DNA from: Eledone cirrhosa
Taxonomy: Eukaryota
Reading direction: 5' to 3'
Length of the DNA stretch: 64,000 nt
NCBI GenBank assembly: GCA_964016885.1
Contig: OZ024744.1
Location: forward strand, 24,924,001 to 24,988,000
Both the position numbers and the translations under genes were made by a program. Of the stretch, positions 1-64,000 are shown one piece after another. Under the pieces are notes generated by a model that saw only the letters and a list, made by a program, of their open reading frames with translations, did not search any database and was not told the DNA's origin. Positions within the stretch are counted from its first letter, which is position 1. Every line of letters starts with the position of its first letter.

Positions 1-2931
1 AGATAAGTATAGTGTATATAACAGGGAAGTATAGTGTATATAACAGGGAAGTATAGTGTATATAACAGAGAAGTATAATGTATATAACAGGGAAGTATAG
101 TGTATATAACAGGGAAGTATAGTGTATATAACAGAGAAGTATAGTGTATATAACAGAGAAGTAGTGTATATAACAGAGAAGTATAGTGTATATAACAGAG
201 AAGTGAAGAGTATATAACAGAGAAGTATAGTGTATATAACAGAAGTATAGTGTATATAACAGGGAAGTATAGTGTATATATCAGATAGTATAGTGTATAT
301 AACAGAGAAGTATAGTGTATATAACAGAGAAGTATAGTGTATATAACAGGGAAGTATAGTGTATATAACAGAGAAGTATCGTGTATATAACAGATAGTAC
401 AGTGTATATAACAGAGAAGTATAGTGTATATAACAGGGAAGTATAGTGTATATAACAGAGAATTATAGTGTATTTAACAGGGAAGTATAGTGTATATAAC
501 AGATAGTATAGTGTATATAACAGGGAAGTATAGTGTATATAACAGAAGTATAGTGTATATAACAGAGAAGTATAGTGTATATAACAGAAGTATAGTGTAT
601 ATAACTGGGAAGTATAGTGTATATAACAGAGAAGTATAGTGTATATAACAGGGTAGTATAGTGTATATACCAGAGAAGTATAGTGTATATAACAGGGAAG
701 TATAGTGTATATAACAGAGAAGTATAGTGTATATACCAGAGAATTATAATGTATATAACAGATAGTATAGTGTATATAACAGTGAAGTATAGTGTATATA
801 ACAGGGAACTATAGTGTGTATAAGAGAGAAGTATAGTGTATATAAGAGAGAAGTATAGTGTATATAACATAGAAGTATAGTGTATATAACAGGGAAGTAT
901 AGTGTATATAACAAGGAAGTTTAGTGTATATAACAGATAGTATAGTGTATATAACAGGGAAGTATAGTGTATATAACAGGGAGGTATAGTGTATATAACA
1001 GAGAAGTATAGTGTATATAACATAGAAGTATAGTGTATATAACAGGGAAGTATAGTGTATATAACAGAGAAGTATAATGTATATAACATACGTATAGTGT
1101 ATATAACACAGAAGTATAGTGTATATAACAGAGAAGTATAGTGTATATAACAGGGAACTATAGAGTATATAACAGGGAAGTATAGTGTATATAACAGAAG
1201 TATAAAGTATATAATCGGGAAGTATAGTGTATATAACAGAGAAGTATAGTGTATATAATAGAGTAGTATAGAGTATATAAGATAAGTATTGTGTATATAT
1301 GAGAAGTATAGTGTATATAACATGGAAGTATAGTGTATATAACAGAGAAGTATAGAGTGTATAAGATAACTATAGTGTAGATAAGAGAAGTATAGTGTAT
1401 ATAATAGGGAAGTATAGTGTATATAACAGAGAAGTATAGAGTATATAAGATAAGTATAGTGTATATAAGTGAAGTATAGTGTATATAACAGAAGTATAGA
1501 GTATATAAGATACATATAGTGTATATAAGAGAAGTATAGTGTATATAACAGGGAAGTATAGTGTGTATAACAGATAAGTATAATGTATATAACAGGGAAG
1601 TATAGTGTATATAACAGGGAAGTATAGTGTATATAACAGGGAAGTATAGTGTATATAACAGATAGTATAGTGTATATAACAGAGAAGTATATTGTATATA
1701 ACAGGGAAGTATAGCGTATATAAGAGAAGTATTGAGTATATAACAGGGAAGTATAGTGTATATAACAGGGAAGTATAGTGTATATAACAGGGAAGTATAG
1801 AGTATATAACAGGGAAGTATAGAGTATATAACAGGGAAGTATAGTGCATATAATAGAGAAGTATAGTGTATATAACAGGGAAGTATAGTGTATATAACTG
1901 AGAAGTATAGTGTATATAACAGGGAAGTATAGTGTATATAAGAGAAGTATAGTGTATATAACAGGGAAGTATAGTGTATATAAGAGAAGTATAGTGTATA
2001 TAACAGGGAAGTATAGTGTATATAACAGGGAAGTGTAGTGTATATAACAGAGAAGTATAGTGTAGTTAACAGAGAAGTATAGTGTATATAACAGATAGTA
2101 TAGTGTATATAACAGGAAAGTATAGTGTATATAACAGGAAAGTATAGTGTATATAACAGGAAAGTATAGTGTATATAACAGATAGTATAGTGTATATAAC
2201 AGGCAAATATAGTGTATATAACAGAGAAGTATAGTGTATATAACAGATAGTATAGTGTATATAACAGGCAAGTATAGTGTATATAACAGAGAAGTATAGT
2301 GTATATAACAGGGAAGTATAGTGTATATAAGAGAAGTATAGTGTATATAACAGGGAAGTATAGTGTATATAACAGGGTAGTATAGTGTATATAACAGGGA
2401 AGTATAGTGTATATAACAGGGAAGTATAGTGTATATAACAGAGAAGTATAGTGTATATAACAGAGAAGTATAGTGTATATAACAGATAGTATAGTGTATA
2501 TAACAGGGAAATATAGTGTATATAACAGATTGTATAGTGTATATAACAGATAGTATAGTGTATATAACAGGCAAGTAGTGTGTATATAACAGAGAAGTAT
2601 AGTGTATATAACAGGGAAGTATAGTGTATATAAGAGAAGTATAGTGTATATAACAGAGAAGTATAGTGTATATAACAGAGAAGTATAGTGTATATAACAG
2701 GGAAGTATAGTGTATATAAGAGAAGTATAGTGTATATAACAGAGAAGTATAGTGTATATAACAGAGAAGTATAGTGTATATAACAGAGAAGTATAGTGTA
2801 TATAACAGGGAAGTATAGTGTATATAAGAGAAGTATAGTGTATATAACAGAGAAGTATAGTGTATATAACAGAGAAGTATAGTGTATATAACAGGGAAGT
2901 ATAGTGTATATAAGAGAAGTATAGAGTATAT
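1..2931. repeat. Minisatellite, 22-bp unit ACAG(G/A)GAAGTATAGTGTATATA with 20-bp variants; runs off the window start
   Basis: Unit recurs at 21, 43, etc. The minus-strand ORFs 463-2574 and 1158-2975 are periodic read-throughs. Confidence 0.98.
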
Positions 2932-3029
2932 AAAAATATGTTAAGCTGTTGAGAAAGAATGAAGTTCGTTCCCAACTATTTAACTTTAATAATGAATGAC
3001 TTAAAAGTTCCACTCCAATTCACAAGATG

Positions 3030-3135
3030 TTCTTGTGGAAGACCCCCAGTTGCTCCTGCATGAAGATCTCCCTTCTCTCCGCCAATGATGTTACCTAAGG
3101 AAAAGGTATAAGGCTATAGCGTTTGGGACATGTGT
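3030..3135 (-). mobile_element. Degraded 3' part of an octopus-type tRNA-SINE (family 1)
   Basis: TCTTGTGGAAGAC...GATGTTACCTAAGGAAAAGG resembles the recalled body of octopus SINEs. No head is attached. Confidence 0.45.
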
Positions 3136-4028
3136 TGTTGCAACTTATTTCTTGCAGTATTTATTTATTGCGTTATAAATTAATACTCTATGCATCATTA
3201 TACAATATTAATTAATTGTTAATAAACTTTCGATAATGTAGTCCTAGATATACATAACCGGGAAATAATATGGTACGGTCATAACTGTAAATAACTTTTA
3301 CGAAATTTCTGTTTCATGATGGTTGACTTGAAGATAAACAACAACACAAGCAACAACAACAATAATAACAACGACAACAACTTCACTAACAACAACAGAA
3401 GCAACAACAACAACTCAAGCAACAACAAAAGCAACAATAACAACGACATGTCCAGGAAAACATTGGTGTGTGAGATGAAGGAAACGCTATCTTTGCTCAC
3501 AGAATGGTAAACCACTGCATGGTGGAGATGTATTGTACGTTTCTCCCGACAGGTGGAGCTATGGTTATGCCAGCAGAATACACCCCGTCGTTCGACTCAC
3601 TAAATATATGTGTGGGTGTAGTGGTGGCATGTTCTGTTGCTGACCTAAGGGTACTCAACAAACTACAACAACAACAGTAATGATGACAAATGATAACGGC
3701 TGGACGATGACGAAAACAGTCGAAGAATATAAGGGAAAAGAATGTTTAAGAATAACATACACATATGCTGAAATATGCACACATACTCACACACACGCTG
3801 ACATATGCACACATACGCACATATATACACACATGTGCACATACATACACACATACACACGCACTCACGCACACATCTATACACATTTGAACACGCACAC
3901 ACACACACACGTACACGCTTCTCACAACTATACATATCTGCACGCATTTACATAAGCACACCCATGTATACGCGTCCGCTCACATTTGTATCAATTTACA
4001 TGTGTGTTAAAGCTCACATCTACGTAGG

Positions 4029-4205
4029 TTTAGCTGGCCTCCTCCAAGGTATATCTTGTTGGAGGTGTCTTGGGTAATTTAATGTTAGGGACCCCAATCC
4101 TATCATGTTACAGCTAACACCTATGCATGTTTAGCTGGCCTCCTCCAAGGTAGATCCCGTTGGAGGTGTCTTGGGTGATTTAATGATAGAACCCCAGTCC
4201 TATCA
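4029..4205. repeat. Local tandem duplication, ~101-bp period, 2 copies
   Basis: TTTAGCTGGCCTCCTCCAAGGTA...CCTATCA at 4029 and 4130. Confidence 0.9.
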
Positions 4206-4350
4206 CCTCATTTCTACAGCTGAGTAAACTGGAGCAATGTGAAATAAAGTGTCTTGCTCAAGGAAACAACACATCACCCGGTCTGAGAATTGAACTCACA
4301 ACCTTTCGATTGCAAGCCGAATGCTCTAACCACTAAGCCATGTGCCTTCA
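4206..4350 (-). mobile_element. tRNA-derived SINE family 1 (head and core)
   Basis: Minus strand reads GTGAAGGCACATGGCTTAGTGG (A box)...GAGTTCAATTC (B box), then AGCAAGACACTTTATTTCACATTGCTCCAG, which is shared with the 38.2 kb copy. Confidence 0.85.
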
Positions 4351-5704
4351 CTTTACATACATCAATTACGTGCACATGCATAAATAAGCATACATTAGTT
4401 TTGAAGGAAGAGGACGGTGCAGTGTTAATGTAAAGTTGCTGGCGTATTTCTCTCGTTTCACTTTGAGTGTAAATTAGTTAGCGACATTACCGGAGTGATA
4501 GACACTCGTTTAGTTACCAATTAAATGATGATGATCATCATATGTATGTGTGTCGGTGCGGGTGCGTTTGTGTTTATGTGTGTGAGTGTGGATCTGTATG
4601 GGTGTATGTGTGTGTGTGAATACGCATATATATGCACGTGTTCACATGCTCACGCACACTTACACACATACCACCACCACCAAATACACACACACACACA
4701 TACACCCACCATCACCACACACACACACTCTCTCTCTCACACACCCCATCACCACACACACACGATCTACAGAATATTTAGTTATATAATTTTTCATGTG
4801 TCACAACCTCAAATGGAAAAGAACCATCTTTGTTGTTTATAATTTTAGATTTTTTATTATTATTATTATTTATTTCTCCCCTTCCCTTTCTTTCTCTTTA
4901 ATATATATATACCCGCATTCGTTCCATGTTTCGGCGGGAACGGGTGGGTGAATATATATAGAAATATTACAAATCGCCTGAGGTAGTGAAAAAATTAAGG
5001 TGGAAAAATACCTATTTTTCGAGTCTTGCTTTTGTTGTTGGGGGATTGAAAACGCAGTGATACATGTGGCGCCACCAATTGGTGGAAATGATGTTGCAGG
5101 GTGCTCTTCTAGAAAGATCTCAGATTGCTGCAAGGCAATATGATATTCTTCCTTCCTTAAAACAAATTGTAAGAGTGGTACATATTTATTGATCTTGGTT
5201 GATGTCTGATGAAAGAACGCCTATGTCGACATAACTTCTTCTTCACTCTATTAGCTTTACCATTTCTCTTATACCACTTTTACTCTTTTCCACGATCTTA
5301 TCCTTCTTACTCAACTTCTTGCTCTTTTATTGTTGTTGTTGTTGGTGGTGGTGGTGCTGTTATTGTTGTTGTTGTTGCTATTGTTGTTGCTGCTGCTGTT
5401 GTTGTTGTTGTTGTTGCTGTTGTTGTTAAATTTGTTATTCTTGTTGTTCTTGTTACTATAGTAGTTGTTGTTGTTGTGTTGTTGCTGTTGATGTTGTTGT
5501 TGTTGTTGTTGTTGTTAATGTAGTACTTGTAATAGTAGTTCTTGTTGTTGGACTTGCTGTTATTGCTGCTGTTGTTGTTACTGTATTGCTTGTAGTAGAT
5601 TTGCCGTTGTTGTTGTTGTTTCATGGAACGATATTCAAGTGTGACAATTCGACTTTAAGTAGTTTTGTTCTTTACTTTACGAAAGTAAAAGTGCACTGCA
5701 ATAT

Positions 5705-8700
5705 AGTGTAGTGTAGGGTGGTGTGGTGTAGTGTGGTGTGGTGTAGTGTGGTGTGGTGTGTTGTGGTGTAGTGTAGTGTAGTGTGGTGTAGTGTGGTGTG
5801 ATGTGGTGTAGTGTGGTGTGGTATGTTGTGGTGTAGTTTAGTGTAGTGTGGTGTGGTGTGTTGTAGTTTAGTGTAGTGTGGTGTAATGTAGTGTAGTGTA
5901 GTGTGGTGTGATGTGGTGTAGTGTGGTGTGGTGTGTTGTAGTGTGGTGTGGTGTAGTGTGGTGTGATGTGGTGTAGTGTGGTGTGGTGTGTTGTAGTGTA
6001 GTGTAGTGTAGTGTGGTGTGATGTGGTGTAGTGTGGTGTGGTATGTTGTGGTGTAGTTTAGTGTAGTGTGATGTGGTGTGTTGTAGTTTAGTGTAGTGTG
6101 GTGTAGTGTGGTGTAGTGTAGTGTGGTGTGATGTGGTGTAGTGTGGTGTGGTGTGTTGTGGTGTGGTGTAGTGTGGTGTGATGTGGTGTAGTGTGGTGTA
6201 GTGTGGTGTGGTGTGGTCTGGTGTGGTGTAGTGTGGTGTAGTGTGGTGTGGTGTAATGTAGGGTGGTGTAGTGTGGTGTGGTGTGGTGTGGTGTAGTGTA
6301 ACGTGGTGTGGTGTGGTGTGGTGTAGTGTGGTGTTGTGTGGTGTAGTGTGGTGTGGTGTGGTCTGGTGTGGTGTAGTGTGGTGTAGTGTGGTGTGGTGTA
6401 ATGTAGGGTGGTGTAGTGTGGTGTGGTGTGGTGTGGTGTAGTGTAACGTGGTGTGGTGTGGTGTGGTGTAGTGTGGTGTTGTGTGGTGTAGTGTGGTGTG
6501 GTGTAGTGCGGTGTGTTGTTGTGTGGTGCGGTGTGGTGTAGTGTAGTGTAGTGTGGTGTGGTGTGGTGTAGTGTAGTGTGGTGTGGTGTGGTGTGGTGTG
6601 GTGTAGTGTGGTGTGGTGTAGTGTAGGATGGTGTTGTGTAGTGTGGTGTAGTGTAGGGTAGTGTAGGGGGTGTAGTGTAGGGTGGTGTAGTGTAGTGTGG
6701 TGTGGTGTAGTGTACTGTGGTGTCGTGTGGTGTGATGTGGTGTAGGGTGGTGTAGTGTGGTGTGGTGTGGTGCGGTGTGGTGTGGTATGGTGTGGTGTGG
6801 TGTGGTATGGTGTCGTGTAGTGTAGCGTAGTGTAGTGTACTGTGGTGTGGTGTGTTGTGGTGTGTTGTAGTGTGGTGTGGTGTAGTGTAGTGTAGTGTGG
6901 TGTCGTGTCGTGTAGTGTAGTGTGGTGTGGTGTGATGTAGTGCAGTGTAGTGTGGTGTCGTGTACTGTAGTGTAGTGTGGTGTAGTGTGGTGTGGATGTG
7001 TTGTAGTGTGGTGTGGTGTAGTGTGGAGTGATGTGGTGTAGTGTGGTGTGGTGTAGTGTGGTGTGGTGTGGTGTGGTGTAGTGTGGTGTGGTGTAGTGTA
7101 GTTTAGTGTAGTGTGGTGTGGTGTGGTGTAGTGTAGTGTGGTGTGGTGGGGTGTAGTGTTGTGTAGTGTAGTGTAGTGTGGTGTGGTATGGTGTGGTGTG
7201 GTATGGTGTCGTGCAGTGTAGCGTAGTGTAGTGTACTGTGTTGTGGTGTGTTGTAGTGTGGTGTGGTGTAGTGTAGTGTGGTGTCGTGTCGTGTAGTGTA
7301 GTGTGGTGTGTTGCAGTGCAGTGTAGTGTGGTGTCGTGTACTGTAGTGTAGTGTGGTGTAGTGTGGTGTGGTTGTGTTGTAGTGTGGTGTGGTGTAGTGT
7401 GGTGTGATGTGGTGTAGTGTGGTGTGGTGTAGTGTGGTGTGGTGTGGTGTAGTGTGGTGTGGTGTAGTGTAGTTTAGTGTAGTGTTGTGTGGTGTGGTGT
7501 AGTGTAGTGTTGTGTGGTGGGGTGTAGTGTGGTGTAGTGTAGTGTAGTGTGGTGTGGTGTGGTGTGGTGTAGTGTGGTGTGGCGTGTTGTAGTGTGGTGT
7601 GGTGTAGTGTGGTGTGGTGTGTGTAGTGTAGTGTGGTGTGGTGGGGTGTAGTGTTGTGTAGTGTAGTGTAGTGTGGTGTGGTATGGTGTGGTGTGGTATG
7701 GTGTCGTGCAGTGTAGCGTAGTGTAGTGTACTGTGTTGTGGTGTGTTGTAGTGTGGTGTGGTGTAGTGTAGTGTGGTGTCGTGTCGTGTAGTGTAGTGTG
7801 GTGTGTTGCAGTGCAGTGTAGTGTGGTGTCGTGTACTGTAGTGTAGTGTGGTGTAGTGTGGTGTGGTTGTGTTGTAGTGTGGTGTGGTGTAGTGTGGTGT
7901 GATGTGGTGTAGTGTGGTGTGGTGTAGTGTGGTGTGGTGTGGTGTAGTGTGGTGTGGTGTAGTGTAGTTTAGTGTAGTGTTGTGTGGTGTGGTGTAGTGT
8001 AGTGTTGTGTGGTGGGGTGTAGTGTGGTGTAGTGTAGTGTAGTGTGGTGTGGTGTGGTGTGGTGTAGTGTGGTGTGGCGTGTTGTAGTGTGGTGTGGTGT
8101 AGTGTGGTGTGGTGTGTGTAGTGTGGTGTGGTGTAGTGTGGTGTAGTGTGGTGTGGTGTGTGGTAGTGTGGTGTAGTGTGGTGTGGTGTCGTGTGGTGTC
8201 GTGTAGTGTAGTCTGGTGTGGTGTAGTGTGGTGTGTTGTGGTGTAGGGTGGTGTGGTGTAGTGTGGTGTAATGTGGGGTGGTGTAATGTAGGGTTGTGTA
8301 GTGTGGTGTGGTGTGGTGTAGTGTAGCGTGGTGTGATGTGGTGTGGTGTGGTGTAGTGTGGTGTAGTGTAGTGTGGTGTAGTGTGGTGTGGTGTAGTGTG
8401 GTGTGGTGTAGTGTAGGATGGTGTTGTGTAGTGTGGTGCAGTGTAGAGTAGTGTAGTGTAGGGGGTGTAGTGTAGGGTGGTGTGGTGTAGTGTAGTGTGG
8501 TGTAGTATAGTGTAGTGTGGGGTAGTGTGGTGTAGTGTAGTGTTGGGTGGTGTAGTGTGGTGTAGTGTAGGGTGGTGTGGTGTAGTGTAGTGTGGTGTGG
8601 TGTGGTGTGGTGTGGTGTAGTGTGGTGTAGTGTGGTGTGGTATAGTGTGGTGTAGTTAAGTGCAGCGTGGTGTGGTGTAGTGTGGTGTAGTATATTGTAG

Positions 8701-9455
8701 TATGGTGTGGTATAGTCTTGTATTTTGTGATATAGTGTAGTGTGGTGTAGTATATAGCTGTGAGGTGTGTATATAGTAGTGTGGTGTGGTATATAGTAGA
8801 GTTGTGTGGTATATAACAGTGTAGTGTGGCATAGTGTAGTGTGGTGTGGTATATAGCAGTGTGGTGTGGTATAGTGTAGTGTGGTGTGGTATAATGTAGA
8901 GTGGTGTGGTATAGTGTAGTGTGGTGTGATATATAGTGTAGTGTGGTGTGGTATATAGTGTAGGGTGGTGTGGTATATAGCAGTGTGGTGTGGTATATAG
9001 CAGTGTGGTGTGGCATAGTGTAGTGTGGTGTGGTGTGGTGTAGTGTGGTGTTGTATATAGCAGTGTGGTGTGGTGTGATATATAGTGTTGTGTGGCGTGG
9101 TTTATAATCTAGTGTGGTGTGGTATATTGTAGTGTAGTGTGGTATATAGCAGTGTGGTGTGGTATAGTGTAGTGTGGTTTAGTGTAGTGTGGTATTGTGT
9201 AGTGTGGTGCTGTATAGTGTAGAGTGGTGTGGTATAGTGTAGTGTGGTGTGGAATAGTGTAGTGTGGTGTGGTATATAGTAGTGTGGTGTGGTATAGTGT
9301 AGTGTGGTGTGGTATATTGTAGTATGGTATTGTGTAGGGTGGTACTGCATAGTGTAGAGTGGTGTGGTATAGTGTAGTGTGGTGTGGTATATAGTAGTGT
9401 GGTGTGTTATAGTGTAGTGTGGTGTGGTATATTGTAGTATGGTGTGGTATATAGC
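5705..9455. repeat. Pentamer satellite (GTGTG/GTGTA)n with an internal 495-bp tandem duplication
   Basis: 5-bp periodicity. Rare variants recur 495 bp apart (GTATGGTGTCGTGCA at 7201 and 7696; GGCGTGTTGT at 7581 and 8076). Confidence 0.97.
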
Positions 9456-9791
9456 AGCGTTAGTGATGTAAGGTAGTTTCTAGTTTCGTGTGTTGTTAAT
9501 GTCTCTATGAGAAGTACGACGGGGATCTAAGACATCATACTCCAACAGCCATCATATCCAGTATTTGTTAAGATACTGATTATATGTAAATCATTGTCCA
9601 ATGAGAATTTCGTGCAATACAACATATACCTTTGTTCAATACAGACATGGCTTATCAATTCTTTTCTTACACGTTTCCTTTCATCTGCCAATCTTCAGTT
9701 CATTTCATATGATTAATAATACATCTTATTTTATTATTTTTATTATTCAGCCAAAACAACATCGATATATATATAAATATATATATATATG

Positions 9792-9880
<89 letters not shown>

Positions 9881-9906
9881 ATGTGTGTGTGTGTGTATGT
9901 ATATGG

Positions 9907-9949
<43 letters not shown>

Positions 9950-10373
9950 TAGTTATATACATACACACACATATATATATATATAACAAATACAAAATTA
10001 AAAAAGAAACACAAAAGATATGATAGAACGAACCAATATGTATGTGTATTGTCTGAAATAAATATACTTTTATTTCATAATTCAAAACTAGTTGTAAGTT
10101 ATAAAGAACTTGTGTAAAAAACGACTAACTACATCTTACTGTAGAAGTGTTTTATCTTATATTGAATGGACTCTTTTACACTTTATATTCTGAGGCGTGA
10201 CTATGTCTTGGTACCGAGTTCGTACCTCACTAATGCAGCATTATTTATTTATGTATATTTATTTAATTATTATATATATATACAAATGGAAGTTCAGTAA
10301 AATCGAAGCTCTTGCTGTGGCCAAGCTAACGATATGCAATCCGGAATGTTCAGCAACGCACTGGATAGGGTAG

Positions 10374-10398
10374 TGTCACCTTACAGTAATAACATACG

Positions 10399-10440
<42 letters not shown>

Positions 10441-10465
10441 CGTATGTTATTACTCGAAGGTGACA
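10374..10465. repeat. Inverted repeat with 27-bp arms centred on (TA)n
   Basis: TGTCACCTTACAGTAATAACATACGTT-(AT)n-AACGTATGTTATTACTCGAAGGTGACA, 2 mismatches. Confidence 0.92.
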
Positions 10466-10671
10466 TATATATATTTACTCTTTTAATCGTTTACCTGTTC
10501 CAGCCATTCCGGCAGAGGCCTTGCTAGGGCAGCGCCCTGTTGTTACACATTCTGTCTCCAGCCTAGTTAGCTTGCCTTTGTTGTAAGAGAGAGAGTTGCT
10601 GTTGCCCTTAGTTTACCCTCGTACCATGCCCATCATTATAATATATATATATATATATATATATCATTCTT

Positions 10672-10707
10672 TCTTCTGATGACGGACTGGCGTCCGAAAC
10701 GTTAAGA
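10672..10707 (+). ncRNA. Minimal type I hammerhead ribozyme motif (Penelope-type)
   Basis: TCTT-CTGATGA-c-GGAC(TGGC)GTCC-GAAA-CG-TT-AAGA: 4-bp stem I, 4-bp stem II, palindromic ACGT stem III, one extra nucleotide after A9. Confidence 0.65.
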
Positions 10708-10836
10708 CCCTCTTCCTGCTATATCAAGTGTTAACCTAATATATCCCTTCCATATACTGTACCGATTGTGTTGTTATTTCTGTTTACCTTTTACATATAT
10801 ATGTATATATATATATATAGATACATACATACATAC

Positions 10837-11423
10837 ATGGTGGCTGCCAACTCGTTTTCGAGTACGGTCACTACTTTATATCCATGTAGGAGAACCCCTA
10901 CCGATGCGCTGAACGAGTGTGACTTTTTAGTCCAGCCAGCGACTTGAAAACTCTGGTACAAACACGACACCTGTGACAATTATTGACACATAGTGCTGGC
11001 CCATGGTACCATGTGATGACAAGTGCAGAGAGATCTCCAGATATAAAGCAATGCCTGTGCCGTGAAGCTTTTATAGTGATCAAAGGCACTGCACAAAGCC
11101 AGTCCCACTCTCTTAACCAAGATGATATTTACCAAAAAGAAGAACAAGTCAACATCATTGGATACCATCAGGGTTGCAGGTGTTATATCAGAGTTTTCCT
11201 TCTCCTAGAATTCTGCCTTGACAAAGGCTAAGGGGTCATCTCTCCCGCTGATTTTGGATGGCTATTGACTCTTACGAGCTCATTTGCCCTTTGACAATTT
11301 TTCTTTTTAGTCCTGCAGGATGTCCAAAGTCACCCTCCTCACCAAGAAACCTTGATGGGGTTGCCAGTTTTAGTCGCCAACGACCCAAACCATGAGACAG
11401 GTTGTACTGGGATACATGTTACA
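10837..11423 (-). mobile_element. Non-autonomous RTE-derived retroelement, ~590 bp (longest uninterrupted copy)
   Basis: Multi-copy in the window. RTE-like 5' UTR motif CTAGGAGAAGGAAAACTCTGA, C2H2 remnant [23 protein letters not shown], 3' stem-loop and (TATG)n tail. Confidence 0.85.
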
Positions 11424-11664
11424 TACATACATACATATATACAAGATTGGTCGTTTTTTTAATTATTGTGTGTCTACCCTGCTTTTCATAGGTTATAGAT
11501 TCCATACACTGGTGGTTTTCCCTGTTTTATTGATGGTGCACTATCTCTCTCTAGTGTGTTATCTTTTCAACATATTGTATTTTAAAGAGCTCAGGATACC
11601 TTCTCCTTTGGACACATTATTGACAGGGAATGGCGAGAGTCTATGGCTCCGTTAATTTATCATG

Positions 11665-12035
<371 letters not shown>

Positions 12036-12664
12036 ATAATTTCGTTTATCGTTTTACTTTCTTTTTTTTCTTCTTTTTTTAGTCTTTTATTCTGCTTTAG
12101 TTTCAATCCACTCTTAAGTATTGAGTTTTACAAACCATTGCTTTTTACTGCATATCTGTTTGAAATCTAAGGTCTACTTTGCTAACAACGAGCTAGTAAG
12201 CTCTTTCCTAGCAACAGGTAAACTTTGGATAATGATGATTCTGGACGTTAAAGTTTTGAATTGAATGAGCGTCTCTCTGCCGTCTTTGCCATCTATTCCC
12301 TCGTTCATTTTTTTCTTCTTAAATTCTGTATGGTTCCACGTAACAAGTTGTGAGCCCCTCGCATAAGCCTCCTCCATTTCTAAGCAGAGTGATGCTGTGT
12401 TTGGCCCTCCTACCACGTGTGTCATATGACAACGTAGCCCATTCTGATATATATATATATAAACTATCAACGAAGCCTCTGAAATTATCGTCAGACAATG
12501 AACTAATTAAGAACCTATCTTCAACTTTTGTTTTATTGTAATGTCTGACTGAATGCACACGTGTGTTTTTTTCTCATTCTTTATCTTTCTATTTCATCTT
12601 TTATTTCCAACTCTATCTCCTTATGAAGGACTTGGTTTGTTATTTCTGCTTATATATATTTCTG

Positions 12665-12731
<67 letters not shown>

Positions 12732-12907
12732 GTATATATACTACATATATATACAGAGAGTGTAAGTGTGTAAGTGAGTGGGGGTGAGTGATATTGGAAC
12801 TGTGCACAAAAGAATCGGATACAAATAACGACAAGATTAGTAAGTTGATTGTCGATAGATATAGCAGTATTGTACTAGAGTGGTCAATATAATTTAGCCA
12901 TAAATAT

Positions 12908-12981
<74 letters not shown>

Positions 12982-13054
12982 GTATATATATCATCAACAT
13001 CACCGTTTTACGTCCATTCTTCCACGCTAGCGTGGGTTAGACGTTATATATATT

Positions 13055-13094
<40 letters not shown>

Positions 13095-13135
13095 TATATA
13101 TATATATATTTATATATAAATATCTATCTATCTAT

Positions 13136-13297
13136 CTAAGGCGGGTAAAATTCCCGAGATCCATGGACGAGTTCTCTCCAGCGGTCTCTGTCCCTCATTA
13201 TCGCTGCCATATCCTGCATCTCCAACAGACCAGTGTCTGTCCTTAGGGCATCAACATATGTTAACCTTGGTCTTCCTCTTCTAGTGTGTCCATGTAG
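13136..13297 (-). mobile_element. RTE-clade LINE ORF C-terminal fragment with short (TAGA)n tail
   Basis: Hand translation [53 protein letters not shown] matches the RGRP...DR..WR end of RTE ORFs. The stop runs directly into TAGA repeats. Confidence 0.85.
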
Positions 13298-13390
13298 GAG
13301 ACTGAGGTTGGCTGGACATGCTCACCGACATCCAGAGTTGATATATAAATATATATACATATATAACGTATATATATATATTTATATATA

Positions 13391-13512
<122 letters not shown>

Positions 13513-13618
13513 TATATATTTATATATAAATATATATATATTAATATACATATATTATAAAAATTATAATTATAAAAAATAAACAAAGAAGCCTTCAATA
13601 CATCAAAAGTATTTATTA

Positions 13619-13659
13619 GCTGACAGTGTTTCGTCCCATTAATAAGGACTCATCAGAGC
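13619..13659 (-). ncRNA. Type I hammerhead ribozyme motif with fully canonical core and GUC site
   Basis: Minus strand GCT-CTGATGA-GTCC(TTATTAATG)GGAC-GAAA-CACTG-TC-AGC. All core nucleotides are present, G10.1-C11.1 pairs, and cleavage is predicted between 13622 and 13621. Confidence 0.85.
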
Positions 13660-13942
13660 AAGGAAATAAACAAGAAGTATTAACGGCCAGAACAAGCCAA
13701 TACTCAGAAGAATAGGGAATTGATATTTAGGAAAATTTAGGAAAGTTAACTTGGAAAGACATGCTAAAGCTAAAAGGGTGCATTTGTAAATATAGACTAT
13801 AGGGCAAGAGAGCAAGTAAGACATTAAAACAAACCCACGTTGAAAGTACCATACAAGTCTAATACATGAAACACAACATAGTAATACAATGTGAGAATTA
13901 TAATACAATATACAATACAATAGATAATAAGAAATAAAAAAC

Positions 13943-14027
<85 letters not shown>

Positions 14028-14602
14028 CCACACTCACTCTGACACACATATAAACACATTTACACAAACACATACTAGCACAGATATAAATATAAATATA
14101 AACATTATAATAGAATAATAACCCTGGCGGTGTGAATAAGTAATACCAGAATCAATGGAATAATATATTGACATCAAAATATATATAAAAATACATCATA
14201 CGTATCATTTAAAGTCAACAAAATGTGCATAAATTATTTCACAGGGTAAGAAAAAAAAATAATAATACCATATAATAAATTATAGTATGGTGAAAAAATA
14301 TATATATAAATATATATAATATAGACAACAAATATACAGAGGTATAAGTAGTTCAAATTCATACAATATTACATATCAATACATCAAACCGGACACATAC
14401 TCATATTTCAATTACATATAATATAATATAATAATATTAAAATATTTCAATAAATATACAGAGGTATAGGCAGCTCAAATCCATATAATATTACATATCA
14501 GTACTTCATACTCTGTTGGATAACATTGAGCTATATCCTATACTGTCATTTCTCTAATACGACGAGTGTGTTTAACTCTAATGCACTCAAGTATTTTAAT
14601 CT

Positions 14603-14651
<49 letters not shown>

Positions 14652-14661
14652 TTATATATAT

Positions 14662-14748
<87 letters not shown>

Positions 14749-14749
14749 C

Positions 14750-14839
<90 letters not shown>

Positions 14840-14876
14840 GTATTTATATATTGATTTATATATATATATATATATT

Positions 14877-14936
<60 letters not shown>

Positions 14937-14939
<3 letters not shown>

Positions 14940-15345
14940 TGGCTGCCAACTCGTTTTCGAGTACGGCCACTACTTTATATCCATGTAGGAGAACCCCTAC
15001 CGATGCGCTGAACGAGTGACTTTTTAGTCCAGCCAGCGACTTGAAAACTCTGGTACAAACACTACACCTGTGACAATTATTGACACATAGTGCTGGGCCC
15101 ATGGTACCGTGTGACGACAAGTGCAGAGAGATCTCCAGATATAAAGCAATGCCTGTGCCGTGAAGCTTTTATAGTGAGCAAAGGCACTGCACAAAGCCAG
15201 TCCCACTCTCTTAACCAAGATGATATTTACCAAAAAGAAGAACAAGTCAACATCATTGGATACCATCAGGGTTGCAGGTATTATATCAGAGTTTTCCTTC
15301 TCCTAGAATTCTGCCTTGACAAAGGCTAAGGGGTCATCTCTCCTG
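14937..15345 (-). mobile_element. RTE-derived non-autonomous element, 5'-truncated
   Basis: Near-identical to 10837-11245, flanked on both sides by (TA)n. Confidence 0.88.
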
Positions 15346-15357
15346 GGTTTTAATGAA

Positions 15358-15531
<174 letters not shown>

Positions 15532-15569
15532 TTCAAAATATTAACAAAAATAGACATTCGTGTGATCAA

Positions 15570-15636
15570 GTATATTTTATTATACACATTTCAGAGGTAC
15601 TGAGCTATCTTCAACAGTACGTCCTCATCAGATTCC
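15570..15636 (-). ncRNA. Hammerhead motif with extended stem II and degraded stem I; homologous to the 43.6/43.8 kb copies
   Basis: CTGATGA-GGAcGTACTG(TTGAAGATAGCT)CAGTACcTCT-GAAA-TGTGTA-TA-ATAAAATATAC. Confidence 0.6.
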
Positions 15637-15800
15637 TATCTATTGTAAAACTCATTCTTATAAGTGAATATATCATCAAAATGGAAAAAATAGTTAACGT
15701 GAGATGTGGGAAAATAATTCAAACTCAATTCATAATGAAAAATGGAACGGGAACAAAACAGAGAGGCAGTACAAACAAAGGTTTATTAGTTTCGCGCTCT

Positions 15801-15902
<102 letters not shown>

Positions 15903-16315
15903 GTTCTTGTTTTTGTTTGTGGTCGAAAGTATTCAATATTTATTATAGTGTGGAAAGATGGTGGGAGGAAGGGTATGCTGAGTATGGGAAGGAGGGGGTG
16001 TTTGAATTTCGTAATAGTAGATGAAATGTTTAGTCACTTAATATTACATAGCAGAAGTTTGGTGAAAAGAGATGCCAAAGATATGTCAGAAAGAGAGGAC
16101 AAGGGTAAGCAGGTGTATTTTTGGTGGTAGCAGTGGTGGTGGTGGTGGTGGTGGTGGTGGTGGTAGTGAGGATAGTTGTGAGGATGGTGGTGGTGTGCTC
16201 CTTAATACGATGACAGGTCATATTATGGTCTGTTTTCTTTATCTGTCTATCTATGTATCTATATGGCTGTCTCTGTATGTCTCTGTCTGTCTCCGTCACT
16301 CTCTCCCCCTCTCTC

Positions 16316-16359
<44 letters not shown>

Positions 16360-16756
16360 TCTCTCTCTCTCACTCTCTCTCTCTCTCTCTCTCCCTCTCT
16401 TCCACGAGGGAGGGGAGTCTCTGGCGTACAAACGGATATATCTACTTCAATGCAGAACAATCCGGCAACTGCCAACGTTATAGATCCAGTGGAACCATTT
16501 AAACTGCTACGACAGGAAGCATCCTTAACTGAGCAGTCACTCTAGATACTTCCAGCAACAATAAATAAATAATAGATAAAAACGTGACATCCCTCTTCTC
16601 TGTCTCAAATAAATAAATACATATTAATAATGATAATAATAAAATATCTCATTAATAACAGGATAGAAAATGTATCTTATTTTGAATATTAATAAATTGA
16701 GGACAGCTTAATGATGTGTGCTTGTGTCCTTCCTGCATTGAAGGATGAAGGGCAAT

Positions 16757-17012
16757 AAACTCTAGTTTAGTGCATTAAACACTAGTTTAGTGCTCTAATC
16801 TACAGTTTAGTAATCTAGTATTTAGTACACTAAACTAGAGTTTAATGCACTAAACTAGATTTTAGTGCATTAAACTCTAGCGTAGTACATTAAACACTAA
16901 ATTAGTGCATTAGAGTTTAATGCACTAAACTCTAGTTTAGTACATTAAACTCTAGTTTAGTGTACTAAATACTAGATTAGTGCACTAAATTCTAGATTAA
17001 TACATTAACTCT
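16757..17012. repeat. ~20-bp minisatellite TAAACTCTAGTTTAGTGCAT containing units in both orientations
   Basis: Forward units are interleaved with reverse-complement units (AATGCACTAAACTAG, CTAGAGTTTAATGCAC). Confidence 0.85.
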
Positions 17013-17209
17013 TGAGATTTGAAACACACTTCAGACAGTTTGAAATGAGATGACCGAGTAAATTCTAAAATCACTCATTTTGTGGCTTCTCACTTCAAAC
17101 CGTTTAATGTCTGAAAGGATTGTTTCGGCTGTGATGTGAAAGATCCTTTCCTGACCTCTTTACATCGCAGATTCAGAGAGAGAGAGAGGGGGATAGGGTG
17201 AAGTCGTTT

Positions 17210-17343
17210 CTAGTACTTGGCACTTCATTTATCGATCATTAAAGGATGAAAGTTGGCTTTGGTGGGATTTGAACTCAGAGTGCAAGGAGTCGCAATATGG
17301 AATGCAAATCCGATGTCCTAGCGACTCTGCCAATTGGCTGCCT
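17210..17343 (-). mobile_element. Diverged SINE family 2 copy
   Basis: TTTATCGA...AAGGATGAAAG...GGGATTTGAACTCAGA...CTGCCAAT is shared with the well-preserved copies. Confidence 0.65.
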
Positions 17344-18281
17344 AAAAATTCAAACCGAAACATGAAATGAAAACTGCATCTCACACCGATGTAAGTCCCC
17401 CCCTCGTAGTTTGCATCCCAGAGGATGTTTCTGTGGAGTTTTAATGATAGGGGGAGGGGGTCAATCCTATCATGAAGAGCCTGTCCGGTCCAGCAATTGA
17501 ACCCACAACCATCCTAATCGCTAGACCACGTGCCTTCACAAACAGAAAACATAATTGCCATTGATTTGTGAAGGTAAAAAAACAACTACAAACAAGAACA
17601 AAACAAAAAGCTAAAAGCTTACCAATTAGACTTTATTTTTCATTGAATTCTGTTTTACATTTCTAAAAACGATAATGACAATGTGGGGAGCAGAGATTGA
17701 GAGTGGGGTGGCAGAGATTGTGTGGGTGGCGGAGATTGGGGGAAGATATAGTGATTGGTAAAGTTGTGTACTACGAACATCTCAGCAGGGTGTTAAAGAA
17801 AACAAGCGTGTGGGTGATACGGAAGGGATAGAATTAATGGTTAAAGGCGGAGAGAATTTCTTAGAAAGGTATGAAATTAATAATTTCTTTTTAATTAAAA
17901 GCTAATTAAATCCCCCTTTTTTTATTTATTTAATTCTAATTTTGTTTATGCCTTTGTTTTTTTTTTTTGTTTTGTTTTTTGTTTTTTTGTTGTTGTTTTT
18001 TTTTTGTTTTTTTGTTTTTTAATGAAATATACATTTTAGAATAAAAAATAAAACAGATTAAATAAATTTTTGGAATTTTTCCTCGAAATAAATCGGAGTA
18101 AAAATTTAATTTAAACAAAAATGGAGACATGGGTAAAAAATATAATAAATAAAATAAAAAGAGAAAACGGATTGTTAACCTAATGTGAACAATGTGTGTA
18201 CAGGGTAGTGTAAGAGAGGGGGAGAAAGAAAAAGAAAGAGTGAGGAGAATAAGAGGGAGGTAGAAAGACATAGAAGACGAG

Positions 18282-18380
<99 letters not shown>

Positions 18381-18804
18381 CGAGGTGATTCTCTGTATTT
18401 AATAATAGGTGTGTTAAAGTGCGAACAAGAGAGACAGAGATAGATAGGTAGAGATAGAGTAGGTGAGAGAGAGAGGGAGAGAGAAAGAGAAGAAGTATGG
18501 TAGTAAAAGAAAATGTAACTTTGTGAGATGATAAACAATATAAAGTATGGTGGGGTGGAGGAGAATGTTGGGGGAGGGGAACCGTTAGAAAATAGAAGTT
18601 GAGAGTTGAACAAACTTAAACATGTCACAAGAAACAAAAACAAAAAAGCAAAATACGACTCAATCTTGTTTTTGTGTTATCTTCATCATTTTAACCATCA
18701 TCATCATCATCAACAACGATAACAACGTCATTATCAACATTATCACCATCACCACCACTATGGAGCTTGATGATAATCATCAACATCATCACCATCATCA
18801 TCAC

Positions 18805-18844
<40 letters not shown>

Positions 18845-18929
18845 GTCATTTGAAGTAGTACTTTAGCAGATTTTGTTTTTGTTACCTTCAAAATTAATAT
18901 CATCACTTTCATCATCATCATCATCGTTT

Positions 18930-19385
18930 TAAATAATCACCATCACTTTAGTCATCATCATTTTAGTGATCAATAATTTAGCCATCATCACTTTAGTCAT
19001 CACCATCATTTTAGCCATCATCACTTTAGTCATCACCATCATTTTAGCCATCATCACTTTAGTTATCACCATCATTTTAGCCATCATCACTTTAGTCATC
19101 ACCATCACTTTAGCCATCATCACTTTAGTCATCATCACTTTAGCTATCATCACTTTAGTCATCATCAATTTAGTCATCACCATCATTTTAGCCATCATCA
19201 CTTTAGTCATCATCACTTTAGCTATCATCACTTTAGTCATCATCACTTTAGTCATCACCATCATTTTAGCCATCATCACTTTAGTCATCATCACTTTAGC
19301 TATCATCACTTTAGTCATCATCAATTTAGTCATCACCATCATTTTAGCCATCATCACTTTAGTCATCACTATCATTTTAGTCCTC
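18930..19385. repeat. Minisatellite built from 15/18-bp TTTAG(T/C)CATCA... units (33-bp compound unit)
   Basis: TTTAGTCATCACCATCATTTTAGCCATCATCAC repeated. Confidence 0.95.
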
Positions 19386-19459
19386 ACCAATACATATGGT
19401 TCACCTCCATCGTGAAAATTATAAAGGATTTGTACTTGCTGAATTAGATAGACATTCAC

Positions 19460-19880
19460 TGACACATTGTAACAGACACTGTAACACACTGTAGCACATT
19501 GTAACAAACTGTGACACTGTAGCATATTGTAACACACTGTGACACAATGTAACACACTGTAACACACTGTAACACACTGTAGCACATTGTAACACACTGT
19601 GACACAATGTAACACACTGTTTCACATTGTAACACACTGTGACACTTTGTACACGTTGTAACACACACAGTAACGCATTGTAACACACACTATAACACAT
19701 TTTAACACAATGTGACACATTGTAACACATTGTAACACATTGTAACACACTGTGACACACTGTAACACTTTGTAACCCACTGTAACACTGTAACAAACTG
19801 TGACATTTTGTAACACATTGTAACACACACAGTAATACACTGTAACACATTGTAACACACACAGTAACACACTGTAACAC
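19460..19880. repeat. 10-bp minisatellite (TGTAACACAC)n
   Basis: Direct periodicity. Confidence 0.95.
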
Positions 19881-20014
19881 AAGACATTCATCAACAACAT
19901 TCCTGCTATTTATTCCTCTAGGTTTCCTCTCCCTTCTAAATACCACAACCTATCCTTCGCACTCCTTATTGCCGGTTCTCCGTAAAGACTGTTTTGTGAA
20001 GGTTGCTCTTTATA

Positions 20015-21797
20015 TTGTTGTTGGTGGTGTTGTTGTTGGTGGTGGTGTTGGTGGTGGTGGGGGTGGGGGTGTTGATGGTGGTGGGTGTGGTGGGGGTGTT
20101 GTTGGTGTTGGTGGTGGTGTTGGTGGTGGTGGTTATGGTGGTGGTGGTGGTGGGTGTGGTGGTGGTGTTGTTGGTGGTGGTGGTGGTTATGGTGGTGGTG
20201 GTGGCGGGTGTGGTGGGTGTGTTGTTGGTGGTGGTGGTGGTTATGGTGGTGGTGTTGTTGTTGTTGTTGGTGGTGGTGGGTGTGGTGGTGTTGTTGTTGG
20301 TGTTGGTGGTGGTGTTGTTGGTGGTGGTGGTGTTGTTGGTGGTGGTGTTGGTGGTGGTGGGGGTGGGGGTGTTGTTGGTGGGGGTGTTGATGGTGGTGGG
20401 TGTGGTGGGGGTGTCGTTGGTGTTGGTGGTGGTGTTGGTGGTGGTGGTGGTTATGGTGGTGGTGGGTGTGGTGGTGGTGTTGTTGGTGGTGGTGGTGGTT
20501 ATGGTGGTGGTGGTGGTGGGTGTGGTGGGTGTGTTGTTGGTGTTGGTGGTGGTGGTGGTTATGGTGGTGGTGTTGTTGTTGTTGTTGTTGGTGGTGGTGG
20601 GTGTGGTGGTGTTGTTGTTGGTGTTGGTGGTGGTGTTGTTGGTGGTGGTGGTGGTGGTGTTGTTGGTGGTGGTGTTGGTGGTGGTGGTGGTCTTGTTGTT
20701 GTTGTTGGTGGTGGTGGTGGTGGTGGGTGTGGTGGTGTTGTTGTTGGTGTTGGTGGTGGTGTTGTTGTTGGTGTTGGTGGTGGTGTTGTTGGTGGTGGTG
20801 GTGGTGTTGTTGGTGGTGGTGTTGGTGGTGGTGTGGGGGGTTGTTGTTGTTGGTGGTGGTGTTGTTGTTGGTGTTGTTGTTGTTGGTGGTGGTGATGTTG
20901 TTGTTGAGGGTGTTGTTGTTGTTGGTGTTGGTGGTGTTGTTGTTGGTGGTTATGGTGGTGGCGGTGGTGTCGTTTTTGTTGTTGGTGGTGATGTTGGTGT
21001 TGTTGTTGTTGTTGTTGTTGTTGGTGGTGGTGGTGTTGGTGGTGGTGGTGTTGGTGTTTTTGTTGGTGTTGTTGGTGTTGGTGTTGTTGGTGGTGTTGAT
21101 GGTGGCGGTGGTGGTGTTTATAGTGTTATTGTTGTTGGTGTTGGTGGTGGTGTTGTTGGTGGTGCTGGTGGTGTTGGTGGTATTGTTGTTGTTGTTGGTA
21201 GTGGTGGGATGATGTTGGTGGTAGTGGTGTTGTTGGTGGTGGTATTGTTGGTGTTGTTGGTGGTGTTGTTGGTGGTGTTGTTGGTGTTGTTGTTGGAGGT
21301 GTTGTTGGTGTTGTTGTTGGTGTTGTTGTTGGTGTTGGTGGTGTTGATGGTGGTGTTGTTGTTGTTGGTGGTGGTGGTGGTGTTGAGGGTGGTGTTGTTG
21401 TTGTTGTTGGTGGTGTTGACGGTGGTGTTGATGGTGTTGTTGTTGTTGTTGGTGGTGTGGTTGTTGTTGTTGGTGGTGGTGGTGTTGGTGGTATTGTTGT
21501 TGGTGGTGTTGATGGTGGTGTTGTTGTTGGTGGTGTTGTTGAGGGTGGTGTTGTTGTTGGTGGTGGTGATGTTGTTGTTGAGGGTAGTGTTGTTGAGGGT
21601 GGTGTTGTTGAGGGTAGTGTTGTTGTTGTTGTTGTTGGGGGTGTTGTTGTTGGTGGTGTTGAGGGTGGTGTTGTTGTTGTTGTTTGGTGTGGTGGTGTTG
21701 TTGGTGTTGTTGTTGTTGAGGGTGTTGTTGTTGTTGGTGGTGGTGGTGTTGGTGGTGGGGGTGGTGTTGAGGGTGTTGTTGTTTGTGGTGGTTGTGT
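20015..21797. repeat. Mixed (GGT/GTT)n triplet array
   Basis: Almost pure G/T triplets; poly-V/G/W ORFs in several frames. Confidence 0.97.
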
Positions 21798-22843
21798 AGA
21801 GCGTGCTTTTGGTGGTAATATTGTTTTTATTGTTGCTGTACTCCACAGATTCTGAGAACTTCTGAGAAAAGTCATTCCTACAGTCTCACATACGTAGCAA
21901 TTACATTTTCTGCTCGGAATCACTTAACAAAATTGTTTGCTTTTATTGCTACCAAAATTGAACACAGCACCGGAATAACTTCATAGTCTTTGGAGAAGGC
22001 GTGTATTTTGTTTGAGCCTGTGGTTCATCGAGACATGAGGCTTCACCTAACACAATATTTCGTGTCACTAACACGTGTTACCCAGCACTTCTTCATACAG
22101 TGTCACAAAACTAAATATCCAAAACGTTCAGCCCACTACTACAGTCCACCTTCGTAACTTTTGTATTTCGTCTGCCAATATATCAGTACTCAAGTCTCTG
22201 GTCTAATTTAAGTTGACCGTTCATTTATTGAATTTATTGTCCGTGTAGGCACTTACCTGAACAATTTACGACAGCTGACCTCCACCGTAAATTCGGACTG
22301 ATAGCAGCCTGTCTGAGTGAGATGTCATTACCGCAGAAATGCTTTTTGCCATTTTACCCACGAGACGTAGCCGAGACACTGCTCTGACCTAGGTGTAGAG
22401 TCTGTCATCCTTTCCCTTTCCCCCTTTCTTTCTTCCTTTGTTTAATATTCCTTGCTCTTGCCTTCCTTTTGCCATTTATAGTTCTTTCCAATACTGCTTT
22501 CTTTTTTTGTATGTATAAAATAATGTAACCAATTGACGACATTTCTATCACCTTATCTATTGAAAACTCTTCAACATTGGATTATTTATATGTTCGATCA
22601 CATCTAATTGGCTTTTATTGATCTTGGGACTGCTAAACGCTTGGATTTCTGAGAGTCAAACCACTGGTTTCTTTTTTCTTACCCCTCTTCCAAATTTGGA
22701 GATATTCAGCACCCTTAAATCTTACCAGTTCAAGTTTGTATATACCTGTTGGTGATTCTGTGTTTCTTTGTGGTAGGAATACTTCTTTATGTGGTCATAT
22801 AAGTCTATCGTCGAATAAGTTTTCATTATAATAATTACAAAAA

Positions 22844-23028
22844 GGGCGGTGGATTGGCAGTATGGGTAGAAGGTCGGACGCCATGCTTACCAGCATAGAG
22901 TTACGCCCCTTTATAATCTGAGATCAAATCCCGCCGAGGTTAACTTTGCCTTTCATCCTTACGGGGTCGATAAAATAAAGTACCAGTAATGCACTGGGTA
23001 GTTGCTGGCCTTGTGCCAAAAGTAGAAA
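22844..23028 (+). mobile_element. tRNA-derived SINE family 2, full length (~185 bp); inverted 3' fragment at ~23140-23193
   Basis: A box TGGCAGTATGGG, B-box-like GAGATCAAATCC, core GTTAACTTTGCCTTTCATCCTTACGGGGTCGATAAAATAAAGTACCAG. Multi-copy. Confidence 0.9.
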
Positions 23029-23274
23029 AGTAGGAACAATTATATTTGCGGCTAGGGGGAGCTGTGAGCGGTGTGAGAATATTACATGGAGAAGTTATAA
23101 AAAACTATGGTTCTTTTAAAAAAGTAAACATACTGTATATAATTGTTTTTACTTTTGGCACAAGGCCAGCAATTACGCAGTACATTACTGGTATATAATG
23201 TTATGTTTGAAGGGCTGTGTCAACTAGGGCCGTGACTACCAAGGTTAGGCTACCTTTTCCAGCTGTCATTTACA

Positions 23275-23775
23275 CCACCACCATCGTCACCACCAAACAA
23301 CCATAATATCCTCACCACCATGACCATTATCATCATCATCGTCATCATCATCATCATTATCGTCATCTTCATCATCATTATCGTCATCATCACGACCATT
23401 ACCACCACCACCACCATCATCATTATCACTATCATTATCTTCATCGTTATCATCACCACCAACATCATCATCATTACCATAATCACTATCGTCGTCATCA
23501 TCACCATCATCATCATCAGCATAACAACTATCATCACCATCACCACCATCATCACCATCACCACCACCACCATCATCATCATTACCATAATCACTATCGT
23601 CGTCGTCATCATCATCATCATCATCAGCAGCAGCATAACAACTATCATCACCATCACCACCATCATCACCACCACCACCATCATCATCATCATCACCATC
23701 ACCATCACTAACATCATCATCACCGTATCCATCACCACCATCATCGTTATCATCATCATCGTCACCATTTTCATT
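23275..23775. repeat. (CAT/CAC)n triplet array
   Basis: Direct periodicity. Confidence 0.95.
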
Positions 23776-23907
23776 ATGTCTCCACCAGCTTCTCCCTCCA
23801 GCCAGGTACACTTCCATCTTATATGTGTGATGTAGTATTTGCTTGTTATTTTGTTGTAGTGATGGGGTGAGGAGTGTTTTTCTCATTGTTAATATATTGC
23901 CTCATTA

Positions 23908-26795
23908 GTTCTGGTTCTGGTTGTTTCTGGTTCTGGTTGATGCTGGTTCTGGTTGATTCTGGTTCTGGTTGATTCTGGTTCTGGTTGTTTCTGGTTCTGG
24001 TTGATTCTGGTTCTGGTTGATTCTGGTTCTAGTTGTTTCTGGTTCTGGTTGATTCTGGTCCTGGTTGATTCTGGTTCTGGTTGATTCTGGTTGTAGTTGT
24101 TTCTGGTTCTAGTTGATTCTGGTTCTGGTTGATTCTAGTTCTAGTTGATTGTGGTTCTGGTTGATTCTTGTTCTAGTTGATTCTGGTCTGGTGGTTTCTG
24201 GTTCTGGTTCTGGTTGTTTCTGGTTCTAGTTGTTCTAGTTGATTCTGGGTCTGGTGGTTTCTGGTTCTGGTTCTGGTTGTTTCTGGTTCTAGTTGTTCTA
24301 GTTGATTCTGGGTCTGGTGGTTTCTGGTTCTGGTTCTGGTTGTTTCTGGTTCTAGTTGATTCTGGTCTGGTGGTTTCTGGTTCTGGTTCTGGTTGTTTCT
24401 GGTTCTAATTGTTCTAGTTGATTCTGGGTCTGGTGGTTTCTGGTTCTGGTTCTGGTTGTTTCTGGTTCTAGTTGTTCTAGTTGATTCTGGTCTGGTGGTT
24501 TCTGGTTCTGGTTCTGGTTGTTTCTGGTTCTAGTTGTTCTAGTTGATTCTGGTCTGGTGGTTTCTGGTTCTGCTTCTGGTTGTTTCTGGTTCTAGTTGTT
24601 CTAGTTGATTCTGGGTCTGGTGGTTTCTGGTTCTGGTTCTGGTTGTTTCTGGTTCTAGTTGTTCTAGTTGATTCTGGTCTGGTGGTTTCTGGTTCTGCTT
24701 CTGGTTGTTTCTGGTTCTAGTTGTTCTAGTTGATTCTGGGTCTGGTGGTTTCTGGTTCTGGTTCTGGTTGTTTCTGGTTCTAGTTGTTCTAGTTGATTCT
24801 GGTCTGGTGGTTTCTGGTTCTGCTTCTGGTTGTTTCTGGTTCTAGTTGTTCTAGTTGATTCTGGGTCTGGTGGTTTCTGGTTCTGGTTCTGGTTGTTTCT
24901 GGTTCTAGTTGTTCTAGTTGATTCTGGTCTGGTGGTTTCTGGTTCTGCTTCTGGTTGTTTCTGGTTCTAGTTGTTCTAGTTGATTCTGGGTCTGGTGGTT
25001 TCTGGTTCTGATTCTGGTTGTTTCTGGTTCTAGTTGTTCTAGTTGATTCTGGTCTGGTGGTTTCTGGTTCTGCTTCTGGTTGTTTCTGGTTCTAGTTGTT
25101 CTAGTTGATTCTGGGTCTGGTGGTTTCTGGTTCTGGTTCTGGTTGTTTCTGGTTCTAGTTGTTCTAGTTGATTCTGGGTCTGGTGGTTTCTGGTTCTGGT
25201 TCTGGTTGTTTCTGGTTCTAGTTGTTCTAGTTGATTCTGGGTCTGGTGGTTTCTGGTTCTGTTTCTGGTTGTTTCTGGTTCTAGTTGTTCTAGTTGATTC
25301 TGGGTCTGGTGGTTTCTGGTTCTGGTTCTGGTTGTTTCTGGTTCTAGTTGATTCTGGTCTGGTAGTTTCTGGTTCTGGTTCTGGTTGTTTCTGGTTCTAG
25401 TTGTTCTAGTTGATTCTGGGTCTGGTGGTTTCTGGTTCTGTTTCTGGTTGTTTCTGGTTCTAGTTGTTCTAGTTGATTCTGGTTCTGGTGGTTTCTGGTT
25501 CTGTTTCTGGTTGTTTCTGGTTCTAGTTGTTCTAGTTGATTCTGGTTCTGGTGGTTTCTGGTTCTGGTTCTGGTTGTTTCTGGTTTTAGTTGATTCTGGT
25601 CTGGTAGTTTCTGGTTCTGGTTCTGGTTGTTTCTGGTTCTGGTTCTGGTTGTTTCTGGTTCTAGTTGTTCTAGTTGATTCTGGGTCTGGTGGTTTCTGGT
25701 TCTGGTTCTGGTTGTTTCTGGTTCTAGTTGTTCTAGTTGATTCTGGGTCTGGTGGTTTCTGGTTCTGGTTCTGTTTGTTTCTGGTTCTAGTTGTTCTAGT
25801 TGATTCTGGTCTGGTGGTTTCTGGTTCTGGTTGTTTCTGGTTCTAGTTGATTCTGGTCTGGTGGTTTCTGGGTCTGGTGGTTTCTGGTTCTGTTTCTGGT
25901 TGTTTCTGGTTCTAGTTGTTCTTGTTGATTCTGGTCTGGTGGTTTCTGGTTCTGCTTCTGGTTGTTTCTGGTTCTAGTTGTTCTAGTTGATTCTGGGTCT
26001 GGTGGTTTCTGGTTCTGGTTCTGGTTGTTTCTGGTTCTAGTTGATTCTGGTCTGGTGGTTTCTGGGTCTGGTGGTTTCTGGTTCTGTTTCTGGTTGTTTC
26101 TGGTTCTAGTTGTTCTTGTTGATTCTGGTCTGGTGGTTTCTGGTTCTGCTTCTGGTTGTTTCTGGTTCTAGTTGTTCTAGTTGATTCTGGGTCTGGTGGT
26201 TTCTGGTTCTGGTTCTGGTTGTTTTTGGTTCTAGTTGTTCTAGTTGATTCTGGGTCTGGTGGTTTCTGGTTCCGGTTCTGTTTGTTTCTGGTTCTAGTTG
26301 TTCTAGTTGATTCTGGGTCTGGTGGTTTCTGGTTCTGGTTGATTCTGGTTCTGGCTGTTTCTAGTTCTGGTTGTTTCTGGTTCTGGTACATTCTGGTTCT
26401 GGTTGTTTCTATTTCTAGTTGTTTCTGGTTCTGGTTGGTTCTGGTTGTTTCTAGTTCTGGTTCTGGTTTTTCTGGTTCTGGTTCTGGTTCTGGTTGTTCC
26501 TGGTTCTAGTTGATTCTGGTTCTGGTCACTTCTGTTTCTGGTTGATTCTGGTTCTGGTTGTTTCTAGTTGATTCTGGTTCTGGTTGATTCTGATTCTGGT
26601 TGATTCTGGTCTCTGGTTGTTTCTGGTTGTTTCTGGTTCTGGTTCTGGTTCTGGTTGTTTCTGGTTCTAGTTGATTCTGGTTTTGGTTGATTCTGTTTCT
26701 GGTTGATTCTGGTTCTGGTTGTTTCTAGTTGATTCTGGTTCTGGTTGATTCTGATTCTGGTTGATTCAGGTTCTGGTTGTGGCACTGGTTCTGGT
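23908..26795. repeat. (TTCTGG)n-based satellite with a ~59-60 bp higher-order unit in its centre
   Basis: TTGTTTCTGGTTCTAGTTGTTCTAGTTGATTCTG(G)GTCTGGTGGTTTCTGGTTCTG(G/C)TTCTGG repeats across ~24200-26330, with simpler 6/15-mer flanks. Confidence 0.97.
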
Positions 26796-27292
26796 GTTAC
26801 TTTTAATATTTTGTCAGTTGTCCAGAATATATTGTCTAATCTATTCCATTATAATGTTTTTTTATGTGAAATTGTTGTGTAAGTTGTTGCGGGTGTGGTT
26901 CTTATACTTGCTATGTATCTGCTGTGTTAGTGTTGCGTCATTGGCTGTGGATTGCTCTCGGTATGTCCTGTGTAGAATCATGTCATATCGTATAAGCATG
27001 GCATCTGTGAAGACTCTATTACGTGTATTGTGCATTTCAATTGAAAATATGTTATATAGGATGAGGTCTAGCGGAGCTGGGAGTAGAGTAATGAGCCCTG
27101 GATCCCTGCTAAAGGGTCTTTGTTCATATTCCCTTTTATATATAATATTTCAATGATCATCGGTACTGATTTTACTTTCATACCCTCACCATGTTTATTT
27201 CAATGTCAATATTCTTATAGTATGGCAGTTTCTCAACTACTTTCCACACGATGATGATGTGATGATGGTGGTGGTAATAAATATATAAATAA

Positions 27293-27365
<73 letters not shown>

Positions 27366-27420
27366 CACACATATACATATTACTCCCTCCACACACCCAC
27401 ACACACCCACACACACACAC

Positions 27421-27454
<34 letters not shown>

Positions 27455-27483
27455 GCATGCTACACCCTCCATATATATATATT

Positions 27484-27548
<65 letters not shown>

Positions 27549-27799
27549 GGGAGAGAGAGACGGGTTTCTATTTAGTTCTCAATGAAATTTCACTGACAAG
27601 ATATTGGTAGAAGTGAAATTGTGATAAAAGTAGTGAAGACAATCGTTGAAAGAGGACCCCAGTGATACTGAATCCGGGTCTACTGGTCTGTTTGCTGTGA
27701 ATCTAAACCACACAAACATGCTTACTCTATCCAAAAGAACGCCCTCGTCTATTAAAACAGTTTAAATCTCTTCAATACATCAAGTTTCATCAAGCAGGC

Positions 27800-28008
27800 T
27801 TTATTCCGGTTTCATCGGTGTTAAGTGACTGAGATACAAGACCCTTCCAAGCCCTGAACAGGATGCCAGTTAATCTTAGGGTTAAACACCCAGAACGTGG
27901 AATTGAGTGTTTTTTTCTAAAAAAAAAAAAAACAACCGTAAAACCCAGGCCAGGAACCAAACACGTGACCTTATATGGTTAGTTCAGCACTCTAACCAAT
28001 ATGCCACC
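27800..28008 (-). mobile_element. Diverged tRNA-SINE related to the 38.2 kb copy
   Basis: Minus strand TGGCATATTGGTTAGAG (A box); tail CTCAGTCACTTAAC...GAAACCGG is shared with 38397-38425. Confidence 0.55.
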
Positions 28009-28314
28009 TATACCTACGGGCATAAATGCCATTCTAATTTCATGGTAAGACAGTAATGCCATCTAGCGAGAAGGTGGCCCAAAGAACATACTAGTGCTAT
28101 ATAAACGATTTAATCTTTAGCTATCATATCTGACATTCGGGTCACTTTAGGAATTTATATTTGGTCTCACACCACACAACCAAGCAAATGTGTGTGTGTA
28201 TATATATATATATGTATATATATATGTATACATATATATATATGTATATATATATATATTTATAAGTATATATATACACGTGTATATGTATGAATATGTA
28301 CGTTTATATATATA

Positions 28315-28790
28315 TATGTGAGTGAGTGTGTGTTAGGCTGTGTAAGTCTGTGTGTATATATGTGTGTGTAAGTCTGTCTGTATGTGAGTGTGTGTGTATA
28401 TGTGTGTGTAAGTCTGTCTGTATGTGAGTGTGTGTATACATGTGGGTGTAAGTCTGTGTGTATATATGAGTGTGTGTGTATATGTGTGTCTGTATGTGAG
28501 TGTGTGTATATATGTGTGTGTAAGTCTGTCTGTATGTGAGTGTGTGTGTATATGTGTGTAAGTCTGTCTGTATGTGAGTGTGTGTATATATGCATATGTA
28601 AGTATGTGTGTATATATGAGTGTGTGTATATATGTGTGTGTGTATATATGTGTGTGTGTAAGTCTGTGTGTATATGAGTGTGTGTATATGTGTGTGTGTA
28701 AGGCTGTGTGTATATGAATGTGTGTATATGTGTGTGTGTAAGGCTGTGTGTATATGAGTGTGTGTGTGTGTTTAAGTCTGTCTGTGTATT
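28315..28790. repeat. ~38-bp TG-rich minisatellite (GTAAGTCTGTCTGTATGTGAGTGTGTGTATA...)
   Basis: Recurrent TAAGTCTGT anchors. Confidence 0.85.
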
Positions 28791-29067
28791 TAACTGTTAT
28801 ATTCAGGTCCCAGCCACACCAAATAATGTTATCTCCCTTTTCATGCTTTATTTACTTTTATCATAATCTTTATTTATTTTTATAAAAAAATAAACCGTTT
28901 CAGTAGATTTCTGAAAAACACACTTCCACATATAACTATTGCTGGCTACATTATATATATATTCATGCATAAACACATATATACATATACGTACATTCTT
29001 ACATACGTACGTACAAACACATACACACACTCATATATATATGGGTGTGTGTATGTGTATATATATA

Positions 29068-29329
29068 TGATGGCTGCCTCCTCGTTATTGAGTATGGCCA
29101 TTACACGGTATACCATTATTAATAATTATTAATTAATTCTATCGTGCAATCCCTGTGCGTGAAGATATTTTTTAAAGTGAGGAAAGACTGTGCACTGAGC
29201 CAATCCCACTCTCTGAGCGACAGTAGCTATAACCCGAAAAGAAGAAAAGATCAACATCATCGGTAACTACTGAGCCACATGTTTTATATCGGAGTTATCC
29301 CAGTTTCCTGAGTTGCCTTCTCCTAGAAG
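29068..29329 (-). mobile_element. RTE-derived non-autonomous element, subfamily 2
   Basis: Matches 55680-55860. Shares CCCACTCTCT, AAAAGAAGAA..TCAACATCAT.GG and CCTTCTCCTAGAA blocks with subfamily 1. Flanked by (TA)n and (TACA)n. Confidence 0.75.
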
Positions 29330-29389
29330 TATATACATACATACATACATACATACATACATACATACATACATACATACATACATACA

Positions 29390-29423
<34 letters not shown>

Positions 29424-29694
29424 CATACAGCATACATACATACATATATGTGTTATATTGAAATCTGAATCGAATTTAGAGCACACACACACTATGTGTG
29501 TGTGTGTACGGCTGTATGGGCGAGTGTGTATTAGTGTGTGTTCTAGAGGCAGTGTGTGTTAGAGCTCTATTAAACATGTCGTGTATGTGTAAGACCCTTC
29601 TATAAAAATGGTAACGTCGATATTTTGTAGAAGCCGAAGCCCTCTCTGGTGATGGAGTCAACTGGAGAAAGGACTAAGAGGTTTCCTCCTTAGA

Positions 29695-29928
29695 TTAACT
29701 CTTTAGCATTTAAACCGGCCATATCCGGCCAGAATTGTCTCACCTCTTTGTGTTGAAACTGGCCCTAACTGGCCTCTCATACCGATGTTAAGGTATTGTT
29801 CTCAAAATAAATAATATCAACATCTCGAAGATTGGATATTATGTGAGATAATTATGTGAAATAAAGCTTATACTGGGAAAATACAATAGTAAATATAATA
29901 TAGAGTAATGTAAATGCTAAAAGGTTAA
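29695..29928 (+). mobile_element. MITE with TTAA target duplications (piggyBac-like)
   Basis: TTAA-CTCTTTAGCATTTA...TAAATGCTAAAAGG-TTAA; a second copy lies at 63258-63452. Confidence 0.8.
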
Positions 29929-31204
29929 TTGATGCGGTTTTGTGCGGAACAGAATGTTAAGAATTTTACAGCTTTTTAAAATAAAATTGTTTCATATTTT
30001 CCAGTCGTAATGTTCAACCGGATGACATTTAAAATAACACCTAAGAGTTGTATTTATTGTTGTAATGAGTTCTTAACACTAATACAACACTCAACGGGCA
30101 GATATATAATAAACGACATTCCAACTGTGACCATTGCACCTTATTACTAAGACACATGGAACCCAAGAATATATTAACTGAAGAGTCATTTTATAATACG
30201 GTAGGGTATGGTTGGATAGATAGTTGGTTGCTATTTCTAGCATGTTGCACAAACACTTAGGGGTTGAATTATTCAGATCAAAATTTTGTATAGTCCCTGG
30301 GTTGTTGAGTCTTCGATCTGATTTTGACAGCTCTTTTAAGTCATTTGACATCAATTACGTCATTATCAACGTTCAGAAGCACATGAATGTCATACAATTT
30401 CATCGATATATTTTTATTTTATTTTAAATCGATTATCTTTAATTTTTCATTCTACTCTTATTGATTTACTTTAAATGTTTAAAGTATTTAATTTGTAGCC
30501 AATCAAATGGAAACACGGCAACACACTTTCACATTTACACACATATATGTATGTATGTGTGTATGTATGTATGTATGTCGTATGTACGTGTGAAATGTGT
30601 GTGTATCTATATATGCATAGTTATTGTATGTATATGTGTATTTGAAAGAGAGGGAGAGAGAGTGTGTGTGGGTGTGTGGTAAATATGTACACAGAAACAG
30701 ACAGATAGTTTGTTAGTTATGCACACAGACACAGACACAAACACGCACATATATATTCATATGCACACACTCACACACACACATATATATTCATATGCAG
30801 ACATTCACACACATACACACACACACATATATATATAGAAAAGAGGTGTTTGTATTAAGTGAGTGTGACCGAAATATAAAAATATTTAAAAGTATATAAA
30901 AAATATAAAATAAAATATTGAAATTATGTGGACATTGGTGAGGTGTCTGTCCACCAACAGCGGGGCTATACATGTATTTGATGTGTCATTTAGCTTAGTG
31001 TTTACTGTAGTTCATGGCAGCGGTGGGGGAGGGGGTGTTAGAAGAGATTAACACCAAACACAACATTCTCTTAAGTCCACATATTGAAGCAGAGGTGGGG
31101 ATCGGGTGGAGGAACACAATACCAACAACAATAAAGATAACGTTTTTTGTTTGCTTTTTTTCTAATTTATTGAAGCACGAGGCAAGTAATTTGGTCGGAA
31201 GGAA

Positions 31205-31357
31205 GTATTTGACTGGTATCTTATTTTAGCGATCATCAATCATAATGGAAAGATGACAGGTAAAGTTGACAGTGGTGAAATTTGAGCAAAGCACGTAAAG
31301 AACCGGATCAAATGCAGCAAAGTGGTTGTCCGACGCTCTACCGGTTCTGCTAATCCG
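31205..31357 (-). mobile_element. Diverged SINE family 2 copy
   Basis: ACTGGTA.CTTATTTTA.CGA...AAAGTTGAC...TCCGACGCTCTACCG.TTCTGCTAATCCG. Confidence 0.55.
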
Positions 31358-31374
31358 TAATTGTTGTTGTTTTA

Positions 31375-31532
31375 ATTCCAGTTGACGACAGTATGTCTCT
31401 AAAAGAATGTAAAAAACTATCTAAATATAAAGATCTAGAGAGAATAGAGAGAAGCTGAAATTTGGGGATTAAGAAAATAGAAACAATCACAGAAAACTAC
31501 TCTCAATAATAATAGATGTCTTGGGAATAATG
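31375..31532 (+). mobile_element. Degraded restriction-like endonuclease region of an R4/Dong-type non-LTR element
   Basis: IPVDDSMSLKECKKLSKYKDLERIERS*NL..., then IIIDVLGIM after a frameshift. This matches the recalled KE.EK..KY.DL..E...W.....PI..GALG motif. Confidence 0.65.
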
Positions 31533-31951
31533 AGTTGTGAACCAGTTTGTAAACAAGAGATAGTAGTAAATGTCAACAAAGAAGAGTTCCCAAAGGGGGG
31601 AAAACCACCTAGATATATGACAGAAAAAAAGAAAAACAAAAGGGTGTCAAAACATTTAGTGTACCAATATACATATATACATTCGTACAGTATATACATA
31701 TATACATATATATATATAGGTACATATATACAAGCATATAAACATATATATATATATACATACTTACATACATATATACATACATATATACATACATATA
31801 CGTACATTCATACATACCTACGTACAAACATACACACAGACACATATATATATCACACCCATATATATATTCAAAGGAATTGTGGTAAGGAACCAAATGG
31901 ACCATAACGCACCAGAATACTCAATATTTAAGGTAGTAGAGTGGGAAATAG

Positions 31952-32061
31952 GAAAAAGTATGACCCCGACGGCAGAGCTCAAGCCGTTTCGACGGCTATT
32001 TCGGACTCCTGAAATAGCCGTCGAAACGGCTTGAGCTCTGCCGTCGGGGTCATACTTTTTC
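31952..32061. repeat. Perfect hairpin with 51-bp arms and an 8-nt spacer, containing the 3' half of a hammerhead
   Basis: 31952-32002 is the exact reverse complement of 32011-32061. Confidence 0.95.
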
Positions 32062-32074
32062 TTATATGTATATA

Positions 32075-32106
<32 letters not shown>

Positions 32107-32213
32107 AAGATTTACATATACACAAACTAAACAAAGTCACAGATATATATGCGGCAACCATTCACGATGTGGCTCAATGAATCTATGGCAAATGATTCTA
32201 CAGACATACTTTA

Positions 32214-32286
<73 letters not shown>

Positions 32287-33051
32287 TGTAAAGGGTATTG
32301 AGAGCAGTAGGGATTATGGGTGTCTAAGAGAGGGAGGTGGAAGTAAGAGGGGTGGAGTGAGGGGGGAGGGGGTGCGGAAAGGGGGTAGGGAATTTAAATA
32401 TCTAAGTTATAGAAGAATGCGTTTTTTTTTGGAGTGATAAATTTAAAGCGAGAGACAAGTATGTTTGTAGAAGACAGGTTTATAAGGAATTGTGAGATTT
32501 ATTAAAAGCAGCGTTTCAAATGTGTGTCAGTTACATCAGACCAACACGAAGTCTAAATTTAAGGGAAACCTTTTACATATTTCTCTATCATGTATATATA
32601 AATTTCTACGAATCTGTCACAACACGTAAAGAGAGAGGAGTAGCTTGACTACCTCATACCACTCACCCTCTTTACGTCTACTGCTTGAGTGAGTGAACGT
32701 ATGCCTAAAAAGAAGGCGGGAGGGGGGGGTTAAAAAACTATGGTGTGTGTGTGTGTGTGAGTATGTATATGTGTTTCAGTACATGTCTGTGTGAATGTAT
32801 GTCTGTATATGTGTGTATATCTTTGTAATTGTGTCTGTGTTTGCACGTTTATATTTACATATACTAATACATATAAATGTATGCATATGCACATACATGT
32901 ATACACACACATACATACATATATACACATATGCATATGGAAAACAATTCTAGTAATATATAGTTTTCTTTCTTTTTTTAAGCGACACTTATCATTTTCA
33001 AATATTTATATTTTTAAAAATCAAGAATTTGAATTGATTTAGTAATATAAC

Positions 33052-33233
33052 TGTTTCTACTTTAGGCACAAGGCCAGCAAATACCCAGTGCATTACTGGT
33101 ACTTTATTTTATCGACCCCGTAAGGATGAAAGGCAAAGTTAACCTCGGCGGGATTTGAACTCAGATCGTAAAGGGACGTAACTATGCTGGAAAGCATGGC
33201 GTCTGACCCTCTACCGATACTGCCAATCCACCG
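33052..33233 (-). mobile_element. SINE family 2, full length
   Basis: Reverse complement of 22844-23028, with B box GAGTTCAAATCC. Confidence 0.9.
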
Positions 33234-33290
33234 TGATATGACTAACTCTCCCTGAGTACCAGAAGATCCCGTTTACGCTGAAACCAGAAG

Positions 33291-33404
33291 TTGTTGGCTT
33301 AAACTGTAATCTGTACTAATAATAAATATTTATTCTACACCTTTAAATATACTTATATATATTATATATATTATATATATACATATATATATATATTATA
33401 TATA

Positions 33405-33444
<40 letters not shown>

Positions 33445-33526
33445 TATATATATAATATATATAAGTATATTTAAAGGTGTAGAATAAATATTTATTATTA
33501 GTACAGATTAAAGTTTAAGCCAACAA
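33291..33526. repeat. Inverted repeat with ~65-bp arms around a TA-rich spacer
   Basis: TTGTTGGCTTAAACTGTAATCTGTAC...CTTATA and TATAAG...GTACAGATTAAAGTTTAAGCCAACAA, 1 mismatch. Confidence 0.93.
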
Positions 33527-33782
33527 TATATATATATGTGTGTGTGTGTGTGTGTTTATGTATGTATGTATGTCAGCAATAGTTAATATAAGTAGCGTCC
33601 CATAGCTTCGTTTGTCAGAAAGTTTAAGATTACTCCCCCCCCCCCATCTCCCCTTCCTCCACCTCCTCCTCCTCCACCTCCTCAGAGTTATCTATTTTTC
33701 AATATAAGTCAAGGTGGTTTAACTTCCGGTTTGAGTTTTAAGTTCAGTATTCATATATACACATGTACAGACACACACACAA

Positions 33783-33817
<35 letters not shown>

Positions 33818-34404
33818 CATTTCAGGTTTTTACAAAATACTCTAGAGATCTTTCATGGTCGTGATGTATTGTTCCTTTTCTTTCTTTCTTTCTTTCTTTC
33901 TTTTTCCTATATGGTTCATTGTTTGACAACCGAACCGTGACTCATTGAATTTACAATACTGCATTTACTTGTTGGCATTTATATCTCCATTGTTGATTAT
34001 ACCCGAGTTATTTACTTGCTATCTCTCTCTATACTATTTGTTGCAGTGAAAACCAATCTTTCGAAACAGGTTTATTTCTACTTATTAAATATATAAATAA
34101 AATATAAAATATAAAAATATAAAAATGTATCAATGCATAACCTCAGTGAACTCATCCATTCTTTCGTTATTTTCATGAGTTGTATCTTCCCTGTAAATGT
34201 TCCTTGGTGTGAGAGAGAGGAGGGGGGGGGGGCGAGAAAAAGAGGTGGGAAATACTGAGAGAGAAGAGGTAGATTGAGAGGGAAAGACCTCTATCTATTA
34301 TTATTTCTTGCCTTTTAGTACGTTGGTACATTAGCACATTACTTATCATTATAGTATATTTAATTCCATTCGAGATAGACAGAAAGATATATAGACGGAC
34401 AGAC

Positions 34405-34481
<77 letters not shown>

Positions 34482-34482
34482 T

Positions 34483-36151
34483 GTTTCTTTTATTTGCCAC
34501 CAGGGCATCAAAAGTGGGACAAGTACAAAGGGGGGAGTTTACTTAAAAAGGCGTCCTCAATAACAATGTATAAAAATAAAATAAAATATAACAAAAAATA
34601 AAATTTATAACAAAATCCTCAAATAGAGAGGAGGCCCCTTGGAGGGTCGCACACACCCCCGAAAAAAGTGTGCAACCCTTTTCCTCAGGAGCACGTTCCT
34701 TCCTCTTTTCCACCTACAGACTGATGTAAAGAGAAGGCCCATTCACACGGGCCATTCTCGCCACTTTCACCCACCTTTCATAAAAACGACTTGGGTGCAG
34801 CACCTCTCTCTCCATCCTGATCCTTCTTCCGAAATGATATCGGAAGGAACGGACCAGTTGTTGGCCAGAGAGAAAGGTGCCTAATCTCAGTCCTTTCAGA
34901 CGCGTCCACCATACAACTTCTTTCACCATGGCTATTACGCACAGAAACACCGCCTCTCCTTCATCTTTGAAGGGGGGAGGCGACTTGATCATTACAATAG
35001 ACTCGGTGGTCAACCGGATCGGTCCCACCCTTGACAGCAGTTGTTCGACATAGCCCCACAGATCGGCAATGCCCTAGCAGTGTACCAATGCGTGTGCAAC
35101 GGTTTCCTCGTCGCACACGCATCTGGGACAGATCTTTTTCTAAGGCTCCCTACCCGGGCGCGCGTGTCTGTAGAGCCTTTCTCGAACGGGCAGAGCCCTT
35201 CTGTAGCATTGCCAGGTCAGGGACCTCTGGAAGTTATCCATGGGTCCCGGGCTGAATGTCCTACCGAACAGGTTGGCCAGTTCGTCTTCCTCCATGCCTA
35301 GGGCTTCTCCGAGGGCGTCGTCGCACCTGCTGCGTACCAGCCCTCTATAGAATGTTGCGGTGGAGTCTCCACTGATAACCGGATCCGCCTGCCAGAGGGC
35401 GGTGAGCGCCTGGGCACACTCAGTGTGCCAGGCGCCCAGTTTTCTCGGTCTTTGCTTGACCCAGGATTGCAGCCCGGTGAGTGAGACGAGTCTGGGAAAG
35501 GTTCGTCTCACAAACGAGGCCCACACCGGTTGACCGGTGAGGAATACGTAGAGGTGCCGTAGCCTTAATGCGTGTTTACGCATCATTAGCCACGGCATCC
35601 CCAGCCCTCCTTTCGAAGGGTGTTGACAGCAGATGGATCTCCTCACCATAGGAGCCCGCCTCTTCCAAAGGAATTGGAAGAGCGCGCGCTCCATCTTGGA
35701 GAGGGTTTCCCTTGGGCAAGGCACTACGGTCAGGCGGTAGTAGATGACGGACGTTATATAGGTGTTCGCCACCTCCGCCCGACCTTTCAGGGATAGTTTG
35801 CAACTGGCCCACTTCTGGATCAGTGCAAACACCCTGTTCGTAACCTCCGCCCAGTTGTTCTCCACCTGGAGGTCCGATCCGAACCAGACCCCGAGCAACT
35901 TCACCGGGCCCTCCGTCCAGCGTCCGACGACGCCATCGGAGGGCATCGGTCTGCCCCTCCACGTGCCGAGTTGCAAACCGATCGACTTGTCCCGGTTCAG
36001 CTTAGCCCCTGTGAACCTTTCGTACTCCTCCAGTAAGGTGCCGACCGCCTCGATTTCGGAGGCCGTCGACACCATTACTGTCACGTCATCGGCGTAGGCC
36101 GACACCGCTTTCCGCAATCCCGGTTCCAAAGGGATGACCTGCAACAACTCC
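34483..36151 (-). mobile_element. L1/Tx1-clade LINE, 5'-truncated (RT C-terminus to 3' UTR), frameshifted
   Basis: ORF 35140-36207 contains SAYADDVTV, GAKLNRDKS, KLLGVWF, W..CKLSLKGR, P.KGGLG and ALPVRERL. The next frame has the CPRC..ETVAHALVHC zinc knuckle. AATAAA is followed by (TATC)n. Confidence 0.95.
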
Positions 36152-36230
36152 AGATAGATAGACAGACATATAGATCGATAGAGACAGATAGATAGACAGA
36201 CAAACAATTAGATAGATAGATATATAGATG

Positions 36231-36290
<60 letters not shown>

Positions 36291-36291
<1 letters not shown>

Positions 36292-37284
36292 ATTTCTTTA
36301 TTAGCCACAAGGGCACAAAAGAAGGGGACAAATACAAATGGGGAGTTTACATACAGGTATATGAAAATAAAACTATTAATAAAATAACAAATAACAATTG
36401 AAATCCCCAATAGGGGGGAGGGGCTTTACACAGGGGTTGTACACACACCCCAAAAAATGTACAACCCTCATCTCTAGGAGCACCAAGAGTGAGTACTCCC
36501 TTCCTCTCTTCCTCTTTTTCCTCAACCTACAGGCTTATATAGAGAGAAGGCCCAACCACTCGGGCCATCTTTGCCACATTCACCCACCTTTTATAAAATT
36601 TTCTGGGGTACAGCACCCCTCTCTCCATCCTGATTCTTTTTCCAAAATGATATTTGAAAAAACGAATCAGTTGTTCGCCGGAGAGGAAGGTGTCTGACCT
36701 CAGCCCTTTTAACCTCGTCCACCATATAACCTCTTTTACCATAGCCATAACACATAGGAAAACCGCCTCTCCCTCGTTTTTGAAGGAGGGTGGCGGTTTG
36801 ATCATGACAATGGACTCGGTGGTCAACTGGATTGGTCCCACCCGCGACAATAGTCATTCTACATAGCCCCACAGGTCGGCAACGCCCGGGCAGTGTACAA
36901 ATGCGTGTGCGACGGTTTCGTCTCGCACGCATCTCGGACAGATCTTTTTAGAGGGGTCCCTACTCGGGCGCCCGTGTCTGTAGAGCTTGTCTCGAACTGG
37001 TAGAGCTCCTCGGTAGCACTGCCAGGCCAGGGACTTTTGGAAGTTGTCCATTGGTCCCGGGCGGAAGGTCCTACCGAACAGACTGGCCAGTTCGTCCTCC
37101 TCTACGCCCAGAGTTTCTCCGTGCGTGTCGTCGCACTTGCTGCGGACCAACCCTCTATAGAATGTCGAAGTGGAGTCTCCACTGATCGCCGGGTCCGTTT
37201 ACCAGAGGACTGTGAGTGCCTGAGCACATTCGATGTGCCAGTCGCCCATTTTCCTCGGTCTTTGCTTGACCCAGGACTGCAGCT
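36291..37284 (-). mobile_element. Second, divergent L1/Tx1-clade LINE 3' fragment
   Basis: Paralogous to 34483-35475 (ALPVRDKLYRHG...KICPRC..ETVAHAFVHC). 3' AATAAA is followed by (TATC)n, and the 5' side abuts a SINE head. Confidence 0.93.
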
Positions 37285-37525
37285 TGGTGTCCGACCCTTT
37301 ACCGATACTGCCAATCCACCGCCCTGATCGATCGATAAATAATTGTTTCTACTTTTGGCACAAGGCCAGCAATTACCCAATACATTACTGGTACTTTATT
37401 TTATCGACCCCGTAAGGATGAAAGGCAAAGTTAACCTCGGCGGGATTTGAACTCAGACCGTAAAGGGACGTAACTATGCTGGAAAGCATGGCGTCCGACT
37501 CTCTACTGATACTGCCAATCCACCG
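37285..37525 (-). mobile_element. SINE family 2: full copy 37341-37525 plus head fragment 37285-37324
   Basis: Matches the other copies. Both heads are followed by CGATCGATAAATAAT on the plus strand, a possible target duplication. Confidence 0.9.
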
Positions 37526-37755
37526 ATCGATAAATAATAATAAGATAAATTATCAATATTGTTGCTTTATCAAACTTGTTGCTGCTAAAATTACCTAAGC
37601 AATAAATGGAATCCTAGAATGGCGGTTTGAATTGTTCCATTGTCTTAAGAAGGTAATTCTACAATACGATTCCATTACACTTTGATGTTTTCCACAAGAA
37701 CAAATCTAACGAATTATATATATAATAATACATTTAGACTTTCTATATTGTCCAG

Positions 37756-37798
<43 letters not shown>

Positions 37799-38194
37799 GC
37801 TACTACCACCACCACCACCACCACCACCACTACTACTACTACCACCACCACCACAACAAGAACAACACAAATATTTATGATTAAGTGATATGTTCAACAA
37901 ATTAAAATTGAAAAAACACAAAAAACACAAAAAGCACAAAACAAAAGCAAAATAGTCCCTAAACGCCACAATTTTTATTTCCCGTTGATTTCAGCCATTG
38001 CTCTCCATGGACATTGTATAATTTTCAAATATGGCACCTGATCTTCAAACATAGATTAAATCATTTGAATCTCAGATCAAATTATTTGAAACTTCACCAA
38101 GATTGAACAAGATATAACAGGTTTCAAATGAGAGATCTATCACCATACTTAGTTACTCAAACTTCCAGAAATAGCAGTTTCATGTCCTTCAAAG

Positions 38195-38452
38195 GGAGGC
38201 GCATGGCCTAATGGTTAGGATGCTTAGCGTACGATCGTAATGTTGTCGGTTCGATTCCTGGACTGGGTTATGTATTGTTTTCATAAGCAAAACACTTTAT
38301 TTCATGTTGCTCCAGTGCATTCAGCTGAGAGTGAGTATCAGCTGGTGGTTCAACCCCATGATGGACTGGCGTCATATCCAAGGAGAGTTTTATACTCTCA
38401 GTCACTTAACGCCAAGGAAACTGGAGATAGATACCGACCCGATGAGCCTTCG
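38195..38452 (+). mobile_element. tRNA-derived SINE (family 1 head with alternative tail)
   Basis: GGAGGCGCATGGCCTAATGG (A box), GGTTCGATTCC (B box), CACTTTATTTCATGTTGCTCCAG core. Confidence 0.85.
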
Positions 38453-39476
38453 GTTTAAAACAGACTTGTACATCAAACTAACTCGTCCCTCAGACTCACA
38501 CATTCTGACTGTCTTATAAAATGGCACAATAGATAATGGTAGTTCAAGATACGCTGTTCCATGGTCGGAATGGTTTTTGGTCCTAGACATGTCTGCTCAT
38601 AATTCATGAATGACCTTGTGCTAAACAACAATAATAAAAACAACAACGAGGTAAAGATTTCTTTCAAAAGTGTTGTAATTGTTGTTGATTTTGTTGTTGA
38701 TTGTATTATATGTAGCCCCGATTCCCCTTTATCCAGTGGGCTGAAGATAAGACATTCCAGTCATGACCATCCTAACTTAGACACAGTCTATCTAGAGACA
38801 CAATAACCCACATGTAGGTATGACAGTCTATCTAGAGGTACAATAACGTACATGTAGGCATGGCAGTCTAGAGACACTATAATAATGTATGAGATGGACA
38901 TTTGTTTGTGATTTCTAGCAAATCATTCGACTGCAAGGCAGCTCCTTTTATTATTGGCTCCTACTTATCAATGTTGATAAACTTGTTGATTTTATATGGT
39001 TTTGTATGGTTTTGTCCGTGTCATTGTTACTAAAGTAATATACATCATACATCATGTGTATAATTATTTATACGCAGTCTCTTGTCAACCTACGCTCTCC
39101 TTTTTTCTCCATTTCGCCTTTTCTATAACATGTATTGTTACGGCCATAGAAGCGATAATAATTATTTATATACAGTTGTGTACAGAAGGGTCTCCATTAT
39201 GATGGCTGTATTAAGGTGTGTACACACACGCGTACACACACACACACACACATACACACACACGTACACACACATACACTCACACGCACATTAACACACA
39301 CACACTCCCAATTATATATGTGTGTATATGGATATATATGTATGAATGTGTGGGCGTGCGTGTATATATGTTCATGGTCTATATATGTATACCTGTATAT
39401 CTATATGTCTGTCTGTGCGTATCAATCAATCAAACAAGCCAAGTAAACAGTCAACCCATCCATTTATTTACCCCCC

Positions 39477-39529
<53 letters not shown>

Positions 39530-39595
39530 TATATATATATATATACATACACACACACATATATATATATATTTATATATATATACATATACACT

Positions 39596-40595
<1,000 letters not shown>

Positions 40596-40819
40596 ATCAT
40601 AGCTGTTAAAAACCTGTGGTTTTTTCACCGTCGTTACTTCGAGCATTGTTATCCCTGTTCGGTGTCGTATTGTAAAGATGGAAGAAACAACCCCAGAGTA
40701 ACGACAGGGAGATATTCTCACTGGGATTCCCATTTTCATTATTAACATTTACTTGTTAATATTTTCTGTTCCTTGTTTACATACCCATACATACATATAT
40801 ATGTGTGTATATGTGTGTG

Positions 40820-40850
<31 letters not shown>

Positions 40851-40861
40851 GTATATGTATA

Positions 40862-40914
<53 letters not shown>

Positions 40915-41006
40915 GTGTGTTGGTATATATATATATGGTATTTTTGTATGTTTGTATATTTGTCTGTCTGTTTCTATTATTGTTCCTGCTTGTACACCAC
41001 TCTCCA

Positions 41007-41062
<56 letters not shown>

Positions 41063-41365
41063 CTATCATGTATCGTAATATGTATAACTACAAATGATCC
41101 CAGCATGGTGTTTGCTGCCGTTTAAAATCATCTTGTCATCTATAGTCTTTTAATCATATACAGGCAGGATTCATTCATTATAGGAGTTTACAAATCGACC
41201 ACAGACTGAACTATTAGTTTATTTTTAGTTTATTTTATTCCCTCCCCCGGAAGGAAGACAGACAAGTTCATGTCAGCGAAATTACAACTTACAAAGTAAC
41301 AGGCCGTAACTAAACATTAAATTTATCTAGGAATTTTCTCCGATGGTCTAACGATTTTGTTCTTT

Positions 41366-41502
<137 letters not shown>

Positions 41503-41609
41503 TGTATATATAACATCTCTGTCTGACGACCGATCCAGACATATTATTATTGTTTGTGATCCAGAAACCTTTGGTAATGGAGTAGTTATATTTTGTGTTG
41601 TTCAATTTC

Positions 41610-41680
<71 letters not shown>

Positions 41681-41832
41681 TTCGTTTTTGAATTTGTTTT
41701 GCAAGATTTCTTATTGGTTTTCACTTCAATTTATTATAAATTTCCGGCTGGTTGGTTCAATAACCGGATAGTTGTTTATATATTGTCAAAGCTATTTCGT
41801 CACACATTCTGTAACCTTACTCGTTGTCATGT

Positions 41833-41915
41833 AACATGTGGTAATGTTGTGACATGTGGTGACGTTGTTACATGTGGTAATGTTGTGAGAAGTGGTAACG
41901 TTGTGACATGTGGTT
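41833..41915. repeat. 18-bp tandem repeat ACATGTGGTAA(T/C)GTTGTG, ~5 copies
   Basis: Direct periodicity. Confidence 0.85.
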
Positions 41916-42070
41916 GCATAGTTACATACTTCGTCAAGTGAAAGGTAGTGCAGATCAGGCATTCAGAAATTAAGAGGAATCATTCATATTTGTAGTGACT
42001 TTGAAAGAGAGGGAGAGATAGAGAGATAGATGGATATATATATCCATCTCTCTCTCTCTCTCTCTCCCTC

Positions 42071-42153
<83 letters not shown>

Positions 42154-42236
42154 GGGGGAGAGTTAGACGGTGAGTAAAAGGGAGAAAGATAGAAAGAGAA
42201 AGAGAGAGGGTGTTGGGGAGAGATAGCGAAGGAGAA

Positions 42237-42273
<37 letters not shown>

Positions 42274-42291
42274 GTTGGGGAGAGATAGCGA

Positions 42292-42350
<59 letters not shown>

Positions 42351-42743
42351 GAGCGAGAGGGAGAGAGAGAGTGAAAGGGTTCGGGACAGATATAGAGGGA
42401 GAAAGAAGAAAGCGATAGAGAGAGTGAGGGAGAAGGATAGAGAGGAGTTGTTTATGAGATAGACATGGAATATAGAGGAAATGTTTCGTTGGTTTGTGTA
42501 GGGATTCGGTGTGTATTGTTGGGAAACAGGGGATCAGAAGAAAGTGAGGGTGGAGACGACTGTCTTCAGAAGGTGAGGGTGGGGACGTCCTCAATGATTC
42601 GCCCAGAATTATATTGGCGAGCCACTTAATGTTTTAGCTTAATGCAACCAACGCATTGATTTATTTCAATAAAAACAATTATCCTCGGTCACTTAACATG
42701 GCGGAAGTCTGATGATAGAATGAAGGGAAACAATATGTGTGGT

Positions 42744-42775
<32 letters not shown>

Positions 42776-42785
42776 TGTATGTATG

Positions 42786-42836
<51 letters not shown>

Positions 42837-42843
42837 GTATGCA

Positions 42844-42909
<66 letters not shown>

Positions 42910-42988
42910 TGTATGTATGTATGTATGTATGTATGTATGTATGTATGTATGCATGTATAAATATATATATATATATATAATATATATA

Positions 42989-43024
<36 letters not shown>

Positions 43025-43587
43025 TGTATGTATGTATGTATGTATGTATGTATATATATATCATATTTATATTTTTTCCTCAGCTGCGATTGTCTGTTTC
43101 TTTCTTACTGCTTCCCCTCTCTCTGTATCTCTCACCTTCTTTTTACCCCCTCTGCCAGTCACACTCTCTCTCAGCTGGCCTCTTCCACTCACTCACTCTC
43201 TGCTACTCCCCCTCTCTCACTTCCTCCCGTTTGACCTGTGTGAAATCCTTTTCTCGCTCACATCTCACCCATGTCGGATGGTCTGTATCTTTCGTCCATG
43301 ATTTCACCAAGCTTAAGCTTATCGATATCATGTACTTGTCTCTTCCTATCTTTCCGTTGCAATACCATCATTGTTTGTTTACATGTCTCGCTCGCTTCAC
43401 TCTATTTTACTTATCACAATAACTTTATTTAGTTATTGCTCGCACCAACCAGAGGTATATGAGTTTTAAAGCGATGAAATATCAATGAAGGTTGGAATAT
43501 CACTGATGAAGGACTAATTTTATTCATATATATATATATATATTATTCAAAATTTTAACAAATGAAAAATATTTTCATAATCAAAAT

Positions 43588-43656
43588 ATATATTTTATTA
43601 TACATATTTCAAAGGTACTATGGTGTTTAAGTACGTTTTCATCAGACAAAATATAT
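43588..43656 (-). ncRNA. Type I hammerhead motif (left arm of the palindrome)
   Basis: ATATATTTTGT-CTGATGA-AAAcGTAC(TTAAACACCATA)GTACcTTT-GAAA-TATGTA-TA-ATAAAATATAT. Confidence 0.7.
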
Positions 43657-43761
43657 TATTTGTCATGTGACATACCGCCACGGTGTTCATCAAATAATTC
43701 CAGTATTGTCAATACTGGAATTGAATAATCAAAACCGTAGCGGTATGTCACATGTCAAATC

Positions 43762-43830
43762 ATATATTTTGTCTGACGAAAACGTACTTAAACACCATAG
43801 TACCTTTGAAATATGTATAATAAAATATGT
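43762..43830 (+). ncRNA. Type I hammerhead motif (right arm of the palindrome)
   Basis: CTGACGA at 43773, GAAA at 43808, AUA triplet with cleavage predicted after 43819, and an ~11-bp AT-rich stem I. Confidence 0.7.
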
Positions 43831-43974
43831 ATTTTGATTATGAGAATATTTTCCATTTGTTAAAATTTTGAATAATATTAAAAACTCCAGGAAAACTTTT
43901 TGTTGAGTGCTTCTAATCTATTGTAATATTGTATTTGTTGAGTAATCAACGAACCTTATTAATCTTTGGTTATA

Positions 43975-44040
<66 letters not shown>

Positions 44041-44203
44041 AAAGTTAAAGTGTGAAATCTAAGTTTAAATCTAGGAATTAAATATGTATCTAGAGAGGTT
44101 TTCCTTTTGATTTGTTGTATTTTCTGTGTTTACAGTAGTTACCTTCTATATGTGACATCTTTTATAGAAATTTATTAAGGACTCTCACTAAATTTATTGT
44201 TCC

Positions 44204-44238
<35 letters not shown>

Positions 44239-44682
44239 CATACATATATATACTGCATATATATATATACATACATACATATATATATATATTTATATAT
44301 ATATATATATATACAGAGAGAGAGATATGATATTGGTTTCTTATATAGGCACAAGGGCAGCAATTTGGGGGGAGGGGGAAAGTATAATATTGTTAGTATA
44401 TCTGGTGAATGTGGGGCGGGAAGTAATGAGGTGACAGATATGGCAGATGGGAGAAATTTATAAATAATTTCCTTTTAACTGTTATTTTTACTATTTTTGT
44501 TGTTGCTATAAGTTCATAGGGAGTTTGGCAAGAAGGGGCTGATAAGAACAGGGATGTTTACTCAATTTTAAGCTATGGCGGTAATATAGAGATAAAAATT
44601 GTTTAAAGAAAAAATAAGACAAACAGTTCAAACATATATACATTTGTTTGCATGTTTGTACATTTGTGTCTATTTAACCTTC

Positions 44683-44717
<35 letters not shown>

Positions 44718-44749
44718 TATATATATATATATATACATACATATATATG

Positions 44750-44895
44750 TGATGAATTAGCAGAGTTGTTAAGACATCGGATAGAATGCTTTACAGTATT
44801 CGTCCAACCTCATTGCGTGCTGTGAGTTCAAATCCCACTCAGGCCAACTTTGTTTTTCATCTTATCGATGTGGATAAAAACGTACCAGTCTACTG
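44750..44895 (+). mobile_element. Diverged SINE family 2 copy
   Basis: GAGTTCAAATCCC...AACTTTG.TTTTCATC...GATAAAAA.GTACCAGT. Confidence 0.6.
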
Positions 44896-45754
44896 CTGGT
44901 GTCGGTTCTTCCTCTATAGAAAAAATCGGTTGTGTTCAGACCTTGTTTAAAAGTGTCCTTGACACGCCATATGACGGTGCTTCTACGTCTCCACAAGGAG
45001 TTAGGGGATCTTTATCATTAAAAAAAATATATATATGTGTGTGTGTGTGTGTGAGGCGAGGACTCGTTTCCACGAAGATAAAACGGGTACGAAATAAAAT
45101 ATAAAAGTAGTAGTAGAAGGGAGAGGAGGTGGGAGTAGGAGGAGGAGGTGGGAGGAGGAGGAGGAGGGTGTGGTCGTTGTGATGAGGGTGTGTGAAGGGG
45201 AAGGAAAGAAAGAAGAAGGAGAGGAAGAGAGATGGGTTAAAAGCGAGGTGGGTGGAAGCAGTCACTGTTTTTGTTTAAAGACCGGGGGGAGGGGGTGAAA
45301 AGGAAAGGGAAAAAAACCGTTAAATATGATGTGTTAACAACAACAACGACAACAGCTTAAGAACAATAACAACGACAGCAGCTTAAGAACAATAACAACG
45401 ACAGCAGCTTAAGAACAATAACAACAACCAGAACAACAATATAATATATACACACATTATAATATAGATATACCTATATATATATATATATATACATATA
45501 TACATATATGATTAGTCTTGAATTATTTATTTTAATTAAAATCTAATTAAAATGTTTGGGAACAAAATTTTAGAAAACTTTTAGAAAAATTTTAGAAAAA
45601 TTTTAGAAAACTTTTACAGAATAAAAAAATCATAATTAAAAAAAAAAATGTTTAAATGAAATAAATTAATAATAATAATAAATTAATAATAAATTAATAA
45701 TAATTTTAAAAGAGTTTAGGATAGTGGAAAAATAACAGCAAGGAATACAAATAT

Positions 45755-46450
45755 ATACAACAACAACAACAACAACAGTAACAACAACAACAGTAACAAC
45801 AACAACAGTAACAACTACAACAGTAAAAACATCAACAACAACAGTAACAACAACAGCAACAACAACAACAGTAACAACATCAAATACAACAACAACAACA
45901 AAGTTAAAAGAAAGACAGTGATAGGTGAGGGGCATTGGCGTTACAAAGGGTTAATATGATGGTGATGATTGTGATAGTAGTAGTGGTGGTAGTGGTGGTG
46001 GTGATGATTGTGGTAGTCGTGGCGGCGGTGGTGGTTGTGGTGGTGGTAGTATTGGTAGTAGTGGTGGTAGTGGTGGTAATGGTGGTAGTGGTTGTGGTGG
46101 TGGTGGTAGTGGTGGCGGTAGTGGTGTGGTGGTTGTGGTAGTAGTAGCGGTGGTAGTGGTGGTGGTGCTGGTAGTAGTAGTGGTGGTAGTGGTTGTGGTG
46201 GTGGTGGTAGTGGTGGTGGTGGTAGTGGTGGCGGCGGCGGAGGCGGCGTTGGTGGTAGTGGTGGGCATGTTGGTGATGATGATTGAGATAGTAGTAGTGG
46301 TGGTGGTGGTGGTGGCGGTGGCGGTGGCGGTGGCGGCGTTGGTGGTAGTAGTGGTCGTGGTGGAGGCGGTGGTGGCGGCGGCAGCGTTGTTGGTAGTAGT
46401 GGTGGTGGTGGTGGGTATGGTGTTCATGGTGGTTGTGATTGTGATGTTGA
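45755..46450. repeat. (AAC)n followed by (GGT/AGT/GGC)n triplet arrays
   Basis: Direct periodicity. Confidence 0.93.
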
Positions 46451-46618
46451 TCGTTAGTAATCTTAAGAAACTGTTGCTGCAATTGTATTCATTAGTGATA
46501 CTGCTGCAGCAGTTATTGTTGCAGTCAATTTCATGGTTGTTGTTGATGTTATTCACCTCACAATAATTGATTTTTAATTATTTCTGTATTTACCTTACTT
46601 TTATATATATATATATTG

Positions 46619-46782
<164 letters not shown>

Positions 46783-46844
46783 ATATATATATATATATAT
46801 TGTTATATATATATATATATTGTTATATATATATATATATATTG

Positions 46845-46896
<52 letters not shown>

Positions 46897-47674
46897 TTAT
46901 ATACATATATATAACTATATATATATATAATGAGTGTGTGTGTGTGTGTGTGTAGGCACCCAATTAAGTTAAAACATTGGTAATCTACGACGAATTTTTT
47001 TTATAAGCAGAAAATGTAGACACCATCCCCAGTCCGAGGTATTCCGTACTTCTCTGTACTGTTTCAGAAAGGAGGGATAAACATGGCAATCTATGTTTAG
47101 AATCCCGAGCAACGCCGGGCCATTCTGCTAGTATATATTAAAAACCCCCAAAAAAAGAACTAAGATTTTTTTGTGTCTAATATTTCGTTGTTGTTGTAAT
47201 CAAAGCTGTTCATATTATTGTTGTGGTTATTGTTGTAAATATTGTAGTTGTTGTTGATGTTGTTGAATACATAGCAACATTTTATTTTATTTTATTTTAT
47301 TGTCTTTATAGTCAATGGTTATGTTTACTATTGTCTTAAGATTGTTGTTGTTGTTGTTGTTGTCGCCACTGTTGTTGTTGATGTTGTTGTTGTTGTACCG
47401 GTGGTTGTGTTTAATCATTCCTTATCCAATTGGTTTATTGAATTGAATTTTAATTATTGTCTTGCTTTAGTTATAACCCTTGCAACTCTTTTAAACTTAC
47501 CCCCCCCCCTCCTCTCTTTCTCTGTATATGTTTGTATGTGTATATATGTGTGTGTGTATTTCATGAGGAAATTAAATACAGACATCCCGCATACATACAC
47601 ATACACATACATACATACATACATACATACATACATACATACATACATACATACATACATACATACATACATAC

Positions 47675-47923
47675 ATGGTGGCTGCAAACTCGTTTTCGAG
47701 TACGGCCATTACATTATATCCATGTAGGAGAACTCCTACCGATGTGCTGAACGAGTGTGACTTTTTAGTCCAGCCAACGACTTGAAAACTCTGGTACAAA
47801 CACTACACTTGTGGCAATTACTGACACATAGTGCTGGGCCCATGGTACCATGGGACGACAAGTGCAGAGAGATCTCCAGATATAAAGCAATGCCTGTGCC
47901 GTGAAGCTTTTATAGTGAGCAAA
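47675..47923 (-). mobile_element. RTE-derived non-autonomous element, 5'-truncated, inside (TACA)n
   Basis: Matches 10837-11083, with (CATA)n on both sides. Confidence 0.88.
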
Positions 47924-47979
47924 CATACATACATATACATACATACATACATACATACATACATACATACATACATACA

Positions 47980-48015
<36 letters not shown>

Positions 48016-48277
48016 TTCATACACACACATATATATACACACACACACATATATATATACACACACATATATATATACATGCATTACATAGTTGGTGTCT
48101 TTATTACAAATACATTTATTATGTAAGTAAGTATGTATGTAAATATATTACACAAACACACACACACAAACACATGCAAACACACACACACACACATACA
48201 CACAGTATGACATATAGATATATCTGTGTGTATCTGGGCATATTACACACACACACATACATACACACACAGAGAGA

Positions 48278-48330
<53 letters not shown>

Positions 48331-48367
48331 GCACACACACACATGTCGGTATATATTATTATTTTGC

Positions 48368-48460
48368 AGAGGTTAACTTTGCCTTCCATCCTTACGGGGT
48401 CGATAAAATAAAGTACCAGTAATACACTGGGTATTTGCTGGCCTTGTGCTAAAAGAAGAA
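48368..48460 (+). mobile_element. SINE family 2, 3' half
   Basis: GAGGTTAACTTTGCCTTCCATCCTTACGGGGTCGATAAAATAAAGTACCAG...GGCCTTGTGC. Confidence 0.85.
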
Positions 48461-48624
48461 ATATTTATTATTTTGCCAATAATTTATTTATTATAAGTTG
48501 TTATTGCACTTCTCGTTGTTGTTGTTGTTTACTTAATTTAGGGTGTGTTTTGAGCGTGGTTTGGCTACTATTTCTAGTACTATTTAGTGACACCGTCATA
48601 GACCAGGTGGCGTGTTGACGATGG

Positions 48625-49328
48625 TAGTAACTATCGTGGTGGTGGTGATGGTGGTACTGGTGGTGGTGGTGGTGGTGGTAGTCGTGGTGGTGCTGGTAGT
48701 GGTGGTGGTGGTGGTAGTCGTGGTTGTGGTGGTGGTGGCATCGTGGTGGTAGTGGTGGTGGTACTGCTGGTGGTAGTCGTGGTGGTAGTCGTGGTGGTGC
48801 TGGTAGTGGTGGTAGTGGTGGTGGTGGTGGTATCGTGGTGGTGGTGGTGGTGATGGTGGTACTGGTGGTGGTGGTGGTGGTAGTCGTGGTGGTGCTGGTG
48901 GTGGTGGTGGTGGTGGTAGTCGTGGTGGTGGTGGTGGTGGTATCGTGGTAGTGGTGGTGGTGGTGGTGGTAGTCTTGGTGGTGGTGGTGGTAGTTGTGGT
49001 GGTGGTAGTGGTGGTGGTGGTGGTAGTCGTGGTGGTGGTAGTGGTGGTGGTGGTGGTGGTGGTGGTAGTAGTCGTGGTGGTGGTGGTAGTCGTGGTGGTG
49101 GTAGTGGTGGTGGTGGTGGTGGTGGTGGTGGTGGTGGTGGTAGTCGTTGTGGTGGTGGTAGTGGTGGTGTTGATGGTCGTGGTGGTGGTCGTGGTGTTGG
49201 TGGTCGGGGTGGTGGTGGTGGTGGTGGTGGTAGTCGTAGTGGTGGCGGTGGTGGTAGTCGTTGTGGTGGTGGTAGTGGTCGTGGTGGTGGTCGTGGTGTT
49301 GGTGGTAGTGGTGGAGGTGGTAGTGGTG
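48625..49328. repeat. (GGT)n-based triplet array
   Basis: Direct periodicity. Confidence 0.95.
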
Positions 49329-49507
49329 AGTGTGTGTATGTGTCTGTGTGTGTGTGTGTGTCTGTGTGTGTGTTGTCTTCTTCCATTTCTTGTAGTAGTC
49401 TGTGTGATGAGTTGTTAGTAGGAGACAGTAGAGATGTGATTGTCGATAGTCAGTCACCATTGTTCTCTGTCCACAGTTGACAGCAGCTGGGTTGAATCAA
49501 CAACCAG

Positions 49508-49645
49508 AGAGGGCATGTCGTAGATACATGTTAGAAATAGCAGCTACATCTCAAAGAGGGCATGTCGTAGATACATGCTAGAAATAGCAGCTACATCTCA
49601 GAAAGGGGATGTCGTAGATACATGCTAGAAATAACAGCGACATCT
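49508..49645. repeat. 47-bp tandem repeat, 3 copies
   Basis: ATGTCGTAGATACATG(T/C)TAGAAATA at 49515, 49562 and 49609. Confidence 0.92.
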
Positions 49646-50334
49646 AACACAGCTACTGAGTGACGTCTGGCTAGTCTTTCTAGAAAAAAACACATCGATC
49701 TATACTTTGATACATACATTCTCTGCTGGTTCAATGATCGTTAAGCATTCTGTCGTTCGATCAACTGAAAGTCCGACTTGTTAAACTAACGTGTAAACGT
49801 TTAATTAGTCGAGTATTCCGCAGCGAAGGACATAATGTAATTTTCTGGCAGACTCAGCATAATATAATATACGGCAAGGTTGGAACCTTGGATTACACAG
49901 TAGAGTCCATTTTGTAGTATATTCTAAATGGAAGAATATTCCATAAACATCTCTACCTTTAATGTAATTCTCTGCCAGAGAATCACAGTACACACGGTGT
50001 CTGACAAAGCTGAATTAAAGGTAGAGTTGTTCAAACATCGGGCTTCTACACAGCTTCAGTCAACCCGATTTCACTCATTAGGTTAGGGTCGAGCAATGGA
50101 TATGGTAATGACATTTTTTCCTAACATATCATGCGGTATGATCGAATGGAGGGCCCCATGACAGTATCTTCTTGGCCACCCATGTCTGGTCGAGCCTAAA
50201 ATAATAATAGTATGGGTCGGTCACAAATGGAATATCTTTGATCATATCGTTGTTCTATCAGGGTTGGTCTAAGGCTAAATAGGAAGTGTAACATTTATCA
50301 CTAAAATCTCCCTCCTCCTCCCCCATCTCCTCCT

Positions 50335-53300
50335 CATCATCATCATCATCAACATCATCATACTCATCACAATCATCATCAACAACACAATAATCATCAT
50401 CATCACCACCACCACAAACATCATCATCATAATAATCACAGTCATCTTCAACAACAACAACACCAACAGCACCACCAACACCACCAACACCAGCAACAGC
50501 ACCAACAACGCCACCAACAGCACCAACAACGACACCACCAACACCACCAACACCACCAACAGCACCAACAACAACACCACCAACACCACCAACACCACCA
50601 ACAGCACCAACAACAACACCACCAACACTACCAACAACACCACCAACACCACCAACACCACCACCAACAGCACCAACAACAACACCACCAACACCAACAA
50701 AAACACCAACGGCACCAACAACAACACCACCAACACCACCAACAGCACTAACAACAACACCACCAACACCACCAACACCACCAACGGCACCAACAACAAC
50801 ACCACCAACACCACCAACAGCACTAACAACAACACCACCAACACCACCAACACCACCAACAACACCACCAACAACACCACCAACACCACCAACAGCACCA
50901 ACAACAACACCACCAACACCAACAACACCACCAACACCACCAACAACACTACCAAGCACCAACAAAACCACCACCACCACCACCAACAGCACCAACAAAA
51001 ACACCACCAGCACCACCAACAAGACCACCAACACCATCACCACCAAGAACACAACCAACACCACCAACAGCACCAACAACAACACCACCAACACCACCAA
51101 CACCACCAACAACACCACCAACACCACCAACACCACCAACACCATCACCACCACCACCACCAACACCAACAACACCAACACCAACACCACCACCACCACC
51201 ACCAACACCAACAACACCAACACCAACACCAACACCACCACCAACACCACCAACAGCACCACCAACACCACCACCACCAACACCACCAACAGCACCAACA
51301 ACGCCACCAACAGCACCAACAACAACACCACCAACACCACCAACACCACCAACGGCACCAACAACAACACCACCAACACCACCAACACCACCAACAGCAC
51401 CAACAACAACACCACCAACACTACCACCAACACCACCAACACCACCACCAACACCACCAACAGCACCAACAACAACACCACCAACACCAACAACACCACC
51501 AACACCACCAACAACACTACCAAGCACCAACAAAACCACCAACAACACCACCAACAACACTACCAAGCACCAACAAAACCACCAAGAACACAACCAACAC
51601 CACCAACACCACCAACACCATCACCACCACCACCACCAACACCAACAACACCAACACCAACACCACCACCACCACCACCAACACCAACAACACCAACACC
51701 AACACCAACACCACCACCAACACCACCAACAGCACCACCAACAACACCACCAACAACACCACCAACAGCACCAACAGCACCAACAAAACCACCACCAACA
51801 CCATCACCAACACCAACAACACAACCAACACCACCACCAACACCACCAACAACACCACCAACAACACAACAACACCACCAACAACACCAACAACAACACC
51901 ACCAACACCACCAAAAACACCACCAACAACACCGACACCACCACCAACAACACCACCAACAACGACACCACCAACACCACCAACACAAACAACAACATCA
52001 CTAACAGCACCAACAGCACCACCAGCACCACCAACAACACCACCACACAGACCAGCAACACCACCAAAAACCACCAACACAACCAACAACACCACCAACA
52101 CCACCACCACCCCAACATCGACACTACCAACACAACCAACAGCACCACCAACACCAACAACACCAACACAACACCACCACCAACAACAACACCACCACCA
52201 ACATCACCAACACCACCAACAACACCACCAACAACATCACTACCAGCAACACCACCAACACCACCACCAACACCACTACCAACAACACCCAACACCACCA
52301 CCACCAACAGCACCAACAACACCACCAACAACACCACTACCACCAACACCACAAACACCACCACCAACAACACCAACAACACCACCAACAACACCACCAA
52401 CACCACCAATAGCACCAACAAAACCAACACCAACACCACCACCAACACCAACAACACCACCAACAGCACCAACAACACCACCAACACCACCAAGACAACC
52501 AACAACACCACCACCAACACCACCAACAACACCACCAACAACACCAGCAACACCAACAACAGCACTAACAACACCACCAACAACACCACCAACAACACCT
52601 CCAACACCACCACCAACACCACCAACACCACCAACACCACCAACAGCACCAGCAACACAAACAACACCACCAACAACACCACCAACACCACCAGCAACAC
52701 CACCAACAGCAACACCACCAACAGCAACAACAACACCAACAACACCACCACCAACACCACCAACAACGCCACCAACAACACCAACACCAGCAACACCACC
52801 AACAGCAACAACAACACCAACAACACCACCACCAACACCACCAACAACGCCACCAACAACACCAACACCACCACCAACAACGACACCACCAACACCACCA
52901 ACACAAACAACAACAACACCAACAGCACCAACAGCACCACCAACACCACCAACAACACCACCACCAAAAACCACCAACAACACCAGCAACACCACCAACA
53001 GCAACAACAACACCAACAACACCACCACCAACACCACCAAAAACACAACCAACAACACCAACAACACCACCAACAACGACACCACCAACACCACCAACAC
53101 AAACAACAACAACACCAACAGCACCAACAGCACCACCAACACCACCAACAACACCACCACCAAAAACCACCAACAACACCAACACAACACCACCAACAAC
53201 AACAACACCACCACCAACACCACCAACAGCACCAACAACACCACCAACAACACCACCAACAACACCACCAACACCACAAACACCACCACCAACAACACCA

Positions 53301-55552
53301 ACAACACCACCAACACCACCAACAACGCCAACAACACCACCACCACCCCACCACCAACAACACCACCAACACCACCACCACCCAACCACCAACACCACCA
53401 ACACCACCAACATCACCACCAACAACACCACTACCAACAACACCACAAACACCACCACCAACACCACCAACAACACCACCAACACCACCAACAACACCAA
53501 TAACACCACCAACAACACCACCAACAGCACCACCACCACCACCACCCCACCACCAACACCACAACCAACAACACCACCAACACCACCAACAAAACCAACA
53601 CCACCACCAACACCACCACCAACAACACCAACACCAGCACCAACAACACCAACAGCACCAATAACACCACCAACATCACCAACACCACCAACAACACCAC
53701 CAACAACAACACAAACAGCACCAACAACACCACCAACAACACCACCAACACCACCAACAACACCACCGACAGCACCAACAACACCAACACCACCAACAAC
53801 ACCACCAACAGCACCAACACCACCAACAGCACCAACAACACCACCAACAACATCACCAACACCACCAACAACACCACCAACACCACCAACAACACCACCG
53901 ACAGCACCAACAACACCAACACCACCAACAACACCACCAACAGCACCAACAACACCAACAGCACCAACAACACCACCAACAACACCACCAACACCACCAA
54001 CAACACCACCGACAGCACCAACAACACCAACACCACCAACAACACCACCAACAGCACCAACACCACCAACAGCACCAACAACACCACCAACAACACCACC
54101 AACAACACCACCAACAACACCACCAACACCACCAACACCACCAACAACACCAACAACACCACCAACAACACCAACAACACCACCAACAACACCACCAACA
54201 ACACCACCAACAGCACCAACAACACCAACAGCACCAACAAGACCACCAACACCACCAACAACACCAACAACACCACCAACAACACCACCAACAACACCAC
54301 CAACAGCACCAACAACACCAACACCACCAACAACACCACCAACAGCACCAACACCACCAACAGCACCAACAACACCACCAACAACACCACCAACAACACC
54401 ACCAACAACACCACCAACACCACCAACACCACCAACAACACCAACAACACCACCAACAACACCAACAACACCACCAACAACACCACCAACAACACCACCA
54501 ACAGCACCAACAACACCTACACCACCAACAACACCAACAAACCACCAACATCACCACCAACACCACCAACAGCACCAACAACACCACCAACACCACCAAC
54601 AACACCACCAACACCACCAACAACACCAACAACACCACCACCAACACCAACAACACCAACAGCACCAACAACACCACCAACAACACCACCAACACCACCA
54701 ACAACACCACCAACAGCACCAACACCACCAACACACCCCACCACCACCAACACCACCAACACCACCAGCATCACCACCACCAACACCACAACACCACCAA
54801 AACCACCACCAACACCTCCAACACCACCACCACCAACACCAACAACACCGCCAACACCACTACCACCAACACCAATACCAACAACACCACCACCACCAAC
54901 AACAACACCACCAACACCACCAACACCAACACCACCACCAACACCACCACCAACACCACCAACAACACCACCAACACCACCAACACCACCAACAACACCA
55001 CCACCAACAACAACAACACGAACACCACCAACACCACCACCAACACCACCTACACCACCACCACCACCAACACCACCTCCAACACCACCAACAACAGCAA
55101 CAACACCACCAACAACACAACAACCACCACCAACACTACCAACCACCACACCAACAACACCACCTCCACCAGCAACACCACCAACAACAACACCAAGACC
55201 ACCCACACCACCAATAACACCAAAAACACCACCACCACCACCACCAACACCACCACCAACAACAACACCCCCCACCCCCCACCACCACCACCACCAACAC
55301 CACCAACACCACCAACAACAACACCAACAACACCAACAAGACCACCACCACCACCTCCACCAACACCACCACCAACAACAACACCACCACCACCACCACC
55401 AACACCACCAACAACAACACTAAGACCACCAAGACCACCAACAAATACCACCAACACCACCACCACCAACAACAACAACACCAACACCACCACCACCAAC
55501 AACAACACCACCACCAACATCACCAGCACCAACAACACCACTAACAACACCG
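50335..55552. repeat. ~5.2-kb (CAC/CAA)n triplet satellite with 9/12-mer substructure
   Basis: Almost only A and C; CACCACCAA and CAACACCACCAA motifs. Confidence 0.98.
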
Positions 55553-55679
55553 TCATGATAACATCGACAACAAACATTATATACATACATACGCATACAC
55601 ATATGTATATATATTTATGTGTGTATACATACATATATACATACATACATACAAGCATACATATACATACATATATACA

Positions 55680-56139
55680 TGATGGCTACCCCCTCGTTAT
55701 CGAGTATGGCCATTACACGATATACCATTATTAATAATTATTAATTAATTCTATAGTGCAATAGCTCGAAAAGAAGAAAAGATCGACATCATCGGTAACT
55801 ACTGAGCCACATGTTTTATATCGGAGTTATCCCAGTTTCCTCAGTTGCCTTCTCCTAGAAGAATGCCCTGACAAAGGCTAGGCGTTTGTCACTCCCAGTG
55901 GTCTAACTGTGCGGTACATGTTTATATACATATTTACACACTTTCCGATGGTCGTTGACTCTTATGAGCTCTTCGCCCTTTGTCAGGTTTTGTTTTTTGT
56001 CCAGCAGGGTGTCCAAAATCCCCCTCCTTGCCAAGTAAGCATGGTGGGGTTGCCGGTTTAGTCGCCGACGACCCGACCATGCGACAGGTTGTACTGGGTT
56101 ACATGTTACCAGTAGCACTTAAGAGTAACCCGACATGGC
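55680..56139 (-). mobile_element. RTE-derived element subfamily 2, internally deleted, retaining the longest 5' end
   Basis: The 3' part matches 29068-29329. The 5' part (55945-56139) is homologous to 11255-11423 and extends further. Confidence 0.78.
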
Positions 56140-56179
56140 ATATATACATACATATATACATACATACGTACATACATAT

Positions 56180-56640
56180 ATGGTGGCTGCCAACTCGTTT
56201 TCGAGTACGGCCACTACTTTATATCCATGTAGGAGAACCCCTACCGATGTGCTGAACGAGTGTGACTTTTTAGTCCAGCCAGCGACTTGAAAACTCTGGT
56301 ACAAACACTACACTTGTGACAATTATTGACACATAGTGCTGGGCCCATGGTACCATGTGAGGACAAGTGCAGAGAGATCTCCAGATATAAAGCAATGCCT
56401 GTGCCGTGAAGATTTTATAGTGAGCAAAGGCACTGCACAAAGCCAGTCCCACTCTCTTAACCAAGATGATATTTACCAAAAAGAATAACAAGTCAACATC
56501 ATTGGATACCATCAGGGTTGCAGGTGTTAAATCAGAGATTTCCCACTCCTAGAATTCTGCCTTGACAAAGGCTAAGGGGTCATCTCTCCCGGTGATTTTG
56601 GGTGGCCATTGACTCTTAAGAGCTCCTTTGCCCTTTGACA
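56180..56640 (-). mobile_element. RTE-derived element subfamily 1
   Basis: Matches 10837-11297; flanked by CATA/TA repeats. Confidence 0.9.
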
Positions 56641-56734
56641 TATATACATCATACATACATACATACATACATACATACATACATACATACATACATACAT
56701 ACATACATACATACATACATACATACATACATAC

Positions 56735-57148
56735 ATGGTGGCTGCCAACTAGTTTTCGAGTACGGCCACTACTTTATATCCATGTAGGAGAACCCCTACC
56801 GATGTGCTGAACGAGCGTTACTTTTTAGTCCAGCCAGCGACTTGAAAACTCTGGTACAAACACTACACTTGTGACAATTATTGACACATAGTGCTGGGCC
56901 CAAGGTACCATCTGATGACAAGTGCAGAGAGATCTCCAGATATAAAGCAATGCCTGTGCTGTGAAGCTTTTATAGTGGGCAAAGGCACTGCACTAAGCCA
57001 GTCCCACTCTCTTATCCAAGATGATATTTACCAAAAAGAAGAACAAGTCAACATCATTGGATACCATCAGGGTTGCAGGTGTTATATCAGAGTTTTCCTT
57101 CTCCTAGAATCCTGCCTTGACAAAGGCTAAGGGGTCATCTCTCCCGGA
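56735..57148 (-). mobile_element. RTE-derived element subfamily 1
   Basis: Matches 10837-11247, with (CATA)n on both sides. Confidence 0.9.
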
Positions 57149-57234
57149 TATACATACATTCATACATACATACATACATACATACATACATACATACATA
57201 CATACATACATACATACATACATACATCATATAT

Positions 57235-57358
<124 letters not shown>

Positions 57359-58777
57359 ATATATTTATATATATACATATATATACACATAACACAACAT
57401 AATAGAAGTATGTCTATGTCCTACTTCTGAAGTATGAAATCTGATTGTCATCGTCTGTTTGTCACTGCTTCACCATTATGACTGTAACAGTAATACACCA
57501 CCACTACCTCACCCCATCCTCTACCACCACCACCACCACCACTACCACCACCACTACCACCACAACTACTACCACCACTACCACCAACAACACTACCCCT
57601 ACCACCACAACTACTACCACCACCACCACCAACGACACCACCACCACCACCAACACCACCACAACTACCACCACAACCACCACCGCCACCACTACCACCG
57701 CCACCACCACTATCACCCCTTCCCTTGTCTATTTCATCATCTTCATCCACTCATACAACCCGTTCACACACATACAAACACATATACAAACACACACACA
57801 AACACACACATGCACACACTTATTTATTACTCTTTCTGAACATATTCCTTCTCTTCCTCCTTATCCTTCTCACCTCCACCTACTCCACCTTCCTATGACC
57901 CCCCCCCCCTTCTGATCCCCTTCGTCTTAATGGTGAACACCCTTCGGTTTCTCTTCTCTACTTCTCTACCAACGCCAACAGTCTACGCCGGCAGGGTACC
58001 TTTAAATGGTCATTTGAAATGCAAGAAAAAGCAGCCAACAAAATCTCTCTTATATCAACGAAAAGGCGTGTTAGATATCGATGTCTTACACACCTAAAAA
58101 TGTGGTGACCCCAGCCGAAACAACTTAACTTGTAAGATTGTTTTTATTTTGTGAGGGTTATCAACTCCCTAAACCACACGCATTAGTTGATTATATCAGT
58201 TATCAATCAATAAAGACATCAATAAAGGAAGTTAACTGTCACCAGATTATATCGATTTCAACATACGTCAATGCATATCATTCTTTTTAGGATTCTCTGG
58301 TATAATTTGAGGGTGATTTTGTTGCTATTTCTAGCAAGCTGAGTGTTCACATAGCTGACTAGTGTCGTGACAAACAAAATTTCTACAGTCGTTTACTAGC
58401 TTCTTTTCGTTTTCTGACCAAATTCCCCTTGTCATTTCTCTCTTTGTGGTTGATAAAATAAATTAATACAATCTTCGATTAACGATTCAAGCAAGTATAC
58501 GTCTTTCCGATAAAGTTATGTAATATTTCACCATTATTTTTTTCTAACAAACGTTGGATGGTCAAACCAGTGCAGCGGAAAATACCGATTAATATTTAGC
58601 TAGTCCATTTTAAAGTTCTCAGTTCAAACATGCCGGCGTTCACTTTTATGATGATCATCTTTCTTGGGTCAATAGAATAAGTATCAATAAAAAAAATAGA
58701 CTCCTTAACCCTTTACCAACATGTGACTCGTAAACAGTCTATATTGTTATACAAACTGAAATGTCCAGATCCTAATA

Positions 58778-58967
58778 ATTGTTTCTACTTTTGGCACAAG
58801 GCCAGCAATTATCCTAGTGTATTACTGGTAGTTTATTTTATCGACCCTGTAAGGATGAAAGGCAAAGTTAACCTCGGCGGGATTTGAACTCAGACCATAA
58901 AGGGCCGTAACTCTTTGCTATAAAGCATGGCGTCAGACCCTCTACCGATACTGTCAATCCACCGCCT
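58778..58967 (-). mobile_element. SINE family 2, full length
   Basis: Matches the other copies. Confidence 0.9.
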
Positions 58968-59387
58968 TTCCAATCTCTTCCTCATACACGAACGTTTTTG
59001 TTTTGATTTTTCTTAACAGTGAATTTCATTGCAGTCAGATGTTTGCCTATCATAGTGGTTACCAAACTTATTTTGGTACGGAACTATTATTGTGATATTT
59101 TGCAAAACACAGAACCCATACCTATGTTTTACCAACAATTCCCACCATTTTAATAAAACATCAAATAAAACAACAATTGTTTTATAGAGAATATATTCAT
59201 TTGTAAAGCAAACATAATAAATTCTTATGTCGTGAAACACTAGAATGTTTTGGGGAAATCCTGAAATGGTTTCGTGTAAAAAAAACTATGAGAATTTGTG
59301 ATAATGAGAGTTGAAAATATATTTGTGTATCAATCTGTACGTATGTATGAGTTTCTCATCGTTAATCTCTCTTTCCAAATTCCACAG

Positions 59388-59526
59388 GACGAAAAAAATA
59401 CAAAAGGTACAAACACGATTCTTACCAGAGCTTCTTTAAATTAATCCCGGCTTAATGAAATTTGACAATTTGCCGCTTTCGGCAAGCATTTTGACGAAAA
59501 GAATGTCTATCAAATTTGAAGACAAG
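59388..59526 (+). other. Candidate exon, possibly carrying a start codon (ATG 59455 or 59503; ...MSIKFEDK)
   Basis: Acceptor TCTCTCTTTCCAAATTCCACAG|G and consensus donor AAG|GTAAGT lie 139 nt apart in unique sequence. No homology is recognised. Confidence 0.3.
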
Positions 59527-59748
59527 GTAAGTGTGTTTGCCACAAATTTATTTCCTGTACCTTTATCATCTAATAAACTGACCAGGCGGCGACGCTTATA
59601 GCCTCTTATGAGCTCTCAGTAGTTCACATTAGATATTTACTTCAAACGAAATGGCCCAATACACAGTAGGATGTTCACAGCTCCACTTCATATATAGTTG
59701 ATCTCTAATGAGAGAGGAGGAGAACGAGAGAAAATATAGATAGAGAAA

Positions 59749-59799
<51 letters not shown>

Positions 59800-60124
59800 A
59801 AAGTGGTAGAGTAGTGAAATGAGGAAATGGGTATGGTGAGGGGGTGGTTACCAGTTAGTTACCTCTGTCTTCGAAGCTGCCAGTGAGAAACGACACAGGT
59901 TATAAAGACCTAAGGAGTCTGTTATTGACTCACTGAGATGTTTCAGCTTTGGCACCTAATTAGACAGGATTTACCAATAATTTCTCGCAATAAGTGTCAC
60001 AGAACTGTTAGAGTTTGAAGATATAAATCACAGATTCACCAAGATGTTTCCTTACACTATTCGGTTTTATTTTTTATTTTTATTTCATTTTTTCCCTTCC
60101 TCTCTCATCTATTCCTCTCTCTCA

Positions 60125-60882
60125 CACACTACCATAACAACCACCACTGCCATCACACCACCACAATAACCAGCACTACCACCACACCATCACACACCAC
60201 CACAACTTCCATAACAACCACCATTACCGTCACACCACCACCACCACAACTAACATAACAACCACCATTACCATCACACGACTACAACCACCGCCACAAC
60301 AACAACCAGCAGCACTACCATCACACCACTACCACACACCACTGCACACCACGACAACAACCACCAGCACTGCCACCTACACCACAACCACCACAAACAA
60401 AAACCACCACAAGCCTCACCACCACCACCACGGTCGTCGCTCTCCTCGCTAACGTTGTCACCACTAACACCACCACTGCTACCACCGCTACCACCAGTAA
60501 AACAGGCAACAACAGCACCAACATCAACAACACTACCAACACCACCACCACCAACAGCACCAACACCACCAACAACAACAGTACCAACATCAACAATACC
60601 ATCGCTACCAGCAATAACAACAACGACACAACAACAACAACAACAACAACACCAGCACCACACCCACCACCACCACTACCAACACCCCCATGACCACAAC
60701 AACAACAACAACACCACCACCACCACAACAACAACAACACCACAACTACCACCACCACAACAACAACACCACTACCACAACAACAACAACAACACTACTA
60801 CCCCCACCCCCACCACCACTACTACCACAACAACAACACTACCACCACCACCACCAACACCGCCACTACAACAACAACACCA
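60125..60882. repeat. Degenerate (CAC/CAA)n low-complexity tract
   Basis: Composition and periodicity. Confidence 0.9.
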
Positions 60883-61210
60883 GATATTAATTCCAAATCA
60901 GAACAAACAAGTTAACTCCGAGAAAACTTGTACAGAAATCATATCAAATTATTTCTAGCCGTTCATACTACTAACAATAAATATTGAGAAATCAGAGATC
61001 AGAGATCGATTTCTGGAAACTTGGAAGGCACGGTATATGTATATATGTATAAATGTATGTATGTAGACACGTAGTTATATATATGTGTGTATACATGTAG
61101 GCATCTATGTATGTATAAATGTATGTAGTATGTATGACTATGTATGTATGTATATATGTATATATATATATGTATGTATATATGTATGTAAGTATGTATA
61201 TATGTTTGTA

Positions 61211-61800
61211 TAAGGTTTCTTGGTGAGGAGGGTGACTTTGGACATCCTGCAGGACTAAAAACAAAACCTGTCAAAGGGCAAAGAAGCTCTTAAGAGTCAA
61301 TAACCATCCAAAATCACCGGTAAGTGTGTTTGCCACAAATTTATTTCCTGTACTTTTATCATCTAATAAACTGACCAGGCGGCGACGCTTATAGCCTCTT
61401 ATGAGCTCTAGCCTTTGTCAAGGCAGAATTCTAGAAAGAAAACTCTGATATAACACCTGCAACCCTGATGGTATCCAATGATGTTGACTTGTTCTTCTTT
61501 TTGGTAAATATCATCTTGGTTAGGAGAGTGGGACTGGCTTTGTGCAGTGCCTTTGCTCACTATAAAAGCTTCATGGCACAGGCATTGCTTTATATCTGGA
61601 GATCTCTCTGCACTTGTCCTCACATGGTACCATGGGCCCAGCACTATGTGTCAATAATTGTCACAAGTGTAGTGTTTGTACCAGAGTTTTCAAGTCGCTG
61701 GCTGGACTAAAAGTCACACTCGTTCAGCGCATCGGTAGGGGTTCTCCCACATGGATATAAAGTAGTGGCCGCACTCGAAAACGAGTTGGCAGCCACCATG
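61211..61800 (+). mobile_element. RTE-derived element subfamily 1 carrying a 91-bp insertion copied from 59526-59616
   Basis: Reverse complement of 10837-11353 apart from the insert at 61319-61409; TA/TATG repeats on both sides. Confidence 0.9.
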
Positions 61801-61841
61801 CGTGTATATATGTATGTATATATGTATATGTATATATGTAT

Positions 61842-61910
<69 letters not shown>

Positions 61911-62223
61911 ACATATATATCTATATGTATATGTGCGTATGAATACGTTCAACTCTAATATTTTTCATTCGAATCCTGGACTAAACAGTGTGTTTTCTTC
62001 TTCAGCAAAACACCTGATATCAAAGTGTTGTAATTTGCTTGAAACATTGTGGAATAAGAAATAGAAATTTAAATAAGTTCGGAATTTGGAAGCCCGACAA
62101 TGCGTTCGAAATTAAAAGGTTTCAAGTAAAAGGACTGATAAGAGTGACAACGGTAACATTTTACCTCAGCAATTTTATTGATCTCAAATATTTTTGGATT
62201 TACCATCCATTATCAAGAGAATT

Positions 62224-62405
62224 GTATTGGTAGTATCGGTAAAGAGTCGGACGCCATGCTTTGACGCATAGAGTTACGGCCCTTGCCATTCTGAGTTCAA
62301 ATCCCACCGAGGTTAACTTTGCCTTTCATCCTTACGGGGTCGATAAAATAAAGTACCATAATGCACTGGGTAATTGCTGGCCTTGTGCCTAAAGTAGAAA
62401 AAATT
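62224..62405 (+). mobile_element. SINE family 2 (another diverged copy at ~62990-63113)
   Basis: TGGTAGTATCGG A box, GAGTTCAAATCC B box, conserved core. Confidence 0.9.
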
Positions 62406-63257
62406 ATCAAGAGAATCCGTGTGTAGATGCTTAGGGGGCTATCGGGGAAGAGTTGTAGTAAGGAGCAGCAATAACTGGGAGTAATCGTAAGGTGGTCTTA
62501 TCATCTTGTTTGTACGTTCTGTCAATCAAGGCCAAGGAAACCATTATAATCTTCTTTCGCCTTTGTGACAGACATTAACCGCTACTTTTAATGTAGCAAA
62601 GGCAGAAGAATCTAAACTAGCCGTGGCGAGAATACCGCAAAATCGGGAAAACTGCAGCCCGCCTGTGGAAGCAGCCCCGTGAGGAATGGTGGCTGTTACA
62701 GCGGGTCTCTCTGGGTCTCATATCATTCTCCGCGGCAATGGGGTGCAGCTGAGACACACAGAGTGGATTGTAATGTCTGTCACCCCCCCCCCCCCCCTTC
62801 TCTTTCTTTCCTTGCTTAATATCCTTTTCCCTTTTCTTCTTTTTCTTCTCTATCCTTTTCGTTTCCTATTGACATTAATATTCAAGAAATACAAAACAGT
62901 CTTTTATAACATAGAAAAGAAATATCTATTTAATCATTTTTACCTCTGAAAAAAAAAAAGGTTCAAAATGAAATTCATTCTTATAAAGTGGTAAATTGGC
63001 AGAATTGTCCGAGCGTCGGAGAAATTGCCTTTTAGTTACTGTACTTTACGTTCTGATTTCAAAACACACAAGGAGCTCAACTTTACCCCTTCAATCCTAT
63101 TGGGGGTCGATGTAATATTTCAAAAACATTCTTAGATGTGAATGAAATTAAGATAGAAAAAAAGATAGAGTAGGAAAAAGAAGCAGTTAATGTGGGAGAA
63201 GAAAAACTGGTCGAAAAATAGAAGGAAAGTGTGTAAAGCTTTATACTATCGCTTGTC

Positions 63258-63452
63258 TTAATCCTTTAGCATTTACATTACTTTATATATTATTACATTA
63301 TCACTGTAAAGGCTTTACTTCACATAATGATTTCATATAATATTGAATCTATGAGATTTCGATAGTATTTATTTTGCGAAAGATACCTTAACATAAGAAA
63401 GAGCTGAGAGAATTCTGGCCGGATATGGCCGGTTTAAATGTTAAAGGGTTAA
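63258..63452 (-). mobile_element. TTAA-flanked MITE, second copy in opposite orientation
   Basis: TTAA-TCCTTTAGCATTTAC...CTGGCCGGATATGGCCGGTTTAAATGTTAAAGGG-TTAA. Confidence 0.8.
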
Positions 63453-64000
63453 AGACGTTACTGCAGATCTTATTCTCAACCGTTATACAACAGACCTATG
63501 TTCAATTACATTCTAGTAATGACCATCCTGTCTGTTTATGTTATCTAAGAACATCTTGTGTTCAATGTGTCTATTTATTTTCTAAGGTGACGGGTTAGGA
63601 TTTAAGGGAGATTTAGTTGTTATTTCTAGTAGAATAACTGAGGACGTAAAGGTTTCTTTATCGGTCTTTTCGTAATTGCTATTTTTGTTTAGCTCTAAGG
63701 TTTCCTGATAAGGCAGACCTATGATAAAAGATACCCAAACGTTACCATCCCATCAGTTTATATCCATGCATCCCAGGACTACAATATTCCATGGTTTTTA
63801 TTTCTAAGACCATATGGTATGATTTAAGGGAGATAGTGTTGCTATTTCTAGCAGACCAGGTAGAGGCTCCGACGTAGGCTGATAGTTGTGGTCTTTCAAT
63901 GGTGTATTTTATTGTGCCGTGACAGTTATAGGTGACAATCATCTGCGGAGGTCATGTATCCATGTATGTATGGTGACACATACATATATACATATATACA

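What the first reader, a model, noticed from the sequence alone, without database searches (positions are those of the whole stretch)
13560..13900. Textbook hammerhead ribozyme (GUC site) hidden between (TA)n tracts
Seen: the minus strand at 13659-13619 has a complete hammerhead core (CUGAUGA, a 4-5 bp stem II with G10.1-C11.1, GAAA, short stem III, GUC, 3-bp stem I). Established: minimal type I hammerheads occur in the pseudo-LTRs of Penelope-like elements and in non-coding retrozymes, and often cleave as dimers. Inference: this is a Penelope- or retrozyme-type unit with no recognisable ORF that could cleave any transcript crossing it on the minus strand.
Basis: partly seen in the sequence, partly recalled or inferred. 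Interest (0 to 1): 0.75.

Follow-up and report, generated by a model that had tools for sequence, protein, structure and literature searches.

The report
Hammerhead ending a Hydra-type retrotransposon
This is a real hammerhead-ribozyme motif, one of about 3,000 similar copies in this genome, at the end of a cut-short Penelope-like jumping gene of the already described Hydra type; it likely cuts RNA only weakly on its own, and two small hairpins behind it likely mark where copying into DNA starts.

Summary
The hammerhead at 13659-13619 (minus) is real: all core bases, stem II, GUC site at 13622|13621. It is not a 340-bp stand-alone unit. It ends a 1,046-bp two-armed, 5'-truncated insertion (13560-14605) in a (TA)n tract; the 13946-14024 tract is internal. 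The genome holds 2,991 matches to the motif. Long copies carry an RT plus C-terminal GIY-YIG frame on the same strand, with Hydra-clade motifs, so this is a Penelope-like element, not a retrozyme. Across 84 copies the core shows no lineage-shared changes (0/15 columns against 52/160 in flanks), the cut-site base is never G, and stem I covaries: selection acted on source elements. Stem III is a 7-nt near-palindrome, so cleavage likely needs a dimer or protein help; cleavage is untested. No 5' end lay at the cut site (0/46). Insertions end at two fixed sites, +52 and +154 from the cut site (22/24 two-armed copies use one each), each 5-9 nt before a bulged GCUC/GAGC hairpin also visible in published Hydra consensi. 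The scan noted Hydra hammerheads and these hairpins before, on other DNA. Verdict: new family of a known kind.

The parts
13341..13559 (.). (TA)n target tract, left flank
   Evidence: TRF; family homology stops at 13568
13560..13567 (-). Short reiteration of the U-run/AUAA unit at the element's 3' end (end site 1, about +52 from the cut site)
   Evidence: a similar reiteration in 12 of 49 site-1 ends
13568..14508 (-). Main arm: last ~0.94 kb of the 3' UTR / pLTR of a Hydra-clade Penelope-like element, 5'-truncated, no coding sequence
   Evidence: 71% over 905 nt to the 3' end of full-length copy L081; no tblastn hit
13590..13688 (-). Hammerhead with extended, interrupted stem I (predicted)
13619..13659 (-). 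Type I hammerhead core with stems I (proximal), II and III
13621..13622 (-). Predicted cleavage site, 3' of C17 (13622)
   Evidence: position in core; H17 is C 66, A 12, U 6, G 0 of 84 copies
13623..13629 (-). 7-nt near-palindromic stem III segment (3+1+3), dimer-compatible
   Evidence: intermolecular duplex -1.6 against 2-bp hairpin +3.7 kcal/mol; centre base varies C/U
13612..13617 (-). AAUAAA just 3' of the cut site; forms part of stem I, poly(A)-signal role not shown
13946..14024 (.). (TA)n tract internal to the 3' UTR, length-variable between copies
14297..14511 (.). Internal ~123-nt duplication in the 3' UTR (82% alike), shared by the family
14511..14605 (+). Inverted second arm: only the ~95-nt 'tail' (= the element's 5' UTR start), ending at end site 2 (+154)
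14511..14531 (+). Remnant of bulged hairpin 1 (first G of GCUC lost at the junction)
14603..14937 (.). (TA)n target tract, right flank

Best explanation
The motif is the type I hammerhead in the 3' end repeat (pLTR) of a Hydra-clade Penelope-like retrotransposon, and the window holds a 5'-truncated, two-armed, non-coding copy inserted in a (TA)n microsatellite; the ribozyme likely cuts the tandem transcripts of source elements, as a dimer or with protein help, and likely does little at this locus. Inferred cycle: a source element in partial tandem is transcribed; the RT-endonuclease protein binds two bulged hairpins of the 5' UTR, cuts both strands of a (TA)n tract and primes reverse transcription just 5' of each hairpin, one start per DNA end; both cDNAs run back through the intact hammerhead into the 3' UTR and stop early, giving a long arm ending at site 1 and an inverted arm ending at site 2. 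The template is therefore uncut, or cut and re-joined, at the hammerhead. Shown: motif, copy number, linkage to the frame, selection signature, two end sites, hairpin positions. Inferred: cleavage, dimer need, hairpin binding, order of events.
For: 2,991 pattern matches, reversed control 0; 13 exact 41-nt copies including this one. Of the 20 best protein-search loci, 18 carry the window's 3' block downstream of the frame on the coding strand, 15 with a pattern-intact hammerhead. L081 has an 860-aa stop-free frame with RW[R], PADKT, FDI..Y, YRDD, GIY-YIG-like core, CxxC-E and N..CxH; CxCx5C in 12 of 20 loci; by eye collinear with Hydra-1_Obim and Hydra-1_Ajap in the supplement of PMC8557442. 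In 84 copies not fetched by the ribozyme pattern: 0 of 15 core columns but 52 of 160 flank columns carry variants shared by 4 or more copies (Fisher p=0.006), while private changes are alike (1.07 against 1.2-1.3 per column); pair 2.1:1.1 is U-A in 58 and C-G in 22; H17 never G. (TA)n follows 49 of 49 site-1 and 47 of 49 site-2 ends. 22 of 24 two-armed insertions have one arm per site. Hairpins start at +60 and +160. Hydra hammerheads in File S2 have the same odd-numbered palindromic stem III on the sense strand near the 3' end. Two adjacent RT start sites and protein-assisted cleavage were shown in vitro for a Poseidon element (PMC11167929).
Against: Cleavage was not tested. Rfam score is below threshold. 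The active monomer fold is 4.5-15.9 kcal/mol above the predicted minimum in the 4 copies folded. None of 46 upstream-pLTR 5' ends lies within 10 nt of the cut site, and 34 run through it, so there is no genomic footprint of a cut linear template. Only 3 of 25 pairs change on both sides, which 148 of 500 shuffles equal; the stem I covariation is probably one event. The two arms of one insertion are each other's best match in only 11 of 20 cases, so a single RNA template is not shown. Pfam gave no RT hit and GIY-YIG only below cut-off (E 3e-4 and 8e-3); no solved-structure match. No tree against named Hydra sequences was built. The unit (4.5 kb) is longer than described Hydra elements (<3 kb).
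Confidence: 0.85

Rival explanations
1. Non-LTR retrozyme: a short non-coding tandem repeat processed into a circular RNA.
For: Type I hammerhead with 4-bp stem II and no unpaired base at 9/10.1, as in canonical retrozyme hammerheads (PMC7229834 passages); this copy has no frame.
Against: No tandem array here; same-strand hammerhead spacing in family tandems is 4,459-5,637 nt in 4 loci; the block is the 3' end of a coding element in 18 of 20 protein-selected loci.
Confidence: 0.03
2. The hammerhead cuts and re-joins the RNA into a unit-length circle, which is the real template; running past one round makes the upstream pLTR.
For: 34 of 46 full-length copies were copied through an intact hammerhead upstream of the 5' UTR and none stops at the cut site; both start sites lie 3' of the cut site; model proposed in PMC4209133.
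Against: An uncut tandem linear transcript predicts the same footprint; for PAc unprocessed RNA was the main substrate and ribozyme mutants inserted normally in vitro (PMC11167929); arm identity test inconclusive.
Confidence: 0.3
3. The fold is kept as a structural or protein-binding element or as a passenger, and does not cut in vivo.
For: No 5'-end pile-up at the cut site; weak predicted active fold; PMC8557442 raises that hammerheads may parasitize PLEs; no RNA ends at the site for PAc.
Against: The cut-site base varies among C, U and A but is never G in 84 and 114 copies, and the catalytic core is invariant between lineages: the pattern expected from selection on cleavage chemistry.
Confidence: 0.2
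4. This copy is a host-co-opted cutter of transcripts crossing the locus.
For: Core intact in this copy.
Against: 69 of 84 copies are equally intact and private changes accumulate in the core as fast as in flanks, so intactness reflects youth (98% to nearest copy); single ribozyme, no same-strand partner; no host gene identified here.
Confidence: 0.04

Closest known systems
Hydra clade of Penelope-like elements (Craig et al. 2021, PMC8557442; section 11, passages, supplement part 2 of 59 and search hits read), e.g. Hydra-1_Obim, Hydra-1_Ajap
   Same: C-terminal GIY-YIG, RW[K/R], DKT, CxCx5C, CxxC and CxH motifs; (TA)n targets; sense-strand hammerhead near the 3' end with odd palindromic stem III; inverted truncated arm; tail at one end only.
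   Different: Different hammerhead sequence from Hydra-1_Obim (File S2); unit about 4.5 kb with a 1.7-kb 3' UTR and 860-aa protein (about 150 aa longer than the 708-aa median of 120 relatives) against <3 kb; tail about 100 nt against 30-40; paper reported few non-cnidarian families, here thousands of copies.
PAc, Poseidon element of Anolis (Frangieh et al. 2024, PMC11167929; parts 1-2 of 4 read, figures not held)
   Same: Two internal RT start sites bounding the tail; AT-rich target; both strands cut; hammerhead not needed for insertion in vitro.
   Different: Other clade; one AC-rich stem loop inside the frame; here starts are ~100 nt apart in the 5' UTR, each before its own copy of a bulged hairpin.
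Minimal PLE hammerheads (Cervera and de la Pena 2014, PMC4209133; parts 1-2 of 4 read)
   Same: pLTR location, weak palindromic stem III, predicted dimer action.
   Different: No unpaired base between 9 and 10.1; stem II of 4-5 bp rather than 7-8; long interrupted stem I.
Metazoan non-LTR retrozymes (PMC7229834 passages; bioRxiv 10.64898/2026.07.22.740005 part 1 of 5)
   Same: Type I hammerhead of canonical stem II size.
   Different: Retrozymes are non-coding tandem units of about 200-400 nt; this family is coding and dispersed.

Membership tests
Type I hammerhead ribozyme | Conserved core and three helices with open stem I | tested here: met
Type I hammerhead ribozyme | Rfam RF00163 gathering score | tested here: not met
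   17.7 bits against 34, E=0.2
Type I hammerhead ribozyme | NUH cleavage triplet and stem covariation among copies | tested here: met
   H17 never G in 84; 2.1:1.1 U-A 58 / C-G 22; overall both-side changes weak
Type I hammerhead ribozyme | Self-cleavage at H17 | not testable with these tools
   no bench test; no RNA run listed
Type I hammerhead ribozyme | Loop 1-loop 2 tertiary contact | tested here: inconclusive
   3' part of loop 2 and unpaired U at 13615 are near-invariant; contact not modelled; literature search empty
EN+ Penelope-like element | Single frame with RT and GIY-YIG endonuclease | tested here: met
   860-aa frame in L081; GIY-YIG Pfam below cut-off; absent from the window copy
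EN+ Penelope-like element | pLTRs from partial tandems, inverted truncated arm, tail at one end | tested here: met
Hydra clade | C-terminal EN; RWK; DKT | tested here: met
   RWR and PADKT in P0003; definition
Hydra clade | CxCx5C linker; CxxC and CxH around E and N | tested here: met
   CxCx5C in 12 of 20 loci, CxxC plus CxH in 10 of 20; L081 has one extra residue in the linker
Hydra clade | CCHH motif absent | tested here: inconclusive
   no CxxC inside the GIY-YIG core, but two Cys spaced C-x7-C occur; 4 of 5 aligned relatives lack both
Hydra clade | (TA)n insertion preference; hammerhead at 3' end | tested here: met
   96 of 98 outer ends followed by (TA)n
Hydra clade | Placement in RT phylogeny | not tested
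   named reference proteins were only seen in the supplement, compared by eye
Non-LTR retrozyme | Short non-coding tandem units each with a hammerhead | tested here: not met
Naiad clade | N-terminal EN, no canonical hammerhead | tested here: not met
   EN is C-terminal

The most novel reading that the evidence does not exclude
Hydra-clade elements carry a duplicated bulged hairpin (GCUC, variable inner stem, 2-nt bulge, GAGC), conserved across at least three animal phyla, that docks the RT-endonuclease dimer and sets two reverse-transcription start sites, one for each end of the cut (TA)n target. That would explain the Penelope 'tail at one end only' and two-armed insertions, and give a portable RNA tag for microsatellite-targeted insertion.
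Probability: 0.55. Interest if true: 0.6.

Novelty: new member of a known kind. Interest (0 to 1): 0.33.

Why it matters
The ribozyme itself is an ordinary PLE hammerhead. The family is useful because it is young and large: it gives a clean selection signature for cleavage chemistry, at least one stop-free 860-aa protein, and a precise two-site, two-hairpin footprint. Together these make two open questions testable in one system: what PLE hammerheads do, and how PLEs choose their two start sites.

Tried and rejected
Rfam gathering scan: no hammerhead. 5'-end pile-up at the cut site: 0 of 19 and 0 of 27 (30 examined, 3 gave no anchored alignment; L142 and L143 share one junction). Single-template test by arm identity: 11 of 20, uninformative. 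An early idea that the T-rich 3' UTR was an antisense coding frame was dropped: the RT frame lies on the ribozyme strand; no systematic antisense test was run. The 170-codon stop-free frame at 13639-14151 spans the (TA)n tract and was treated as an artefact. PDB sequence search: no match. Mid-stem I register drawn by hand had low predicted probability in this copy; the family pairing there rests on U-run/A-run conservation and may slide by one base. Searches for a printed description of the hairpins found none: main text of PMC8557442, supplements of PMC11167929 (text only; its figure S2C shows a fold that I could not see). Look-ups near this place and by sequence in earlier scan notes gave nothing relevant.

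Full report
Observation. The minus strand shows the motif as described: CUGAUGA at 13656-13650, stem II closed by G10.1-C11.1, GAAA, a 2-bp stem III with a 3-nt loop, GUC ending at 13622 and a proximal 3-bp stem I. Rfam's type I model aligns end to end but below threshold (17.7 bits, E=0.2). A strict descriptor finds two hits in the window against 0.01 expected (3 of 300 resampled windows had one). It is not chance.

Extent. A DNA search of the own genome (3.0 Gb, host not named) had 1,816 first-look candidates, of which 40 were scored, all 87-100% identical over nearly the whole 386-nt query. A tighter pattern gave 2,991 matches with 0 in the reversed control; 13 copies match the 41-nt ribozyme exactly. 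In 26 of 29 other loci the family continues beyond the (TA)n at 13946-14024, so that tract is internal. The window copy is a minus-strand arm 13568-14508 joined to an inverted 95-nt arm 14511-14605, between (TA)n tracts 13341-13559 and 14603-14937.

Identity. Longer copies carry a frame upstream, on the ribozyme strand. Of the 20 best loci of a protein search, 18 have the window's 3' block downstream and 15 a pattern-intact hammerhead. L081 holds an 860-aa stop-free frame whose stop lies 1,669 nt before the ribozyme; the unit is 4,509 nt, and ribozyme-to-ribozyme spacing in four tandems is 4,459-5,637 nt. The protein has RWR, PADKT, RT motifs, a C-terminal GIY-YIG-like core, CxxC-E and N..CxH; CxCx5C occurs in 12 of 20 loci. 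These are the Hydra-clade features of Craig et al. 2021 (PMC8557442, section 11). By eye it is collinear with Hydra-1_Obim and Hydra-1_Ajap, but its hammerhead differs from that of Hydra-1_Obim, so it is another family. A protein search gave 356 unnamed relatives; the 120 listed are 34-43% identical, median 708 aa. Pfam found only a sub-threshold GIY-YIG. No tree was built. The window copy has no coding remnant.

Selection on the ribozyme. I aligned 114 copies (111 after stricter de-duplication; arms of one insertion count separately). In the 84 not fetched by the ribozyme pattern, none of 15 core columns has a variant shared by four or more copies, against 52 of 160 flank columns (p=0.006); private substitutions are equally frequent in core and flanks. 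So source elements were selected, and inserted copies decay neutrally. The cut-site base is C 66, A 12, U 6, G 0. Pair 2.1:1.1 is U-A in 58 and C-G in 22. On 40 hand-picked of 100 distinct copies, an extended stem I reaching 13688/13590 is paired in 93-97% of cells (slid controls of the whole structure 34-51%), mostly through one-sided changes; only 3 of 25 pairs change on both sides, which shuffles often equal. Stem III is a 3+1+3 near-palindrome: duplex -1.6, hairpin +3.7 kcal/mol, the same design as Hydra hammerheads in File S2. The active monomer fold is 7.4 kcal/mol above the minimum here (tertiary contacts not modelled). Published metazoan PLE hammerheads cut little as monomers (PMC4209133) or only with the element's protein (PMC11167929).

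Ends. Copies end at two sites, about +52 and +154 from the cut site; 49 of 49 and 47 of 49 such ends run into (TA)n. The stretch between them is the start of the 5' UTR in tandem copies. Of 25 arm pairs, one was dropped as a truncated second view of L091; 22 of 24 have one arm at each site, one has two site-1 and one two site-2 arms. The window copy follows the rule. This matches the two adjacent start sites shown for PAc. After a lead from earlier scan notes I tested for hairpins: a GCUC / inner stem / UU / GAGC hairpin begins at +60 and again at +160. The motif was found in 44 of 46 tail-bearing ends and in 23 of 30 loci of the second lineage, where 6 copies start inside or after it; the inner stems of the two hairpins differ in sequence; hairpin 2 of the second lineage was fetched with its own outer pattern, so only its inner part is unbiased. 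Site-2 ends fall at offsets 71-73 after hairpin 1 in 41 of 54 non-run-on cases, the same offsets that lie 6 nt before hairpin 2 in run-on copies. By eye the same motif with other inner stems stands twice at the start of Hydra-1_Ajap and once at the 3' ends of Hydra-2_Ajap and Hydra-2_Amil (File S7 excerpts). I found no printed description, but the library is partial and figures are not held.

Against a cut linear template. Among full-length copies with 5' UTR, none of 46 upstream ends lies within 10 nt of the cut site; 34 run through it and 12 begin after it. The template was intact at the ribozyme: uncut tandem RNA or a re-joined circle. My data do not tell these apart.

Verdict. A real, selected hammerhead at the end of a truncated copy of a new, abundant Hydra-clade family. 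Known kind; cleavage untested; no sign of a host role. The paired-hairpin start signal is the one part that may be new to print, and the scan has noted it before in other Hydra families. Hammerhead numbering is standard knowledge, recalled.

Noticed in passing
window 10676-10706 (+): Second hammerhead of an unrelated family, min-HHR type with an unpaired base after A9, right after a (TA)n tract; passes the strict descriptor.
   Followed up: partly
window 43601-43645 (-) and 43773-43822 (+): Inverted pair of hammerhead-like cores inside a fold-back of about 360 nt, a third family; like cores occur in L033 and L082.
   Followed up: no
window 4283-4340 (-): Partial tRNA match (Rfam 38.5 bits), possibly a tRNA-derived SINE head.
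   Followed up: no
site-1 ends, e.g. L075, L080, L083, L108; window 13555-13567: The U-run/AUAA unit is reiterated in 12 of 49 site-1 ends, 4 of 49 site-2 copies and 0 of 13 run-on copies: a hint of repeated priming by a telomerase-related RT, or of later slippage.
   Followed up: partly
L088 257-2364 (-): Five hammerhead-like cores at about 525-nt spacing, a retrozyme-like tandem array of another family next to a Hydra element.
   Followed up: no
P0003 residues ~500-590 and ~670-705: Two low-complexity N/S/R-rich insertions, about 150 aa together, absent from four of five aligned relatives.
   Followed up: partly
L074 343 (-): A copy 85% identical in RT carries a different, longer-stem-II hammerhead and no match to this family's 3' block, suggesting 3'-end exchange or an unrelated neighbour.
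   Followed up: no
L094-L118 lineage: Most first-listed pattern matches belong to a lineage with a 6-nt loop 2 and GUU or GUC sites, more abundant than the window's 9-nt-loop lineage.
   Followed up: partly
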